DNA of 64,000 nt from Entomortierella parvispora E1425 (Eukaryota; Fungi; Mortierellomycota). The position numbers and the translations under genes are program-made. The notes under the pieces are model-generated. The model did no database searches. It saw only the letters and a list, made by a program, of their open reading frames with translations, and was not told the DNA's origin. Shown here in pieces: positions 1 through 64,000 of this stretch; position 1 is the stretch's first letter, and each line of letters starts with the position of its first letter. The stretch spans positions 1,054,001 through 1,118,000 of the forward strand of contig BQFW01000005.1 of NCBI GenBank assembly GCA_020891255.1, given 5' to 3'.

Positions 1-149
1 ATACGTAATGCAAAGAGTCGAAGGCAGAAACAGCCGAAGTGGATAGGCCTTCAAGGTATAAAAAGGAGGAGGTTTCGGCTTGTTCAAGCTCACTATCAAA
101 CCATCTTCACCACTCTTCTCCACCTCTCCAAACAAAAAAAACCAACACC

Positions 150-503
150 ATGAACTTCAAGTTTTTCCTCGGTATGCTCGCTCTTGTTGGCGCCGCCTCC
201 GCTTCTTGCACCCAGCAGGCCGCGCAGAGCATGCCCTATGACGTCCAAGTCTTTGAGAACGACGACTGCTCTGGCAGAACGCTCCACATCCAGTGCGACT
301 ATGACCACGAGGCCATTGGCACCACCAAGGACTACGGATTCAGCTACAATTCAGTCCTCGTCGGTAGCAAGTACGCGGTCACCCTTTACGATAACCAGTA
401 CAAGGTGTCCAGGGCCTGGGGCAAGTCCGACAACTACTACTTCCAGTGGGGCAAGGTTCCCGCCGGCATGCAGTTTGTCATCTGGTGCCACGGCTCCGAG
501 TAA
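150..503 (+). CDS. Small secreted protein (117 aa), beta/gamma-crystallin-like fold suspected
   Basis: ATG at 150 followed by a hydrophobic signal peptide (MNFKFFLGMLALVGAASA); VQVFENDDCSGR and YNSVLVGSKYAVTLYD resemble crystallin Greek-key motifs; intronless ORF to TAA at 503. Confidence 0.75.
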   Translation: MNFKFFLGMLALVGAASASCTQQAAQSMPYDVQVFENDDCSGRTLHIQCDYDHEAIGTTKDYGFSYNSVLVGSKYAVTLYDNQYKVSRAWGKSDNYYFQWGKVPAGMQFVIWCHGSE

Positions 504-1390
504 GCTCGCTGGATCCGAAGCTTCACTGTCTATCTACACCGTTTCACTTGGGATTTCTAGTTAAGACTTCATTTGCCACTTCGCCGGCCTTCGATCAAAC
601 GTATGATACAAATAACTTTTCAATAAACTTGATGTTTGTATGAATCGGCGCTTAACATTCAATGGCAACTGTGTACACTGAAGAGTGGATTAGAGATGTG
701 GGGGCTTGTGGTTGTTCGTCTTTGGGTACCACTGTGCTCTGCAAGGAGCAGCAGCGATATACCAATGTGCGATCTGTCGTCAAGCGTCAAACACGTCTTG
801 CTTTCGAATCATCTTGCGACATGTGTTGCTTGCAGTGCATTGGGTGAAAAGAAGATGGGAGGGGCCATTGGCACTTATGAAGAGGGTAGTTGAAGTGTTG
901 TCATCCAGGGACGGGGACCATGTTGTCCAGATTTTTATTTCACGTGATGTCAAAAAAAGTTTACGCCGTCCTAGTCTCTGGCTCCTGCGTACGGCCCCAA
1001 TCAAGGGCACAGTCCCCCCCCAGAATGCCAACCTACGCTGGGGCAGGGGATATCCTTCTGGTCGATCAACGAGAGCTACCGCCAGCAGCGTTGTGTAAGC
1101 CTGAGAATAGAAAAGGTATGGGCATGCTATTTATTGGGCAAGAGAAAGGGCTCTTGCAGAGAAAGTTGAGGGCTGTTTGTGGGTCTTTCGAAGGCATGCC
1201 ACACCAACGTACCCTGTCGGACAAACATGCAACAACGAGAGCGGCTAAAAAAATAATTATCTTGTGCATCGATTCGCCCTGTTAGCTTCTCTTTGTTCTT
1301 GGCTTCCTTTCTTTCTCTCTCTTTACTTCTTCCTCTTTCCATTCAACGCTGCCACTTCCTCCTCGCAACCATCCTCTCTTACCCATCGAC

Positions 1391-2358
1391 ATGACTAACA
1401 CTGAACTAGGGCCAAAGGTTCTCATTGTGGGTGCAGGCCTTGGCGGCTTGGTACTCGCCCTCATCCTTGAAAAAGCTAATATCGATTATGAAATATTTGA
1501 GCGAGCGACGGAGATCCGACCTTTGGGTGAGTGAGTAACTTTTTTTTTTTGCCCAAGGTACCTGTGGATCACATTACTTAAGAGGGGTCTCTTTCCTACC
1601 TCTATTCCTTATGATATGGTCGCTGTTTAATGCTATCCACAACTTTTAGGTGCTGCCATTGCCCTTGGTGTCAACGCCACCCCTTTTCTCAAGCAGCTGG
1701 GGCTTTTTGACGAGTTTGTATCCCTGTCCAAGGTTATCAAGACGATGGACAACTACAATGACCAGCGCGAGTTGGTTTTCACAATGGACTTTGGCCCAAC
1801 ACATGAGATGTAAAAAGGCACTGAAAAGAAGCTCTTGTAAAAAACGGTGGTCCCTTGACGGAAAAACTGATTATTGATTTGTTGTGTAAACAGGGGAGGA
1901 AGCGCCGGTTATGTGCTCGCCCGCTCGGTCCTGTATGATCTCTTGCTCCGACAGATCCCTGAGAACAAGATCCATTTAAAGAAACGAGTCTTGTCAGTTA
2001 GTCAGGGCGACATCTCTGTCAGGATCGATTGTCAGGACGGTACATTTTACGAGGGCGACATCCTGGTCGGTGCAGATGGTGCTTATAGTTCGGTGAGGCA
2101 GTCCCTTTATGAGCGGATGAAGAGGGACAACCTGTTGCCCAAGTCAGATCAGGGCGTGTTACCATACAGCTGTGTCTGTCTTGTGGGGCAAACGGACCCG
2201 CTTGACCCCGAGGTCTTCACAGAGTTGAAAGAGCCAGTCTCAACGTTCTGGGCCATCAAAGCTGACGATAAGCCGTATTCTGTAAGTCGAGCGTCAAAAA
2301 GAAAGGACGGGGCGGGTCCCTCTGCTCAACTGTCGCGGACTGCTACAGACCCCACCAC

Positions 2359-2391
<33 letters not shown>

Positions 2392-3298
2392 CACATTTGA
2401 CGAGCAGTGGACCAACATATCCGTACCAGGAAATCGATACTGCTGGCACGTTACTCAGTACCTGGATGAGGCCTCTAGCAAGGAGAATGATACCTTCAGG
2501 AGCTCTGAATGGGGATCAGAGTCCGCCGTGTCCATGTGCAAAGAAGTTCGAGATTTTCCTATTCCCGGCGGAGCACAAACGGGCGAACTCCGGACAATGG
2601 GCGCTTTGATCGACAAGACACCCAAAGATCTGATATCGAAGGTGATGTTGGAGGAAAAGATCTTCAGGACATGGCATCACAAGCGCACGGTGCTCCTCGG
2701 AGATGGTAAGGATCATGGGTCTATCCAGAGAAGAGGGATTATATTCCGCCTCCTCGCTCCTAAACTGTCCAGCGTTCTTCTTATTAGCCTGCCACAAAGT
2801 TCACCCAGCCTCTGGTGCGGGTGCACTGAATGCAATCTTGGACGCCGTAACACTCGGAAACTGGATCACGGCACTACAGGACCCCTCTATTGAATCTCTG
2901 GAGAAGGCTTTTAAAGAATACAAAGCTGAGCGTTACCCTGTTGTCATGGCTGCGTACAACAATGGGAGGCTTCTCTCTAAAATCAACGCCAAGGTTTCTA
3001 ATATGATCCGGCACATCATCTCTGCCCTCTTCGCTTTCTCCTTTTGCTGACTCTATGCTCATTGGTTTTGCACTCCACTTAGGCAAACTGGAAAACCAAG
3101 ATAATCCGGTACATGTCTCGAAACACACCTACCTGGCTATGGATGATCATGATGAGGCGAATGGCCGAGAATCGTCCTCAAATCTGGTTCTTGCCCCTCG
3201 TCGAAGACAAAGGCACTGTGCCACCAAAGTATCAACCCAGTTTGCAAAAGAATTTGCCTTTGCTCAACCAACAGGACCGCGCTGCTCAGGTGGTCTGA
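1391..3298 (+). CDS. FAD-dependent monooxygenase (group A, FAD_binding_3 type), paralog 1, 5 introns
   Basis: GxGxxG motif (VLIVGAGLGG), DG motif (DILVGADGAYSSVR) and GD motif (LLGD-ACHKVHPASGAG); exons join in frame at GT-AG junctions (first intron 1527-1649). Confidence 0.92.
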
Positions 3299-3762
3299 GG
3301 GCTAGAGACAAAGTTGAAGAGAGTAGGCTGCCGAATAAATAGAGATCTTCAAGTCAAGGAGTGAAAGAAAAATGTCAGCAATGGTGATAGATTGATTAGA
3401 AAGCGCGTCCACTTCTCCCAGGACTCTCCTGAGGGTTCTCTTTTCTTTTTTCAAAAGGAAGCTGGAGGGCGTCAGGCAACGGATGAGGTCTCCATTTTTG
3501 ACGGCGGAACAGACCTGCATCGAACTCAATTGCTCAGAGGGATGCATCGGGATGCATCTTAGCTCTGAACCTTGTGTCGACTGATTTTTTTTGGCTGCAT
3601 GTGGATTTCATTTCTTGTCCGTGGCTTGCTGGGCCAGGACCATGGGAAGAGACTTTTTGGGCTGCTGATGGACGGCTCATTTCGATTTTTCTTTCTCTTT
3701 CTTCTTTTGTTTCCTCTTTCCCTCGGTCCAGCCCCACCAACCCTGCGCCTATCCCACTCACC

Positions 3763-5664
3763 ATGGCCACTCCCACAACAAAACCAAAGGTCCTGATTGC
3801 TGGAGCAGGCATCGGTGGTCTCGTGCTTGCCATCATCCTCGAGAAGGCTCAGATCCCATATGAGATCTTTGAACGGTCGACAGAGACGAGGCTCTTGGGT
3901 CAGTTCGTCTCTCCCTCTCCCTGTTTTAATGCTACTATTGTTCAAAGACTTGCGGAAATGGGCTTATTCAACTTTACTCTACTCTTTCCTGCGCAATAGG
4001 AGCATCTCATTCTCTTGGAGTAAACGTCATGCCATTCCTTAAGCAGATCGGCATTTTTGAAGAGTTCACATCTATCGCCAAGGTTATCAAGACAATGGAC
4101 AACTACAACGAACAGCGAGAGTTGGTCTTTACAATGGACTTTGGACCCACGCACCATATGTATGTGCTTGCAACCAAGGACATCACAGATTGATACACAA
4201 AAAAGAAGGAATAGCAAGGTCAAAAAATGAGCTAATCTAAACATTCAATCTGGTACAGGGGTGGAGGCTACGGCTATGTCACATCCAGACCTGCACTGCA
4301 CGACCTCTTTCACCGCCAAATTCCATCGCACAAGATTCATCGGGGGAAGAAGGTCGTGTCTGTGGAACAGGATAAGAGCTATGTCCGAATCCACTGTCAG
4401 GACAACACAACGTACGAAGGAGATATCCTCGTGGGCGCCGATGGAGCTTACAGTGCAGTGCGACAGTCCTTGTTCGCAAAGATGAAAGAGGAGGATATTC
4501 TGCCAGCGTCGGATCATGGAGCTTTGCCATATAGCTGCGTCTGTCTTGTTGGACAAACCCGGCCGCTGAGTTCAGAGCTCTACCCAGAGCTGCTTGAACC
4601 CATCTCAAAGTTTAGCGCTGTCAAGGCAGAGACGGAGCCATTTTCTGTAAGTGGTCACAAGATACCGTTTGACATTCTCTTTTTCATGTATGTTTTGCGG
4701 ATGACAGGTATTGACACGTCTCCTTTCCTCTCCTTTTTTTTTATTGATTAGTGGACATCGATATCAGTACCTGGCAACCGTTATTGCTGGGTCGTGACTC
4801 AATATCTGGATGAAGAGTTCGGAACTGATAAGAACGACACTTATAGGAGTTCAGAATGGGGTGCCGAATCTACAGAATCGATGTGCAAGGAAGTCCGAGA
4901 TTTCCCCATCCCTGGAGGCGTTGGACCAGAGGCGCTGCGAACTGTGGGAGCACTGATCGACAACACTCCCAAGGAGTTGATCTCGAAAATCAAGTTGGAG
5001 CAAAAAGTGTTTGAGACCTGGTACCACAAACGCACCGTCCTTCTTGGCGATGGTGAGTGACATTCATCTGTAATTTCAATCACAGCAGGAACCTGGTCAA
5101 TCTCCAAGGCTAACAATGTTGCTTATGTATCGATCATCCAACCCATCCCTTTCCTCAGCTTGTCACAAGATTCATCCTGCCAGTGGCGCAGGCAGTCTCA
5201 ATGCCATCATGGACTGCGTTACTCTAGGCAACTGTATTGCAGCATTACAGGATACCAGTATTGAATCGTTGGAAAAGGGCTTCCAGGAGTACAAAGAGGA
5301 GCGATATGATGTAGTCATGGACTCATATAACAACGGACGAATGCTTTCTAAAGTCAACGCAAAGGTAACATCTAAAGCAGTATGGTTTCCCGACCTGCAC
5401 GATTCTTTCAAGGAGTTGACATTCTCGTACTTTTCCGAACATCCCTTCTAGTCCACGTGGAAGTCGCGACTGATCCGTTTCTTGACCCAAAATATGCCCA
5501 ATTGGCTGTGGATGATTATGATAAAGCGCATGGCTGAGAATCGTCCACAACTCTGGTTCCTTCCCCAAGTCGAGGACACGGGCACGGTCCCGCCAAAGTA
5601 CCAAGCGAGTCTCCAGAAGAACCTTCATCTGGCTGAGGCAAGAGACACGGCCTTGGTCGTTTAA
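3763..5664 (+). CDS. FAD-dependent monooxygenase, paralog 2, 5 introns
   Basis: KVLIAGAGIGG, DILVGADGAYSAVR and LLGD-ACHKIHPASGAG; same intron positions as paralog 1; stop TAA at 5664. Confidence 0.92.
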
Positions 5665-5970
5665 AGGAGACACAGCATAGGAACACAGAGTAAAGACACT
5701 TTGACTATGACTGATCTTTGGTGTATTATGGTTGTGGCTGGCAATTGCGATATCAACGATGGTGCCACTGACGGGAACGACAATGACGGGAAGGAAAATT
5801 AAGGGCAGTTACAAAGGCGAGTTCAGGGAGAAGGTGACATACTTCCCCTGAGATTTGAGGCGAATTTTTTTACCATAAGTGGCGCACAAGGGAATTTATT
5901 TTGGATGATGCAGACAGCAGTCAGATAAGGGGTTCTGAAAACATGATCCTCTATCGTCGTTGGTCTCGGC

Positions 5971-7279
5971 TCACGAGGCTGACACATTCACAACCCGGAG
6001 CCGCGGAGCTGTCGTCGACTCTTGGACATTCAAAGTTGTTACTACCCTGTTCGTGTAGGTGACACCATTCTGATCCGACTTTGGTTTCTTGACTGTGGGT
6101 CTTCGCTTCAAAACAGTTTTTGGTTCCTCAAATTCATGTCCTTGCTTGTCGATATCGCTCAAGTGTGCAGCTGACGACTCCGAGCTGGACTCTTCTTTGA
6201 CGTCTAGTATTGAAGGTTGGACGGATTCCTTTCCAGCTGCGAGTGCGGCACTCCTGCGAAGTCTAATCTGCTGATTGATCCAGTCGTAAAAGAACTTGAC
6301 ATGCAGCAGAGATTTGTAGATGCCCATCATCTTTGTGCTCGGTGTCATGGAAGGGCGACCGTAGATATATTCATGCATGAGGGCAAAGTCGAAAAGGATA
6401 CGGAAGACCAAGTAACTCGCACCAAAAAGGTTGTCGTTCCTGAGTCGCTTATCCAGGAATCCTAGACCGATGATCACAGTTGGGACTGACAGAGGTGAAA
6501 GAGTCAGTACAAAAAAAAAAAAAATCAATCTCCTTGAAGTTGCGACACCATCCCCCTTTACTGCAATTCTCACCCTCAATCAAAAGACAGGCAGCAAAGC
6601 TATGGGCCTCATCGATCACCACGACGGCGCAATAAGCAATGACGATGTAAACGAGGTGATGTACCCATCCTGCCAAAAGCGAGATCTTCTCCTTGTAATA
6701 GCGTACGCCGCAAAGAAGATCCATCACCAGGTACACAGTGAAAAAGATCACAATGTACTGGCCCTCTCGACTATGCGCTGGCTGGAACCGGGTATCAAAA
6801 AAGATGGCCCGGCGGTACCAGGGCATGGCTGCTCGAGCACAATCGTACTCCTTGTAAAATGCGATCCTAGCCTCGACCAGTGCAGCTTGATCCTGCGCCG
6901 GGGTGTTGAGCTGCAACAACGATTGATCCAAAGCAACAGTATCCAAACGCCCCAGCACCTCGGTCGCTGACAGCTTCTCAAAGGATGGAGGAGTATACGG
7001 AATGTCGTACCGGTAGAAACCAACTCCAGGTGTGTGGCTGTATTGTTCATAGGGGATTGGTCTTGACAGAGTTGTGCGAGCGTGCATTATCAAGACGTAG
7101 AGCCCACTAAAGCTGAAGACCGTGGCTGATACTATAGTGAGGACCCAAGAGAGGTTCCGACGGCTCTTGCCAAAGAAGGGCACAAAGGTCTTGATGAGAA
7201 AAAAGTACGACAGGTGAATCCCCAGACAGATCAGAGCTACCAGCCCTTGTTCAGGAGTGGGCGTTATCCGGTAAGTCAT
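5971..7279 (-). CDS. TLC (TRAM/LAG1/CLN8)-domain membrane protein, 1 intron
   Basis: Multiple hydrophobic helices; YLVMDL...GWVHHLVY...LLIE|VPTVIIGLG...RNDNLFGASYLVFRI is TLC-like; a GT-AG intron at about 6490-6573 joins the two ORFs in frame. Confidence 0.75.
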
Positions 7280-8774
7280 TGCAGAGAGAGATGGACTTGG
7301 AAACTTGAAAGGCGAGATAGGCGAGTACTCTTGGGAAAATACGGGTTCAGGGATAGTCGACAAAGAAGGATCGGAAATAAAGAAGAGACGAAAAATATGA
7401 AAAAAATCAGGAAGGACCATTGTTCCCCTTCCCCCCATTTTTTGGTTTTTGTGACCTCCTTTATGGTGGCCCCTTGATCGTATATCATTTGTTCTTTTTT
7501 GCATTTGTCCTGCATGCCAAAGGCGTGAGAGATCCAGGAGGATATCTCTAGGCTATCTCCAAAACATCGAGAGGGTGCGTAATGGAGTAGTGAAAAGTTG
7601 TATCTTTGTCTGCGCGACAAGTGGCTTGATTTGATTCAAGGTTGAATGGGGTGTATGTTCTGATCAATGGTCATGGTACAATCGAGTGTACGCACAGAGT
7701 GTCTGCGGGCTCAAGACAAAAGGTCAAGTACACTGTACACTTTCAAGAACTATAGTGCCAATGTAATCGCAAGCCGTCTACTCTACAGGCAAACTAGTTT
7801 GTCCTGGAGAACGAGAGAGAGACGAGGAGCAACACCAGGTCGAGCATTCTGTGCTAAAGGACGCAAGGAGAGTTGCTAACCTGCGAATGTAAGACTGGGC
7901 CGCAGGGATTACATTCTTGGGCAAGTGTGTTACCAATGTCTCGACAAGACCGCTGATCTTGTGTGCAGGGGTTTTCAGTTGAGATGATTGTCTTTCCTCA
8001 AAGGGAAAAAAACAAGTTCTCAATTCAGTTGTCAGAACTGGGTCATCTTTGTCCATGTGTATTTCTGAGGTATCTCTCCTTGTCCAGACTCGACACGGAT
8101 GAGGGGGTACAAAGGTTAAGAATGGCTTCGTGTCTGATAACTCGACCTTTCACCTGCCCAGCCAACAACTGTTGCTGTCTCTGCTGTGCAGCAACTGAAG
8201 GGCTGGTGAGAGACAAACAACAGTTGCAAAAACAGTCACCGCTCGTAGAACGATAACCATGGGCCAGACAGGGGGAGAACAAACAAACAAAAAAAGTTGT
8301 GCCTGGAGATTTTTTGTGCTGTGTATCTCCTTTTCTGCACCCCTCATTGACCACGCAACGCGTGCAGCAGCCCGCCCTACATGGTTACAGTAAGAAGTTG
8401 GGAGAACGAGCGGGAGCTTGGACACACACACACGCACCCTTGGGCAAGAAACGAGTTGGCAGTCAAGATCGTACTGAAATAGAGTCCCGTCATCCATCGA
8501 GCGGTCCGGGTGCTGTTCCATGGTGGCACAAAGCACCGTGGCTCTTTTCCGCAAAAATGGTCACCGTCGAGCACCGAACCTTGTTTGAATTGTTCTTCCA
8601 TTTTTCTCTCCATTCCCGCCTGCCTTTGCACCCTTTCTTTCTTCCTTCTTTTCCTTCACCCTCCTGTTCTGGCTCTATATTGTGTTTCCATTCCTTTGTT
8701 CCTTCACCTTGCCTCAACCCTCCTCTCCTACTCACCACGTCTCTTCTCCTCTCGACAATATTACAATCAGCGAA

Positions 8775-10651
8775 ATGACTTCACTGCCGATTGACGCTCA
8801 GCAAAAGCCAAAAGTTTTGATCGTCGGTGCCGGCATTGGTGGAGTATGCTTGGCTTTACTCCTCGAAAAGGCCGGCGTCCCCTACCTAGTCCTTGAACGT
8901 GCCGACGAGATCAAGTTCCTCGGTACAACAGGGTGGCAGTCGTCGTTCCTTCCACTCCCTTCTCTTCTATGGACAAAGATCACTCACATTCTCCTTCCCG
9001 CTTCATTTCCATTTCAGGCTCCGCCATCGCCTTGGGCGTCAACGCCATGCCATTCTTCAAGCAGGTTGGGCTATACGAGGATTTCAAAAAAGTCGCCAAA
9101 GAAAACCACAAGATCGACGAGTTCAACGAGAACCGAGAGCTTGAATTCACCATGGACTTTTCAGCCACTTTTGAAATGTAAGTGGAGAGAGCCTTTGTGT
9201 CATCCAAAAAAAAAAAAAAAAAAAAAAAAAATATGAATTAAAACTGAGCCTCATCTACCCTTCTGCAGAGGCGGCGATCGAGGATACATCATCTCGCGCC
9301 CAGTTCTCCATGAGCTACTGTTACGTGGGGTCCCCAAGGAAAAGATTTTGATGAAGAAGCGAGTCCTGACTATGATGCAGGGTGATATCGGTGTTTCCGT
9401 CACCTGTGCAGACCAGACCGTCTATGAGGGAGATATGCTTGTCGGCGCCGACGGAGCCTACAGTGCCGTTCGGCAAGCACTGTATGAGCGTATGAAGAAG
9501 AACAAGAAATTGCCTGCATCTGACAATGTCCCTCTGCCCTTCACTACAACATGTCTTGTCGGTCGCACTGAGCCATTGTCCCCAACTGAGTTCCCAGAGT
9601 TGCTAGAGCCCATGTCGAGATTCAGATCCGTCAAGGGTGACAATAAGCCATATTCGGTACGTGTTTTCAGTCATTTATTCTCATAGGGGCGCAGCTTTGG
9701 GTTCGATGCAAAGACTCAACAAAAATATTATCATACATCATAGTGGATGACACTGACGACAGCCGATAACAGGATCTGCTGGGTCGTGATCGAATACCTC
9801 AACGAACAATCCAGTAAAGAAAACGACAGCTTCCGTCAGTCAGAGTGGGGCCAGGAGGCGGCCGAGTCCATGTGCAAGCTCGTTCGGGATTTCCCGATCC
9901 CTGTTGGACCAGAGGGCTCAAACATGACGTTGGGAACATTGCTGGACAGGACCCCCAAGGACTTGATTTCCAAGGTTATGTTGGAGGAGAAGGTCTTCAC
10001 GACTTGGTATCATGGAAGAACTATTCTCTTGGGTGATGGTACGTGAGAGAACTTTGGGTTGAAGCTGACAATGACCTTTAGTTTCGATGAATTTCACAGG
10101 ATTGCTGACCATACATTTTTTTGTGTGCAACTGCATCGTATGTTGTTCAACTCTATAGCGTGCCACAAGGTAAGCCAGGAGCATGCAGGTCGATCCTCAA
10201 ACTCTTTTTTTATTGACCCGATTTTTTTTTTTTTGTCTCGATAGGTTCACATTGCCAGTGGCGCGGGGGCACTTAATGCTATGCAAGGTAAGACCGGTGA
10301 ATAGTGAACAATGCGTATGTGATGTTCCTTTAGAATATCTCATGTTGGGGTTGAATTTGGTATAGGATTTACCGCATTTCATTCACTGCAATTCATCTTG
10401 AGTATGCTAGCTTGCTAACTTTTGCCCCTGCGATTGTATTAATACCTACTACGACAGATGCAATTGTGTTGGCCAACTGGATCGCAGCCTTGCCATCTCT
10501 GGCTATCGAAGATATGGAGCAAATCTTTAAGGAGTACAAGAAGGAGCGGTTCGATGTCGCAATGTCTGCATACAATAATGGGCGTATGCTCTCCAAAGTC
10601 CCGGGAGCGGTAAGATAATCACTGCCCGCCTGCTTTCTTACTCTTTTCTCT

Positions 10652-10689
<38 letters not shown>

Positions 10690-10948
10690 TGCTGACAACT
10701 CGTTTCGTTTCTCACTTTTGAACATGTAGGGCCTGACTTCCAAGATAATCCGGTACATGACCAGAAATGTACCCGATTTTCTGTGGTTGATCATGCTGAA
10801 GAACATGGCTGCCAGTCGTCCCCAGGTTTGGTTCCTGCCTTTGGCCAAGGACACTGGTACGATTCCCCCAAGAGATCAGCCCAGCTTGCGCAAGAATCTC
10901 CACAAAGCTGCGTCGTTGGACACTCAAGGACAGGCCGTGTCTGCTTGA
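8775..10948 (+). CDS. FAD-dependent monooxygenase, paralog 3, 7 introns including an 11-nt microexon
   Basis: KVLIVGAGIGG, DMLVGADGAYSAVR and LLGD-ACHK-VHIASGAG; exons at 10159-10169 and 10245-10287 are needed to rebuild the GD motif. Confidence 0.9.
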
Positions 10949-11180
10949 TCTCCTCCATTCATGCTCATAGACATCATTGCATTGTAGACGATTTCCACTT
11001 ATCAATCAAAAGCAAGAGCAAAAAAAAAAAAAAAAAAAAAAAATGCACGCAAAATGTATGCGAATGGACAAGTGCAACGTTTCCCAACAAAAGTCCCGAA
11101 TGTTGTCATGGGACTGACTCTCTCTGTGCCTTGAGACGATTTCGTGAATTACAAACGAGGGCCCAAGGGAACTGGAGGTT

Positions 11181-12219
11181 GCAGCATCCGCGATTACATG
11201 TAGAAATATACCTGCAATCGTATGGGCTGCACGGCGATGGGTGAAGAGTATGTAGTCCACTGCGTCCACAAGAGCTGGAATGGTGCAGCATTTGCGATTA
11301 CATGTAGAAAAATACATGTAATCGCATGGGCTGCGCGACGACAGTGGGTGAAGAACAACTCATGGATCTATGAATGGTCATTTTTTTGACGAGTTGGGCA
11401 AAAATCGCGAATCCTTGATTTTACGACATGTATCGATGCTTCTCGGCAAGCGGAACAAAGTCCACTTGGTCCAAGGTGAAAGAAACCAAGCTTCATTAGT
11501 CAACATTGCTGTTCTAAGCGCAGGCCCTTTGGCCCTCAATGTCAACTAGTAAAGTATCGTTTCTTTCACCTTGGACCAAGTGGACTTTGTTCCGCTTGCC
11601 GAGAAGCATCGATTGATGTCGTAAAATCAAGGATTCGCGATTTTTGCCCAACTCGTCAAAAAACTGACCGTCCATAGATCCGTCGGCTCCTTGTTGGGCC
11701 ACCCACTCAACGCAACATTTGCGATTGCAAGAAGAATTTCCTTCCTTCCATCGCAGGTGCTTCGTTCGCTCCGGTCCACATGGTGCTGACCTGTTGGACC
11801 GCGCATCTTGGAACAGCAATGACGACTAGTAAAAAGTCATCCCTTTCACCAGTGGCCAAGTGTACTTTGTTCCTTTCGCCGAGGAGAATCGATCCGCCTC
11901 TTGATATCAAAGATCGGCGTTTCTCTCCCAACTCGTCAAAAAACCGACAGTCCGTAGATCCCCACTTTGCTCGATCCTCCACTTCGTTTTGGCAATGCCG
12001 GCTAGTAAAAAGTCATCCCTTTCACTTGGGCCCAAGTGCACTTTGTTCCTCTCGTCTCGGAGAATCGATCCGCCTCTTGATATCAAAGATCCACATTTTT
12101 CTCCCAACGCGTCAAAAAAACCGACAGTACATAGATCCGCCTGCTCCCTCTCACAAGAGTTGGAGGGTGCAGCATTTGCGATTTTATGTACAAAAAAAAC
12201 CTGAAATCGCATGGGCTGC
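11181..12219. repeat. Composite repeat: three ~50-bp hairpins and four ~145-bp units, the first two forming a palindrome
   Basis: Unit 11364-11508 is the reverse complement of 11537-11681; further direct copies at 11817-11961 and 11993-12138; hairpins at 11181-11230, 11285-11334 and 12169-12219. Confidence 0.85.
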
Positions 12220-12510
12220 ACGATGGCTACACGAGGAGAATAGGTATCTGTCTTTGTGAAGATCGTGTCCTGCCAGCCCACATTGTACTTTTGACCTGCT
12301 CTGTTCCCCTCAACACATGGTTTCTGCCCACGGGGGGGGGGGGGTTAGGATCACAATACCCTTTATCCTGTTTGAAAGTCGGTTCAAAAAATGCAGAATT
12401 TTAATGGGGGGTGTCTATGAAATGATGATGCAATATGTGTATGTTGCCAAAACAGAATAATAGCATGAGCGAAAAGGAGGCAGCCTATAACGAAGTAGTC
12501 GTGCTCACAA

Positions 12511-14462
12511 TCACAACCTGCTCTCCTGCAACATCTGCACGATTCCGCGATGGTGACCCATGGCCGATTGCCAGGAACGAGCACTCGATACCGAGTCAGA
12601 ACCTGAAAAGGACATAAATGAATCCCCTTCGTGATCAGAGAAGGTATCACTAAAGTCGCTCAAAAGTTCCTCCTGGTCGTGGTCGTCCTCATCGTCGCCT
12701 TCGTCCTGTTCCTCGGGCTCACTCGAGATATTGTCATCAGCCGATGGATCTTCCAGGTGGCTGTCGGCGATCGCACCAAACACAAAACCAGAAGGGATCT
12801 CAAAATCGTCCCCAGCAGCAAGAGCCTGTTCAAACGTGCCTATGACCACGGTGTCGACCTGCGGAATGCTTATGCTGTGATCGTCCATATCCTCCTCATC
12901 CTCACTGTCAGCTCCAGTTTCGTCTTCACTCTCCCGTTCCTCCGCCCCTTCATCCTCCTCATCCTCTTCCGTGAGGCTGTCTGCGAACTGATCATCGCCT
13001 TCCACCTCGACGACTTCAGGGACACCATATTCCTTGGCCATCCACTGAACCCGCTCTCGGATCTCGGCCAGAGCCTCCTCATCCAATCGACAGTAGGTAA
13101 TGTCCAGTCGTCGGAACAACGCCTTGTTGGTCAACTTGTCCAAAAATTCCAGCAGTCCCGACTTTGTTACTTGATCGCATCCCAAAATACAGAGGTCGCA
13201 GAGCTCAGTCGATTTTTCGGCCAAGTAGACCAGGGAAGCATCAGTGATCTGGGTATTGGCGATCGAGAGCCATCGCAAGTGAGGAAGAGCATCGACAAGA
13301 CTCTTTAGATTCGCATCTGTGAATTCCGGAAAGACGTTGCCAATATCCAGGTCCATCAGGTGTACCATCTTGGAGATGAAGGGGTGAAACTCTTGGAACG
13401 AGTCTGCCAAGATACTGTTCATGTGGAGCTCCTGGAGGTTCGGACATGCCTCTGGCAAAGGCATGAATTGCTGAGGCGTGAAGGGTGAATCAATGTTGTT
13501 GAGAATCAATCGGCTCATTCTAGGGAATCGTCCTGTGGATGGCGTGGTCGAGTCTGAAGCTGTTGATAGCGCCTGGATCATCACCTGAGTGCAATCTGTT
13601 TCTGTGAGGTCCAGCTTGCAGAGTTGGCGGCAGTGGTCAAGGATGGGGATGACCACGTCGTTCGTCACGCCCGAGGTATACTCTAGATTCAGTGACTCTA
13701 GGTTGGTGCACAGAGGGATATAGTCTTCAAGTCCTGCGTTCTCAAGTTCGCAGATCGATAGAGTAAGTCGCTTCAGCGATCGTCCATGTCTCTCCCCGAG
13801 CGCCTTTAGGATGTCGTTTGTTTCAAAAATGTTGGTGCCGTGGATGACCTTGAACTGGCAAAGAGAATCCTGCTTTTGGGCCAAAATGACGTTGGCGACA
13901 GCAGGGATCGAGACCTGCCTCATCATAGCGCCAGGCAGTCGGAGATATGAAAGCGAACGGACAGTTTCTGCAAGAGCCACAAAGAACTCGTCGTTGAGTT
14001 CCTGACAGTCTTTGAGGTCAATCCAGGTCAAGGAAGGAAAGTGTCGGATGGCGTAGATCAAAGTGTCGACATGGACCATGAAGGAGGAGCAAAAGACTTC
14101 GACGGAAGTGCAGCGACTTGAAACCTTGCGAACAAGGCGGTTGAAACAGTGTTCCTGGCGAATCAAAGACGGCTCGGATCCGAGGGGGGTGTCGTCGTCC
14201 AATTCCAAAGCCCGCTCTCGAGCCTGGTGACTCCGCCACTGCAAACAAAAGACAGACCAGTCCTGAATAAGACAGGCAAACCACTGTCGACCATCCGTGC
14301 GAGAGCGGAGCGGAGCAAGAGAGAGGGAGAGGGACCAAGCGCAGATCGGGGAGAGAGAGAGATAAAGAAAGAGAGAGAGAGAACAGACGTTGGTTAAAAT
14401 GGACCCTTGGACTCTTTTAAATTAAAAGGGGACGAGGGCCAAGGGGCAGAACGGGGCATGGA

Positions 14463-14496
<34 letters not shown>

Positions 14497-15285
14497 GTCT
14501 GGAGTTCTGATCCATGACGACAGACAACTCCAAACGGACAGAACATCAAGTGATCGGGCAACAGACAGCATAGCATGGCATGGCATGGCAAGGTACACAT
14601 ACCGGACAAGAGACCCGGTTCAAATACGAGATGTAGTCGTAGCTACAGCTGTGGTCATGCAGCAGAGACTCGTCCAGGGTGCGCTTCAACAGCAGCTGCG
14701 ACAGGATCTCTGGCCGTCGGTCCTGCGGTGCAAGCGTGAGCAGGGCCCCCAGGGTGTGCTGAAGGTACGTTGCCATCGACGTATTCTTGCCCGAGGGACC
14801 GGCAGCCTCGCTTCCAGGGACTGCCACCATGAGCTCGGACTGGTCGGTCAAGCCAGAGTCCAGTGGACTTTCCCCAGTAGGGGCAGGGGCGGTGGTTGCG
14901 GGCACTGTGGTTCTTTCTGTTGATGGCACAGGACTGGCAGATGCAAGCGACCACAAGATGTCCAAGTCCTGGTCAATGCGCATGTGCTCAGCCTTGTAGA
15001 GGTACTCGACCGCAGCTTGGGACCAAGCACGGGAGACGAGCAGACAGGCATGTAGGGCTTGGCGACTATCCCGAAGTTGATGGGCAATGAGTTTAACAAT
15101 TTCTATGGATGCGAGGGAGGGTAAAAAAAAGGAAAGAGATCAGCCATGCTGTGCTTTTGTGCCTTGCTGATCAGCTTGACCCAGGAAAAAAACAGAAACG
15201 ATGTGGTACCAGTTGGAAGGGGGACCTGAGTCCTGGTGGTGGTTCTCATGCCAGCAGGAGTGGCAACTGCGGGGATGGATGCCAT
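12511..15285 (-). CDS. F-box/leucine-rich repeat protein with acidic C-terminal tail, at least 2 introns
   Basis: Spliced N-terminus reads LPT|EIVKLIAHQLRDSRQALHACLLVSRAW (F-box); cysteine-type LRRs (LTWIDLKDCQEL, LESLNLEYTSGVT, LCDLCILGCDQVT); exon structure between about 14240 and 14600 is uncertain. Confidence 0.8.
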
Positions 15286-16513
15286 GGTAGAAGGAGGGGT
15301 TGCTGGCAACTGTGGCTGCTGAGAGTGTAGCAAGGAGGAGTAGGAGCACCAGGAGGGGTAGAGAGGGGTAGAGAGGGGTAGAGAGGGGCAGGGGATGGCA
15401 AGAGAGAGGCTGAGTGCGAGCGCAGGCAAAAGGAGATAGCGATGATGGAAGAGGGAAAGAGAGATGGAGAGGCACAGAAGAAGAAGAAGAGAAAATATTT
15501 TTTCCATTCGTTTCTGGCAGCGAATGGCCCGAAGGGGCGCATCGGCGGGGTCTGTCTGTCTGTCTGTGTGTGCGGAGAGGGCGGGATGGAGGGTCGGTCT
15601 CAAGGCAGGCTGGCCTTGGAGGAGAGAGGCGCTGTCTTCAATCAGGGTGGCATGGTCAGTCGGGTCAAGGATGAATGTGCAAGAATGCTAGAAAGGTGGT
15701 GCTGCAGTCTAGATCAATCATGTGGCGGGAAGCGACGCGCATCGGAAGGATCTAAGGTCGATGGGGGGTTGGTGCGTGCAGATGGAGATGTGGATGTGAT
15801 GCAAAGATGATGAAAGGAAGGAGCTGGCATTGCATCTGTGTTCTTTGATGGACAGATACCTTCGCCCAGTGGGTGGCGGAGAAGGAAAAAAAATGGACTC
15901 AGTGCACGTGATATTCTTATCACGTGAATTATTTTTTGTCTTCCTGTTCCTGCCGCTGGCTCTGGAGGCACAAGTGGACAAAGAGGTGTCGCTGTGGATC
16001 ATGAAGGTGACTTGCAGGGATGATCAAATAAAAGAACCAGGCCGTCTCAATCGTCTAAACTGGTCAACCAACTTGGGAGGGGTGCTATCTGCATCATTCT
16101 AGCGTAGCAAGCAACCACAGCAACTTTTGAGGCGGACGGAGGCCCCTTCCTCTGATCTTTTTTGCTCTTCAAGCATGCTGCTCACCTGGTGTACCATTGT
16201 CTGGACCCCTGCGCTTAAAAATGCAGGAGCTAGCCAACCTCTGCGGCATCTGCCCAGTCAGTCCTTGAGAGAGTGCTACCATCATCATGATCTCATACTC
16301 GCCCACTCGCACTATATCACCTAAACGCAAAAAAAAAAAAAAAAAAAAAGGAAGCAGGAAGTTCCAACGCGTCCCCGTCGCGTCTTGACTGGCTGAAAGT
16401 GCCAAGCCACGCCACACTGCCACTTTCTGAAAGGCCTCCTTCCCCCAACCTCTTTACATCTCTCTCATTCATTCATTCATTCATTCATTCATTCGCCATT
16501 CGTTTTTTGCAAC

Positions 16514-17461
16514 ATGGAGGCAAATGTACTCGCCCAACAACAACAACAGGAACACCACCAACAACAACAGGAACACCTGCAACAGAAGCAGCCAGTGCTG
16601 CAGCCTCAAGCCTCCTCGACGACCGCTCAGTCTGCTCCGCCTCCAAGGCCAGCGGTGGCCAAGGATGCCATCGCTCTGGCAGACAGGGACAGGGTCCGTT
16701 TGATCAATACCAACCCTGCCCGTACTGCAATGATCCGCCAGGTCATCCAACAGAACTGGAAGCAGGGTATCCACCTTGAGAAACCCATCGGCGAAACAGG
16801 ACATGACTTCAAGCTCAAGGGCATTCCATGGCACTGCGTCGCCGACGATGCAGTGACCGCTAGACGGCTGGTCCTGGCCATGATCCGGGCCATGGCCCAG
16901 ATGGGATGGGTCATGATGGCCAGCGTGGATATCGTGACTATGGGTTGCAACGCGGATACGATGTACTTTGAACTGGAGACTCGAAAGATCATGGACCCTA
17001 CATTGCCCATGGAGCCAGCCGAGATGTTTGCCATGACGTTTGATACTCTCGTGGGGGCTATCCGACTTATCGATGCCTCGCCTATTGTGATCGAGTTGAT
17101 CAAGCAAGCTATCCTGGCCAAATGGTCCAAGGGGTAAGAGTCTCTGAAAGTCTCTATGTTGAGTTAACAGTGTGTTTTTATATTCTCATTGTAACCTTTG
17201 TCTTTCTGTTCTATCTATGTCGGCGACGAACGCAATAGGATTAAAAGCATCAACACATTTGTGGAGGCCACTCAGTTCACGCTAAACGGATCGATACCAC
17301 ACCCATCCTCGAAGCGCGAGATCGAGTTCAAGTTGGTTCTGCTCCAGATCCTGGCCAACCTGAACCCACAGGGCTTCAAGCTCTATGGCTCTGTCGATGT
17401 GCAAAGCAATAATGGGGCAGACATGTGGGTCTTTCGTCGAATTGGACCGGGATGGTCATGA
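16514..17461 (+). CDS. Uncharacterised two-repeat protein (D-R-L-R-L...W..GI...FKL.G.PW family), paralog A, with poly-Q N-terminus
   Basis: Intron 17134-17238 joins KG|IKSINTF in frame; internal duplication (NWKQGI..FKLKGIPW / KWSKGI..FTLNG); clear similarity to the adjacent paralog. Confidence 0.7.
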
Positions 17462-17658
17462 AAAGTCGAAACTACTGTGAAAATAAAAGCCCTAAAGTGT
17501 TTTAAGTTTGCATTAGCGCCGCATGTTTGTTGATGGAGATGACATGGGGCAGTGCAGACGGAGCTCTTTACCAGGGGTTTATCGCTTCATGCATTCGGCC
17601 TTTTGTCTCATTCCGCTCATTCCCACATTCGCAATTCAACGCTTCATTCATCCTACAA

Positions 17659-18572
17659 ATGACTATTCTCGGGAAGGTAGAAGACTCCTCTCGGGCCCCA
17701 ACAGCATACTACCCCAGCGGGCCTGTGCCCGTTCCCAATCGGTTTTGCTGCATCATCCTCTCCAGTGATGACCGTCTGCGCCTAGTCGGAACCCCGCCCG
17801 AGATCTCAGCTCAGCTGCGACCGCTCATCAACCAAACCTGGGGGGAAGGGATCCAAAAGGAATCTGTCTATCAAACAAACGCACACGAGTTCAAGTTGAT
17901 CTCCAATCCTTGGAACACGATCGGTCCTGAGGGGGAGATGCCTCAAGCAAGGCGGTTGATCCTGCTCATCCTGCGCCTCATGGCCATCCACGGCTGGAAC
18001 TTGCTCAAAAACATGGATCTGGAGACAAGAGAGACGACCCTGTTTTTTGAATCACCTGCAACGTTGCCGCGCCCTCCGCCGGGGGCACCTCTACCACCCG
18101 ATATGCATCAATTCTTTGCAATCAGCTTTGACAGGGACGATCTGATTCGGATCTTGGACGCCCCTATCATGTTGGAACCGGTTCTGCACGCGTTGAGGAA
18201 GCATTGGCCTTTAGGGTAAGTATACAACATTGTCACAAAAGACAGGTGAGAGAAGGGAAGAGATCCATATTACTGCAACTCTAACTGTGCACCGATTTGC
18301 TGTCGGATCAAACAAACGGAACCAAAAAAAAAAAAAAAAGAGTTCAACAGACAGGCATCTACGAGGGGATGATCCAGATCAAGGTCAAGGGCTCTCCTTG
18401 GAGCACAACGGATCACTATGTTCAGATACGGCAGGCAATTCTCCAGCTTCTTTTGAACATTGAGTCAATGGGCTTTAAAGTTTACGCGACCATTGACCCA
18501 GTCTTGGGTACAAACGGGCAGGTGGCGGACACCATGTATTTTCGAAAGATGGGACCCAGTTGGTGTCCGTAG
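17659..18572 (+). CDS. Uncharacterised two-repeat protein, paralog B
   Basis: SSDDRLRLVG...TWGEGIQKE...EFKLISNPW, repeated as HWPLG|VQQTG...IKVKGSPW; intron 18216-18340 at the same position as in paralog A. Confidence 0.7.
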
Positions 18573-18609
18573 GCAAGTAGGACGAACCAACTAAAATAAA
18601 AAGATTCTT

Positions 18610-21600
18610 TTATGGAGAGTCATCATGGACTATGACACTGATTTTCGGTAGTCTCAGACGCAGTTCCGTCTCGAGCGGGGCGCGTCTTTCATAATTTGCA
18701 GCAGGTGTTTTTCGAATATCCAATTCGCTCAAGGGAAGATTCGTTGGATTGGGTATTTTGCGAACTAGGGCCTTCATCTCTGCCGGTCCAAAGTTGGTAG
18801 CCTTAAAGCTTAGGGCTTCAATCCTCCTGAGATCCAACCCAGTCAGGATCTGTTCCCATTCCCTAGGAGAAAACCTACAATGGCAAACTGACACCGACCG
18901 GAGTGGTGGAAGGTCGGAGGTTGTTGGTGCAGAGACGAGCCGAAGGATCTTATCAACTGCTTGACTCGTAACGCTTGTTTCGTCCAGGAAGTCAACCGCT
19001 AGATGCTGGAGTTTCATCAACTGAGCTCGGTCAATTGTTTCTTCAGAAAGCAAGGCCGAGGATCCTCTTCCATTAAGACTCAGGTTCGTTATCCGTGTAC
19101 CGTAAAGTTCGATGAAACGTTTAACTATTGTTTGTTTGTCTTGGCTCTCGAAGGACGTAGGCGATAGCGCAAATGTTTCTAATCCGAGGGAACAATCAAG
19201 GACTCTCTGAAATTGCTCAACTCCATCATCGATAGAGAGTCCAGAGCAATCCACGCTAAGTACGCTGAGCTCAGGAGAGTCGTTCGCTATGGATGTAATA
19301 TACGCCTGAAGCAGAGCATCATCCATGGAGGAATTGAGGATCAAAAGCCTGACGTACGACCCGTAGAGTTGAAAGAACTCTCCCAAGTGGCTGTTCTTGT
19401 CTTTCCCATTGCAGTTGGCTGTCATCTCCACCTCAATATCATTGTGGACAATCTTGTGTCCTTGAAAACTAGCTTTCATCCACACAGTGTGTTCGTCCTT
19501 GAGGGATCGCAGATGAATATGTCGCACATTGTCGGTTACTCCATTTGAATTGATTTCTTTTTTGAACTCTTTTTCCAAGAACTTGGCAAGTGGTCCAAAC
19601 TGCCGTAGAGGCAACTGAAGGTGGATAGTCTGCAGTTTCGGGCTAGCTTGAATAAGAGAATCCAGTCTATCGTGGAATACTTGGTCGAGTTCATTCTGAT
19701 TGTCGAGTCGGAGCCTTGTAAGATAAAGTAAGGTGCTGGAGTCCAGTAATGGAATTCCATCCCTAGCATGGATCTCGATAATGTATGTAGTGATCCCGTT
19801 GTCATTCTTGGAGAAGCGCAGGATGGTGCTGTTTTTGTCATCCAGATCTGTCACTGTTAAACGTTGGAGGCAAGGAAGAGTCTCACATATAGCTTCCCGG
19901 AGTTTAGTCTTGTATGTGGTTTTGATCGTGAGATATAAGAGCGCACGACAATGAGTAAGGACCTTGATGAGCTCCGATTGCTGTTCTGATTCAAGATCAC
20001 ATTGAAGGTCCAAGGACTTGAACCAAATTGGGCATACCACGCGTTTACGCATGGAAATATTCTTGAAAAAATCTTTGAACCCGATCACCTGCAGGGTTTG
20101 ACATCGATCGTTGCTCATGACATCAAAAACCGAGCTGCTCCATGACCCTGTCTTTTTCCCTGCAAGTTTTCCATCCAGACAGATAATGGGGGTGCTGCTC
20201 TTCTCAAGAGTTTTTATCAGTGCCTCGAAATCTCGTTGCGTCGTATTCGGTGTCAGAGTGGCGACGACTTTTGTAATCCCTGGCGCCTGTTCCAAGGCCT
20301 TGTACAACTGACTGGTGGTTTCCACGGGCAGAACTGGAATACGAAGCTCGCCTGTCGCTCGATGAAAATATGTCAGATATTTGCCATGCTTCCGTACAAC
20401 CTCCTCCAAAAAATTGACGCGTTGTTCGCCTTTTTTTGATAGTGGGGCGTGGTCCCGGCAGAGCCACCTAAGGTGCCCAGTTCTAGGGCAGAAGGTTGCT
20501 ATCAAATATCCGTTCTCTTTGTGAGTATCCAACTTGTTCAGAAATTCCGCAAATTGCTTGTACTCGCTATCGTCAAAAAGGAAAAGCTCGTTTAAATCTG
20601 TCGTATGGTCCCAGCTCTTCAGCTCTTGCTCAACACTCATAGTTTTGACGACGTATTCCATGGCGGATAGAAACGGCTCACTAAAGCTGGGGTTGTTGTA
20701 GTTCATGCAGGCCTGAACAGTCGAGTACCATGCCGATTGACCGATGGAGGCCAGACCTGGAACCACTATGCCGGCGAGCATGACGCTGCAGCGTAAGAAC
20801 AGCATGACATTCTGTACATAAGAATGGTGTTTCTGGAAAAATTCTGGGGCCTTGACAATTCTGTATCCGGGATGATTGGATAGGTGTATCATGAGCGCAT
20901 CGTCCTTGGCCACAGTATCTTTGTTTAGCGAAGGTCTTCGATCTGAAATACGTGTTGATTGCAGTTCCATAGGGCAACTCCCTGAGTCATTGTCGCAGCT
21001 GTAGAACCCTTGAGTATTTACGTCGTCGTCATCAACATGATGATAAATGCCACATTCGCAGAGTAGATACATCTGGAGAGTCTCCCGAAAGATATTTTTC
21101 TTTCGTAGGCGAAGGTAAAAGTAACGAGGTACGGGATAAAGCAAGAGCTCCTCCAATTTTGGGGCGGCGATCTTGGCAGCATCAGCGGGATGACCCCTGA
21201 TAAATGCCATATTTTCGGCAATTTCTGTCCTGAGTATATCGGCGTTGGTGCTGTTTTGCTCCATAATTTCATGGAGAAGTGCCCTTGTTCTCTGCTCCAT
21301 GAATTTCAAAACCTCTGTCAACGAACCATCTCGCTCGAGGTCCAGGCCTGTTTTTTTGATCAATTTAAGCATGAGGACATCTTTAGTGTATGGGATCCTC
21401 AGAGGCTCATACCTATGACAAGTGAGGTCATAGTGGGTGTCAGATAGATCTCGCATCAGTTCGAAAGCGATAAACCACATAGTATAAGCCTGAGTTGTGA
21501 TCTTACAGCACACCGTCAACACGCAAAAAGTCCACGCTGATGTTATCGGATGTAGTGACGGAGCGTACAGTGTAGCCCCTGCAGTGCGCTTCGATCATAT

Positions 21601-21736
21601 CCATTGCAACATATGGAGTTCTTTGGGTGCTGTCCCATGCTGTTTTCATAATGAAAAAGTCGTTGCCATCCCCGCTTATCTGCAGTCTTTGTGATGGTAG
21701 TGAATCTTGAGAGGAGTCGTGGACTGGCGGGGTCAT
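18610..21736 (-). CDS. Large RNI-like/LRR protein of a Mortierellaceae-type expanded family, 1 intron
   Basis: 970-codon ORF plus 5' exon 21507-21736 joined through intron 21413-21506; YLLCECG...HLSNHPGYRI motif followed by degenerate LRRs. Confidence 0.8.
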
Positions 21737-22170
21737 TGCGGTACAGGGCTGAATGTTAAAGTGTACTTTAGCGAGGAATTATTCTGCCACTGACGTCGAG
21801 GTGGTAACAATGGCACCAGAGGGAAGTGAAGATAGAGAAAAGCAGAGGAGGGAGGGGAGGAAAGGAGAGAGGGCAACGAGGGGAACGAGGGGAACGAGTG
21901 AAGTCAAACTCTGCCCAAATGCTCTCATTCTGATCACAAGATAGTGTTTGAGTTTGCTTCGCCATTCACCTCCAAGGCCTGCTGCCTTTTCCCTCTGCAC
22001 TGACCCATGGCAAAGCAACTTCGACTTGTGACGTGAATGGAACTCATCTTTTGCATCCTTACGCCTTTTTTTTCACCTTTTTTGCTTTTACCATACGTCT
22101 TTCAAGTTCGACAGAACACACACCACTGGTCTTCCCACATTCATCGACAACTAGTCATCCAAATATTTCC

Positions 22171-24965
22171 ATGGACGTGGCCTTGGCTTCTCGTGACTCT
22201 ACTAGTCCAACTGAAGTCAGAAATAACTCCAGTGGCGTCCATGGCGATGATTCTCTGGTCAAGGACGGTCAAGGCGTGATAAGTTTAAGGCTGGAGTTGA
22301 GCAGACCCAAGTAACCACACAATTAGGCAAAGTTGCTCTAAATGAACATTCCTGTGGGGAGCAGTTCCTTAACCAGTTTCCTCTTCTCACGACCTGCTCT
22401 CCAGGTTTTGGAATGATATTGCTATAGGAAATCCAACGGCCCAGAATATTGCCGGACAAATGTATGAGCATGGTCAGGATGTTCCACAATGCTTCGAAAA
22501 AGCAATGGCGTTTTATTGGAAGGCCGCAAATCAAGGACATGCCTCTGCTCAGAACAGCATCGGTATCCTGCACCGTGACGGCAGGGGGGCTCCAAAAAGT
22601 GACTTAATCGCCATAGAATGGTTTTCCAAAGCTGCCGACCAAGGACTCGCCGATGCCCAGTTCAACTTGGGAATGATCTATCGTCGAAACAACGATCGTA
22701 CTGGGGCTATGGAGTGGCTCCAGAAGGCTGCCAACCAAGGACATGGAATCGCTCAGTTCAGTGTTGGCGCAATGTATTATGAAGGATATGGCGTTCCTCA
22801 GGACCTGTCGAAAGCCATGGAGTGGTATATGAAGGCCTCCAGCAAAGGATATGCGATTGCTCAGTTTAGCATTGGCGCAATGTACTATAGTGGTGAGGCC
22901 GTTGACCAGGACCACTCTATTGCGGCTGAATGGTACTTAAAGGCGGCCGTCCAAGGATATGCCGAGGCTCAATTTAACCTCGGCATCTTATACCAACATG
23001 GCAGGGGCGTTTCTCTAGACAATTCCTCAGCGATCATGTGGTACATGAGGGCGGCGGACCAAGGGCTCGTCCAGGCTCAGTATCATGTAGGACTTTTGCA
23101 CCATGTTGGTGGAATTATTTCACAGGACAAATCCAAGGCTGTAGAATGGTATTATAAGGCTGCCAGGCAAGGAGATATTGACGCTCAGTTCAGCCTAGGC
23201 GCAATGTATGATGAAGGCGACGGTATAAATCAGGACTATCAGAATGCATCAGAATGGTATTCGCGAGCGGCAGCCCAGGGGCACGCCACAGCTCAGCACA
23301 ATATTGGGTCTATGTACGAAGCTGGAAAGGGTGTTCCACAGGACTTCCACAAAGCTATGGAGTGGTATCTGAAGGCAGCTGATCAAGGACTGGCCGATTC
23401 CCAGAACAAGATTGGGTCCATGTATGAAACTGGCAAGGGTGTTCCACAGGACTACCAGAAAGCTATGGAGTGGTATCAGAAGGCCGCTGAACAAGGACTG
23501 GCCGATTCCCAGAACAAGATTGGGTCCATGTATGAAACTGGCAAGGGTGTTCCAAAGGACTTCCACAAAGCTATGGAGTGGTATCTGAAGGCAGCTGATC
23601 AAGGACTGGCCGATTCCCAGAACAAGATTGGGTCCATGTATGAAACTGGCAAGGGTGTTCCACAGGACTACCAGAAAGCTATGGAGTGGTATCAAAAGGC
23701 AGCTGATCAAGGACTGGCCGATTCCCAGAACAAGATTGGGTCCATGTATGAAACTGGCAAGGGTGTTCCAAAGGACTTCCACAAAGCTATGGAGTGGTAT
23801 CTGAAGGCAGCTGATCAAGGACTGGCCGATTCCCAGAACAAGATTGGGTCCATGTATGAAACTGGCAAGGGTGTTCCACAGGACTACCAGAAAGCTATGG
23901 AGTGGTATCAAAAGGCAGCTGATCAAGGACTGGCCGATTCCCAGAACAAGATTGGGTCTATGTACGAAGCTGGAAAGGGTGTTCAACAGGACCACCAAAA
24001 AGCTATGGAGTGGTATCAGAAGGCCTCCCAACAAGGGAGCTCCGCTGCCCAGAACAATATTGGGTCCATGTACGAAAATGGCAAGGGTGTTCCACAGGAC
24101 CACCAGAAAGCTCTGGAGTATTATCTGAAGGCCGTCGGACTAGGAGAAGTCGGTGCACAGCGCAAGATAAACAGTATACTCAGTATGGATCAAGGTGACG
24201 AAGGTGTTTCGCATGACTACCAACGAGCCACGGAGCGTTGTCAGAATGTCCCTCTGTCTTACGAAACCGACTGCAGTATCGATTATAATATTCCCCTTGT
24301 CCAAGTCTTTGTGGTTCTTCCTTCAAAGACTCAAAATCGAAGTCGATCTGAACAAGAGAATCAACAGACACAAACATTCAAGATCGAGACGCAGAAGGAC
24401 TTGATTTCAAAGAAAAATGTTATCTACTGGGGCGATCTGATAAAGATGTACGAGAAAGCTCTCCGCCTCCAAAACAAAGACGGTCAACGGATCTCATTCT
24501 TGAAAGACGACAATGGAGTCATGTAAGTCAATTGTCCCCTCCTCCCCCCTCCAAAAAAAAAAGTTCGCTTAATCAATTAACGAAATACTGCTTTGCAGAC
24601 TTGTACCCTTTCGAATAGAATGCAGCGCGGAGCCCATTGAGATTGTCTCAGAAACGCTTGATCTTGATCCAAATTTCAATTTCTTGAGTGATGGACCTAG
24701 GATTGAGCCAGGTAGGAAGCTGTCGGCTGCGACTCGATTTCGCATGAGGTTGAGCCAGACGCCACTTTCACCGTCGTCTGATATTTCGACAAGTACCGAC
24801 AACAAACAATCAAAGCTCCTTCCACTAGTTCAAAGACCGAATTTGCGCTGGAGCGACCCTTCGAGGAATTTCCCAGCTTCAGTAGATAGTGATCATGGCA
24901 AGTTCGTAGAACCAAATGAGGAGGACCTATCTTGTCCAGCAGAAATTTTCCATGGAGATTGCTGA
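22171..24965 (+). CDS. Sel1-like repeat protein (16 repeats) with C-terminal module; start uncertain, 1 intron
   Basis: 36-aa repeats G.A.AQ..LG.MY..G.GV.QD..KA.EWY.KAA.Q; the frame is open from about 22245 but ATG 22171 is in another frame; intron 24523-24598 joins GV|ILVPFRI and the last exon ends at 24965. Confidence 0.85.
23300..24060 (+). repeat. Near-identical 108-bp Sel1 coding repeats with a 216-bp higher-order period
   Basis: Units alternate DFHKAMEWYL / DYQKAMEWYQ and are almost identical at DNA level. Confidence 0.95.
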
Positions 24966-25364
24966 CTTTCCAGCGTCCAAGATAGGTAGTCTATTTAATC
25001 ATTAAATCACACTCGACTTTGGACCACGCCATGGGTTTCGAACCTATCCTTTTTTAGCGTGTACGCCGCCTTTTGGTAATTGCAAGGGCCTTATCACATA
25101 GTCTGTTTTGTTAGCACTGTTCATTCGAGACTTCAAGATGGATGTCATGTCCCCATGAACTCTTTGCCTCTCTCTTGCAACTTCATATCAGAAGCCAAGT
25201 GTAGATCTTGGTCTTCGGAAAAGGGCCAAAAAACTTGAACATGCACAGACAAAGAAAAAAAAAAGCACGTATCCTCTATAATAATATGTATTGCTCCAGG
25301 CCCCTGTGCGATGGCCCTCATGAAATTGCTGCTACTTAGACACTATTGAAATCGGTCAGCCTCT

Positions 25365-27317
25365 TCAGAATCTTTTCATTTGCTCCTGAATTCGCGCATC
25401 CATATAAACCAACGCTTTCCTCCTCGCCTCGAACCTCTTGAAAAACGAGTCCCAGCCTGCCCCTTCCATCCGAGGATTATCGCTCAGATCCAATCGCTTC
25501 AGCTTGCTGGTTCCCTTGTTCATCATGAGGATTGAATCCCGCCTGTTGCCCACGTTCACAGCCAGGACCATGGCCACAAAATCCAAGAGCTGATCACACG
25601 TGAGAAATACATTCTCGACCAATGAGAGCTCTTTCAGATTTCGGAAACACTGGCTCAGCGCGCTGAGATGGGCATCCTGCATGTCAACCGCCAGTGCGTT
25701 CCTTGTGAATCGCATCCTGTTCATATGGAGCACTTCCAGTCCCTTGACATTGCGTATCATATGGACAAAATTTTTCGCCGCCGCTTCCGTCTCCACATAA
25801 ACATTATCCAGAGACAAAAGTCGAAGGTCCGGAAAGATCATGGGCAAGTCGGGTTGTTGTAACATCAAGGGTGTGTCGACCAGTGTCAACTCTCGCAAAC
25901 TCGGACAGTTGAAGATGGCGTTCATCAACCGGAAGCTGTCTTCGTAACGGGGTAGAGTCTCGGCAGCAATCTTGAGTTCTAGCAGGGGCGATTGGATCAA
26001 GATGGCTGTTGCGAGCCTGACAAAGAGCTCAGTAATCTCTTGGATCAGCCCGCCCATCGCGTCCGGGTTGAAGAACTTTGGGGTATTGATGTCGAGATAG
26101 ATCTTGGAGGCGGAGGGACTGCTTTCCAAAGTCTTTGTCAGATGATGCATCGCATCCACATTTGATAGTCGGACTCTGTGTTCCGTCTTGCGCTGACAGA
26201 GCTGGCCATAGTCGGCTAAGGTAACTTGATGCCCATCCGCTAGACTCTGGTTTTGGGGGGCAAGCGAACTACAACCGTCGCATTGCCATATGGTTTCCCG
26301 GCTCCAATGGTCCACCACAGTAAGGCCAGAGGTAAGACCGTCATCCAAAAGAGGATTCTTCGCGTTTTTGAGGACTTCTCTCATTCCCAAGATCTCTGCT
26401 GGCCTGTTCAAGCAAATAGAGATGAATGGCCTCTCCTCGGTCAGGAGATGAATGTTGCTCATGTCTCCACCTTTGGTCTTCCAGAGCCCGTTCCAAGTTT
26501 CAGGACTCTTGTCAGAATTGCAGCTGTAATTTGTTGCTGTGACAAAGACATGATGGAGAACTGAGCTGGCGGCAAATAAAGATGACTCGTGTTGCAACAG
26601 GAACGAAGCAGGATCGGCAATCTCATAAGCCGTCGACGCAAGGATATGGGAGAATACGAGGGAATCCATGGGACGGAACTCGGCTTGGCAGACTGCCACA
26701 ATCCTCACTTGGCTCCGTCCAGTATAGGTGGGCATGAGACTCGGGATGATGATATACTCATAAGGGATCCAGTAATGTCTCTTGATATTAAGATATCGAG
26801 GTGGATTTCTTGGACTCGCTGGTGGACTCTGATTGCCAGAGACCGAGTACTGAGGTCGATCACCAAAGGATCCCAACATATCTCTCTGCATAGGGCTGTT
26901 CCCGGATCGATCTGAGGGTTGCTCATGAGATTTTGCGGCGTGCACTGGCACTGTCGGTGGTTGCGTGTCGAAACGTTGGTGCTGCTCCGGTCCACTTTGA
27001 GTGCCAGCCACCGAGTTGCCGAGGGCAGATTTCTCGCTCATTTTGGTGATAAGACATTGCTGCGTTAAGGCTGGCATGATCACGGCAAGTGCAGATTCGG
27101 GTCTGATCATGTCGGTTTTGGACTCGGAGAACGGATGACGATGATCGTTTGCGCCTGCAGGGAATGCTTTCTGGTGAGTTGCCCCAACCATGGGTTGTGC
27201 TTGGGGTGCTGAAACAGTAGCCATCATACCCCTAGGCTGGTTGGTACGTTGTATCAACTTCTCCTGGTGGCCTTCGCCCCTGCCAAAGTCTGGAAGTGGT
27301 GTCGCGTCAATAATCAT
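25365..27317 (-). CDS. RNI-like/LRR protein with low-complexity N-terminus
   Basis: 650-codon ORF; LRR-like segments (SLRELTLVDT, DLRLLSLDNV, NLKELSLVEN, KLKRLDLSDN); AYEIADPASFLLQH weakly matches the GYRIVKAPEFFQKH motif of 18610-21736. Confidence 0.7.
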   Translation of the reverse strand: MIIDATPLPDFGRGEGHQEKLIQRTNQPRGMMATVSAPQAQPMVGATHQKAFPAGANDHRHPFSESKTDMIRPESALAVIMPALTQQCLITKMSEKSALGNSVAGTQSGPEQHQRFDTQPPTVPVHAAKSHEQPSDRSGNSPMQRDMLGSFGDRPQYSVSGNQSPPASPRNPPRYLNIKRHYWIPYEYIIIPSLMPTYTGRSQVRIVAVCQAEFRPMDSLVFSHILASTAYEIADPASFLLQHESSLFAASSVLHHVFVTATNYSCNSDKSPETWNGLWKTKGGDMSNIHLLTEERPFISICLNRPAEILGMREVLKNAKNPLLDDGLTSGLTVVDHWSRETIWQCDGCSSLAPQNQSLADGHQVTLADYGQLCQRKTEHRVRLSNVDAMHHLTKTLESSPSASKIYLDINTPKFFNPDAMGGLIQEITELFVRLATAILIQSPLLELKIAAETLPRYEDSFRLMNAIFNCPSLRELTLVDTPLMLQQPDLPMIFPDLRLLSLDNVYVETEAAAKNFVHMIRNVKGLEVLHMNRMRFTRNALAVDMQDAHLSALSQCFRNLKELSLVENVFLTCDQLLDFVAMVLAVNVGNRRDSILMMNKGTSKLKRLDLSDNPRMEGAGWDSFFKRFEARRKALVYMDARIQEQMKRF

Positions 27318-27768
27318 CTTTCCATGTTGGTCCGAAAAAAAAAAACAAGAAGAGAAAACAGAAAAAAGTAAGCGTCCGTGTCACCATGTTGTTTTTTTTA
27401 TCTTCCCGCTGTCCCACATCAGTGGATTCAACTTACAGCTCAATCTGGCTATTTGGGGCTTGCAAGTGGTGCATTCCTCCCTGCGGCTGACCTTGACCCC
27501 TTGAGTGGTAGACTTTTGACTGGAGGACGACATTGCGTACGGTGGCGGAGGCGAAGAGTCCCTGGTGGCTGGCGAGAGTGATGGCAACAGCCTCCTCTCT
27601 TGACCCGGACTGGGACTAGTCCCGTTTGCCGAAGGTGGCTGGATGGAGGCAGCAGTAGTCTCTGATTGGGCAGCAAAGAAGGATGGGACCAACTTTCTCA
27701 ATCGACTGCTGTAGATCGCTCTGAATGCGGCCGATATTAAGTACTCTGCAACATGGTGCAACTCAATA

Positions 27769-29259
27769 TTGAAGCTCATGGCGAACAAGCGATGTCAGTT
27801 CTTGCGATTGACCGGTATCAGGAAATTTTTGGATCACATCACTGGTATTTCCCGAGAGCCATCCATGCAGCTCAAAAGTCTGGACCTCGACTGTGCCTTT
27901 CTCATGAGTCGACACCTTCTCAAGCTCAAGATCATCATGGATCTTTGTCCAGCTCTCAAAATGCTGACACTCAGGTCGTCCTATAGCGACCAGCTCGTGG
28001 GCACCATCCGAGCCTCTTTGCCAAAGCTCGAATACCTTCAACTGGTCGGTCAAGACTATACGATGATGTACTCGATCCAGCAGGACGAATATGTGGCCAC
28101 AATCACTGTCAAAACTTCGGCAACGCGTCTTCAATCATTGGATAGATTCATGTACCCCAATCTCAAGGTGCTTTCCTTTGATTGCCTGCACGATCTGCAG
28201 GATCCACTGCAGAGCTCTCTGAATCACCTGCTAAGGAACTGTCCCCGCCTCACAGCATTCGATGTGCGATTGCCACTCGAACATTTTTGTTCCCTGGTCC
28301 ACATGTTTCAAGAATTGTTTCGTTCCTTGGATCCTACCAACAGCGTGTCTGGTACGAAACGATGCTTGCGTATACGATCCCTTGCGACGGAGCATAGTGT
28401 CGAAATGGTGATCCCATGGGTAGGGCACACACTTGGCGCCAATACTGCTGTCGAGGTCAAGATGATGGGACCCAAGGCGAGCAACAGGCACCTTGAGCTA
28501 ATTTTCCGCGAATACGGGTCATTTATCAAAGTTCTGCTCGCGAACGATACATTGGACGATGGTTTGGTCGGGAGTCTACTTAAATCTGACCAAGGGAATG
28601 GATCAATAATAGAAAACTTGACGATTGATCCTTCTAGCCTGACGGATGCCCGCCTTGTGGAAGCGATTCTGCAGCGTTGCATGCCTCGAAAAGAGGTGGC
28701 ATTGGCGTTTTCATGTCTCGAAAAAGACGAGCATCTGACGCAGATGCACGACGTTCTCATGCACGTTGGACGCAAAACGACGCGACTGATCCTGCATGGC
28801 CGAGGAAAACCGTCCGAGTGGTTTATGAATATTACCGTGAGTCGGTCTGGGCTTTGGGATGTTCGCCATCTTGAGATTGCGTTTGAAGGTCGGGTGAGGA
28901 TGGATGAAAGGTCGATGAAGAGACTGCTAGCGCTGATCAGCACGCCTGGAACAGCGGGCACAACAGGCGCAGCCACCACATCGGATGGCCATAGACGGCA
29001 AACAACTTTGACGCGGTCGATACTCCCACTCCAGACTTTCCGGCTCACTGATTGCGAGCTCTTGACTGAGGATTGGAACACGGTCCTGACCACGATGGAT
29101 CTGAAAATGATGCAGCGGCTGAGTTTCGAGGGCACCAACTTTGGCACGGAGCAGTTTGATCTGTTAATTGAGCAGTTGAACAAGCTGTTGGAAAGATCGA
29201 AATCGGCAATGTCCTCTAGAGGTGGTTTGTATCAAGAAAACAGATCTCGCTGGTGCTGA
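27769..29259 (+). CDS. 5'-truncated paralog of the LRR protein at 18610-21736 (possible pseudogene)
   Basis: Collinear with the C-terminal half of the 970-aa ORF (LMANKRCQFLRLTG vs VMSNDRCQTLQVIG; HLELIFREYGSFIK vs HLGEFFQLYGSYVR); an in-frame TAG lies just upstream at about 27712. Confidence 0.65.
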   Translation: MKLMANKRCQFLRLTGIRKFLDHITGISREPSMQLKSLDLDCAFLMSRHLLKLKIIMDLCPALKMLTLRSSYSDQLVGTIRASLPKLEYLQLVGQDYTMMYSIQQDEYVATITVKTSATRLQSLDRFMYPNLKVLSFDCLHDLQDPLQSSLNHLLRNCPRLTAFDVRLPLEHFCSLVHMFQELFRSLDPTNSVSGTKRCLRIRSLATEHSVEMVIPWVGHTLGANTAVEVKMMGPKASNRHLELIFREYGSFIKVLLANDTLDDGLVGSLLKSDQGNGSIIENLTIDPSSLTDARLVEAILQRCMPRKEVALAFSCLEKDEHLTQMHDVLMHVGRKTTRLILHGRGKPSEWFMNITVSRSGLWDVRHLEIAFEGRVRMDERSMKRLLALISTPGTAGTTGAATTSDGHRRQTTLTRSILPLQTFRLTDCELLTEDWNTVLTTMDLKMMQRLSFEGTNFGTEQFDLLIEQLNKLLERSKSAMSSRGGLYQENRSRWC

Positions 29260-29719
29260 TAAAGATTTGTTGGACCGATTGGAGACCAAGTTGTTGGTAC
29301 ATGTGCCAGCCGTCAGGGTTGTCCGGTAATCTTTCGATTGAGTGATTAGATACTTTTGCTCGCTCTTCTTTTGTTGGTCGATAAATAAACATAAGCCCTT
29401 TCGCCATGAGGACTATTTCAAATGGAAAGATCGAAGGAGGAATCAAGAGAGAACTGAGGGGAAAGGAGTGGTTGCAAAACAACATTTCCTCACAGCAAAA
29501 AAAAAAAAAAAGTGATCGATCGACGCACCAAAAAAGGCAAGCAATGTGGGGGTAATGTCCGAATCGGGACATGGCTCGGTTGTGAGTTGGGATCGTCATA
29601 TGGCCAAGGAGTCCACACATGAAAGTAAGTTTTTATTCACAGGGGGACAGGGGACTACAGCTTTAGCTGAGATTCATGAACCTCGTCAACTGCATGCCGT
29701 ACTTTTCTCCTCTAGAGCT

Positions 29720-30200
29720 ACATTAGCTGACCTCATTCAACACTCCAGCCATCGATTGAAACCGCCGCATGAACTTTTCCCAGCCCATCTCACACCCATC
29801 TCTGGGTTGCTCAAGTTGAGTCTCCTCAATCGAATCTGTGCCTGTTTCCCTGAGGTGGACGAAGGAAGTTTGAAGAAAATTATTTCCCACATCACCAAGC
29901 CACGTCCGGACACACGGCCTATGTCGTATCTCCAGTCCTTTTCGCTGTCCGGCTGACACCTCGTAGCGTCCCAATGGAGAAAAGTCGTCGAAAACTTGGA
30001 TTTGTCGCATTTGTACCGCCTGGGGTTCGAACGTACCAATTTCGGATAGTAGCAAAATAAAGATCTTGCTGGACAGACTCCCAAAACTGCCTATTTGCTG
30101 CCAAGCCACGCAAGGTGCTGCAACTCCTCCCAGTCCATTCCGATTGGGAGAACTTGTATCCAGGATACACTTCTTTTTGCCATGTTGACAGAAGCAACGA
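29720..30200 (-). pseudogene. Relic of the C-terminus of an LRR gene resembling 25365-27317
   Basis: RLRRLNLSNPEM and GWEKFMRRFQ in different frames match KLKRLDLSDNPRM..GWDSFFKRFE. Confidence 0.4.
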
Positions 30201-30223
30201 GGCGTTTACGCAAAGGAGTGAAT

Positions 30224-31959
30224 TTATTCTAGTCTGGGAAAGATCTTTGGCCTGCCTGTCGTTGCCGTACTATCTTTGATCATGGAGATTCCAAAAAAAG
30301 ACCTCTGTTCCATCCCATGCTTTTCAAACAATTGACAAAGATTGGGTTTGGACTGAAAATGAGGACTTGGGGACCACAGGTGGATTATCGCAAGCTTGGG
30401 CCAATGGTCCATCATCCACTGCGCCTCTTCCAGGTCCAAATCCTGCCCCGTTTCACAGTCCATATTCAGTTCTGCCAACCGTCGCAAGGTTTTCAGTCGA
30501 TCCAATACATAGTCCATTCGCATTTTCATGTACTCGATTCGTTCATACTCCTCAGTCGTTTTCATATCTTCAAATATCAGGGCACGGAGCTGTGTCAAAG
30601 TCGCCAGCCGATCAAGAAAAATCAAAGATCCAGTTGCCGGTTCCAGTTGCTGATCCAAGAGCGATGGGGCTGCTGAAAGAGTTGGCGAATCTGTATCCTC
30701 TGCTGTCAATGTTTCTGCCATATTTCCTGCCGTCTCTCCTGCTGTCTCTCCTGCGATAGATATGGACATTTTCCTGACAGACACTAGTACAAATGCAAGA
30801 GTAAATGCCTCAATTTTTCTGCAAGCCCATGGCCGGGGATCCAGTGGTACATCCTGAACCGACAGTACGGGCGCTCTCAAGACTTTCAGCTCAGGCATCT
30901 CGCACATAAACCGTTGTACCATCGATCCCTCTACTCCTGGGCAATCAAAAAGCGACAGAGTCTCCAGTCTCTTCTTGTGCTTCCCTGCCCCCGCGTCCAA
31001 CAATGCCACTGACGACAGGAGCCCAAACTCCATCTCGTACAAAAAGAGATGTTTCAGAGGGTTCGCTGCTTCCAGTATTTGCGCCAGTTCAGAATCCTTC
31101 AAGCCAAGTCTGAAGTCCAGTTTTTCCAGAAATTGCCAGTAACCAGGCTGCAGCCCCTTTGTCAACATAAGGGGGCACTCTGATAAAGTAGTCGATGAAT
31201 TCCATTGGAGCGAGCGGAGCTGTTGACAGTCCTCCAAGAGCCGGTACGTATCTTCTGCGGACTCGCACCTATGCAAAGTGAGGTGCTGGATGTTGCAGCC
31301 CGCCAGCGGGTGCAGACCTTCCGACTCATGTTCGAGGACACTGGGCAGATGGCCGTCCTTTTTAAAATACACATAAGCGAGCCTGAGGCTAGTTGCATCA
31401 AAACCTCTTTCGACTCCAGGTCCATGTGGTCCATCATCATATGTCCATTAGCTAAATCCAGATTCTTAAGCTGACCCTTGATTCCTTTGCAGCCCCCTAG
31501 AATGTCCCAGACGGAGTAGTTGCGGGTTATCACGCCTCCCGATCCCTGGTAAGCCGAAACACGTAGCGACATGAGACTCTGGCTGTTTGTTTGAGTGAAG
31601 TCTCTGGCGATTATTGCGGGATCGTCATGGCCAGGCTCAGCTTTGGCGAGTTCGAGAACGTGCCGCTGTAGGTGAAGGAAGCGGGGGGTGTCCAGCTAGA
31701 TCAAGCGTGTGTATAGCGGTATAATGGTGAATGCGAGGGACTTGATCCTTCCAGCGTGTTGTTAAAGTTGATTGTAAGTGCTTCCGTTGCAGTGCAGAGC
31801 CCCGTAGTCGTTGTCCTGCAGTTCAATCTCTTGCCACAGGCTCGGAGGGAACTCTTCATGCCAGGAATGGGAGACCTGGATGCGTGCCAGAAGGCTTGTT
31901 TTTGACAGAAGACTGGCAATGATGGACATGATCTCGGGGAGGAGATCAGGAGGAGCCAT
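30224..31959 (-). pseudogene. F-box/RNI-like pseudogene, paralog of 40726-42441
   Basis: F-box start LLPEIMSIIASLL..QVSHSW; homology to the intact copy switches frame at least twice and crosses an in-frame TAG near 31697. Confidence 0.8.
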
Positions 31960-32223
31960 GGCTGAGTGGATGCGTGGACTTACAAAGAGATTGATGTGTG
32001 GATGCAGTTTTTTTTCTTCATGGATGCAGGCACATGCTGGCCAAAGAGGATCGAGTGCGATGCGCCCCTTAATCGCTGATCCCTCGCCCTTTGCTTTGCG
32101 ACCACCGCCTTTGTTTGCTCTCGCCTCTCTCTTTTTGTGCCTCTCTTTCTCTCTCTTTCTCTCTCCATTTCTTCTACTTGCTCCATCGCCTCACTTCCCT
32201 GTTGAATTGCACCTACTTGCAAC

Positions 32224-32940
32224 ATGTCGACATCACAGGAAAAGCCCACCATTTTTATTGTCGGCGCGGGTATTGGAGGACTACTGCTTGGAGCGCTCTT
32301 GGAACGCATTGGCATCAGCTATCTTATCTTTGAGAGGACAGCAGAGATCAAAGCACTGGTCCGTTGTTGCTTTGATATTCTTATTTGCTGTCGAAAAGTG
32401 GATGGCCACTATGACCACTGAACTTATGCACATTGGTTGTCCCTCCCTCTTCCCTAGGGTCTGTCATGAATCTGGGACCAACCATCTTGCCTGCTCTGGA
32501 GCAGATGGGCTTAATCGACGAGCTGGAAAGGATCTCAAAGAAAAGTCTCTCTCTGGAACTCTACACGGATCAGTTGAAGCATATCGGCACCATTGGCATG
32601 AAGGGCTCTAAAGAGATGTAATGAGGTGGATCTGGATGACTTAGTCTTGCAGGATACATTCTTTTGGTTGGCGTCATAATACCCACAACCTTGAACCAGT
32701 ATCCAGACATCAAGGACGAACATGCTGTTTTCGTCACTCATGGCCGGAAATGGACTAAGTGTAAGAAAGTGGTATTCGCCGCTTTTCGTTTGCCCCACCC
32801 ATGCACATATCAAAAAAAGACACCTGTCAGGTGGTCGATCGTGTTCAACGAGCCTTATTTCGCTGCTCCCCATGACGCGGCTGTGTGGAGTGACCTTACG
32901 TCCAACCACGACTTCTTAAATCCTTTGTGGCCTTTTTTTT
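32224..32940 (+). pseudogene. FAD-dependent monooxygenase pseudogene (internal deletion, 3'-truncated)
   Basis: IFIVGAGIGGLLLG exon and a second exon are intact; the DG-motif exon is missing and the sequence jumps to LVGVIIPTTLNQYPDIKDE; no GD motif follows. Confidence 0.75.
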
Positions 32941-32959
32941 TTTTTTAGCGGATCGCGTT

Positions 32960-35250
32960 GCTGACGCGTGTTGCGGGAAGTGTGTCAGTGTCAGTGGATC
33001 ATACTTTGATGCAATCATATTCACCTCCCATTCCTCCATGGACACTCAACTACCAACGGCATCCTTGGTGCTTTGTTATTCCCTTTGTCCCGTTCCCAGC
33101 TGTGTCACCGTGGGCAAAGAGAAAAGGCAGGGCCAGACGACTTGTGAGCATGGCGAAGCACACGACAATTTTTCTTGCGACTCGATCTGTACCGCTTGCA
33201 ATCTGGTCTTCATCTTCATTCCATCCATTCACCATTTGCCATTTGCCATTTGCCATTTGCCATCTGCCATTAGTCATTGATCACTGGTCATTTGCTGCTT
33301 TTGTTCCCTCGAACTCCAATCTCTTCTTCCTTGCTACCTGGACCTTTGTCTCCTTCCACCGGTAGGGAAACTGGCTTCAAAACATAGAATGGTACTTTTA
33401 TTGCTTCCTGTAGAAACTGACCTTGTTTCCCCTTTGCGCAACAGAGAAGTTGACTATCATTGATCCCCCCCGCACTCTTGCTGCACCACTGTCTTCAGTA
33501 CGCTCACTTCTTGCCCGCGAGGGCTCTGCCGCGTCAGCCGCCTGGTTCCCCACCTTCAGATTCTGATCTTCCAATCGAACTCTTCCTCCAGCCATAGGTG
33601 ATCATCTTTAATTTCGGTCGTCCGCTTCAAACGTGGGAAACTCCGCAATTTCTATTATCCAAGTTTGCGTAAGTAACTCGTTTCTATAGACATGACCACC
33701 ATGAACTTCGTCCTACCACAGGTTCTAACGATAGCCGATTGCTCTTTTTGGTTCTCTTTGTTATTAGCCTGCCTCTCTCTGTCTCAGCTCGCTGCCTTGG
33801 AATAAAAAGGGAGATCGTCGGAACTCCAAGGTGAGGATGGAGTGTCGTTCAGCAAAGATGCGTTGTGACTGGACCTTAACGATTCTTATACTTGCCTCTC
33901 ATCTCTATCAAGATTTAGGAAATGTCAAAGTCACCTCAAAAGTCCCACGCAAAGGATGGCAGCGCATCTGGTGCAAAAGGTAAAAGCAGAATAGCGGCTG
34001 CCATCTTCGGTATGAGCAAGATGTCGTTCTCTGTGGCTGTCTCAAAAGCAGGAAAGGGTTCAAAATCGGCCCCAACAACCGCCCCAATCGTATCAAAGGC
34101 AATTCGCAATTCAACTCCAGTCTCAGTGGCTGCTTCCACGCCTGCGCCAAGTCCCTCACCGGATGCCCCATTCAATTCGAAATCGTCCACCGTTGCAGTC
34201 CCAAACACGATGACTGCAGTGCTGGACATATTTTCCATGGATACCACCAAGATCAAGCTGGTCATCCCTTTGCCAAAGGTTGGAGAAGACATCGAGTCAA
34301 CAACACAACTCGTTGCTTGTGCCGAGCTACTGGCATCGAGTTTAGCCGTTACATCGGATTCAGAGTCGGCCAACAAACTCGTCAACACAGATTCCCCCAC
34401 GCCTTCTCAAATTGAATGGAAACAGGAGATGGACGAACGGCCATTAGAGAAAGAAAACATCCATCAGTTGATGAGCCAGATGGTCGAACGGTTTATTGAC
34501 CTTCCCATCAAATAGTCGGATGCCATTCGCGAAATTGTCCTCCTCGGACCTGTCTTGGACAAGGAGCTTTACCGGGCCTTGCTCAATCAGTTTCTTTACG
34601 AGCTCGCGAACAAGGATATCCTCAGCGTCGATTTGCTTCAGGGGCTGGTCAAGCTGGTCGAACACGCGCCTCCATTCTATCTTCTCGCAGACCTTCCCAT
34701 CAAGATCCTGAGGGCCATCCGACATCATTTCAAGGATTCTTCTCAGCAGGAAACATCCACTATCATCCATTTGACAATCGCCATCTCCAAGGTGCTCGTG
34801 ATCATGGCTGATGGTGGAGCAGAGGATCTGAACCGCGCAGAGGAGCACGAACCGTTGCTCGAGATTCTGTCTAAACTAAAGAAGCACACGGATCCATTGA
34901 TGTGATACCAGGTCGAGTACGATTACAGGGCCCTGCAATTGATTCCCGGCACCCGACATTGCGACATAGGTTCACTCGCAGTGGACTTGACTTGATTGGA
35001 GGGCTGATGACAACCTCAGGTGTTATCTTATCCAGCTGGACTTTGGCGGTGTAGCGGAGGGTCTTCCTGAGGTGATCAAGAATGGGCGAGAGCTCACTGA
35101 AATCCTGAAGAAGCACTTTGGTCCTGATGAGCAGAATACATGGTTCATTGCCGTCCGAAGAGCCGAAGCTATGGTGAACGAGGGCCGACTTGTCGATTTC
35201 AACCGATTCATCTGCGAAACCGACTGTTGTCAGGATCCGTTTTTCCAGTG
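32960..35250 (+). repeat. ~2.3-kb segmental duplication, copy 1 (copy 2 at about 42674-44950)
   Basis: Near-identical sequence over the upstream region and 5' part of the NLR; identity ends abruptly after CAGGATCCGTTTTTCCAGTG (35250/44950). Confidence 0.95.
33922..35250 (+). pseudogene. Truncated NACHT-WD40 NLR pseudogene (Arm-like region only)
   Basis: Shared TAG at 34513-34515, extra TGA at 34903-34905, a 1-nt loss near 34950 and a 5-nt TTATC duplication near 35025 relative to copy 2. Confidence 0.9.
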
Positions 35251-35570
35251 TGGTGTCTACCTCGGAATGTGCTGTTTGACAACAAGAACCGGATCCAGTC
35301 CGAATTCCGCCGTGGCTTTCTCACTCAGTTGTGTGCAACGCTCAGCAACATGCAAGCAACGCTGGTGATCCTTGGAACAGCACTCGCATTACAGCATGCG
35401 GATCATGTGTACTCTGCCGTTGCTAAACAAACCAACAACTCCAAGTTCACCGACTTCCGTCGTTTATTGCAGTACTGGGGATGGAGAGGAGATAAGAAGA
35501 AGTGATGTTTATTCTAACGCTTGTAGGAGTGGATCGCGTGATGTCACCGTATTACTAGTATACTGTGCAT

Positions 35571-35861
35571 TCAAGCACCCCCATTGAAACAATTGCTTTC
35601 CTTTGTTGAACCGTCATTACAACAGTTTGCAAAGTTATCCGTCCATGACTGTACAACAGAGAAAGGACGGCTGTAAATGACGCATTTGTTACCATTTCCA
35701 TTCAAGCGTTCTTGGTTTGTGTCTGTGCAGCAGTTTACTGTTCTAAGGACAGTATTGCAGTAGCAATGTGCTTGACAGCCCAATTGTGTTTTACAGCCTC
35801 CGTTGATTGCTGCTGCCACGAAGCTGATATAAAACATAACAAGGGCAGTACTTTTGAACAT
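35571..35861 (-). CDS. Small secreted cysteine-rich protein (96 aa, 10 Cys)
   Basis: Signal peptide MFKSTALVMFYISFVAAA; Cys pattern C-C-C-C-CC-C-CC-C. Confidence 0.75.
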   Translation of the reverse strand: MFKSTALVMFYISFVAAAINGGCKTQLGCQAHCYCNTVLRTVNCCTDTNQERLNGNGNKCVIYSRPFSVVQSWTDNFANCCNDGSTKESNCFNGGA

Positions 35862-36365
35862 TATGGAGCGTGTGTGTGTGTGTGTGGGGGGGTTGGACAG
35901 GTCTTCTTGCGAGCGATTTTGAGAGTGTTCTTGATAAGGGCCTTGACGCTCTGGCGATGGATTTGCGAGGGAGATTTTCGTGTGGCAACTCTTGTGGCAG
36001 TGCTTGTGAGTGATGGTGTGCGTCTGAGTCTTCAGGTAGGATCTGATGTGCGTGTCTGACAGAGCAAATTAGATCAGTGATGAATAAACAATGTTACCCT
36101 TTAAGCATAGTGGCGGAGGTCCAGTTTGACTTACGGCGAGAGTTCTTGATAGAGGTCTGGGGCGTTCTTGCGGCTCTTGCGACGGTGGTCGTGACGGTGC
36201 TTAGAGTAGATGTTGCGAGAGTTGAAAGTGCAGTTGTAAGTATGGAGTTTTTTTGAAGGATAAGATGTGTGTCAAAGCAAAGATACAGGTAGTTTCGTCT
36301 TCTTTTTATACGTGAGTGGACCATGAATGAAAGGATTACACCACTCCTCTTGCAGGAATAAGAAG

Positions 36366-36505
36366 ATCAAGGGCACACTAAGAAACGAGGGATGCCAAAA
36401 AGTTCAAGAAAGGAGGGTCGTCAAAAGAATCAAGGGCACACTAAGAAACGAGGGATGCCAAAAAGTTCAAGAAAGGATGGTCGTCAAAAGAATCAAGGGC
36501 ACACA
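36366..36505. repeat. 63-bp tandem repeat, about 2.2 copies
   Basis: ATCAAGGGCACACTAAGAAACGAGGGATGCC... recurs at 36366, 36429 and partially at 36492. Confidence 0.9.
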
Positions 36506-36899
36506 GAGTTGATATAGTAAAGATCAAGAGCATGTTGAGGAGTTAAGGGATGGCGAATGTTCAAGGGCAGAAAGAAAGAAGGCCTACAGAAAAGATTGGG
36601 CTAGGTGAGAATAGGATGTGGGAAGACTAGGCTACTGGAAAAAAATTAAGGTCACTGAAGAATCAATGCATTAGAAAGAGGGAGGATTCAGAAAAAGATA
36701 GATTTAGGGCAAAGATTGGTGGAACCACCCGAGGGGTAACATCAAGGAGAGCGCAGATCCACCCGTCACCTGACGGTATTTCTGCGGTGTGTGGGGGAAT
36801 TACGGGGCTGGGTTTGCCTTGGTCCGACCTTGGCGACAAGGGCAACTTTTGAGGAGTTTCCACCTTCTTCGTTCGACATGGAGGGGGGGGTGTTTCTCT

Positions 36900-37910
36900 G
36901 GCCAATCGTACTGAGGGCTTCCCATGGACGACAGACATAGAGACCACGACTGTCGAGAAGCTTGAGAAAGCCATTTACGGAGCGCATCCGGACAGGGAGG
37001 ACGGCGTTGTTGAGGTGGGAATTATTCATTCGAGTGGGGGTAGTAAGGAGCACCCCAGTGATCATGCACATTTTCGCGATATCCTACAACAGTACCGAAG
37101 AACGAGCACCAGGACAATAACATTTGTGCTGGAGACACCGAGTACGCCGACTTCACGGTCAAGGAGGTCAACACCCTCTACGACATTTCTAACATGGACC
37201 CTCCCAATATTTCGGACCTGCTGCCATTCAAGGACATCTCCACCGAGGTTCTCGATTCAGACTTGGACAGCGTCTCTACGACGACTGCTTGACGAGCTCG
37301 ACTCAAGGATTCGGGCGATATCAACAGATACCTTTTCCACCGAGGCCACATGCTCTGCCTATGTCTGCTCGCCCTCGCACAGGCTGCCTCGATCTTCAAT
37401 GGCGACCTGATACTCGCTCCAAAGAAGCCGCTGAGAGGTAAGAATGGCTATAGAAAGGTGGATTACGCGATCGAGGCGCTTGCTGAAGATGGCACGAGAC
37501 ACGTTCTGGAAGCACGAGAATTATAAAAAGGGGCTGGTGCAGAACCTCGTGCAGCTGGAGTCATCACTGACTGTGAGGAAGCGCAGGTACAGCACCGACG
37601 ATGACGATGATTATTGTAGAGATGGAGGGCAAGAAGAGAACAACTCGGGGCCCCTAATGGCGTACGGCATTGTCACTGACGCCTCGTACTGGTTTTTGTG
37701 GAGTGCACCATCGACCCATCGCAAGACTCAGGGGAGCGCCCCAGGTTCAGGATTTCGAGACTGAAGGATATCGTCAACTACAACAAGGACACTCGGAGAG
37801 TTGAGGCCGAGTCTGTGCTGGGACAGGTTGTGTGGCCCATGACGAAGATGCACTCAGAGATCCCAGCACGCGAGCCCAGGACGAAAAAGCAGAAGTTCGC
37901 CGCAGATTAG
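36900..37910 (+). pseudogene. Crinkler (CRN)-like gene relic with a putative restriction-endonuclease-like C-terminal domain
   Basis: Fragments across frames (FPWTTDIETTTVEKL, FVLETPS, TEATCSAYV, KVDYAIE, GLVQNLVQLESSLTVRKR, AYGIVTDASYWF, VLGQVVW) follow the motif order I recall for Mortierellaceae CRN-like proteins; several frameshifts. Confidence 0.55.
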
Positions 37911-38619
37911 CAGTCTGCAATCAAGATGGTGCGCGTGTAGCCTTTCAAAACACTCTTGCACCGAAGACCACAGTGTACTTCCAGTCCACCTGTAACATAC
38001 AAATACCATCGCATCCACACTTGACCTCCAGCAGCAGCCTTTTCTATATTTCAAAACCTTGTCTAAAAGTGGTGGTAGTGGTGGTAGCAAATATAGAGGG
38101 GCAGCCATTTAGAGAGGGATCAGAAGGGCAGGACCAAAAAACCAAAAGTTCACCGCCGCTGAGCAGCCTACAAGCAAAATTGCTCGTGTGTAGCTCAAAC
38201 CAGGCCTCTTCACGTCATTGTCGTTGTTCTTCTGGCTATCTGTAATATACGTGTTTAATAGTCAAGTCTGCGCTGTGCATCACTAATCGCCTATTGCCAT
38301 AGCCTGCTTTTAATAATATGGAACAATGCGCACGACGGCTCAATTCCGAGGGCAAGGTGTATTACGCTTTTGCAATGCCCAGGAACAACAAACATCCTCG
38401 GAGGAACACGAAATGTTGGATGCCTCTGCAAGATTTTCTTCTTCGACACCCGATCACTCACTGCCACACCCGGGCGCCTCACATGCAATGTTCTCATTTC
38501 CTTGTGAGCCTCAAAAAAAAAATCTTTTCCCTACAAAAGCGTGAATTGTCATTTGCGATGGGCTTTTCGATTTCCACCTTTTCTCGCCATTTCCACATTA
38601 ACAATCATAATAATGCACA

Positions 38620-40511
38620 ATGCTGAACATTTTAGTTCGGCTCATTCTACTGTTCTTGATCGTCGCTTTTACCATTGGACTCCAGTTGACAAGTCTCTCC
38701 AATGTCATTAATAACAGGGTTCGTCAGGATCAGAACGACCTCAAGAATTTCATCAACATCTATGTTACTATCTGTGGAATTTCATTCGCAGTCATGGTCT
38801 TTGTTCTCGGAAAACTGTTCACCAGCGATCTTTCCTGGCATTTACGAGAGCAACCTGGCAGCAAACGATTCATCCGAGCCTGGGGGTTCTATCCAGGACT
38901 CATTTCAGTCTACAGTGGCTTTCGGATTGGAGGCAAACGCTGGATTATGATGGGGTTGGCTCTGACGCTCATAACCTGCTTTTCTTTGGTCAAGGACATT
39001 TGGCTTACGCAGGCCATCCAGATCAAACCCCATATGAGCATTAGCGAGCCACTTAACGTTTCTGTGGCTACATTGCACGGGGGAGTGGACGCCTTAACCA
39101 CCAGGTTGGACCATCCCGGATACCTTGGCGTGTTTGCTGTAGAGGTCGTTATGGGTTTGAAAGGATCAACAGCCCTGCATTCAGATGGAGATGGAGAGTA
39201 CATCTGGTCCCCTTGGCTGAACGACCCTCAGGTGTCCGAGATCGTCATAGAGGATTATTCCACGATCGGACTTCGACCTTCTTGCAAGCTGATGACTTTG
39301 TCTGAAGTAATTGTGACCCCTCTGGGTGTTCCGTTTTACCAGATCGATATCCCAGAGACCACCTTCAATGCCTCGCAGCAGGCGACATTATACATCGAAG
39401 GTGGCCCCATATACACCACATGGAACACGACCACGGTTCGTTCAAACGCGACAGGTCATTATAAGGAAACAACACCAGATTATATTGTCAACTATCATGT
39501 CTTCCTCAGCAATGTTCAATACGACAACAGAACAGACTACACCTTTAAAGCTCCCAAAAACGCAACCTATGAAGACAATTTCCTCGCGTTTGTATACGGT
39601 TGCAAAGTCGAAATCAGTCAATACAACATCTCGGGCCATGTGGTGTCGGACGTCGGACCTACTCTGGACCGGCTCAACATGACCAAAAAAGTCCCCGTCC
39701 TGGAGATCCTGGACGACACGCCGAATTTTTACCAGATGGTGCAGCTTGCCTCCGAAGGGTTTACCGAAACACTTTCGTATCAGAACATTGGTGCCAACAT
39801 TGAGATTTGTCTCCCGATCCAGTGCTGGATGGCGGATACGGCCCTCGGGATCAATACCGGGTACAATTCATCCATAGATGGCCCGACGACTGCACTGATT
39901 TACCAACAAGGATGGACCCACATGACTCCAGAATTGTTGGAATACAAGGTAGTGCAATCGATCGGATATATCCTGTCGCCAACCGTGATGGTCGACATAG
40001 AGTACATCATGGCCGGCAATGTCACCCACGACTCTGTCATAGAGACAACGGATCTATATGTCTATGCCGGGATTGGGATTGAGTTGGTGCTGATTCTCCT
40101 AGGGCTTGGATTCTATATCTGCTCGGTAACTGACTACGGTCAGGGACATGGAGATGATCTAGAGCACCTTGTCGCAGTCCTTCAATCTGATGGTACTAAC
40201 AACCGCCATGAACTGGACACATTAAGTATGTCTTTCCCTGTTCCTGTACCTTCCTCCTCTTCTTCCTCAGTCCTCCACTCCCTCTTTGTTCCCCTCGCTT
40301 CATCCTTGAAAGCTAACCACTGACGTTGCACTGATATCTCATTAACTCTTGAATTAATTGTGGCGGCTTTCCCATTCTCTTGCAACCATATTTGACAGCC
40401 AAGAGCAACAAATGGCCATCAGGAGAGAATCTTCGCTTGAAAACTAGCGAAGAGAGTCGGCATGGCCGTGATTATCCCACTCAAGCGTATCGTCCGACCG
40501 GTGTCTTGTGA
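38620..40511 (+). CDS. Uncharacterised membrane glycoprotein (N-terminal TM helices, large extracellular domain, C-terminal TM)
   Basis: 567-codon ORF with hydrophobic segments and many NxS/T sequons; a probable intron 40226-40398 would extend the C-terminus to TGA at 40511. Confidence 0.7.
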
Positions 40512-40616
40512 AAAATTGAAAAGCAATTACGTATCAGAAAGGGATTCATATCCATGTCCATCGAATGTTTTTTTCTTATCTGAGGGTAGCTGTCCAACCG
40601 AAAGTAGATTCCTTTC

Positions 40617-40649
<33 letters not shown>

Positions 40650-40725
40650 GATCAAACAGCGCTACGCGTTCATCATTTCAGTGAAGAAAAAGTCCTTTGT
40701 GCACTCAAAGGTGAGTTTATTGTGG

Positions 40726-42441
40726 TCAATGAAAGAATCGGCCCCTGCACATCCATCCCTCATTCCCGGTCATGACAGTTCCAAGAATATGTCGGTGATC
40801 CATCCAATACCTCTCGAACAGTTCACAAAGACCAGCTTTGGCCTTCACATCCGGATGCAGAGACCATAGACGGATTTTGGTAAGCATGGGCCAATGGTCC
40901 AGCATCCATTGTGCTTCTTCAAGGTCCACATCTTCTCCTGTTTCGCAGTACAAATTCAGCTCCGTCAGTCGTCGCAAAGCTTTCAGTCGGTCCAGCCCAC
41001 AGTCCAATCGAATTTTCAAGTACTCGACTCTTTCGTACTCAGTCATGTCCACATTTTCGAATAACAAGGCACGGAGGTGTGTCAAAGTTGCCAATCGATC
41101 AAGAAAAATGGTAGACGAAACTGGTGTGGCCTGTGACATTGATGGCGGTTGTGGCTGTAGATCTAAGGACAATGAGCTGGGATCTCGGGTTGATAGATCC
41201 ATGTTACCTGCTGTCAAGATTTCTGCTGTTGTTTCTCCTGCCGTCTCTCCACTGACCGGCGTTAAATTTTTCCGGACAGATGCAAGCACAAACGCGAGAG
41301 AATGTTCCTCGATGTTTTTGCAAATCCATGGTCTTGGGTCGAGTTCAATATCCCAAGCCGAGATCATAGGTGCGCGCAGGATTCGTAGTTGAGGCATCTC
41401 GCATAGGAACCGTTGCACCATCGATCCGTCTACCTCTGGGCACAGGCACATGGAAAGCGACAACGTCTCCAGTTTCATCCTTTGCTTCCCAGCACCAGAC
41501 TCCAACAGCGCTACAGATGAAAGCTCCCCAAACTCCATTTCAGACAAAGTGAAGTGATTCAGAGGGGCTACCGCCTCCAATAATTGCGCCAGTTCGGAAT
41601 CTTTCAACTCAATGCACAAGTCCAGACTCTCCAGAAACGACCAATAACCGGCTCTGAGACCTTTAAGCCACATGGAGAAGTATTCCGCAGGTAAGTCATT
41701 AGCCGACACCCATTCAAGCGAGCGAATCTCTTGGTAGTCTTCCAGAAGTTGGTATACCTCTTCTCCCGGCCGACAGTATTGCAAAGCCAAATGGTGGATG
41801 TTGCAGTCAGTCAACCTTTGTGGTAGGTTTAGTTCGCGCTCCGATGGAGTGGACTGATAGCCGCATGTTGAGAAGTCCACACGGCTCCGCTTGAGGCTCC
41901 TCAGTTGCATCAAGACCCTCCTTGAATCGTTATCCATCTCCTCCATTATCATATCTCCATCGGTGATGTCCAGATTCGTGAGCCGACTCTTTGGTTGCTT
42001 AAAGCCCTGCAGGATATCCCAGACTGAGAAGTGAATCCTTGACCTTCTTGATTCTTGCTGAAACAAAACTCGCAGTGACACGAGATGACGGTTGTTCGCT
42101 TGAATAAAGCCTTTCAAAATTACTCTGGGATCATCATCGCCGCGACAGGCTTCCTGGACATCGAGAACAAGGCGTCGTAGACGAGGGAAGCGGAGTAGTC
42201 CATCGAGGTAGTTGAAAGCCGTTAGGTGCGGCATAATGGTGAATTTGAGGGACTTGATCATCTTAGCATGGCCCCAGAGTTTGTCGAAAGTGTCGTCGTC
42301 GAAGTTGAACGTGTCGTAGTCTTCGCCTTGTAGCTCAATGTCTTGCCAAAGTCTTGGGCGGAAGCATCGATACCAAGAACTAGAGACCTGGATACATGCC
42401 AAGAAACTTGTTTTGGACAGGTAGCTTGCAATCATTGACAT
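40726..42441 (-). CDS. F-box/RNI-like protein
   Basis: 571-codon ORF starting MSMIASYLSKTSFLACIQVSSSW; C-terminal PRPWIC...LDRLKALRRLTEL...EAQWMLDHWP; an upstream ATG at 42475 is out of frame by 1 nt. Confidence 0.85.
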   Translation of the reverse strand: MSMIASYLSKTSFLACIQVSSSWYRCFRPRLWQDIELQGEDYDTFNFDDDTFDKLWGHAKMIKSLKFTIMPHLTAFNYLDGLLRFPRLRRLVLDVQEACRGDDDPRVILKGFIQANNRHLVSLRVLFQQESRRSRIHFSVWDILQGFKQPKSRLTNLDITDGDMIMEEMDNDSRRVLMQLRSLKRSRVDFSTCGYQSTPSERELNLPQRLTDCNIHHLALQYCRPGEEVYQLLEDYQEIRSLEWVSANDLPAEYFSMWLKGLRAGYWSFLESLDLCIELKDSELAQLLEAVAPLNHFTLSEMEFGELSSVALLESGAGKQRMKLETLSLSMCLCPEVDGSMVQRFLCEMPQLRILRAPMISAWDIELDPRPWICKNIEEHSLAFVLASVRKNLTPVSGETAGETTAEILTAGNMDLSTRDPSSLSLDLQPQPPSMSQATPVSSTIFLDRLATLTHLRALLFENVDMTEYERVEYLKIRLDCGLDRLKALRRLTELNLYCETGEDVDLEEAQWMLDHWPMLTKIRLWSLHPDVKAKAGLCELFERYWMDHRHILGTVMTGNEGWMCRGRFFH

Positions 42442-42673
42442 GATCTCCGGGGGGAGTTTTGATATCAGAAGTCATGGCGGCAAGGCGGAATGGGTCAATG
42501 TGTGGAGACGAGAATGGAGGGATGAACAAGCGAGAATTGAATGTCTTTCTTGGTCCTCCTTAAATAGATGTAGGCAACATGTACCCCTTAAATTTCACGT
42601 ACTGATATTTGTCTGTACGTAGTCTATATTTGCACGTGCTCATTACTCGAGTCGCGTTTCCTCTCGACAGCAC

Positions 42674-44950
42674 GCTGACGCGTGTTGTAAGGAATTGTCA
42701 GTGGATCATACTTTGATGCAATCGTATTCACCTATTCACCCCCCATTCCTCCCTGGACACTCAACGACCAACGGTATCCTCGGTGATTTGTTATTCCCTT
42801 TGTCCCGTTCCCAGCTGTGTCACCATGGGCAAAGAGAAAAGGCAGGGCCAGATGACTTGTGAGCATGGCGAAGCACACGAAAATTTTTCTTGCAAGGCTC
42901 GATCTCGACCGCTTGCAATCTGGTCTTCATCTTCATTCCATCCATTCACCATTTGCCATTTGCCATTGGTCATTGGTCATTGGTCATTGGTCATTCTCTG
43001 CTTTTGTTCCCTCGAACTCCAATCTCTTCTTCCTTGCTACCTGGACCTTTGTCTCCTTCCACCGGTAGGGAAACTGGCCTCAAAACATAGAATGGTACTT
43101 TTATTGCTTCCTGTCGAAACTGACCTTGTTTCCCCTTTGCGCAACAGAGAATTTGACTATCATTGATCCCCCCCCGCACTCTTGCTGCACCACTGTCTTC
43201 GGTACGCTCACTTCTTGCCCGCGAGGGCTCTGCCGCGTCAGCCGCCTGGTTCCCCACCTTCAGATTCTGATCTTCCAATCGAACTCTTCCTCCAGCCATA
43301 GGTGATCGTGTTTAATTTCGGTCGTCCGCTTCAAACGTGGGAAACGCTGCAATTTCTATTATCCAAGTTTGCGTAAGTAACTCGTTTCTATAGACATGAC
43401 CACCATGAACTTCGTCCTACCACAGGTTCTAACGATAGCCGATTGCTCTTTTTGGTTCTCTTTGTTATTAGCCTGCCTCTCTCTGTCTCAGCTCGCTGCC
43501 TTGGAATAAAAAGGGAGATCGTCGGAACTCCAAGGTGAGGATGGAGTGTCGTTCAGCAAAGATGCGTTGTGACTGGACCTTAACGATTCTTATACTTGCC
43601 TCTCATCTCTATCAAGATTTAGGAAATGTCAAAGTCACCTCAAAAGTCCCACGCAAAGGATGGCAGCGCATCTGGTGCAAAAGGTAAAAGCAGAATAGCG
43701 GCTGCCATCTTCGGTATGAGCAAGATGTCGTTCTCTGTGGCTGTCTCAAAAGCAGGAAAGGGTTCAAAATCGGCCCCAACAGCCGCCCCAGCCGCATCAA
43801 AGGCAATTCGCAATTCAGCTCCAGTCTCAGTGGCTGCTTCCACGCCTGCGCCAAGTCCCTCACCGGATGCCCCATTCAATTCGAAATCGTCCACCGTTGC
43901 AGTCCCAAACACGATGACTGCAGTGCTGGACATATTTTCCATGGATACCACCAAGATCAAGCTGGTCATCCCTTTGCCAAAGGTTGGAGAAGACATCGAG
44001 TCAACAACACAACTCGTTGCTTGTGCCGAGCTACTGGCATCGAGTTTAGCCGTTACATCGGATTCAGAGTCGGCCAACAAACTCGTCAACACAGATTCCC
44101 CCACGCCTTCTCAAATTGAATGGAAACAGGAGATGGACGAACGGCCATTAGAGAAAGAAAACATCCATCAGTTGATGAGCCAGATGGTCGAACGGTTTAT
44201 TGACCTTCCCATCAAATAGTCGGATGCCATTCGCGAAATTGTCCTCCTCGGACCTGTCTTGGACAAGGAGCTTTACCGGGCCTTGCTCAATCAGTTTCTT
44301 TACGAGCTCGCTAGCAAGGATATCCTCAGCGTCGATTTGCTTCAGGGGCTGGTCAAGTTGGTCGAACACGCGCCTCCATTCTATCTTCTCGCAGACCTTC
44401 CCATCAAGATCCTGAGGGCTATTCGACGTCATTTCAAGGATTCTTCTCAGCAGGAAACATCCACTATCATCCATTTGACAATCGCCATCTCCAAGGTGCT
44501 CGTGATCATGGTTGATGGTGGAGCAAAGGATCTGAACCGCGCAGAGGAGCACGAACCGTTGCTCGAGATTCTGTCTAAACTAAAGAAGCACACGGATCCA
44601 TTGGTGCGATACCAGGTCGAGTACGCTTACAGGGCCCTGCAGTTGATTCCCGACGATGAAACATTGGGACATAGGCTCACTCGCAGTGGACTTGGCTTGA
44701 TTGGAGGATTGATGACAACCTCGGGTGTTATCCAGCTGGACTTTGGCGGTGTAGCGGAGGGTCTTCCTGAGGTGATCAAGAATGGGCGAGAGCTCATTGA
44801 AATCCTGAAGAAGCACTTTGGTCCTGATGAGCAGAATACATGGTTCATTGCCGTCCGAAGAGCCGAAGCTATGGTGAACGAGGGCCGACTTGTCGATTTC
44901 AACCGATTCATCTGCGAAACCGACTGTTGTCAGGATCCGTTTTTCCAGTG
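42674..44950 (+). repeat. ~2.3-kb segmental duplication, copy 2
   Basis: See copy 1; offset about 9.7 kb. Confidence 0.95.
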
Positions 44951-47900
44951 GCGTATCTGCCTGATCCTGGGCACAATGGCCGTTGATCCAGCTTGGGACA
45001 CAATCACCCGTCGGAGGGCTATTATTCTCCTTGGCAAGATGTTTGATAGCAACTCCGGATCGACAAAGCATCGAGATGTCCGAAGATGGATCTTGGCGCT
45101 CCTCCACGACATCTCGAAATCCCCCAAGACTGAGCCCTCTCTTGGCGCTGACGACGATGTGATCAGGCAGCAAGCGCTCAACCTGGTACTTGAGCTCGAG
45201 GGCCTTGGAGACGACAGAGCATTCGCACTTCATCACCCAGAGATAATCCATTGCCGTTCAAAGACATCCTCCGACTTGCTGAGAGATGACTGCAACACCC
45301 TGGAACTAGACCTTGTCCTTGATCGTCTCCGATATCAAAGACGAGAAATATTCAGTAAGCATGCTGTCTACATCTACCCGATGTCAAAGCCAAACCTTCA
45401 GGCGTCAGATGAGAGTCATAACCCGTTGCATGATTGTGTGCACCAGTTCCTGGAAGGCAAAGGTCTGGTCATGCTCATCCTGGGTGACTCTGGTGCAGGA
45501 AAGTCAACCTTCAACGCTAGACTGGAGCAGGATCTTTGGAAGACGTACAAAGTGGGCGATCCAATTCCACTTTTCATCGACTTGAAGGCTGTCCGAAATC
45601 TGGACCAGAATCTGATACAGCAGCACCTCGACAGCCTTAATATGTTCTCTGAATATCACATTAAGAAACTGAGATCTCGAGAGTTCATTTTGATCTGCGA
45701 TGGGTACGACGAGAGCCAGAGCCGGTCCAACCTCTACACCGTCAATCAATTCAACAAGCCGAATCAATGGAAAGCCAAGATGGTCGTTTCCTGTCGGACT
45801 CAATATCTCGCGCCAGGGTACCGTGCCTATTTCGCACCTCAACTGGATACGGTCACCAACCTTGACTTGTCTCCGACCAAAGTTGATCTCTTCGTGGAAG
45901 CCGTCATCCTTCCCTTCAAGCTGAGTCAGATCAAAGAGTACATCACACAGTACACTGCCTACTCTGACACAAGCAACAGCAAACTGAGATGGACAACCGA
46001 GCAGTACATGGAGCGATTGAAGAAAATTGATCACATCATGGACTTGATCAAGAATCCATTCATGTTGAGGATGGTCTTGGAGATTCTTCCAACGATGGCG
46101 CCAACAACCACCCAAATCACACGTGTTCAGCTCTACGACAGGTTTGTCGATTTACATTACGAGAACGAGCTGGATCGATTGATAAAGCAGCAGGGGAAAA
46201 TGCTTCCGGATCGTCTTGCGACATTCAAAGAAATGGAAGAGCTCGATTTTGTTGAACTTGGCATTGAGTTCTCGAAGCGGCTCGCAGATGCAATTTTCAA
46301 GGAGGGAAACGGAGTCAACTCTGTAGAGTACGGTATCGCTGACAGCAAATCATGGAAGCGTGATTTTTTCGGTCCCGACCCCAACTCTCAGCTGTTGAGA
46401 GAGTCAAGTCAAATCATCTGCCGTACTAGGACTTCGGACACCCAGGAGAAAACCAGAGGCAGAAATAACTCAGCCGGGAACAAGAGTACGTTTGGATTCA
46501 GTCATTTGTCGATCCTGGAATATTTCTACGCCCTATCAATCTACGACCCCAGGGAAGGCACGCCAGAGCTGGTTTCTTCAGATTCTCCGTCTCCTCTTGC
46601 CGCTGCTTCATCATCTCTGGTCGATCACCCTTTGGGTCGGCGGAGCCTCATCTCCGAGCCAGCGGTTCTCCAATTCTTAGCGGATCGTGTCCGACATATG
46701 GCCAAGTTCAAGGCTCACCTCCATGCTGTTGTTCAACTGTCCAAGACCGATACATCGGCTAATTGTGCAGCAGCTAACGCGATTACGATTCTGATCCGAG
46801 GCGGGGAGCAATTCAATGGAGCAGATCTGAAGGGTATCCGAATTCCTGGTGCGGATCTAAGTTATAGCGACTTTGATTCAGCGCAAATGCAAGGTGCAGA
46901 TCTGAGAAACACCATTCTTCGAAACGCGTGGTTGCATAGGGCCGATCTGAGCAATTCTCTGATGGAGGGGGTTACGTTTGGCGAATTTCCATATCTGAAG
47001 GAGAAAGGTCCCGTGCAGTGCTGTGCATTCTCTCCCAATGGTGCATACTTGGCAGTTGGTCTCGATAATGGCGAGATTGTCGTGTACGATACATCAACAT
47101 GGACCAAGGCGCTCTTCCCGCGGCACATTGCGGAAGCAACAGGGGCTACACACTTAGACAAAGCCGAATATACAACGTCAGGAAATGTTGACAGGACCGT
47201 GCACCTTTTGGACAAACATACCGGTGTTCATGTCACCTCACTGAGTGGCCATACCAGCCGCGTCGATTCTGTGGCATTTTCACCTAGCGGTCACCAAATC
47301 GCATCAGGCAGTTGTGACAAGACTGTGCGACTGTGGGATGCACAGACTGGGGCTCTCGTCACTTCTTTGAGTGCCCATACCGACAGAGTCAGATCAGTGG
47401 CATTTTCACCTAGCGGCCACCAAATCGCGTCAGGCAGTGATGATGGGACAGTGCGATTGTGGGACGCGCGGACTGGGGCTCTTGTTACTTGCTTGGGTGG
47501 CCATACCCATGTGGTCAGTTCTATGTCATTTTCACCTAGCGGTCACCAGATCGCATCAGGAAGCCATGGCAACACTGTTCGACTGTGGGAAGCACAGACT
47601 GGTGCTCTTATCACTTGCTTGAGTGGCCATACCAGCTGGGTCAGATCGGTGGCGTTTTCACCTAGCGGCCACCAGGTCGCATCTGGCAGCATTGACAATA
47701 CTGTGCGACTGTGGAATGCACAAACCGGCGCCCTTGTTACTTCCTTGAGCGGCCATACCGATTACGTCAATTATGTAGCATTTTCACCTAGCGGTCACCA
47801 GATCGCATCAGGCAGTAGGGACAACACTGTACGACTTTGGGATGCACAGATTGGAGCTCCTGTCGCATCCTTGAGTGGTCACACCTCCAGCGTCAATTTT

Positions 47901-49013
47901 GTGGCGTTTTCACCTAGAAGTCACCAGATCGCATCAGGCAGTTATGATGGGACTGTGCGACTGTGGGATGCACAGACAGGTGCTCTTGTCACTTCTTTGA
48001 GTGGCCATACCAGTCACGTCTATTCTGTGGCATTTTCACCCAATACTCGCCGGATCGCATCAGGCGGCAGGGATGAGACTGTGCGACTTTGGGATGCACA
48101 GACTGGTGCTCTTGTCACTTCCTTGAGTGGCCATACCCATGAGGTTAAATCTGTGACGTTTTCGCCTAGCGGACACCAGATCGTGACGGGCAGTGCGGAC
48201 AAGACTGTGCGGCTGTGGGATGCACAGTCTGGTGCTCTTATCACTTCTTTGAGAGGTCATACCAACCTGGTCCTTTCTGTGGCGTTTTCACCTAGCGGCC
48301 ACCAGATCGCATCAGGCAGCAGTGACAATACTGTGCGGCTGTGGGATGCACAGTCTGGTGCTCTCGTCACTTCTTTGAGAGGTCATACCAACCTGGTCTT
48401 TTCTGTGGCGTTTTCACCTAGCGGCCACCAGATCGCATCAGGCAGCAGTGACAATACTGTGCGGCTGTGGGATGCACAGTCTGGTGCTCTCGTTACTTCT
48501 TTGAGAGGTCATACCAACCTGGTCTTTTCTGTGGCGTTTTCACCTAGCGGCCACCAGATCGTATCAGGCAGTTATGACAAGACTGTACGACTGTGCGATA
48601 CTCAGACTGGTGGTCTTGTCACTTCTATGAGTGGCCATACCAACTCGGTATACTCTGTGGTATTTTCACCTAGCGGTCGCCAGATCGCATCAGGCAGTAA
48701 TGATGGGACTGTGCGACTGTGGGATGCACGGACTGGTCATTGCCAATTTATACTGGATGTTTATCAAGGTTCTGTCCTAGCTCTTGCATGGAAGGCTAAT
48801 CTTGACGATTTATATCTCGCGGTTGGAAGTGGTGATAAATCTGTGCGAATGTGGCATGTTATTGAGGATGACACCGACGTCAAGATGCGCTTGAAATGGC
48901 GATCAGCTCCGTACACACTCGAATTATCGCAGGTTTTTATCCAAGACGTCCAGAGCTTAAGTGAGATGAATAGACGGTTGTTGAAGCAACGAGGGGCGAA
49001 AGATCAGCTTTGA
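43626..49013 (+). CDS. Fungal NLR-like protein: Arm-like repeat, NACHT, pentapeptide repeats, WD40; interrupted by an in-frame TAG at 44217-44219
   Basis: Walker A GDSGAGKST, Walker B LICDGYDE, A(D/N)Lxx pentapeptides and about 15 WD40 units; ORFs 43626-44219 and 44259-49013 share one frame. Confidence 0.9.
47244..48755 (+). repeat. Twelve highly similar 126-bp WD40 coding repeats
   Basis: SGHTxxVxSVAFSPSGHQIASGSxDxTVRLWDAQTGALVTSL occurs 12 times. Confidence 0.95.
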
Positions 49014-49050
49014 AGCCCTGGTGAATAAAATAATGGATCAAGGGTATACC

Positions 49051-49094
49051 ATCCTGGTCTGATCTACAGACACCAAAGACAAAAAACTGGAGAC

Positions 49095-49131
<37 letters not shown>

Positions 49132-52100
49132 TCAAAACTCAGGAACAAAGAGAATGACCAGCATCAAAGACCCAAATCTTCAGATCATACATTCTCATTC
49201 ATCAGGTATCATACATAGCAAAGGCAGCTTCAAGTTGTTTTTTAGAAGGGAGAGTTCTTTGTCTCCAAAGAGTTTTTCTTTAATTTGTTTGAATAAAGTG
49301 GCTAAAGTAATAAAACAAAAAGAAGTAGCTTTGAAAGAAAAGTGAGAAGGAAAGAAGGGAGGGAAGGAAGGGAGGGAAGGAGGAGGTTCGGTAACGTTTT
49401 TAAAGTGCTAGTTGGAAGGTGTCTTTAAAGTGCTTTGGAGAGAGAGAGAGGCGGCGAGTGTTGATGACTCCGTGGCGGTATCTTTGCGTGGCCATGGCGT
49501 ACAAGTGCACCCATGTTCTCGGACATCCGAAGGTATCCGCACACGTAACCTTGGCAATCAATCAACGGAGAAGGAAGGTACTTTGGGGAAGGGGAGGGAG
49601 GGGATGCGAGTGGAAGGGGAGGGCTGGAAGGGAAGGGAGGGAAAGGGAAAGGAAAAGAAGGGAAGAAAGAGAGAAGAAAAAAAGAGAGAAAAGGTGGAAA
49701 AGGGAAAGGAATCTGGGGCCAAGGGTCTGTTGGAGCGAGCAAGAAGGAGGGACGGTTGGTTAGAACCTTTTGACATCATGCAGAGCAAAGGACAAGACAT
49801 TCAGACTTGCCTCTTGGCCATTTGGATTCGGGACCGAGAGGGACCGCGACGAGGGAGGTTGCCTTGGTTGTCGTGCCTATTGTTTTGGAAGGCAGACGAT
49901 CTCTGCTGCCGAGGTCAAGCCAAGGAAGGCAGACAACTTTTGGGGCCGAGGCTTGAGCAGAGAAGGCAGGCGGTCTTGAGGACCAAAGTCGAGCCAGGGA
50001 GGGCAAGCGACTTTCGTGGCCAAGGCTTGAGACGGGCGGTCTTGTAGCCGAGGCTCGAGAGGCAGAGGAGCGCTTGCTTGCGGCTGATGGAGGGCCAAGG
50101 AAGGCGGGCTCGAGGGACCAAGATCAAGGGAGTAGCCAGGCAGCGGAGGGGCTTCTTGAAGGCATGGTGGTTGCCGGCCCAGTGTGAAGAGGCAGCATGA
50201 TGATTTGTTTCTGTGTGGAAGGAGAGAGAAGTGAAGAAGAAGGATAAGGATCAAAAGTGGGGGGATCGGGGCGATATTTATATGAAATGCGGATGTTAAT
50301 TGCTGCGGTCCCCTCGGGAGATGCGAGAGGGAGACAGACAGAGAGACGGGCCTCGACCTCATGACAGAAGGAAGGAAAATGGTCATGAGGATGGGGGAGA
50401 TACGATAAAGACGATGATGAAGGAGGGAAGATAGCGACAGAGGATGTTGATTGGTCCATTGTCGCATGAATGGAGGCCCAAGAACCGACGGACCATGGGC
50501 AATAATCCGTCACCGGGGAGATAGACACCTTTTATCCGATACCGGGAGATAGCGACATGGAGCGTGTAATTTCCATGTAATTTATTCCAATATCTGAGAG
50601 AAGGCCAAAATGGCCTTCCTTGGCTGTTCTTCGGCCCTTGCTCGTGTTGGAAAGAGGCAATAATCCCTCACCGGGGGATAGACACATTTTATCCGTTACC
50701 GAGTGGTAGCGTGCTACTTTTCCCTATCGCCGTCTCTCGGTAACGGATAAAATGTGTCTATCTCCCCGGTGACCCATGGCCCCTCGGCCCTTTGACCTCC
50801 TTTCCTTCCACCATTCATGCGACAATGGACCAATCAACGTCCTTTGTCACTATCTTTCCTCCTTCATCATCGCTCTATCGCATTTTCCACCCATCCTGAG
50901 GCCGAGGCCCGTCTCTCTATTTCTCTCCCTCTCGCATCTCCCGAAGGGACCGTAGCAATTAACAGCCGCACTTCATATAAATATCGCCCCGATCCCCCCA
51001 CTTTTGATCCTTATCCTTCTTCTTCACTTGTCTCTCCTTCCACATACAAAAACAAATCATCATGCTGCCTCTTCACACTTGGCCAGCAACTACCATGCCT
51101 TCAAGAAGCCCTTCCGCTGCCTGGCTACTCCCTTGATCTTGGTCCCTCGAGCCCGCCTTCCTTGGCCCTCCATCTGCCGCAAGCAAGCGCTCCTCTGCCT
51201 CTCGAGCCTCGGCTACATGACCACTCGCTTCAAGCCTTGGCCACAAAGTCGCCTGCCCTCCCTGGCTCGACTTTGGTCCTCAAGACCGCCTGCCTTCTCT
51301 GCTCAAGCGTCGACCCAAAAGTTGTCTGCCTTCCTTGGCTTGACCTTGGCCGCAGAGATCGTCTGCCTTCCAAAACAATAGGCACGACAACCAAGGCAAC
51401 CTCCCTCGTCGCGGTCCCTCTCGGTCCCGAATCCAAATGGCCAAGAGGCAAGTCTGAATGTCTTGTCCTTTGCTCTGCATGATGTCAAAAGGTTCTAACC
51501 AACCGTCCCTCCTTCTTGCTCGCTCCAACAGACCCTTGGCCCCAGATTCCTTTCCCTTTTCCACCTTTTCTCTCTTTTTTTCTTCTCTCTTTCTTCCCTT
51601 CTTTTCCTTTCCCTTTCCCTCCCTTCCCTTCCAGCCCTCCCCTTCCACTCGCATCCCCTCCCTCCCCTTCCCCAAAGTACCTTCCTTCTCCGTTGATTGA
51701 TTGCCAAGGTTACGTGTGCGGATGCCCTCGGGTATCCGAGAACATGGGTGCACTTGTACGCCATGTCCACGCAAAGATACCGCCACGGGGTCTCAACGCT
51801 CGCCGACTCTCTCCTTCCTAAGCACAACATCCACCTCTCCTCTGTTCTTGATTGCCAAGGTTACGTGTGCGGACGCCCTCGGGTGTCCGAGAACATGGGT
51901 GCACTTGTACGCCATGGCCACGCAAAGATACCGCCACGGAGTCATCAACACTCGCCGCCTCTCTCTCTCTCCAAAGCACTTTAAAGACACCTTCCAACTA
52001 GCACTTTAAAAACGTTTCCGAACCTCCTCCTTCCCTCCTTCCCCTCTCCCCTTCCTCCCCTCTTTCTATTTCAAAGCTACTATTTTTTTTGATATTTTAG

Positions 52101-52340
52101 CCACTTTATTCAAACAAATTAAAGAAAAACTCTTTGGAGACAAAGAACTCTCCCTTCTAAAAAACAACTTGAAGCTGCTGCCTTTGCTATGGATGATACC
52201 TGATGAATGAGAATGAATGATAAGTCAATATGGGTCTTCGATGAAATTCATTCTCTTTTTTTTTTTTCTTTTTTTTTCTGTCTTCTGTTTTTTTTGGTCC
52301 TCCGTTTTTTGTCTTTGCTGTCTGTAGATCAGATCAGGAT
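49051..52340. repeat. ~3.3-kb imperfect palindrome (foldback)
   Basis: 49051-50557 is the reverse complement of about 50725-52340 with substitutions and indels; the right arm carries an extra ~150-bp internal duplication. Confidence 0.93.
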
Positions 52341-53669
52341 GAATAAACAGCATTTTGTCAACACACTCGAGCCAGGGCATTGTTGTGAAGAGGTTGAAGG
52401 GGTATGCTGACATGAACGAGTCCTGGCCGCCCCACTTAACTCATCATAGCTTCGTATCTTTGTATCAGTACCAAGAATGGTGGGATGGATCATTTGTAAT
52501 CGTGTTACACCCCTCGTAGCCTAGTTAATGGTGCGCTCTTATTGGTTTATTTCCTCGTTTTTCTTTCTACCTTTCGACGGAGCATTCTCTTCTAAGATCA
52601 AAAAGGCCATTGATGTCGATCATCTTGAGTTACGGGATCTACAGGTTAGCAAGATCGATTGTCAGAGCCAGATGAAGGCCATCGATTCAACTGTGAGCTA
52701 CGGAGACGATCTAACAGTATACCCCCCCTAGTTCTGACTCAAATGAGCCCAACGGCTATGGTCCAGAGCGCAACTGTTGACAGGAAGACATCTCTTCCTG
52801 TCTTTGTTTCGGCCACATTGAGTTATCCTTAAAAATGCAGTCATCTTTCGTAGGAAAGATAGGCTGACGTGTCTAAGAGCCCTCTCTGTCTCCGGCTCGA
52901 GAGCAGATCTTTTGTCTGCGATGGAGAAGCATCTTCAGGAGGCAAATCTATTTCCCAGGGATATTGCAATTGATAGTCCGGCCATCGTCAATGGTCTCAC
53001 TGGCAAAGTCCAGCGGCTCCCTATAACAGCCTCCGCCTTGCGCGAGCCTCTCAGCCATGGTCAGAGACAAGATCGAGCGCGCCAGCAGCTACGCCATCTA
53101 AAAGAGTTGATACAATCTAGTGCTGTCGCACAGAGACGATCTTGTGGGTCATCAGGTACAATGCCTTTGCCTCAATTCAGCAACGGCCCGCGGACGCCAA
53201 ATATGTTCTTATGTGGACCTTCAGCAATGATGTATGCACTTGTGCAGAGAAGCGATTGGGGGGCATTCCTTCGTGGAGAACCAAAGCAGAGCATGCACAA
53301 GGCGCTGGAGCCATTGTCTTGTTGACGCGAATGCAGCATGTACAAGACGCTGGAGCCATTGTCTTGCTGATGCGAATGCAGCATGTCAGGTCGTGCAGGA
53401 ACGAAGGTGATCAATGCAGATGATGATCTCAAGCGGCAACTCCATTATTGACTAAAATGAACGAGTTGGAACAGAGACATGACAAGGGGAGGATGAGAAG
53501 GATGAAGGATGAGCGAAGAAGGATGAGTGGGAACGATGAGCAGTGGGAGAGATGCGGCTCAGAATGGTCACAGTTGGCCAATCGTCCGTTGTGCGTCCGT
53601 GCGTGGAGAGAGCGAAGGACGCGCGCGTTGGCGTTGGTGGGGATTTTGTGTCTGTCTGCGTCTGGCTCC

Positions 53670-53779
53670 GCAGCAAGTGCGACGAAGAAGAAATATCTTC
53701 TTCGTCGCACTTGCTACACAAGAACGCAGCAGATGCGATACGCTGGAAGAAAATATCTTCTCCGTGTCGCACTTGCTGC
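53670..53779. repeat. Two tandem hairpins
   Basis: AGCAAGTGCGACGAAGAAGA-AATA-TCTTCTTCGTCGCACTTGCT is a perfect 20-bp stem; an imperfect copy follows at 53726-53779. Confidence 0.9.
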
Positions 53780-54098
53780 ATGCCGACGATCACAAATTTG
53801 AGATTACAAAAAAAAAAAAAAGGTTGTAGCTCCAAGAGTTGACCAAATCTCACTCGATTTCCCATGGAGTTCGTGCTGCAAACTCAAAAGACTGATGACA
53901 CCTGTCGTGCTGTGATTACCGTTGGTCTTTATTCCTGGGCAGAATTCACTTCCAATAAAGAGAAAGAGAGAAAGAGGACAGGAGGGGCGAAAGAGCAGTG
54001 TTCAGCTTGTAGTAGAAGGGAAGTGAGGGGAAGAGAGCCAGATAGGAAAGAAAACAATCCAAACTTTGAGCTTTTCTCCAAATCTCAGTACCCCCTTT

Positions 54099-54425
54099 TT
54101 AATCGCAGTGAGGGCAAGGCTTAGTTGGTGGTGGTCTGGGGTACCCCTGCTGGCAGTAGCGGTAAGCCCACTCTTGGAAACATTCGCCATGCTCCAAATT
54201 ATGACATCTTTCGATGGCGGGACCGTTGTCGCTTGCGTACATGGTCTGAGTAGATCCAGAGGTGTTCTTGATGGAGCAGTCATCGCAGGTGGTGCTCTGG
54301 CCAGCTCCAAGGACTATGTTGGTATTCGCGCAGTCTGTTCGCTTAACCAAAGGCTCGGCAGTAGGTGCGGCCTGGGCAACGGCAACAATCGCGGCAACGG
54401 CGAAGAGGATGGTGGAAAAACGCAT
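54099..54425 (-). CDS. Small secreted cysteine-rich protein with Kex2-type propeptide (108 aa, 8 Cys)
   Basis: Signal peptide MRFSTILFAVAAIVAVAQA, propeptide ending LVKR, mature region with 8 Cys. Confidence 0.82.
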   Translation of the reverse strand: MRFSTILFAVAAIVAVAQAAPTAEPLVKRTDCANTNIVLGAGQSTTCDDCSIKNTSGSTQTMYASDNGPAIERCHNLEHGECFQEWAYRYCQQGYPRPPPTKPCPHCD

Positions 54426-55199
54426 CGTGTTGACTTGAACTTGAAGGGCTTGGGAGATGAAACTGGGTTATGAGTGGTGGATGAGGGAGGACAACACGAA
54501 GTTAACGCTTCTTTTATAGGTTCGCGGGATAGAGCAGATGAGAGGCTAGGATGGGCGTGAACCTGTAAACATTTCCAAGTCTACACAATGACTGAAATGA
54601 ATGAATGAAGGGCGCATCGATATCAGTTTATTGATTAACTTCATGTGTATGCGAGGATACATCTCTCTTCAAAGGTCAACGGAAAAACACTCTGTTTTGA
54701 TGAGGTTTGTGTCTGGATGCGCGTCCCTTCTTGTGTTCCCGACCCACTGTAGAAAAGTCGACTGTGTCTGCGACGGTAGTTTTATTCTTGGCGAAATAAG
54801 TTGAATGTTCTCACGAATTTGATTCTAGAACACGCCCGGGCGGAACGCGCGCGGAAGTTTGCAGCTGCCCAGGAGGCTCTCCTGGAAAAGCGGCTCTCTT
54901 TCCCATTAGCGCAATTCGTGTGTCCACCTGGACGATAAATGCCCAACGAACGTGTACCACAAAAAAAAACTGGTGCTTTGTGCCCCAACGGGCCTTCTTC
55001 AAGGTTCTCTTCGCCCTCCACGCCCTCCTCGCCCTCCTCGCCCAAGGTCAAAATATTAATAATTTTGTCGGCTCTTGGATTTCATTCACACGCTTTCTGA
55101 TATCTGCCCATGCTCTCGAGTTCCTTTTCGGATCTGCCCTCCGGTTGTTGACATTCTTGGTTAACCTAAATGAGGCCATGTCCCTGTGGGCAGGCTATC

Positions 55200-55380
55200 A
55201 AGGGAACGTCCGACTTTAAATACGGTGACATCACGCGCCAGTTTTGCAAGTGGGGTCATCATGATGTTGAGAGGATCTACAGCCCTGAATTCAGACGGAG
55301 ATGGAGAGTACATCTGGCCCCCTGAGAACTATTCCATGATCGGAAATTCGGCCTTCTTGCAAGTTGGCGAAGAAGTCTGA
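55200..55380 (+). pseudogene. Short relic paralogous to the membrane protein at 38620
   Basis: GGATCTACAGCCCTGAATTCAGACGGAGATGGAGAGTACATCTGG matches about 39163-39207 (LKGSTALHSDGDGEYIW), followed by a deletion. Confidence 0.7.
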
Positions 55381-55694
55381 AGTCCGAAGTTGTCTGATCG
55401 CGGAGGGGAAGATGAATAGCGGAAATGAAATTGTCGTGTCACTTCCCCAAGTTCACAGAAGCGTCATCATGTCTTCCTGTGGGCCTCAAAAGCGTCACCC
55501 TGTAGTCGCCTGTGCCCAGAGAAAATATGCTGTGCCCGCCCCCTGCAGATTTAGGATGCGCACAAAGTGCTTGTAAGACGATTTAGTGACCCCCAAGTGC
55601 ACGTGCCACAGCCACATTCTGTCCATTTGTCAATCCCCCATTTGCATCTCATGGTCGTCTCAATCTTTTCCTTCATTCCTCATTCAATTGCAAC

Positions 55695-57377
55695 ATGCAT
55701 CCTCTGGACATTCCCGAAATTGCTCTTCAAGTCGGCCTATATTTTGACTCGAGCTCTCTGCTTCCATGCATCCTCGTCTCGCGCTCCTGGTACCAGGCTT
55801 TTCTTCCGACACTCTGGAAGACAATATCTCTACCACCAACAGGCCAACACCGTCGCCCAGGTCCCAACGTCCCTATGCCCTGGTTGAGTGTTTTACAGCG
55901 CCACGGCCATCTCATCCATGAACTCAGCACCATCAAGCTCTTTCCCGAAGAGACAATCCGGGTACTGCAGGTCTTGGAACTGCCCAATCTACAGAGCGTG
56001 GTTCTCCGCATCAACAGTCAACCAGAGGTTGGGGCTCATCACCAGTTGAAGCCCTTCATCCGACAACACCAGGGTTCCCTCCGGAATTTGACCTTGATCC
56101 AGGATAATTTATATGGAGAGTTTGGACATCAAGATCCTAGGTTCAGAAGAGTCCAACTAGAACCTCGCTTGAGGACGCCAAATCCGGAGTACTCGGTTTG
56201 GAAACTAGTTTGGGAAGGGCTGGGCGGCAATCCCAGCAGCATCAACGGCGAGCATACAATCCAGAGTGATGAGCGAGGAGACCTCTCTGGGCAGAGGCTG
56301 CGGTCACTGACTGTTGGTGGCGCTCTAGTTTATTGGCAGGAGGAGTTTGATGCCTGTCCCGGACTGTGGGAATTTCTGAAGAATCTGGACAGTCTCACTC
56401 TCTGGGGCTTGCATCTTGGAACTCCAGATCCAGTAGACGAGGCGGTTATACCGGATGTGGCTGATACCTTGTCGTCGACAGAACCCAGCCTTACCTCATC
56501 AGCATCCTCTCTCGTCTCAGAGCCGTCCTTGCCATTTGCACGAATGGCTGGCTCAAGAGTTAGAGATCTCAGTCTTTGTGAGGGAGACGCAGGAGCAGTC
56601 GACATCGAGGTGGCGCTTATCCAACAGTGCACCGAATTACGATCGCTGACCTGGTGCAATGATAGTGGCCAAGACACCTTTCAGGAGAGCTTTTGTTTGC
56701 TCCTAGACCGGCTAGCATTTCTGAACAGCCTCGACTTAGGGATACCCGGGATGACGGAGAGCGATTGCATGTTGATGCTCAGGAGCGTGCGACAGCCTCT
56801 TCGAAAGCTCGTCCTCCGCGAGTCCACCAGGCTCTCTACGCGAGCCACCTGTGCTTTACTGGAGGAAGATGATGAACGACATGCAGCCACTCTTGAGATT
56901 TTGCATTTGCCAAAGTCGAACGAGATGACAGGACTCTGTACGCAGATGATATTGAGTTCATGTCCAAAGCTGCAGAGTTTTCATGTTATCAATGGCGTCC
57001 AAAACAGGGATATAACAATGGACCCCAGGGAGTGGGCTTGCAAAGATTTACGGGAACTGGAGTTACACCTGGATTCAAAGTTGAACTCTCTCAGCCAGGA
57101 CATCATCAAAGAGCTCTACTCTGTTGATGACTTTATGAGATCGACCTCCTTGACTAATACTACAAGTGGACATGTCACTGTTAGGACCAGAAAATCTGCG
57201 GAGCAGTTCAATTTGATGTTTGAACGAATGAAGGCCTTAGATAATCTTCAATCTTTGGCAATCCATGGTCGACAATGCACCCGGTTCAAGGAAGCCACAG
57301 TTGTGGATGGCCAGGTGCATCTTCAGTGGTCAAAGTGGACTGTGGATCTCATGAGTTCAGACACGCAAAAATGGTGA
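55695..57377 (+). CDS. F-box/RNI-like protein
   Basis: MHPLDIPEIALQVGLYF..LLPCILVSRSWY F-box; intronless 560 codons; C-terminal PREWAC motif. Confidence 0.85.
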   Translation: MHPLDIPEIALQVGLYFDSSSLLPCILVSRSWYQAFLPTLWKTISLPPTGQHRRPGPNVPMPWLSVLQRHGHLIHELSTIKLFPEETIRVLQVLELPNLQSVVLRINSQPEVGAHHQLKPFIRQHQGSLRNLTLIQDNLYGEFGHQDPRFRRVQLEPRLRTPNPEYSVWKLVWEGLGGNPSSINGEHTIQSDERGDLSGQRLRSLTVGGALVYWQEEFDACPGLWEFLKNLDSLTLWGLHLGTPDPVDEAVIPDVADTLSSTEPSLTSSASSLVSEPSLPFARMAGSRVRDLSLCEGDAGAVDIEVALIQQCTELRSLTWCNDSGQDTFQESFCLLLDRLAFLNSLDLGIPGMTESDCMLMLRSVRQPLRKLVLRESTRLSTRATCALLEEDDERHAATLEILHLPKSNEMTGLCTQMILSSCPKLQSFHVINGVQNRDITMDPREWACKDLRELELHLDSKLNSLSQDIIKELYSVDDFMRSTSLTNTTSGHVTVRTRKSAEQFNLMFERMKALDNLQSLAIHGRQCTRFKEATVVDGQVHLQWSKWTVDLMSSDTQKW

Positions 57378-57704
57378 GACTTTGTTGGGAGCGAGTGGGA
57401 CTCAATAGACCTGACCTTTTATTATAAATAAATGCAATATCGGCGCTGAAGACAAAAATGCGAGGGTGAAAAACGATAGAAGGACGGGTGATCTGCTGAG
57501 GACCAGCCTTCAAGGGACGCGGGATGGAGTTCAATTAAGGGGTGCGAATATTCCAGCCTGCCCCACGGCAAGACGGCGAGGGAGCGCGCGTCTGGAGCAC
57601 GAACACCGTCCGGCCCGTGCATCCACCATTGCCCGCGCAACCCCCCGGAGTCCTCTTTCCTTTCTTGCACCAAGAGCGACCACACCACTCCCCACTTTTT
57701 CAAA

Positions 57705-59411
57705 ATGGTTCACCCACTCGACATTCCCGAGATTGCGCTTCATGTAGGCCAATGCATCTCCCTCAAAGACCTCTCATCATGCATCCTTGTCTCGCAGCGA
57801 TGGCACCACGCTTTCCTGCTCACACTCTGGAAAGCTATCTCCTGGAAGAAGCTGGAGCCGAGAGGCTTACGTGGACCTGCCATCGATGGCCTCGATAGGC
57901 ACCGATACTTTGTTCACAACCTGTGTCTTGTCGATCTGTCACAGGCCATGGACGAGGCGATCCAAGCAATTGATTTTCCGCATCTCCGAGGCTTGCGGAT
58001 CTTCAACAGGTCGCACGAAAGTCAAAGCGGCAGAACTTTTCTTGGTTTACCCTCCACCATGGAATTTTTGAAGCGACACCAGCATTCCCTTCAGGAGTTG
58101 ACTTTGGCCTTTGAAGAACTTGGAACCTTTGATCCGAAACAGCAACCCACCTTTCGACCATCTCAAACGCAGATGATTGGAGCCCTTGCGACTGCAACCC
58201 TCAACGACAGCCGGGCTGAAAATGGATGTGAGGATGAACAAGCAGGGCAAGAAAGTGAAGAAGAGAGGGACAGTGGAAGGGAATGCCGTGAAATAGAGCC
58301 ACCACTACAGCTACTCAGGGCTCTGACGCTTAAAGAAGCTCGGATCGACTTGGAGGAGATGGACTCCAGTCAGGATCTCTGGGGGCTATTAAGACGGCTG
58401 AGCTCACTCACAATCGCCAACTGGATCTGCACCCCGGTTGACACCAGTTCATACCCAACTTTGGGAACATGGATCAGCCCCTCTGCTCCACTAGAATCCC
58501 CACCTCCCTCACCTTCCACAGCAGCAACTCCAGCATTTTCCAATATGGAAGGCACACAGCTACGACATCTCTGTCTCCAAGGCGGAAACATCACGACATG
58601 CATGCATGAGGTTACGCTGATCCACCAGTGTCAAGCTCTTCAGTCACTGACTTGGCACAACAGCCAGTTCAAGGTTCAACCCCGCTCAATTCTCTCCAGG
58701 TTCAAAGTCGAAGGTCAATGGCCACTCCTGAACTCTTTGGATCTCGGGATTCCTGGTCTCGATGGCCAGAGTCTTTCAACCATCATTGATTCCCTAAACC
58801 GGCCCTTGAAAAAGTTGGCCATCCATTGCCATATTTCTGGCATCGTATCGGCCTGTGAGGTCTTGTTACAGAGCGGACAGGAACGCCATCAGAGATCCTT
58901 GGAGATCTTGCATTTGCCCTATGCCAAAGACGTAGTAGGACCGTTGGTTCATCGAATCCTCTGTTCGTTTACCCATTTGAAGAGCTTTCACATCGTTGGT
59001 GGCATCAAGAACACGGATTTCAGCAAGGTAGAGGGAGAGGGGTATGAGGCAATCGTGCGTCGCCCTTGGGCCTGTCAAGGACTTGAGGACTTTCGAATGA
59101 TCCTGTTTCCGAATCTTAGCCCAAGATTGATGGCCTTTTATGAGAATTTGAGCGGGAACGGAGACGAACATTGGAGGGAAGCGTCCGAGCAGTACAGATC
59201 CATGTTGGACCGACTGGAGGCCCTTCCAAAGTTGGAGACGCTGGTGTTGGGTCATCGATCCTGTGCTCATATCAATGAGCCACATCACACCGTTCGGGAA
59301 ACACATTTCAAGTCTGCGGGATGGAAGATGTGCTGGAGTCAGGACAACATTCAACCCATCTCTATGAAGCACTGCGGGTGGGGAGGAGTTTACAATAGCC
59401 CAGGAAGATGA
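57705..59411 (+). CDS. F-box/RNI-like protein, tandem paralog
   Basis: MVHPLDIPEIALHVGQCI..LSSCILVSQRWH F-box; 568 codons; RRPWAC motif. Confidence 0.85.
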   Translation: MVHPLDIPEIALHVGQCISLKDLSSCILVSQRWHHAFLLTLWKAISWKKLEPRGLRGPAIDGLDRHRYFVHNLCLVDLSQAMDEAIQAIDFPHLRGLRIFNRSHESQSGRTFLGLPSTMEFLKRHQHSLQELTLAFEELGTFDPKQQPTFRPSQTQMIGALATATLNDSRAENGCEDEQAGQESEEERDSGRECREIEPPLQLLRALTLKEARIDLEEMDSSQDLWGLLRRLSSLTIANWICTPVDTSSYPTLGTWISPSAPLESPPPSPSTAATPAFSNMEGTQLRHLCLQGGNITTCMHEVTLIHQCQALQSLTWHNSQFKVQPRSILSRFKVEGQWPLLNSLDLGIPGLDGQSLSTIIDSLNRPLKKLAIHCHISGIVSACEVLLQSGQERHQRSLEILHLPYAKDVVGPLVHRILCSFTHLKSFHIVGGIKNTDFSKVEGEGYEAIVRRPWACQGLEDFRMILFPNLSPRLMAFYENLSGNGDEHWREASEQYRSMLDRLEALPKLETLVLGHRSCAHINEPHHTVRETHFKSAGWKMCWSQDNIQPISMKHCGWGGVYNSPGR

Positions 59412-60695
59412 CCATAGATTTTATTGACAGAATACAAGTAGTAAGAAGATATTGCAGACTGAGGAGAAAGATACTGAGGATCTATCTGGTAATAATACGG
59501 AAGAGACAGAACACTCAGTCCAAAAAGCGAGGTCTAGAAGAGGATATCGGGAAAACCGAGCTGGGACCTGACATGCAGTAACTGTAATGAACTTGGACCA
59601 AGCTTATCGGGCGGTCAGAGAGGAACGGCCAGAACAAGGCGAACAGGGCAAGGATAAGAAATTGTTGTATGTTATATAATGAGGCCGAAGGACTTTGCTA
59701 GAGGTCCTTACTAATCCTGGGCGCCGGTTCTGATGCTCTAGAAGGATCTGTAGAGTACCCGTTCCTGGTCTTTTTTATCCTCGTATATAACTTGGCCTCA
59801 GCCCCCTCGTGAGGCATAACAATGTCTGGTCTCTTCTGAGTGGACCTGCCTTGCTGACCTTGACAATCTACCCTCTGTTCCTGAGGTGGCCCTGCGTTTT
59901 CCCTGCCCTTGCTTTTCACTGCATTTCCCTGGTGTCTCTGGCATTATCTTTCTTGTTCTCCCCTCCCCGATATCTGTTTATTTGTGATGTCCTTAATACG
60001 CCCACCCTCTCTCCCCTCTCCTCTCTTTTCCCTGTCCCTCCCTCCCCTGGCATCAGTTTTTTCCTTTCCTTTTATTGTATCCTGTCTCTTCTCTCATCTG
60101 CCCTTACATCTTTTTCTGTATCTCCATTTCATCAATATTTTCCTGTCCGTTCCCTCGCCCTTTTGTCCCTCTCCATTGTTTTTTGTCCCCTTGCTTTACC
60201 AGGTTTCCGTGTTGCTTTCAGCGTCTAACGTCTTGTCGGCAGTCACTTAATCTCACAAGATATTTACTGTCCACGTTGCTATGGAACAAGAGGGTAGTGC
60301 CGCTCCCCATCTGCTTGGACCGTACCTCATGATGTTTTCGCTACACGCTGGGACTGGTGTGGTTCCAAGATTTTCTCTTGGATGCCTTTAATTTTTCTTT
60401 CGTCCCTAGATCTTCCCCCTTACTCCATTTCTTGACTGTTCTCTCCGTTGAAGTCCCTTGGCGTTTTCCGTCCTATTCTCTGAATTCCCTGATCATCACT
60501 TGGTCTTTCAAAGCCCCTTTGGAGTGCCATCTTTAGCCTCCGCCTTTAAAATATAGATTTTTTACTCCCTATCTTCTGTCACTTCTTACCTCTAGTTCCC
60601 TACACATCCCTTTTCCCCCATTACATTTCCTTTCCAATCCACGTCCATCCTTGAATCTACCTCAAAAACCTTTCTCGTCCCTCGTTATATTCAAA

Positions 60696-61526
60696 ATGAA
60701 ACTCCAAAACTCGCTTATCCTATGTGTCCTTTTGGGATTCGCAGCTGCTACTCCTATTAACAGGTATATCGGCGGTGGAGACAACGATGGCGTCGGTGTC
60801 GGCGTTGGTGGTAAAAGCAATCACGGTGGAGGAGTCCATGTCGGCGGTGAAGACAACTATGGCTCCGGTGTCGGCGTAGGCGGCAAAAGCAATCACGGTG
60901 GAGGAGTCCATGTCGGCGGTGAAGACAACCATGGCGTCGGTGTCCACGTCGGTGGTAAAGGTAATCACGGTGGAGGAATCAGTGTTGGTGGTGAAGACAA
61001 CTATGGCTCCGGTGTCGGCGTAGGCGGCAAAAGCAATCACGGTGGAGGAGTCCATATCGGCGGTGAAGACAACCATGGCGTCGGTGTCGGCGTAGGCGGC
61101 AAAAGCAATCACGGTGGAGGAGTCCATGTCGGCGGTGAAGACAACTATGGCTCCGGTGTCGGCGTAGGCGGCAAAAGCAATCACGGTGGAGGAGTCCATG
61201 TCGGCGGTGAAGACAACCATGGCGTCGGTGTCCACGTCGGTGGTAAAGGTAATCACGGTGGAGGAATCAGTGTTGGTGGTGAAGACAACTATGGCTCCGG
61301 TGTCGGCGTAGGCGGCAAAAGCAATCACGGTGGAGGAGTCCATATCGGCGGTGAAGACAACCATGGCGTCGGTGTCGGCGTAGGCGGCAAAAGCAATCAC
61401 GGTGGAGGAGTCCATGTAGGCGGTGAAGACAACTCTGGAGGTGTTGTCTCCATTGGTGGTGAAGGCAACTCTGGACGTCTAATCTCTCTTGGTGGTGAAG
61501 GTAACCTTGGTGGGCTCTATCTTTGA
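60696..61526 (+). CDS. Secreted glycine-rich repeat protein (276 aa)
   Basis: Signal peptide MKLQNSLILCVLLGFAAA; the rest is almost entirely 12-aa GGxxNxGxGVxV units. Confidence 0.88.
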   Translation: MKLQNSLILCVLLGFAAATPINRYIGGGDNDGVGVGVGGKSNHGGGVHVGGEDNYGSGVGVGGKSNHGGGVHVGGEDNHGVGVHVGGKGNHGGGISVGGEDNYGSGVGVGGKSNHGGGVHIGGEDNHGVGVGVGGKSNHGGGVHVGGEDNYGSGVGVGGKSNHGGGVHVGGEDNHGVGVHVGGKGNHGGGISVGGEDNYGSGVGVGGKSNHGGGVHIGGEDNHGVGVGVGGKSNHGGGVHVGGEDNSGGVVSIGGEGNSGRLISLGGEGNLGGLYL

Positions 61527-61599
61527 ACTCAGTTGGAAGTTCAGCTTGTAGTGACAACAACATAGTCTACAATAAAGTCAAAACATTCACTAAGGAGTC

Positions 61600-61975
61600 G
61601 ACGTCCTTCCACTCTCACAGCAGCTGGTAGGCAACGTGTCGAGGATGACCCCTAGCCCCTGCGTCCATGCTCCAGCTCCAGTTCCTGCAACTCGTTCCAA
61701 CAACGGGCATATCCATCTGTCCTTGTGTGCCTGTTTCAATTTGCAAAAACCTCTTGCCTTTGTGTTGTTTTCACCCGTCGAACGAACCCAATGTTGCCTA
61801 GCAAGCTGAAACCGAGCCCGTCAGATGGGTCATCATTCGATTGAAACGCGCTTTGGCCTAGTTGATCTATGCTTTCCCCTGTTTTCTTCTCCCATGTCTG
61901 CAAGTGCTTCCTCCTGACCTCCAATCCATCCATCGCATGCTTCCCAGCCCAAAGTCCATTTGTGCTTATCCTTGA
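61600..61975 (-). pseudogene. Possible 3' relic of an F-box/RNI-like gene
   Basis: IDQLGQ...DGLGFSLLGNIGFVRRVK...WNELQEL loosely resembles F-box/RNI C-termini; contains stops. Confidence 0.3.
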
Positions 61976-62120
61976 CTCCATTGTAGGCAGGGGGATGAAG
62001 GTTTCCCAGCTTCTACAGGTTGACAATTGTGGTGTGGTGGGTGCTTCCAAAAAAAAAAAAAAAGGGGGAGAGAACAAAGGTGGATTGTCACGCAAAAACT
62101 TTTGGCGTGACAACCAATTG

Positions 62121-62389
62121 TGTCTAGCGTTGCCGAATGAAATGAAGGCTAAAGCAACATTTATTCGACACCGACAAGGGACTCTAGATGTGTGTATCTT
62201 TCTTTATTGATCTCACGTGACTCCAAAGAAAAAATTGCTCTGCAATAAAGGGATCTCTCGATGCATCTCTCAGATCTCCATCTACTCGCAAAGATATGCC
62301 TAGGGCGGGCCGGGTGGGACATCTAGAGTCCCTTGTCGGTGTCGAATAAATGTTGCTTTAGCCTTCATTTCATTCGGCAACGCTAGACA
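62121..62389. repeat. Perfect 71-bp inverted repeat (62121-62191 / 62319-62389), probably DIRS terminus paired with the internal complementary region
   Basis: The arms are exact reverse complements around a 127-bp spacer; the inner arm overlaps the recombinase stop codon. Confidence 0.9.
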
Positions 62390-63953
62390 TTATTCTTCCC
62401 CCTCCAAGGGACTCTATCTGTGAATCCAGATGTCGGGGAAGAAGAGTGTTGGTGAAGTTGCTAACGAGGGTCCTTGAAATTCGATAGTAGTTCTCCACCA
62501 TGGTAGGCGATGACCAGTTCCCTTGAACGGTCACTTCCTCCAACGGAACCCCTTTCTTGAGGGCGTTCGTAGCTCCCAGCGCCCTGACCTTTGGGCGGGG
62601 TTGCCCCTTCTCTCTGGGCATCAGATCCAGGAGGACGGCAAGGTACTTGGAGATTCTCTCTGCTCCCAGAGGCGATTTGCCATAGCTGATCTCCCTGATT
62701 AGGGGTATTATTTCAACCTCCAACAACTCCTTGTCCAGCTTGGGGTGTTGCTGCCTTGCATGTTCGTCGTGTTTCTCAGTACGCCTACGGTACTCCTGAT
62801 ACACTTCTACCGGGCAAAAGATTGGATCTGTGTGCGGATGTATCAAGACGGTCTTGATAATGCGTTGTCCATCTCGACGTTCCTTGGGAGAGACGATGGT
62901 CAATTCCAGCACTCCATCTCGAATTCGGCACTGCTTTGTGTCTATACAAGCCAAGTCGTCCGGTCGAAGGAGTCCTACCAGTCCCAGCAAGAAGCATGTC
63001 TTCGATGTCAAGTGCCTAATGTTTAGGCCCTTGTTCTCACCCTTCTTGAGGATCTCGATGAAGATAGGTGTCGTATCCGCGTCGTCGTGACGTAGCCGCT
63101 TGAGTGTGTGTGCACCAATGACCTTTAGAAAATCTGACAGATTTTCATCCGCTCGCCACTCTTCCTGACGGTCCCTCGGGAAGAGTTTGAGTACTGATGA
63201 CAAGTAGGCTCGGGCCGTTTGCGGCTTCCAAGCCCTAATCTCCACTCCATAGTTCAGGAAGTTCATCAAGTCCGTAGGTGAGGTATCCTCTAGTGGTCGA
63301 CCTCTCTCCTGCATCCATTGCGTGAATGTTCGTTGACTCGATGTGCTCTTGTTCCTTTCCTGAGCGGATTTGGAGTCAAACAATCGGCGAATGACTCCTG
63401 CGTCGGCCCCTGTGGTCACAGCTTGCTGCCGTCGACGCTCCACGCTGTTAACTGCCACATGGGGTTCCGCTCCAGTGGCTGTGGGCTGTTTCCTGGTGCG
63501 GGTTGTACCATTGTCCTCGGTACTGGGATTGGGCTGTGTGTTGACATGGCCTGGATTGTAGGGTACCAAATCATAGCAGGCCACTGTGGTGTGATCACTG
63601 TCGCCTGCACCTTGTCCGTTCTGATCTTCTCCAGGACTCGGTTGAGGAGTGACCACGGTGGGCAGATGTAGACTCGGCCCAGGTCCTTCCAACTGAAGCT
63701 GAACGCATCCTGTCTCCACGCTGTCTCCTCGTGCATCCAGGAGACGTAGCGTTGAGTCTTCGCGTTCTTTGCCGTGGCGAATAGATCGACTGAGTGATGC
63801 CCCCAGGTCGAGTCTAGCTGTCGATAGAACGAGTTGTTGATCGACCACTCCAACTGTGCTGTCATGCGTCTCGATGGTGAGTCGGCTGGATTGAACTGAG
63901 ACGGTACGTACGTTGTCATGAGTCGGGTTCCCGTCTTGATGCAATAGTCCCAA
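62370..63953 (-). CDS. DIRS tyrosine recombinase (true start uncertain)
   Basis: N-terminal SAM-like region (TFTQWM...YLSSV); LLRPDDL (R), CPVE, KVRALGAT (R), GNWSS and NYYR (Y). Confidence 0.88.
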   Translation of the reverse strand: MGLLHQDGNPTHDNVRTVSVQSSRLTIETHDSTVGVVDQQLVLSTARLDLGASLSRSIRHGKEREDSTLRLLDARGDSVETGCVQLQLEGPGPSLHLPTVVTPQPSPGEDQNGQGAGDSDHTTVACYDLVPYNPGHVNTQPNPSTEDNGTTRTRKQPTATGAEPHVAVNSVERRRQQAVTTGADAGVIRRLFDSKSAQERNKSTSSQRTFTQWMQERGRPLEDTSPTDLMNFLNYGVEIRAWKPQTARAYLSSVLKLFPRDRQEEWRADENLSDFLKVIGAHTLKRLRHDDADTTPIFIEILKKGENKGLNIRHLTSKTCFLLGLVGLLRPDDLACIDTKQCRIRDGVLELTIVSPKERRDGQRIIKTVLIHPHTDPIFCPVEVYQEYRRRTEKHDEHARQQHPKLDKELLEVEIIPLIREISYGKSPLGAERISKYLAVLLDLMPREKGQPRPKVRALGATNALKKGVPLEEVTVQGNWSSPTMVENYYRISRTLVSNFTNTLLPRHLDSQIESLGGGRIMSSVAE

Positions 63954-64000
63954 ATTTGTGTTGCTAGGTCCAGCAATCGCTTTGATTTGGTCCCTCCAAA
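63416..64000 (-). CDS. DIRS pol C-terminus: RNase H end and Dam-like methyltransferase domain (partial)
   Basis: GGTKSKRLLDLATQIW...YVPSQFNPADSPSR (RNase H); VDLFAT...DAFSFSW...YICPPW...PQWPAMIWYP (MT domain). Confidence 0.88.
   Translation of the reverse strand, partial: FGGTKSKRLLDLATQIWDYCIKTGTRLMTTYVPSQFNPADSPSRRMTAQLEWSINNSFYRQLDSTWGHHSVDLFATAKNAKTQRYVSWMHEETAWRQDAFSFSWKDLGRVYICPPWSLLNRVLEKIRTDKVQATVITPQWPAMIWYPTIQAMSTHSPIPVPRTMVQPAPGNSPQPLERNPMWQLTAWSVDGSKL

Follow-up and report, generated by a model that had tools for sequence, protein, structure and literature searches.

We describe an immune-receptor-like NLR gene in a window of 64,000 nucleotides of DNA from the soil fungus Entomortierella parvispora E1425 (contig BQFW01000005.1, positions 1,054,001 to 1,118,000); all positions below count from the first letter of this window. 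The gene, called copy 2 because its 5' end has a duplicate upstream (copy 1), starts with an ATG at 43626 and runs for 197 codons to an in-frame TAG at 44217-44219, which is followed by 1597 stop-free codons and a terminal stop at 49011-49013. The residues around the first stop are ...DLPIK-TAG-SDAIREIVLLGP.... The gene is laid out as follows.

43626 to 44216, plus strand: N-terminal open frame of 197 codons; codons 1-100 are Ser/Ala/Pro low-complexity, after which come a motif conserved in the family and the first part of ARM_5
44115 to 45119, plus strand: ARM_5 domain (PF23948), with the TAG about 33 residues past the domain start, which is placed by comparison with the paralog
44217 to 44219, plus strand: in-frame TAG, codon 198; AAG (Lys) in the nearest paralog, hence a single A>T transversion
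44220 to 49013, plus strand: 1597 open codons and the terminal stop, with the remaining ARM_5, NACHT, pentapeptide repeats and WD40 array
44508 to 44510, plus strand: first in-frame ATG past the TAG, codon 295
45468 to 45770, plus strand: NACHT NTPase (PF05729) with the Walker A motif GDSGAGKST (Pfam, 27.2 bits against a cut-off of 26.7)
46809 to 46925, plus strand: pentapeptide repeats (PF00805; Pfam, E 4.6e-8)
47001 to 48872, plus strand: WD40 array (Pfam, about 13-14 repeats; 13 stretches at E 1.4e-152)

The 1597 codons counted here agree with an earlier note on this DNA, made from its letters alone, which had described copy 2 as free of lesions for about 1600 codons; the first in-frame ATG after the stop, which the note placed at 44508, is confirmed. 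An out-of-frame ATG at 44224 precedes it and opens a 63-codon frame. ARM_5 spans residues 165-505 in the intact paralog, and the part of copy 2 after the TAG matches positions 46-369 of the profile, while a Pfam search with the 197-codon N-terminal piece alone gave no match. The WD40 array holds 12 tandem 126-bp units (47216-48737) that are about 80% identical overall, and some adjacent units reach 98-100% identity as protein. Thus, copy 2 has a NACHT domain with its P-loop and C-terminal superstructure-forming repeats, as expected of a fungal NLR, but it lacks the single uninterrupted frame of its paralogs.

The gene resembles the fungal NACHT-WD40 NLRs (STAND receptors, for example, Podospora HET-E/HNWD), a group with birth-and-death turnover and repeat homogenisation: in both, the NACHT NTPase precedes a long series of WD40 repeats that are very similar to one another. 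The resemblance extends to the family as a whole, which has expanded strongly within its lineage (here to at least 45 loci), contains many broken paralogs and shows sequence exchange between paralogs. However, the N-terminal domain here is ARM_5 behind a low-complexity leader rather than HET, HeLo or Goodbye, a pentapeptide-repeat segment lies between NACHT and WD40, and the host belongs to the Mortierellomycota and is not a dikaryon.

Members of this ARM_5-NACHT-pentapeptide-WD40 family in E. parvispora are intron-free at the position of the TAG, and more than 25 of them keep one open frame through it. The nearest paralog (P0001, on contig C1) is 89% identical, 1796 aa long and intact, and it has AAG where copy 2 has TAG; the stop is therefore a disabling lesion relative to an intact close relative. 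A stop at this site was found in none of the paralogs. The residue at the position is K in the nearest paralog and T, P, S, D, E or F in others, and it is never W, as the earlier note suspected when it wrote that Trp was not obviously the family residue.

Searches for the locus elsewhere returned relatives only. No protein 100% identical to it was present among the 120 matches listed, which did include paralogs from the same assembly, and a word-indexed protein search for orthologs found only same-assembly paralogs and distant Mortierellaceae proteins. An exact-protein look-up of the 197-aa product and a search of the JGI metagenomes with a 40-nt pattern around the stop (N at the first stop base) gave no match. 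The analysis therefore marks a locus that, among the matches listed, is absent from public protein annotation.

The 5' end of the gene belongs to a segmental duplication, within which the two copies share long identical runs.

32989 to 35250, plus strand: copy 1, a truncated dead duplicate (self-BLAST) with a TAG at 34513-34515 and further lesions
42696 to 44950, plus strand: copy 2 of the 2.26-kb segmental duplication (self-BLAST), comprising 930 bp of upstream region and the first 441 NLR codons
43349 to 43781, no strand: identical run 1, 433 bp with 0 differences from copy 1 (33645-34077), covering 277 bp 5' of the ATG and codons 1-52
43782 to 43818, no strand: 37-bp patch that separates the identical runs, with 5 differences, all G/C in copy 2 and A/T in copy 1
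43819 to 44311, no strand: identical run 2, 493 bp with 0 differences from copy 1 (34115-34607), containing the TAG

Copy 1 is a duplicate of the 5' end of the gene and lies 9.7 kb upstream of copy 2; the two segments are 96.3% identical over 2274 columns. A whole-genome DNA search found these two close copies only, plus the C1 paralog at 75-85%. The frame of copy 1 starts at an ATG at 33922 and has the identical PIK-TAG-SDAIREIVLLGP, and so the in-frame stop is present in both copies, as first noticed. The further decay reported for copy 1 within about 750 bp of its TAG was also found in full: a second stop, TGA, at 34903-34905 (CGA>TGA), a 1-bp deletion after 34950, a 5-bp insertion at 35023-35027 and loss of homology at 35250, which is 737 bp past its own TAG. 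The point where the homology ends adjoins short dispersed repeats.

The two identical runs stand out against the divergence around them. The left flank (42696-43348) has 31 differences in 653 bp (4.7%) and the right flank (44312-44950) has 26 differences in 639 bp (4.1%). In permutations, the mean longest run was 169 bp and the probability of a longest run of at least 494 was 1e-5; a run of the second-longest length occurred in 0 of 200,000 permutations (P <5e-6). The identity spans non-coding DNA and every synonymous site of codons 1-52 and 66-228, and therefore selection cannot explain it. Identity far above the divergence expectation, with diverged flanks on both sides, is the pattern of a conversion tract, and we infer that the tracts arose through recent gene conversion between the copies. 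The 37-bp patch is read as an unconverted island or as the junction between two conversion events. There are few data on the direction of conversion: polarised amino-acid changes in the tract number 7 versus 6, with 30 unpolarised, and there are 0 frameshifts.

Because the TAG lies inside the 493-bp run, a stop shared by the copies need not predate their duplication. This observation changes how the intact downstream frame is to be read. If the stop dated from the duplication and the frame had been neutral ever since, the 4791 bp would be expected to have collected 3.6 stops and 11 indels, and the probability of an intact frame would be only 3e-7 to 1e-5. The probability rises to 0.13-0.44 if the stop is no older than the identical tracts permit (95% bound). 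The earlier argument that an intact frame is improbable behind an old stop thus holds for a stop that predates the duplication, but its premise, that a shared stop is an old stop, fails here, since the TAG sits in a run with zero differences. The tracts cap the age of the stop except where copy 2 was the donor, in which case their identity sets no cap; the bound then comes from the intact frame itself, at no more than about 20% of the time since duplication under neutrality, and is partly circular.

Substitutions in copy 2 also bear on its recent history. Changes derived in copy 2 outside the tract comprise 4 synonymous and 1 non-synonymous, as compared with 7 synonymous, 12 non-synonymous (one of them a stop) and 2 indels derived in copy 1. 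In a relative-rate test, the copy 2 branch has 15 amino-acid changes and the paralog branch 17, with no acceleration, and omega between copy 2 and the nearest paralog is 0.13 (ARM-NACHT). Judged from these comparisons, copy 2 has evidently been under purifying selection through most of the period after the duplication; no relaxed constraint was seen in it in either the ratio of changes or the relative rates. This lack of relaxation fits a very young stop and equally a gene that is still under selection. A very recent lesion would leave no trace of relaxation, and so the observation does not contradict a young pseudogene, yet it lends no positive support to one.

Taken together, it is likely that copy 2 is a young NLR pseudogene and that the shared stop was spread by gene conversion. 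One A>T change turned the Lys codon 198 (AAG) into TAG within ARM_5, and a recent conversion would have homogenised about 960 bp (43349-44311, minus the 37-bp island) that include the 5' untranslated or promoter-proximal region, the N-terminus and the stop. The transfer could have gone either way: the stop may have arisen in the dead copy 1 and been transferred to the live gene, or have passed in the opposite direction. The copies would share the TAG because this recent conversion homogenised them, and an intact 4.8-kb downstream frame is then to be expected; the stop would have resided in copy 2 only briefly, leaving no time for a second lesion to arise. Presumably copy 2 now makes no functional full-length protein. 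Recent gene conversion had been offered as an alternative in the earlier note, and the runs of 433 and 493 bp between flanks diverged by 4.1-4.7% now back it.

Human CYP21A2/CYP21A1P and SBDS/SBDSP are familiar pairs of a gene and a neighbouring duplicate pseudogene between which conversion has carried disabling mutations. As in those pairs, a gene is found here near a decayed duplicate, and a short identical tract in diverged flanks carries a nonsense mutation. Unlike them, the tract here is broken by the 37-bp island, and the direction of transfer could be either. The value of the locus lies in a resolved puzzle, for a stop common to two duplicates looks old and would make the intact 4.8-kb frame a hint of stop bypass. 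It also offers, in an early-diverging fungus, a clean small case of an NLR gene and its truncated duplicate exchanging sequence by conversion, and contributes to the view that the NLR repertoire of E. parvispora turns over rapidly by birth and death.

Several other explanations deserve consideration. One is that the TAG is truly present in the dead copy 1 only and was copied into an intact copy 2 by short-read polishing. The assembly was made from Nanopore reads (SMARTdenovo) and polished by Nanopolish and Pilon with 2x150-bp reads (PMC8759367); the Nanopore reads carry the accession DRA010776, and an RNA-seq data set from vegetative mycelium exists as DRA013164. Ambiguous mapping of short reads in the 493-bp identical tract could erase a lone true difference, and such an artefact would also account for the unrelaxed constraint in copy 2. 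However, the right end of the identical run (44312) lies no more than 95 bp beyond the TAG, so that many of the 150-bp reads over the TAG, and most of the read pairs, extend into differences specific to one copy and can be placed uniquely. Furthermore, Nanopore reads cover the entire 2.3-kb repeat, and the AAAAAG of the paralog was correctly called in the same assembly. An artefact thus seems improbable.

We also think it unlikely that the TAG predates the duplication and that the downstream frame has stayed under selection through readthrough or through A-to-I editing of UAG to UGG. The purifying selection on copy 2 and its unaccelerated rate would be explained in this way, an inserted residue might be tolerated at a site so variable in the family, and two other paralogs have an in-frame TAG in otherwise open frames. 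But the identical tracts supply an ordinary cause of the shared stop, and the stops in other paralogs differ in site and source codon, one of them being a TGA. As to readthrough, known motifs include UAG-CARYYA and UGA-CUAG, and the context AAA-UAG-UCG-GAU matches neither of these; no RNA structure was found locally or downstream of the TAG (folding z-scores +0.67 and +1.09). As to editing, a long frame that is intact but for one in-frame UAG does recall the stop-loss A-to-I editing of premature UAG codons in the sexual stage of Sordariomycetes, but the ancestral codon here is AAG instead of TGG, there is no hairpin context and the phylum is a different one. We know of no report of stop-loss editing in Mortierellomycota. 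Since the mismatch-free tract points to recent homogenisation as the reason for the sharing, no unusual translation mechanism is needed; the suggestion that readthrough, editing or re-initiation upheld selection on the frame found no positive support.

A broader version, which we consider less probable still, is that E. parvispora keeps some NLR genes with an in-frame UAG, which readthrough or editing would overcome inefficiently or only under certain conditions. If this were true, the UAG would act as a safety catch on a receptor that might damage the fungus itself, and the paralogs on C10 and C9, which have in-frame TAGs but otherwise open frames of 1800 codons, would be further cases. The unrelaxed constraint in copy 2 is compatible with this reading, although no finding speaks positively for it. 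The frames and stops of 15 apparently broken paralog loci were mapped. In the C10 paralog, a single TAG replaces the Gln of the family; the C9 paralog has two stops, a TAG at a position that is Trp in its subclade and a TGA at a position that is Ser in the family. A systematic bypass in the family was rejected, as the broken paralogs have no site, codon or ancestral residue in common.

It is very improbable that the gene works as a two-piece NLR, in which a 197-residue N-terminal peptide cooperates with a second product whose translation restarts at Met295 (44508). In its favour, both frames are open and the 197-codon frame is kept in both copies, although in copy 1 nearly all of this frame falls inside the converted tract and its integrity is therefore uninformative. 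The break falls within ARM_5, and a start at Met295 would drop about 130 ARM_5 residues. Codons 199-294 have remained constrained after the duplication (3 synonymous and 0 clearly non-synonymous copy-2-derived changes), and the finding that every change specific to copy 2 from the TAG to Met295 is synonymous argues against a long-standing product initiated there. In addition, the out-of-frame ATG at 44224 comes ahead of 44508, and eukaryotic ribosomes re-initiate very inefficiently once they have translated a frame of 197 codons.

Finally, a small in-frame intron ending at the AG of AAATAG can be dismissed, for although the TAG end resembles YAG (AATAG), 94 in-frame GT...AG pairs span the TAG and one NLR subfamily does carry an intron about 330-360 codons downstream of the TAG position, 0 of the 94 candidates have a GTRNGT-type donor, all paralogs code continuously there and excision would delete conserved ARM_5 residues.

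Lightly broken paralogs are frequent in the E. parvispora genome, and their sites and ancestral codons all differ. For example, the paralog at C8:2791300 has one true frameshift, and several further paralogs are heavily degraded. Other frames may be only apparently broken. The clustered in-frame stops at C12:455000 resemble an in-frame intron, and the single TGA at C1:742000 may be one as well, less surely than at C12:455000. At C13:2053500, C13:1630000 and C8:3091500, the frame shifts at one common position, which is consistent with the same intron lying out of frame.

The NLR gene (copy 2) begins with 197 codons from the ATG at 43626, which are ended by a TAG at 44217-44219. Past the TAG, the frame stays open for 1597 more codons to a terminal stop at 49011-49013, and so the earlier note was correct in calling copy 2 lesion-free across about 1600 codons. 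The domains and repeats downstream of the TAG are:

Directly 3' of the TAG: ARM_5 (PF23948; Pfam)
45468-45770: NACHT (PF05729; Pfam)
46809-46925: pentapeptide repeats (Pfam)
47001-48872: about 13-14 WD40 repeats, 12 tandem 126-bp units among them (Pfam and repeat analysis)

Head-to-head with the NLR gene, on the minus strand at 40726-42441, is an ORF of 571 aa that encodes an F-box-like domain (PF12937, E 2e-5). A large inverted repeat (49050-52341; arms of about 1.1 kb at 91% and about 0.5 kb at 88%) starts right after the NLR stop codon. Self-BLAST also detected two tandem-repeat arrays, 23294-24134 and 60766-61438, whose units repeat about every 108 bp and 72 bp and are 86-98% identical.

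The duplication pairs 32989-35250 with 42696-44950 at 96.3% identity (self-BLAST). The upstream, dead duplicate (copy 1) is a second copy of the gene's 5' part, starting at 33922, and has the same in-frame PIK-TAG-SDAIREIVLLGP as copy 2, as had been observed before in every element. The decay described for copy 1 (a second stop, two indels and a truncation) was also found: beyond the TAG are a TGA at 34903, a 1-bp deletion and a 5-bp insertion, and the homology stops at 35250, at the onset of short dispersed repeats. The other edge, 42696, is within the intergenic region common to the F-box ORF and the NLR gene; therefore, the F-box gene itself is left out of the duplication.

Pairwise alignment of the two copies gives 62 difference events in 2274 columns, and they are spread very unevenly. 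Thirty-one are in 42696-43348 (4.7%) and 26 in 44312-44950 (4.1%); the 963 bp between these flanks have only five, all inside a 37-bp patch at 43782-43818. This leaves zero-difference runs of 433 bp (43349-43781) and 493 bp (43819-44311), the latter containing the TAG. When 62 events are placed at random, the longest run averages 169 bp, a longest run of at least 494 bp has P = 1e-5 and none of the 200,000 trials gave a second run of at least 434 bp. Because the identity takes in 277 bp 5' of the ATG as well as all synonymous sites, selection cannot account for it. The straightforward reading of the alignment would be recent gene conversion, in one patchy event or two, and the two runs between divergent flanks support what the earlier note had offered as its alternative. 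The 37-bp patch may have escaped conversion or may mark a local cluster of mutations; each of its five differences pairs a G or C in copy 2 with an A or T in copy 1, and differences are three times as dense there (13.5%) as in the flanks.

Had the stop been present since the duplication (about 2.2% per lineage) and the 4791 bp downstream been neutral from then on, some 105 substitutions, along with 3.6 new stops and 11 indels, would be expected, and the probability of an intact 4791-bp frame would be 3e-7 to 1e-5. For such an old stop, the previous argument that the intact frame implies selection would hold. However, the TAG is in a probable conversion tract, and a stop common to both copies is no evidence of antiquity, whichever copy was the donor. 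Zero differences in 926 bp (or 493 bp) cap the age of the conversion at 0.16-0.30% per lineage (95% bound); if the TAG entered copy 2 with the conversion, the probability of an intact frame is 0.13-0.44 and the paradox is gone. With the dead copy as donor, the stop in copy 2 would be no older than the tract. With copy 2 as donor, the stop would have arisen there somewhat earlier than the conversion, its age limited only by the intact frame to at most about one fifth of the post-duplication time under neutrality.

Changes outside the tract were polarised with the C1 paralog as outgroup. Four synonymous and one non-synonymous change are derived in copy 2, and seven synonymous changes, 12 non-synonymous changes (the TGA included) and two indels are derived in copy 1. 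Over ARM-NACHT, copy 2 and that paralog (P0001) have a dS of 0.41 and an omega of 0.13, and a relative-rate test with four outgroup paralogs places 15 changes on the copy-2 branch and 17 on the paralog branch. Together these results imply that copy 2 was under selection for most or all of the post-duplication time. Such constraint fits a very young stop and would be equally compatible with ongoing selection. The stretch from the TAG to Met295 has three changes derived in copy 2, all of them synonymous, and this speaks against translation from Met295 having long yielded a product.

A six-frame search of the genome (the 38.9-Mb, 20-contig E. parvispora E1425 assembly, in which the window is C5:1054001-1118000; PMC8759367) gave 31 matches to the 197-residue piece, more than 20 of which are single open frames of 1763-1917 codons, uninterrupted through the homologous TAG position; at least 45 loci match the ARM-NACHT part. 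Since the paralog frames run open across the site, the family has no intron there. An intron removing the TAG was also rejected in copy 2 itself, as none of the 94 in-frame GT...AG pairs that span it has a consensus-like donor. The nearest paralog, P0001 (1796 aa, 89% identity over ARM-NACHT), reads DLPIK-K-SDAIREIVLLGP at the site with the codon AAG, from which the TAG, judged by this alignment, is a single A>T transversion. In other paralogs the residue is T, P, S, D, E or F, never W, in line with the earlier remark that Trp is not obviously the family residue. ARM_5 covers residues 165-505 of the intact paralog, and so the stop sits about 33 residues into this domain. We infer that the TAG arose by ordinary nonsense mutation within a domain and marks neither an intron nor a domain boundary.

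P0001 is an ARM_5-NACHT-pentapeptide-WD40 NLR. The public record of its locus (C1:1450500-1458900, minus strand) is named 'protein transport protein SEC13', which looks like a mis-annotation driven by the WD40 repeats. Its homology to the NLR in the window reaches about 930 bp 5' of the ATG, at 75-85%.

Quite probably, copy 2 is a young nonsense NLR allele that shares its stop with the truncated duplicate through recent gene conversion: the gene would have gained the allele lately, and the conversion would have made the stop common to both copies. An assembly artefact is very unlikely. The assembly is from Nanopore reads polished with Nanopolish and Pilon (PMC8759367), and polishing could conceivably have overwritten a lone true difference within an identical tract with TAG; however, variants specific to each copy lie as close as 95 bp to the TAG, and long reads cover the entire repeat. 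The matches listed from a protein search with the locus comprised only paralogs of the same assembly and distant proteins from Mortierellaceae, none 100% identical; an exact protein look-up and a metagenome pattern scan gave no match.

That the stop is tolerated or bypassed, as the earlier note proposed through readthrough, editing or re-initiation, is very improbable. We know of no readthrough motif that matches the context AAA-UAG-UCG-GAU, the RNA at the stop and 3' of it folds no better than shuffled sequence does (z +0.67 and +1.09), UAG-to-UGG editing would give a residue foreign to the family at this site, and the first ATG past the stop, at 44224, is in another frame, with the next in-frame ATG 291 nt downstream of the stop.

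Fifteen other broken-looking paralog loci were inspected. Two with in-frame stops resemble an in-frame intron, within which six-frame searches would report stops:

L016, C12:455000-463500, nt 2338-2391: three clustered stops
L017, C1:742000-750800, minus strand: single TGA, less surely an intron

Three apparent frameshifts at the same position, two on C13 and one on C8 (L015, L025, L026), are consistent with that intron being out of frame. One NLR subfamily seems to carry a short intron some 330-360 codons 3' of the TAG-homologous position, and these five loci, rather than being pseudogenes, are probably intact. Several further loci are heavily degraded, and three have discrete lesions:

L012, C10:416800-424200, nt 1412-1414: TAG at a family Gln, otherwise open for about 1800 codons
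L014, C9:554500-561500, minus strand: TAG at a subclade Trp and TGA at a family Ser, otherwise open for about 1800 codons
L013, C8:2791300-2798400, minus strand: one true frameshift about 30 codons past the homologous position

A family-wide stop pattern was rejected, as the sites, stop types and ancestral codons differ among the C10, C9 and C8 loci and copy 2. Such scattered lesions are what one expects of birth-and-death turnover in a large NLR family, and the case of copy 2 is ordinary in kind. The protein EMPS_06544 (1559 aa) is the downstream frame of L013 begun at an internal Met, and is an N-terminally truncated gene model.
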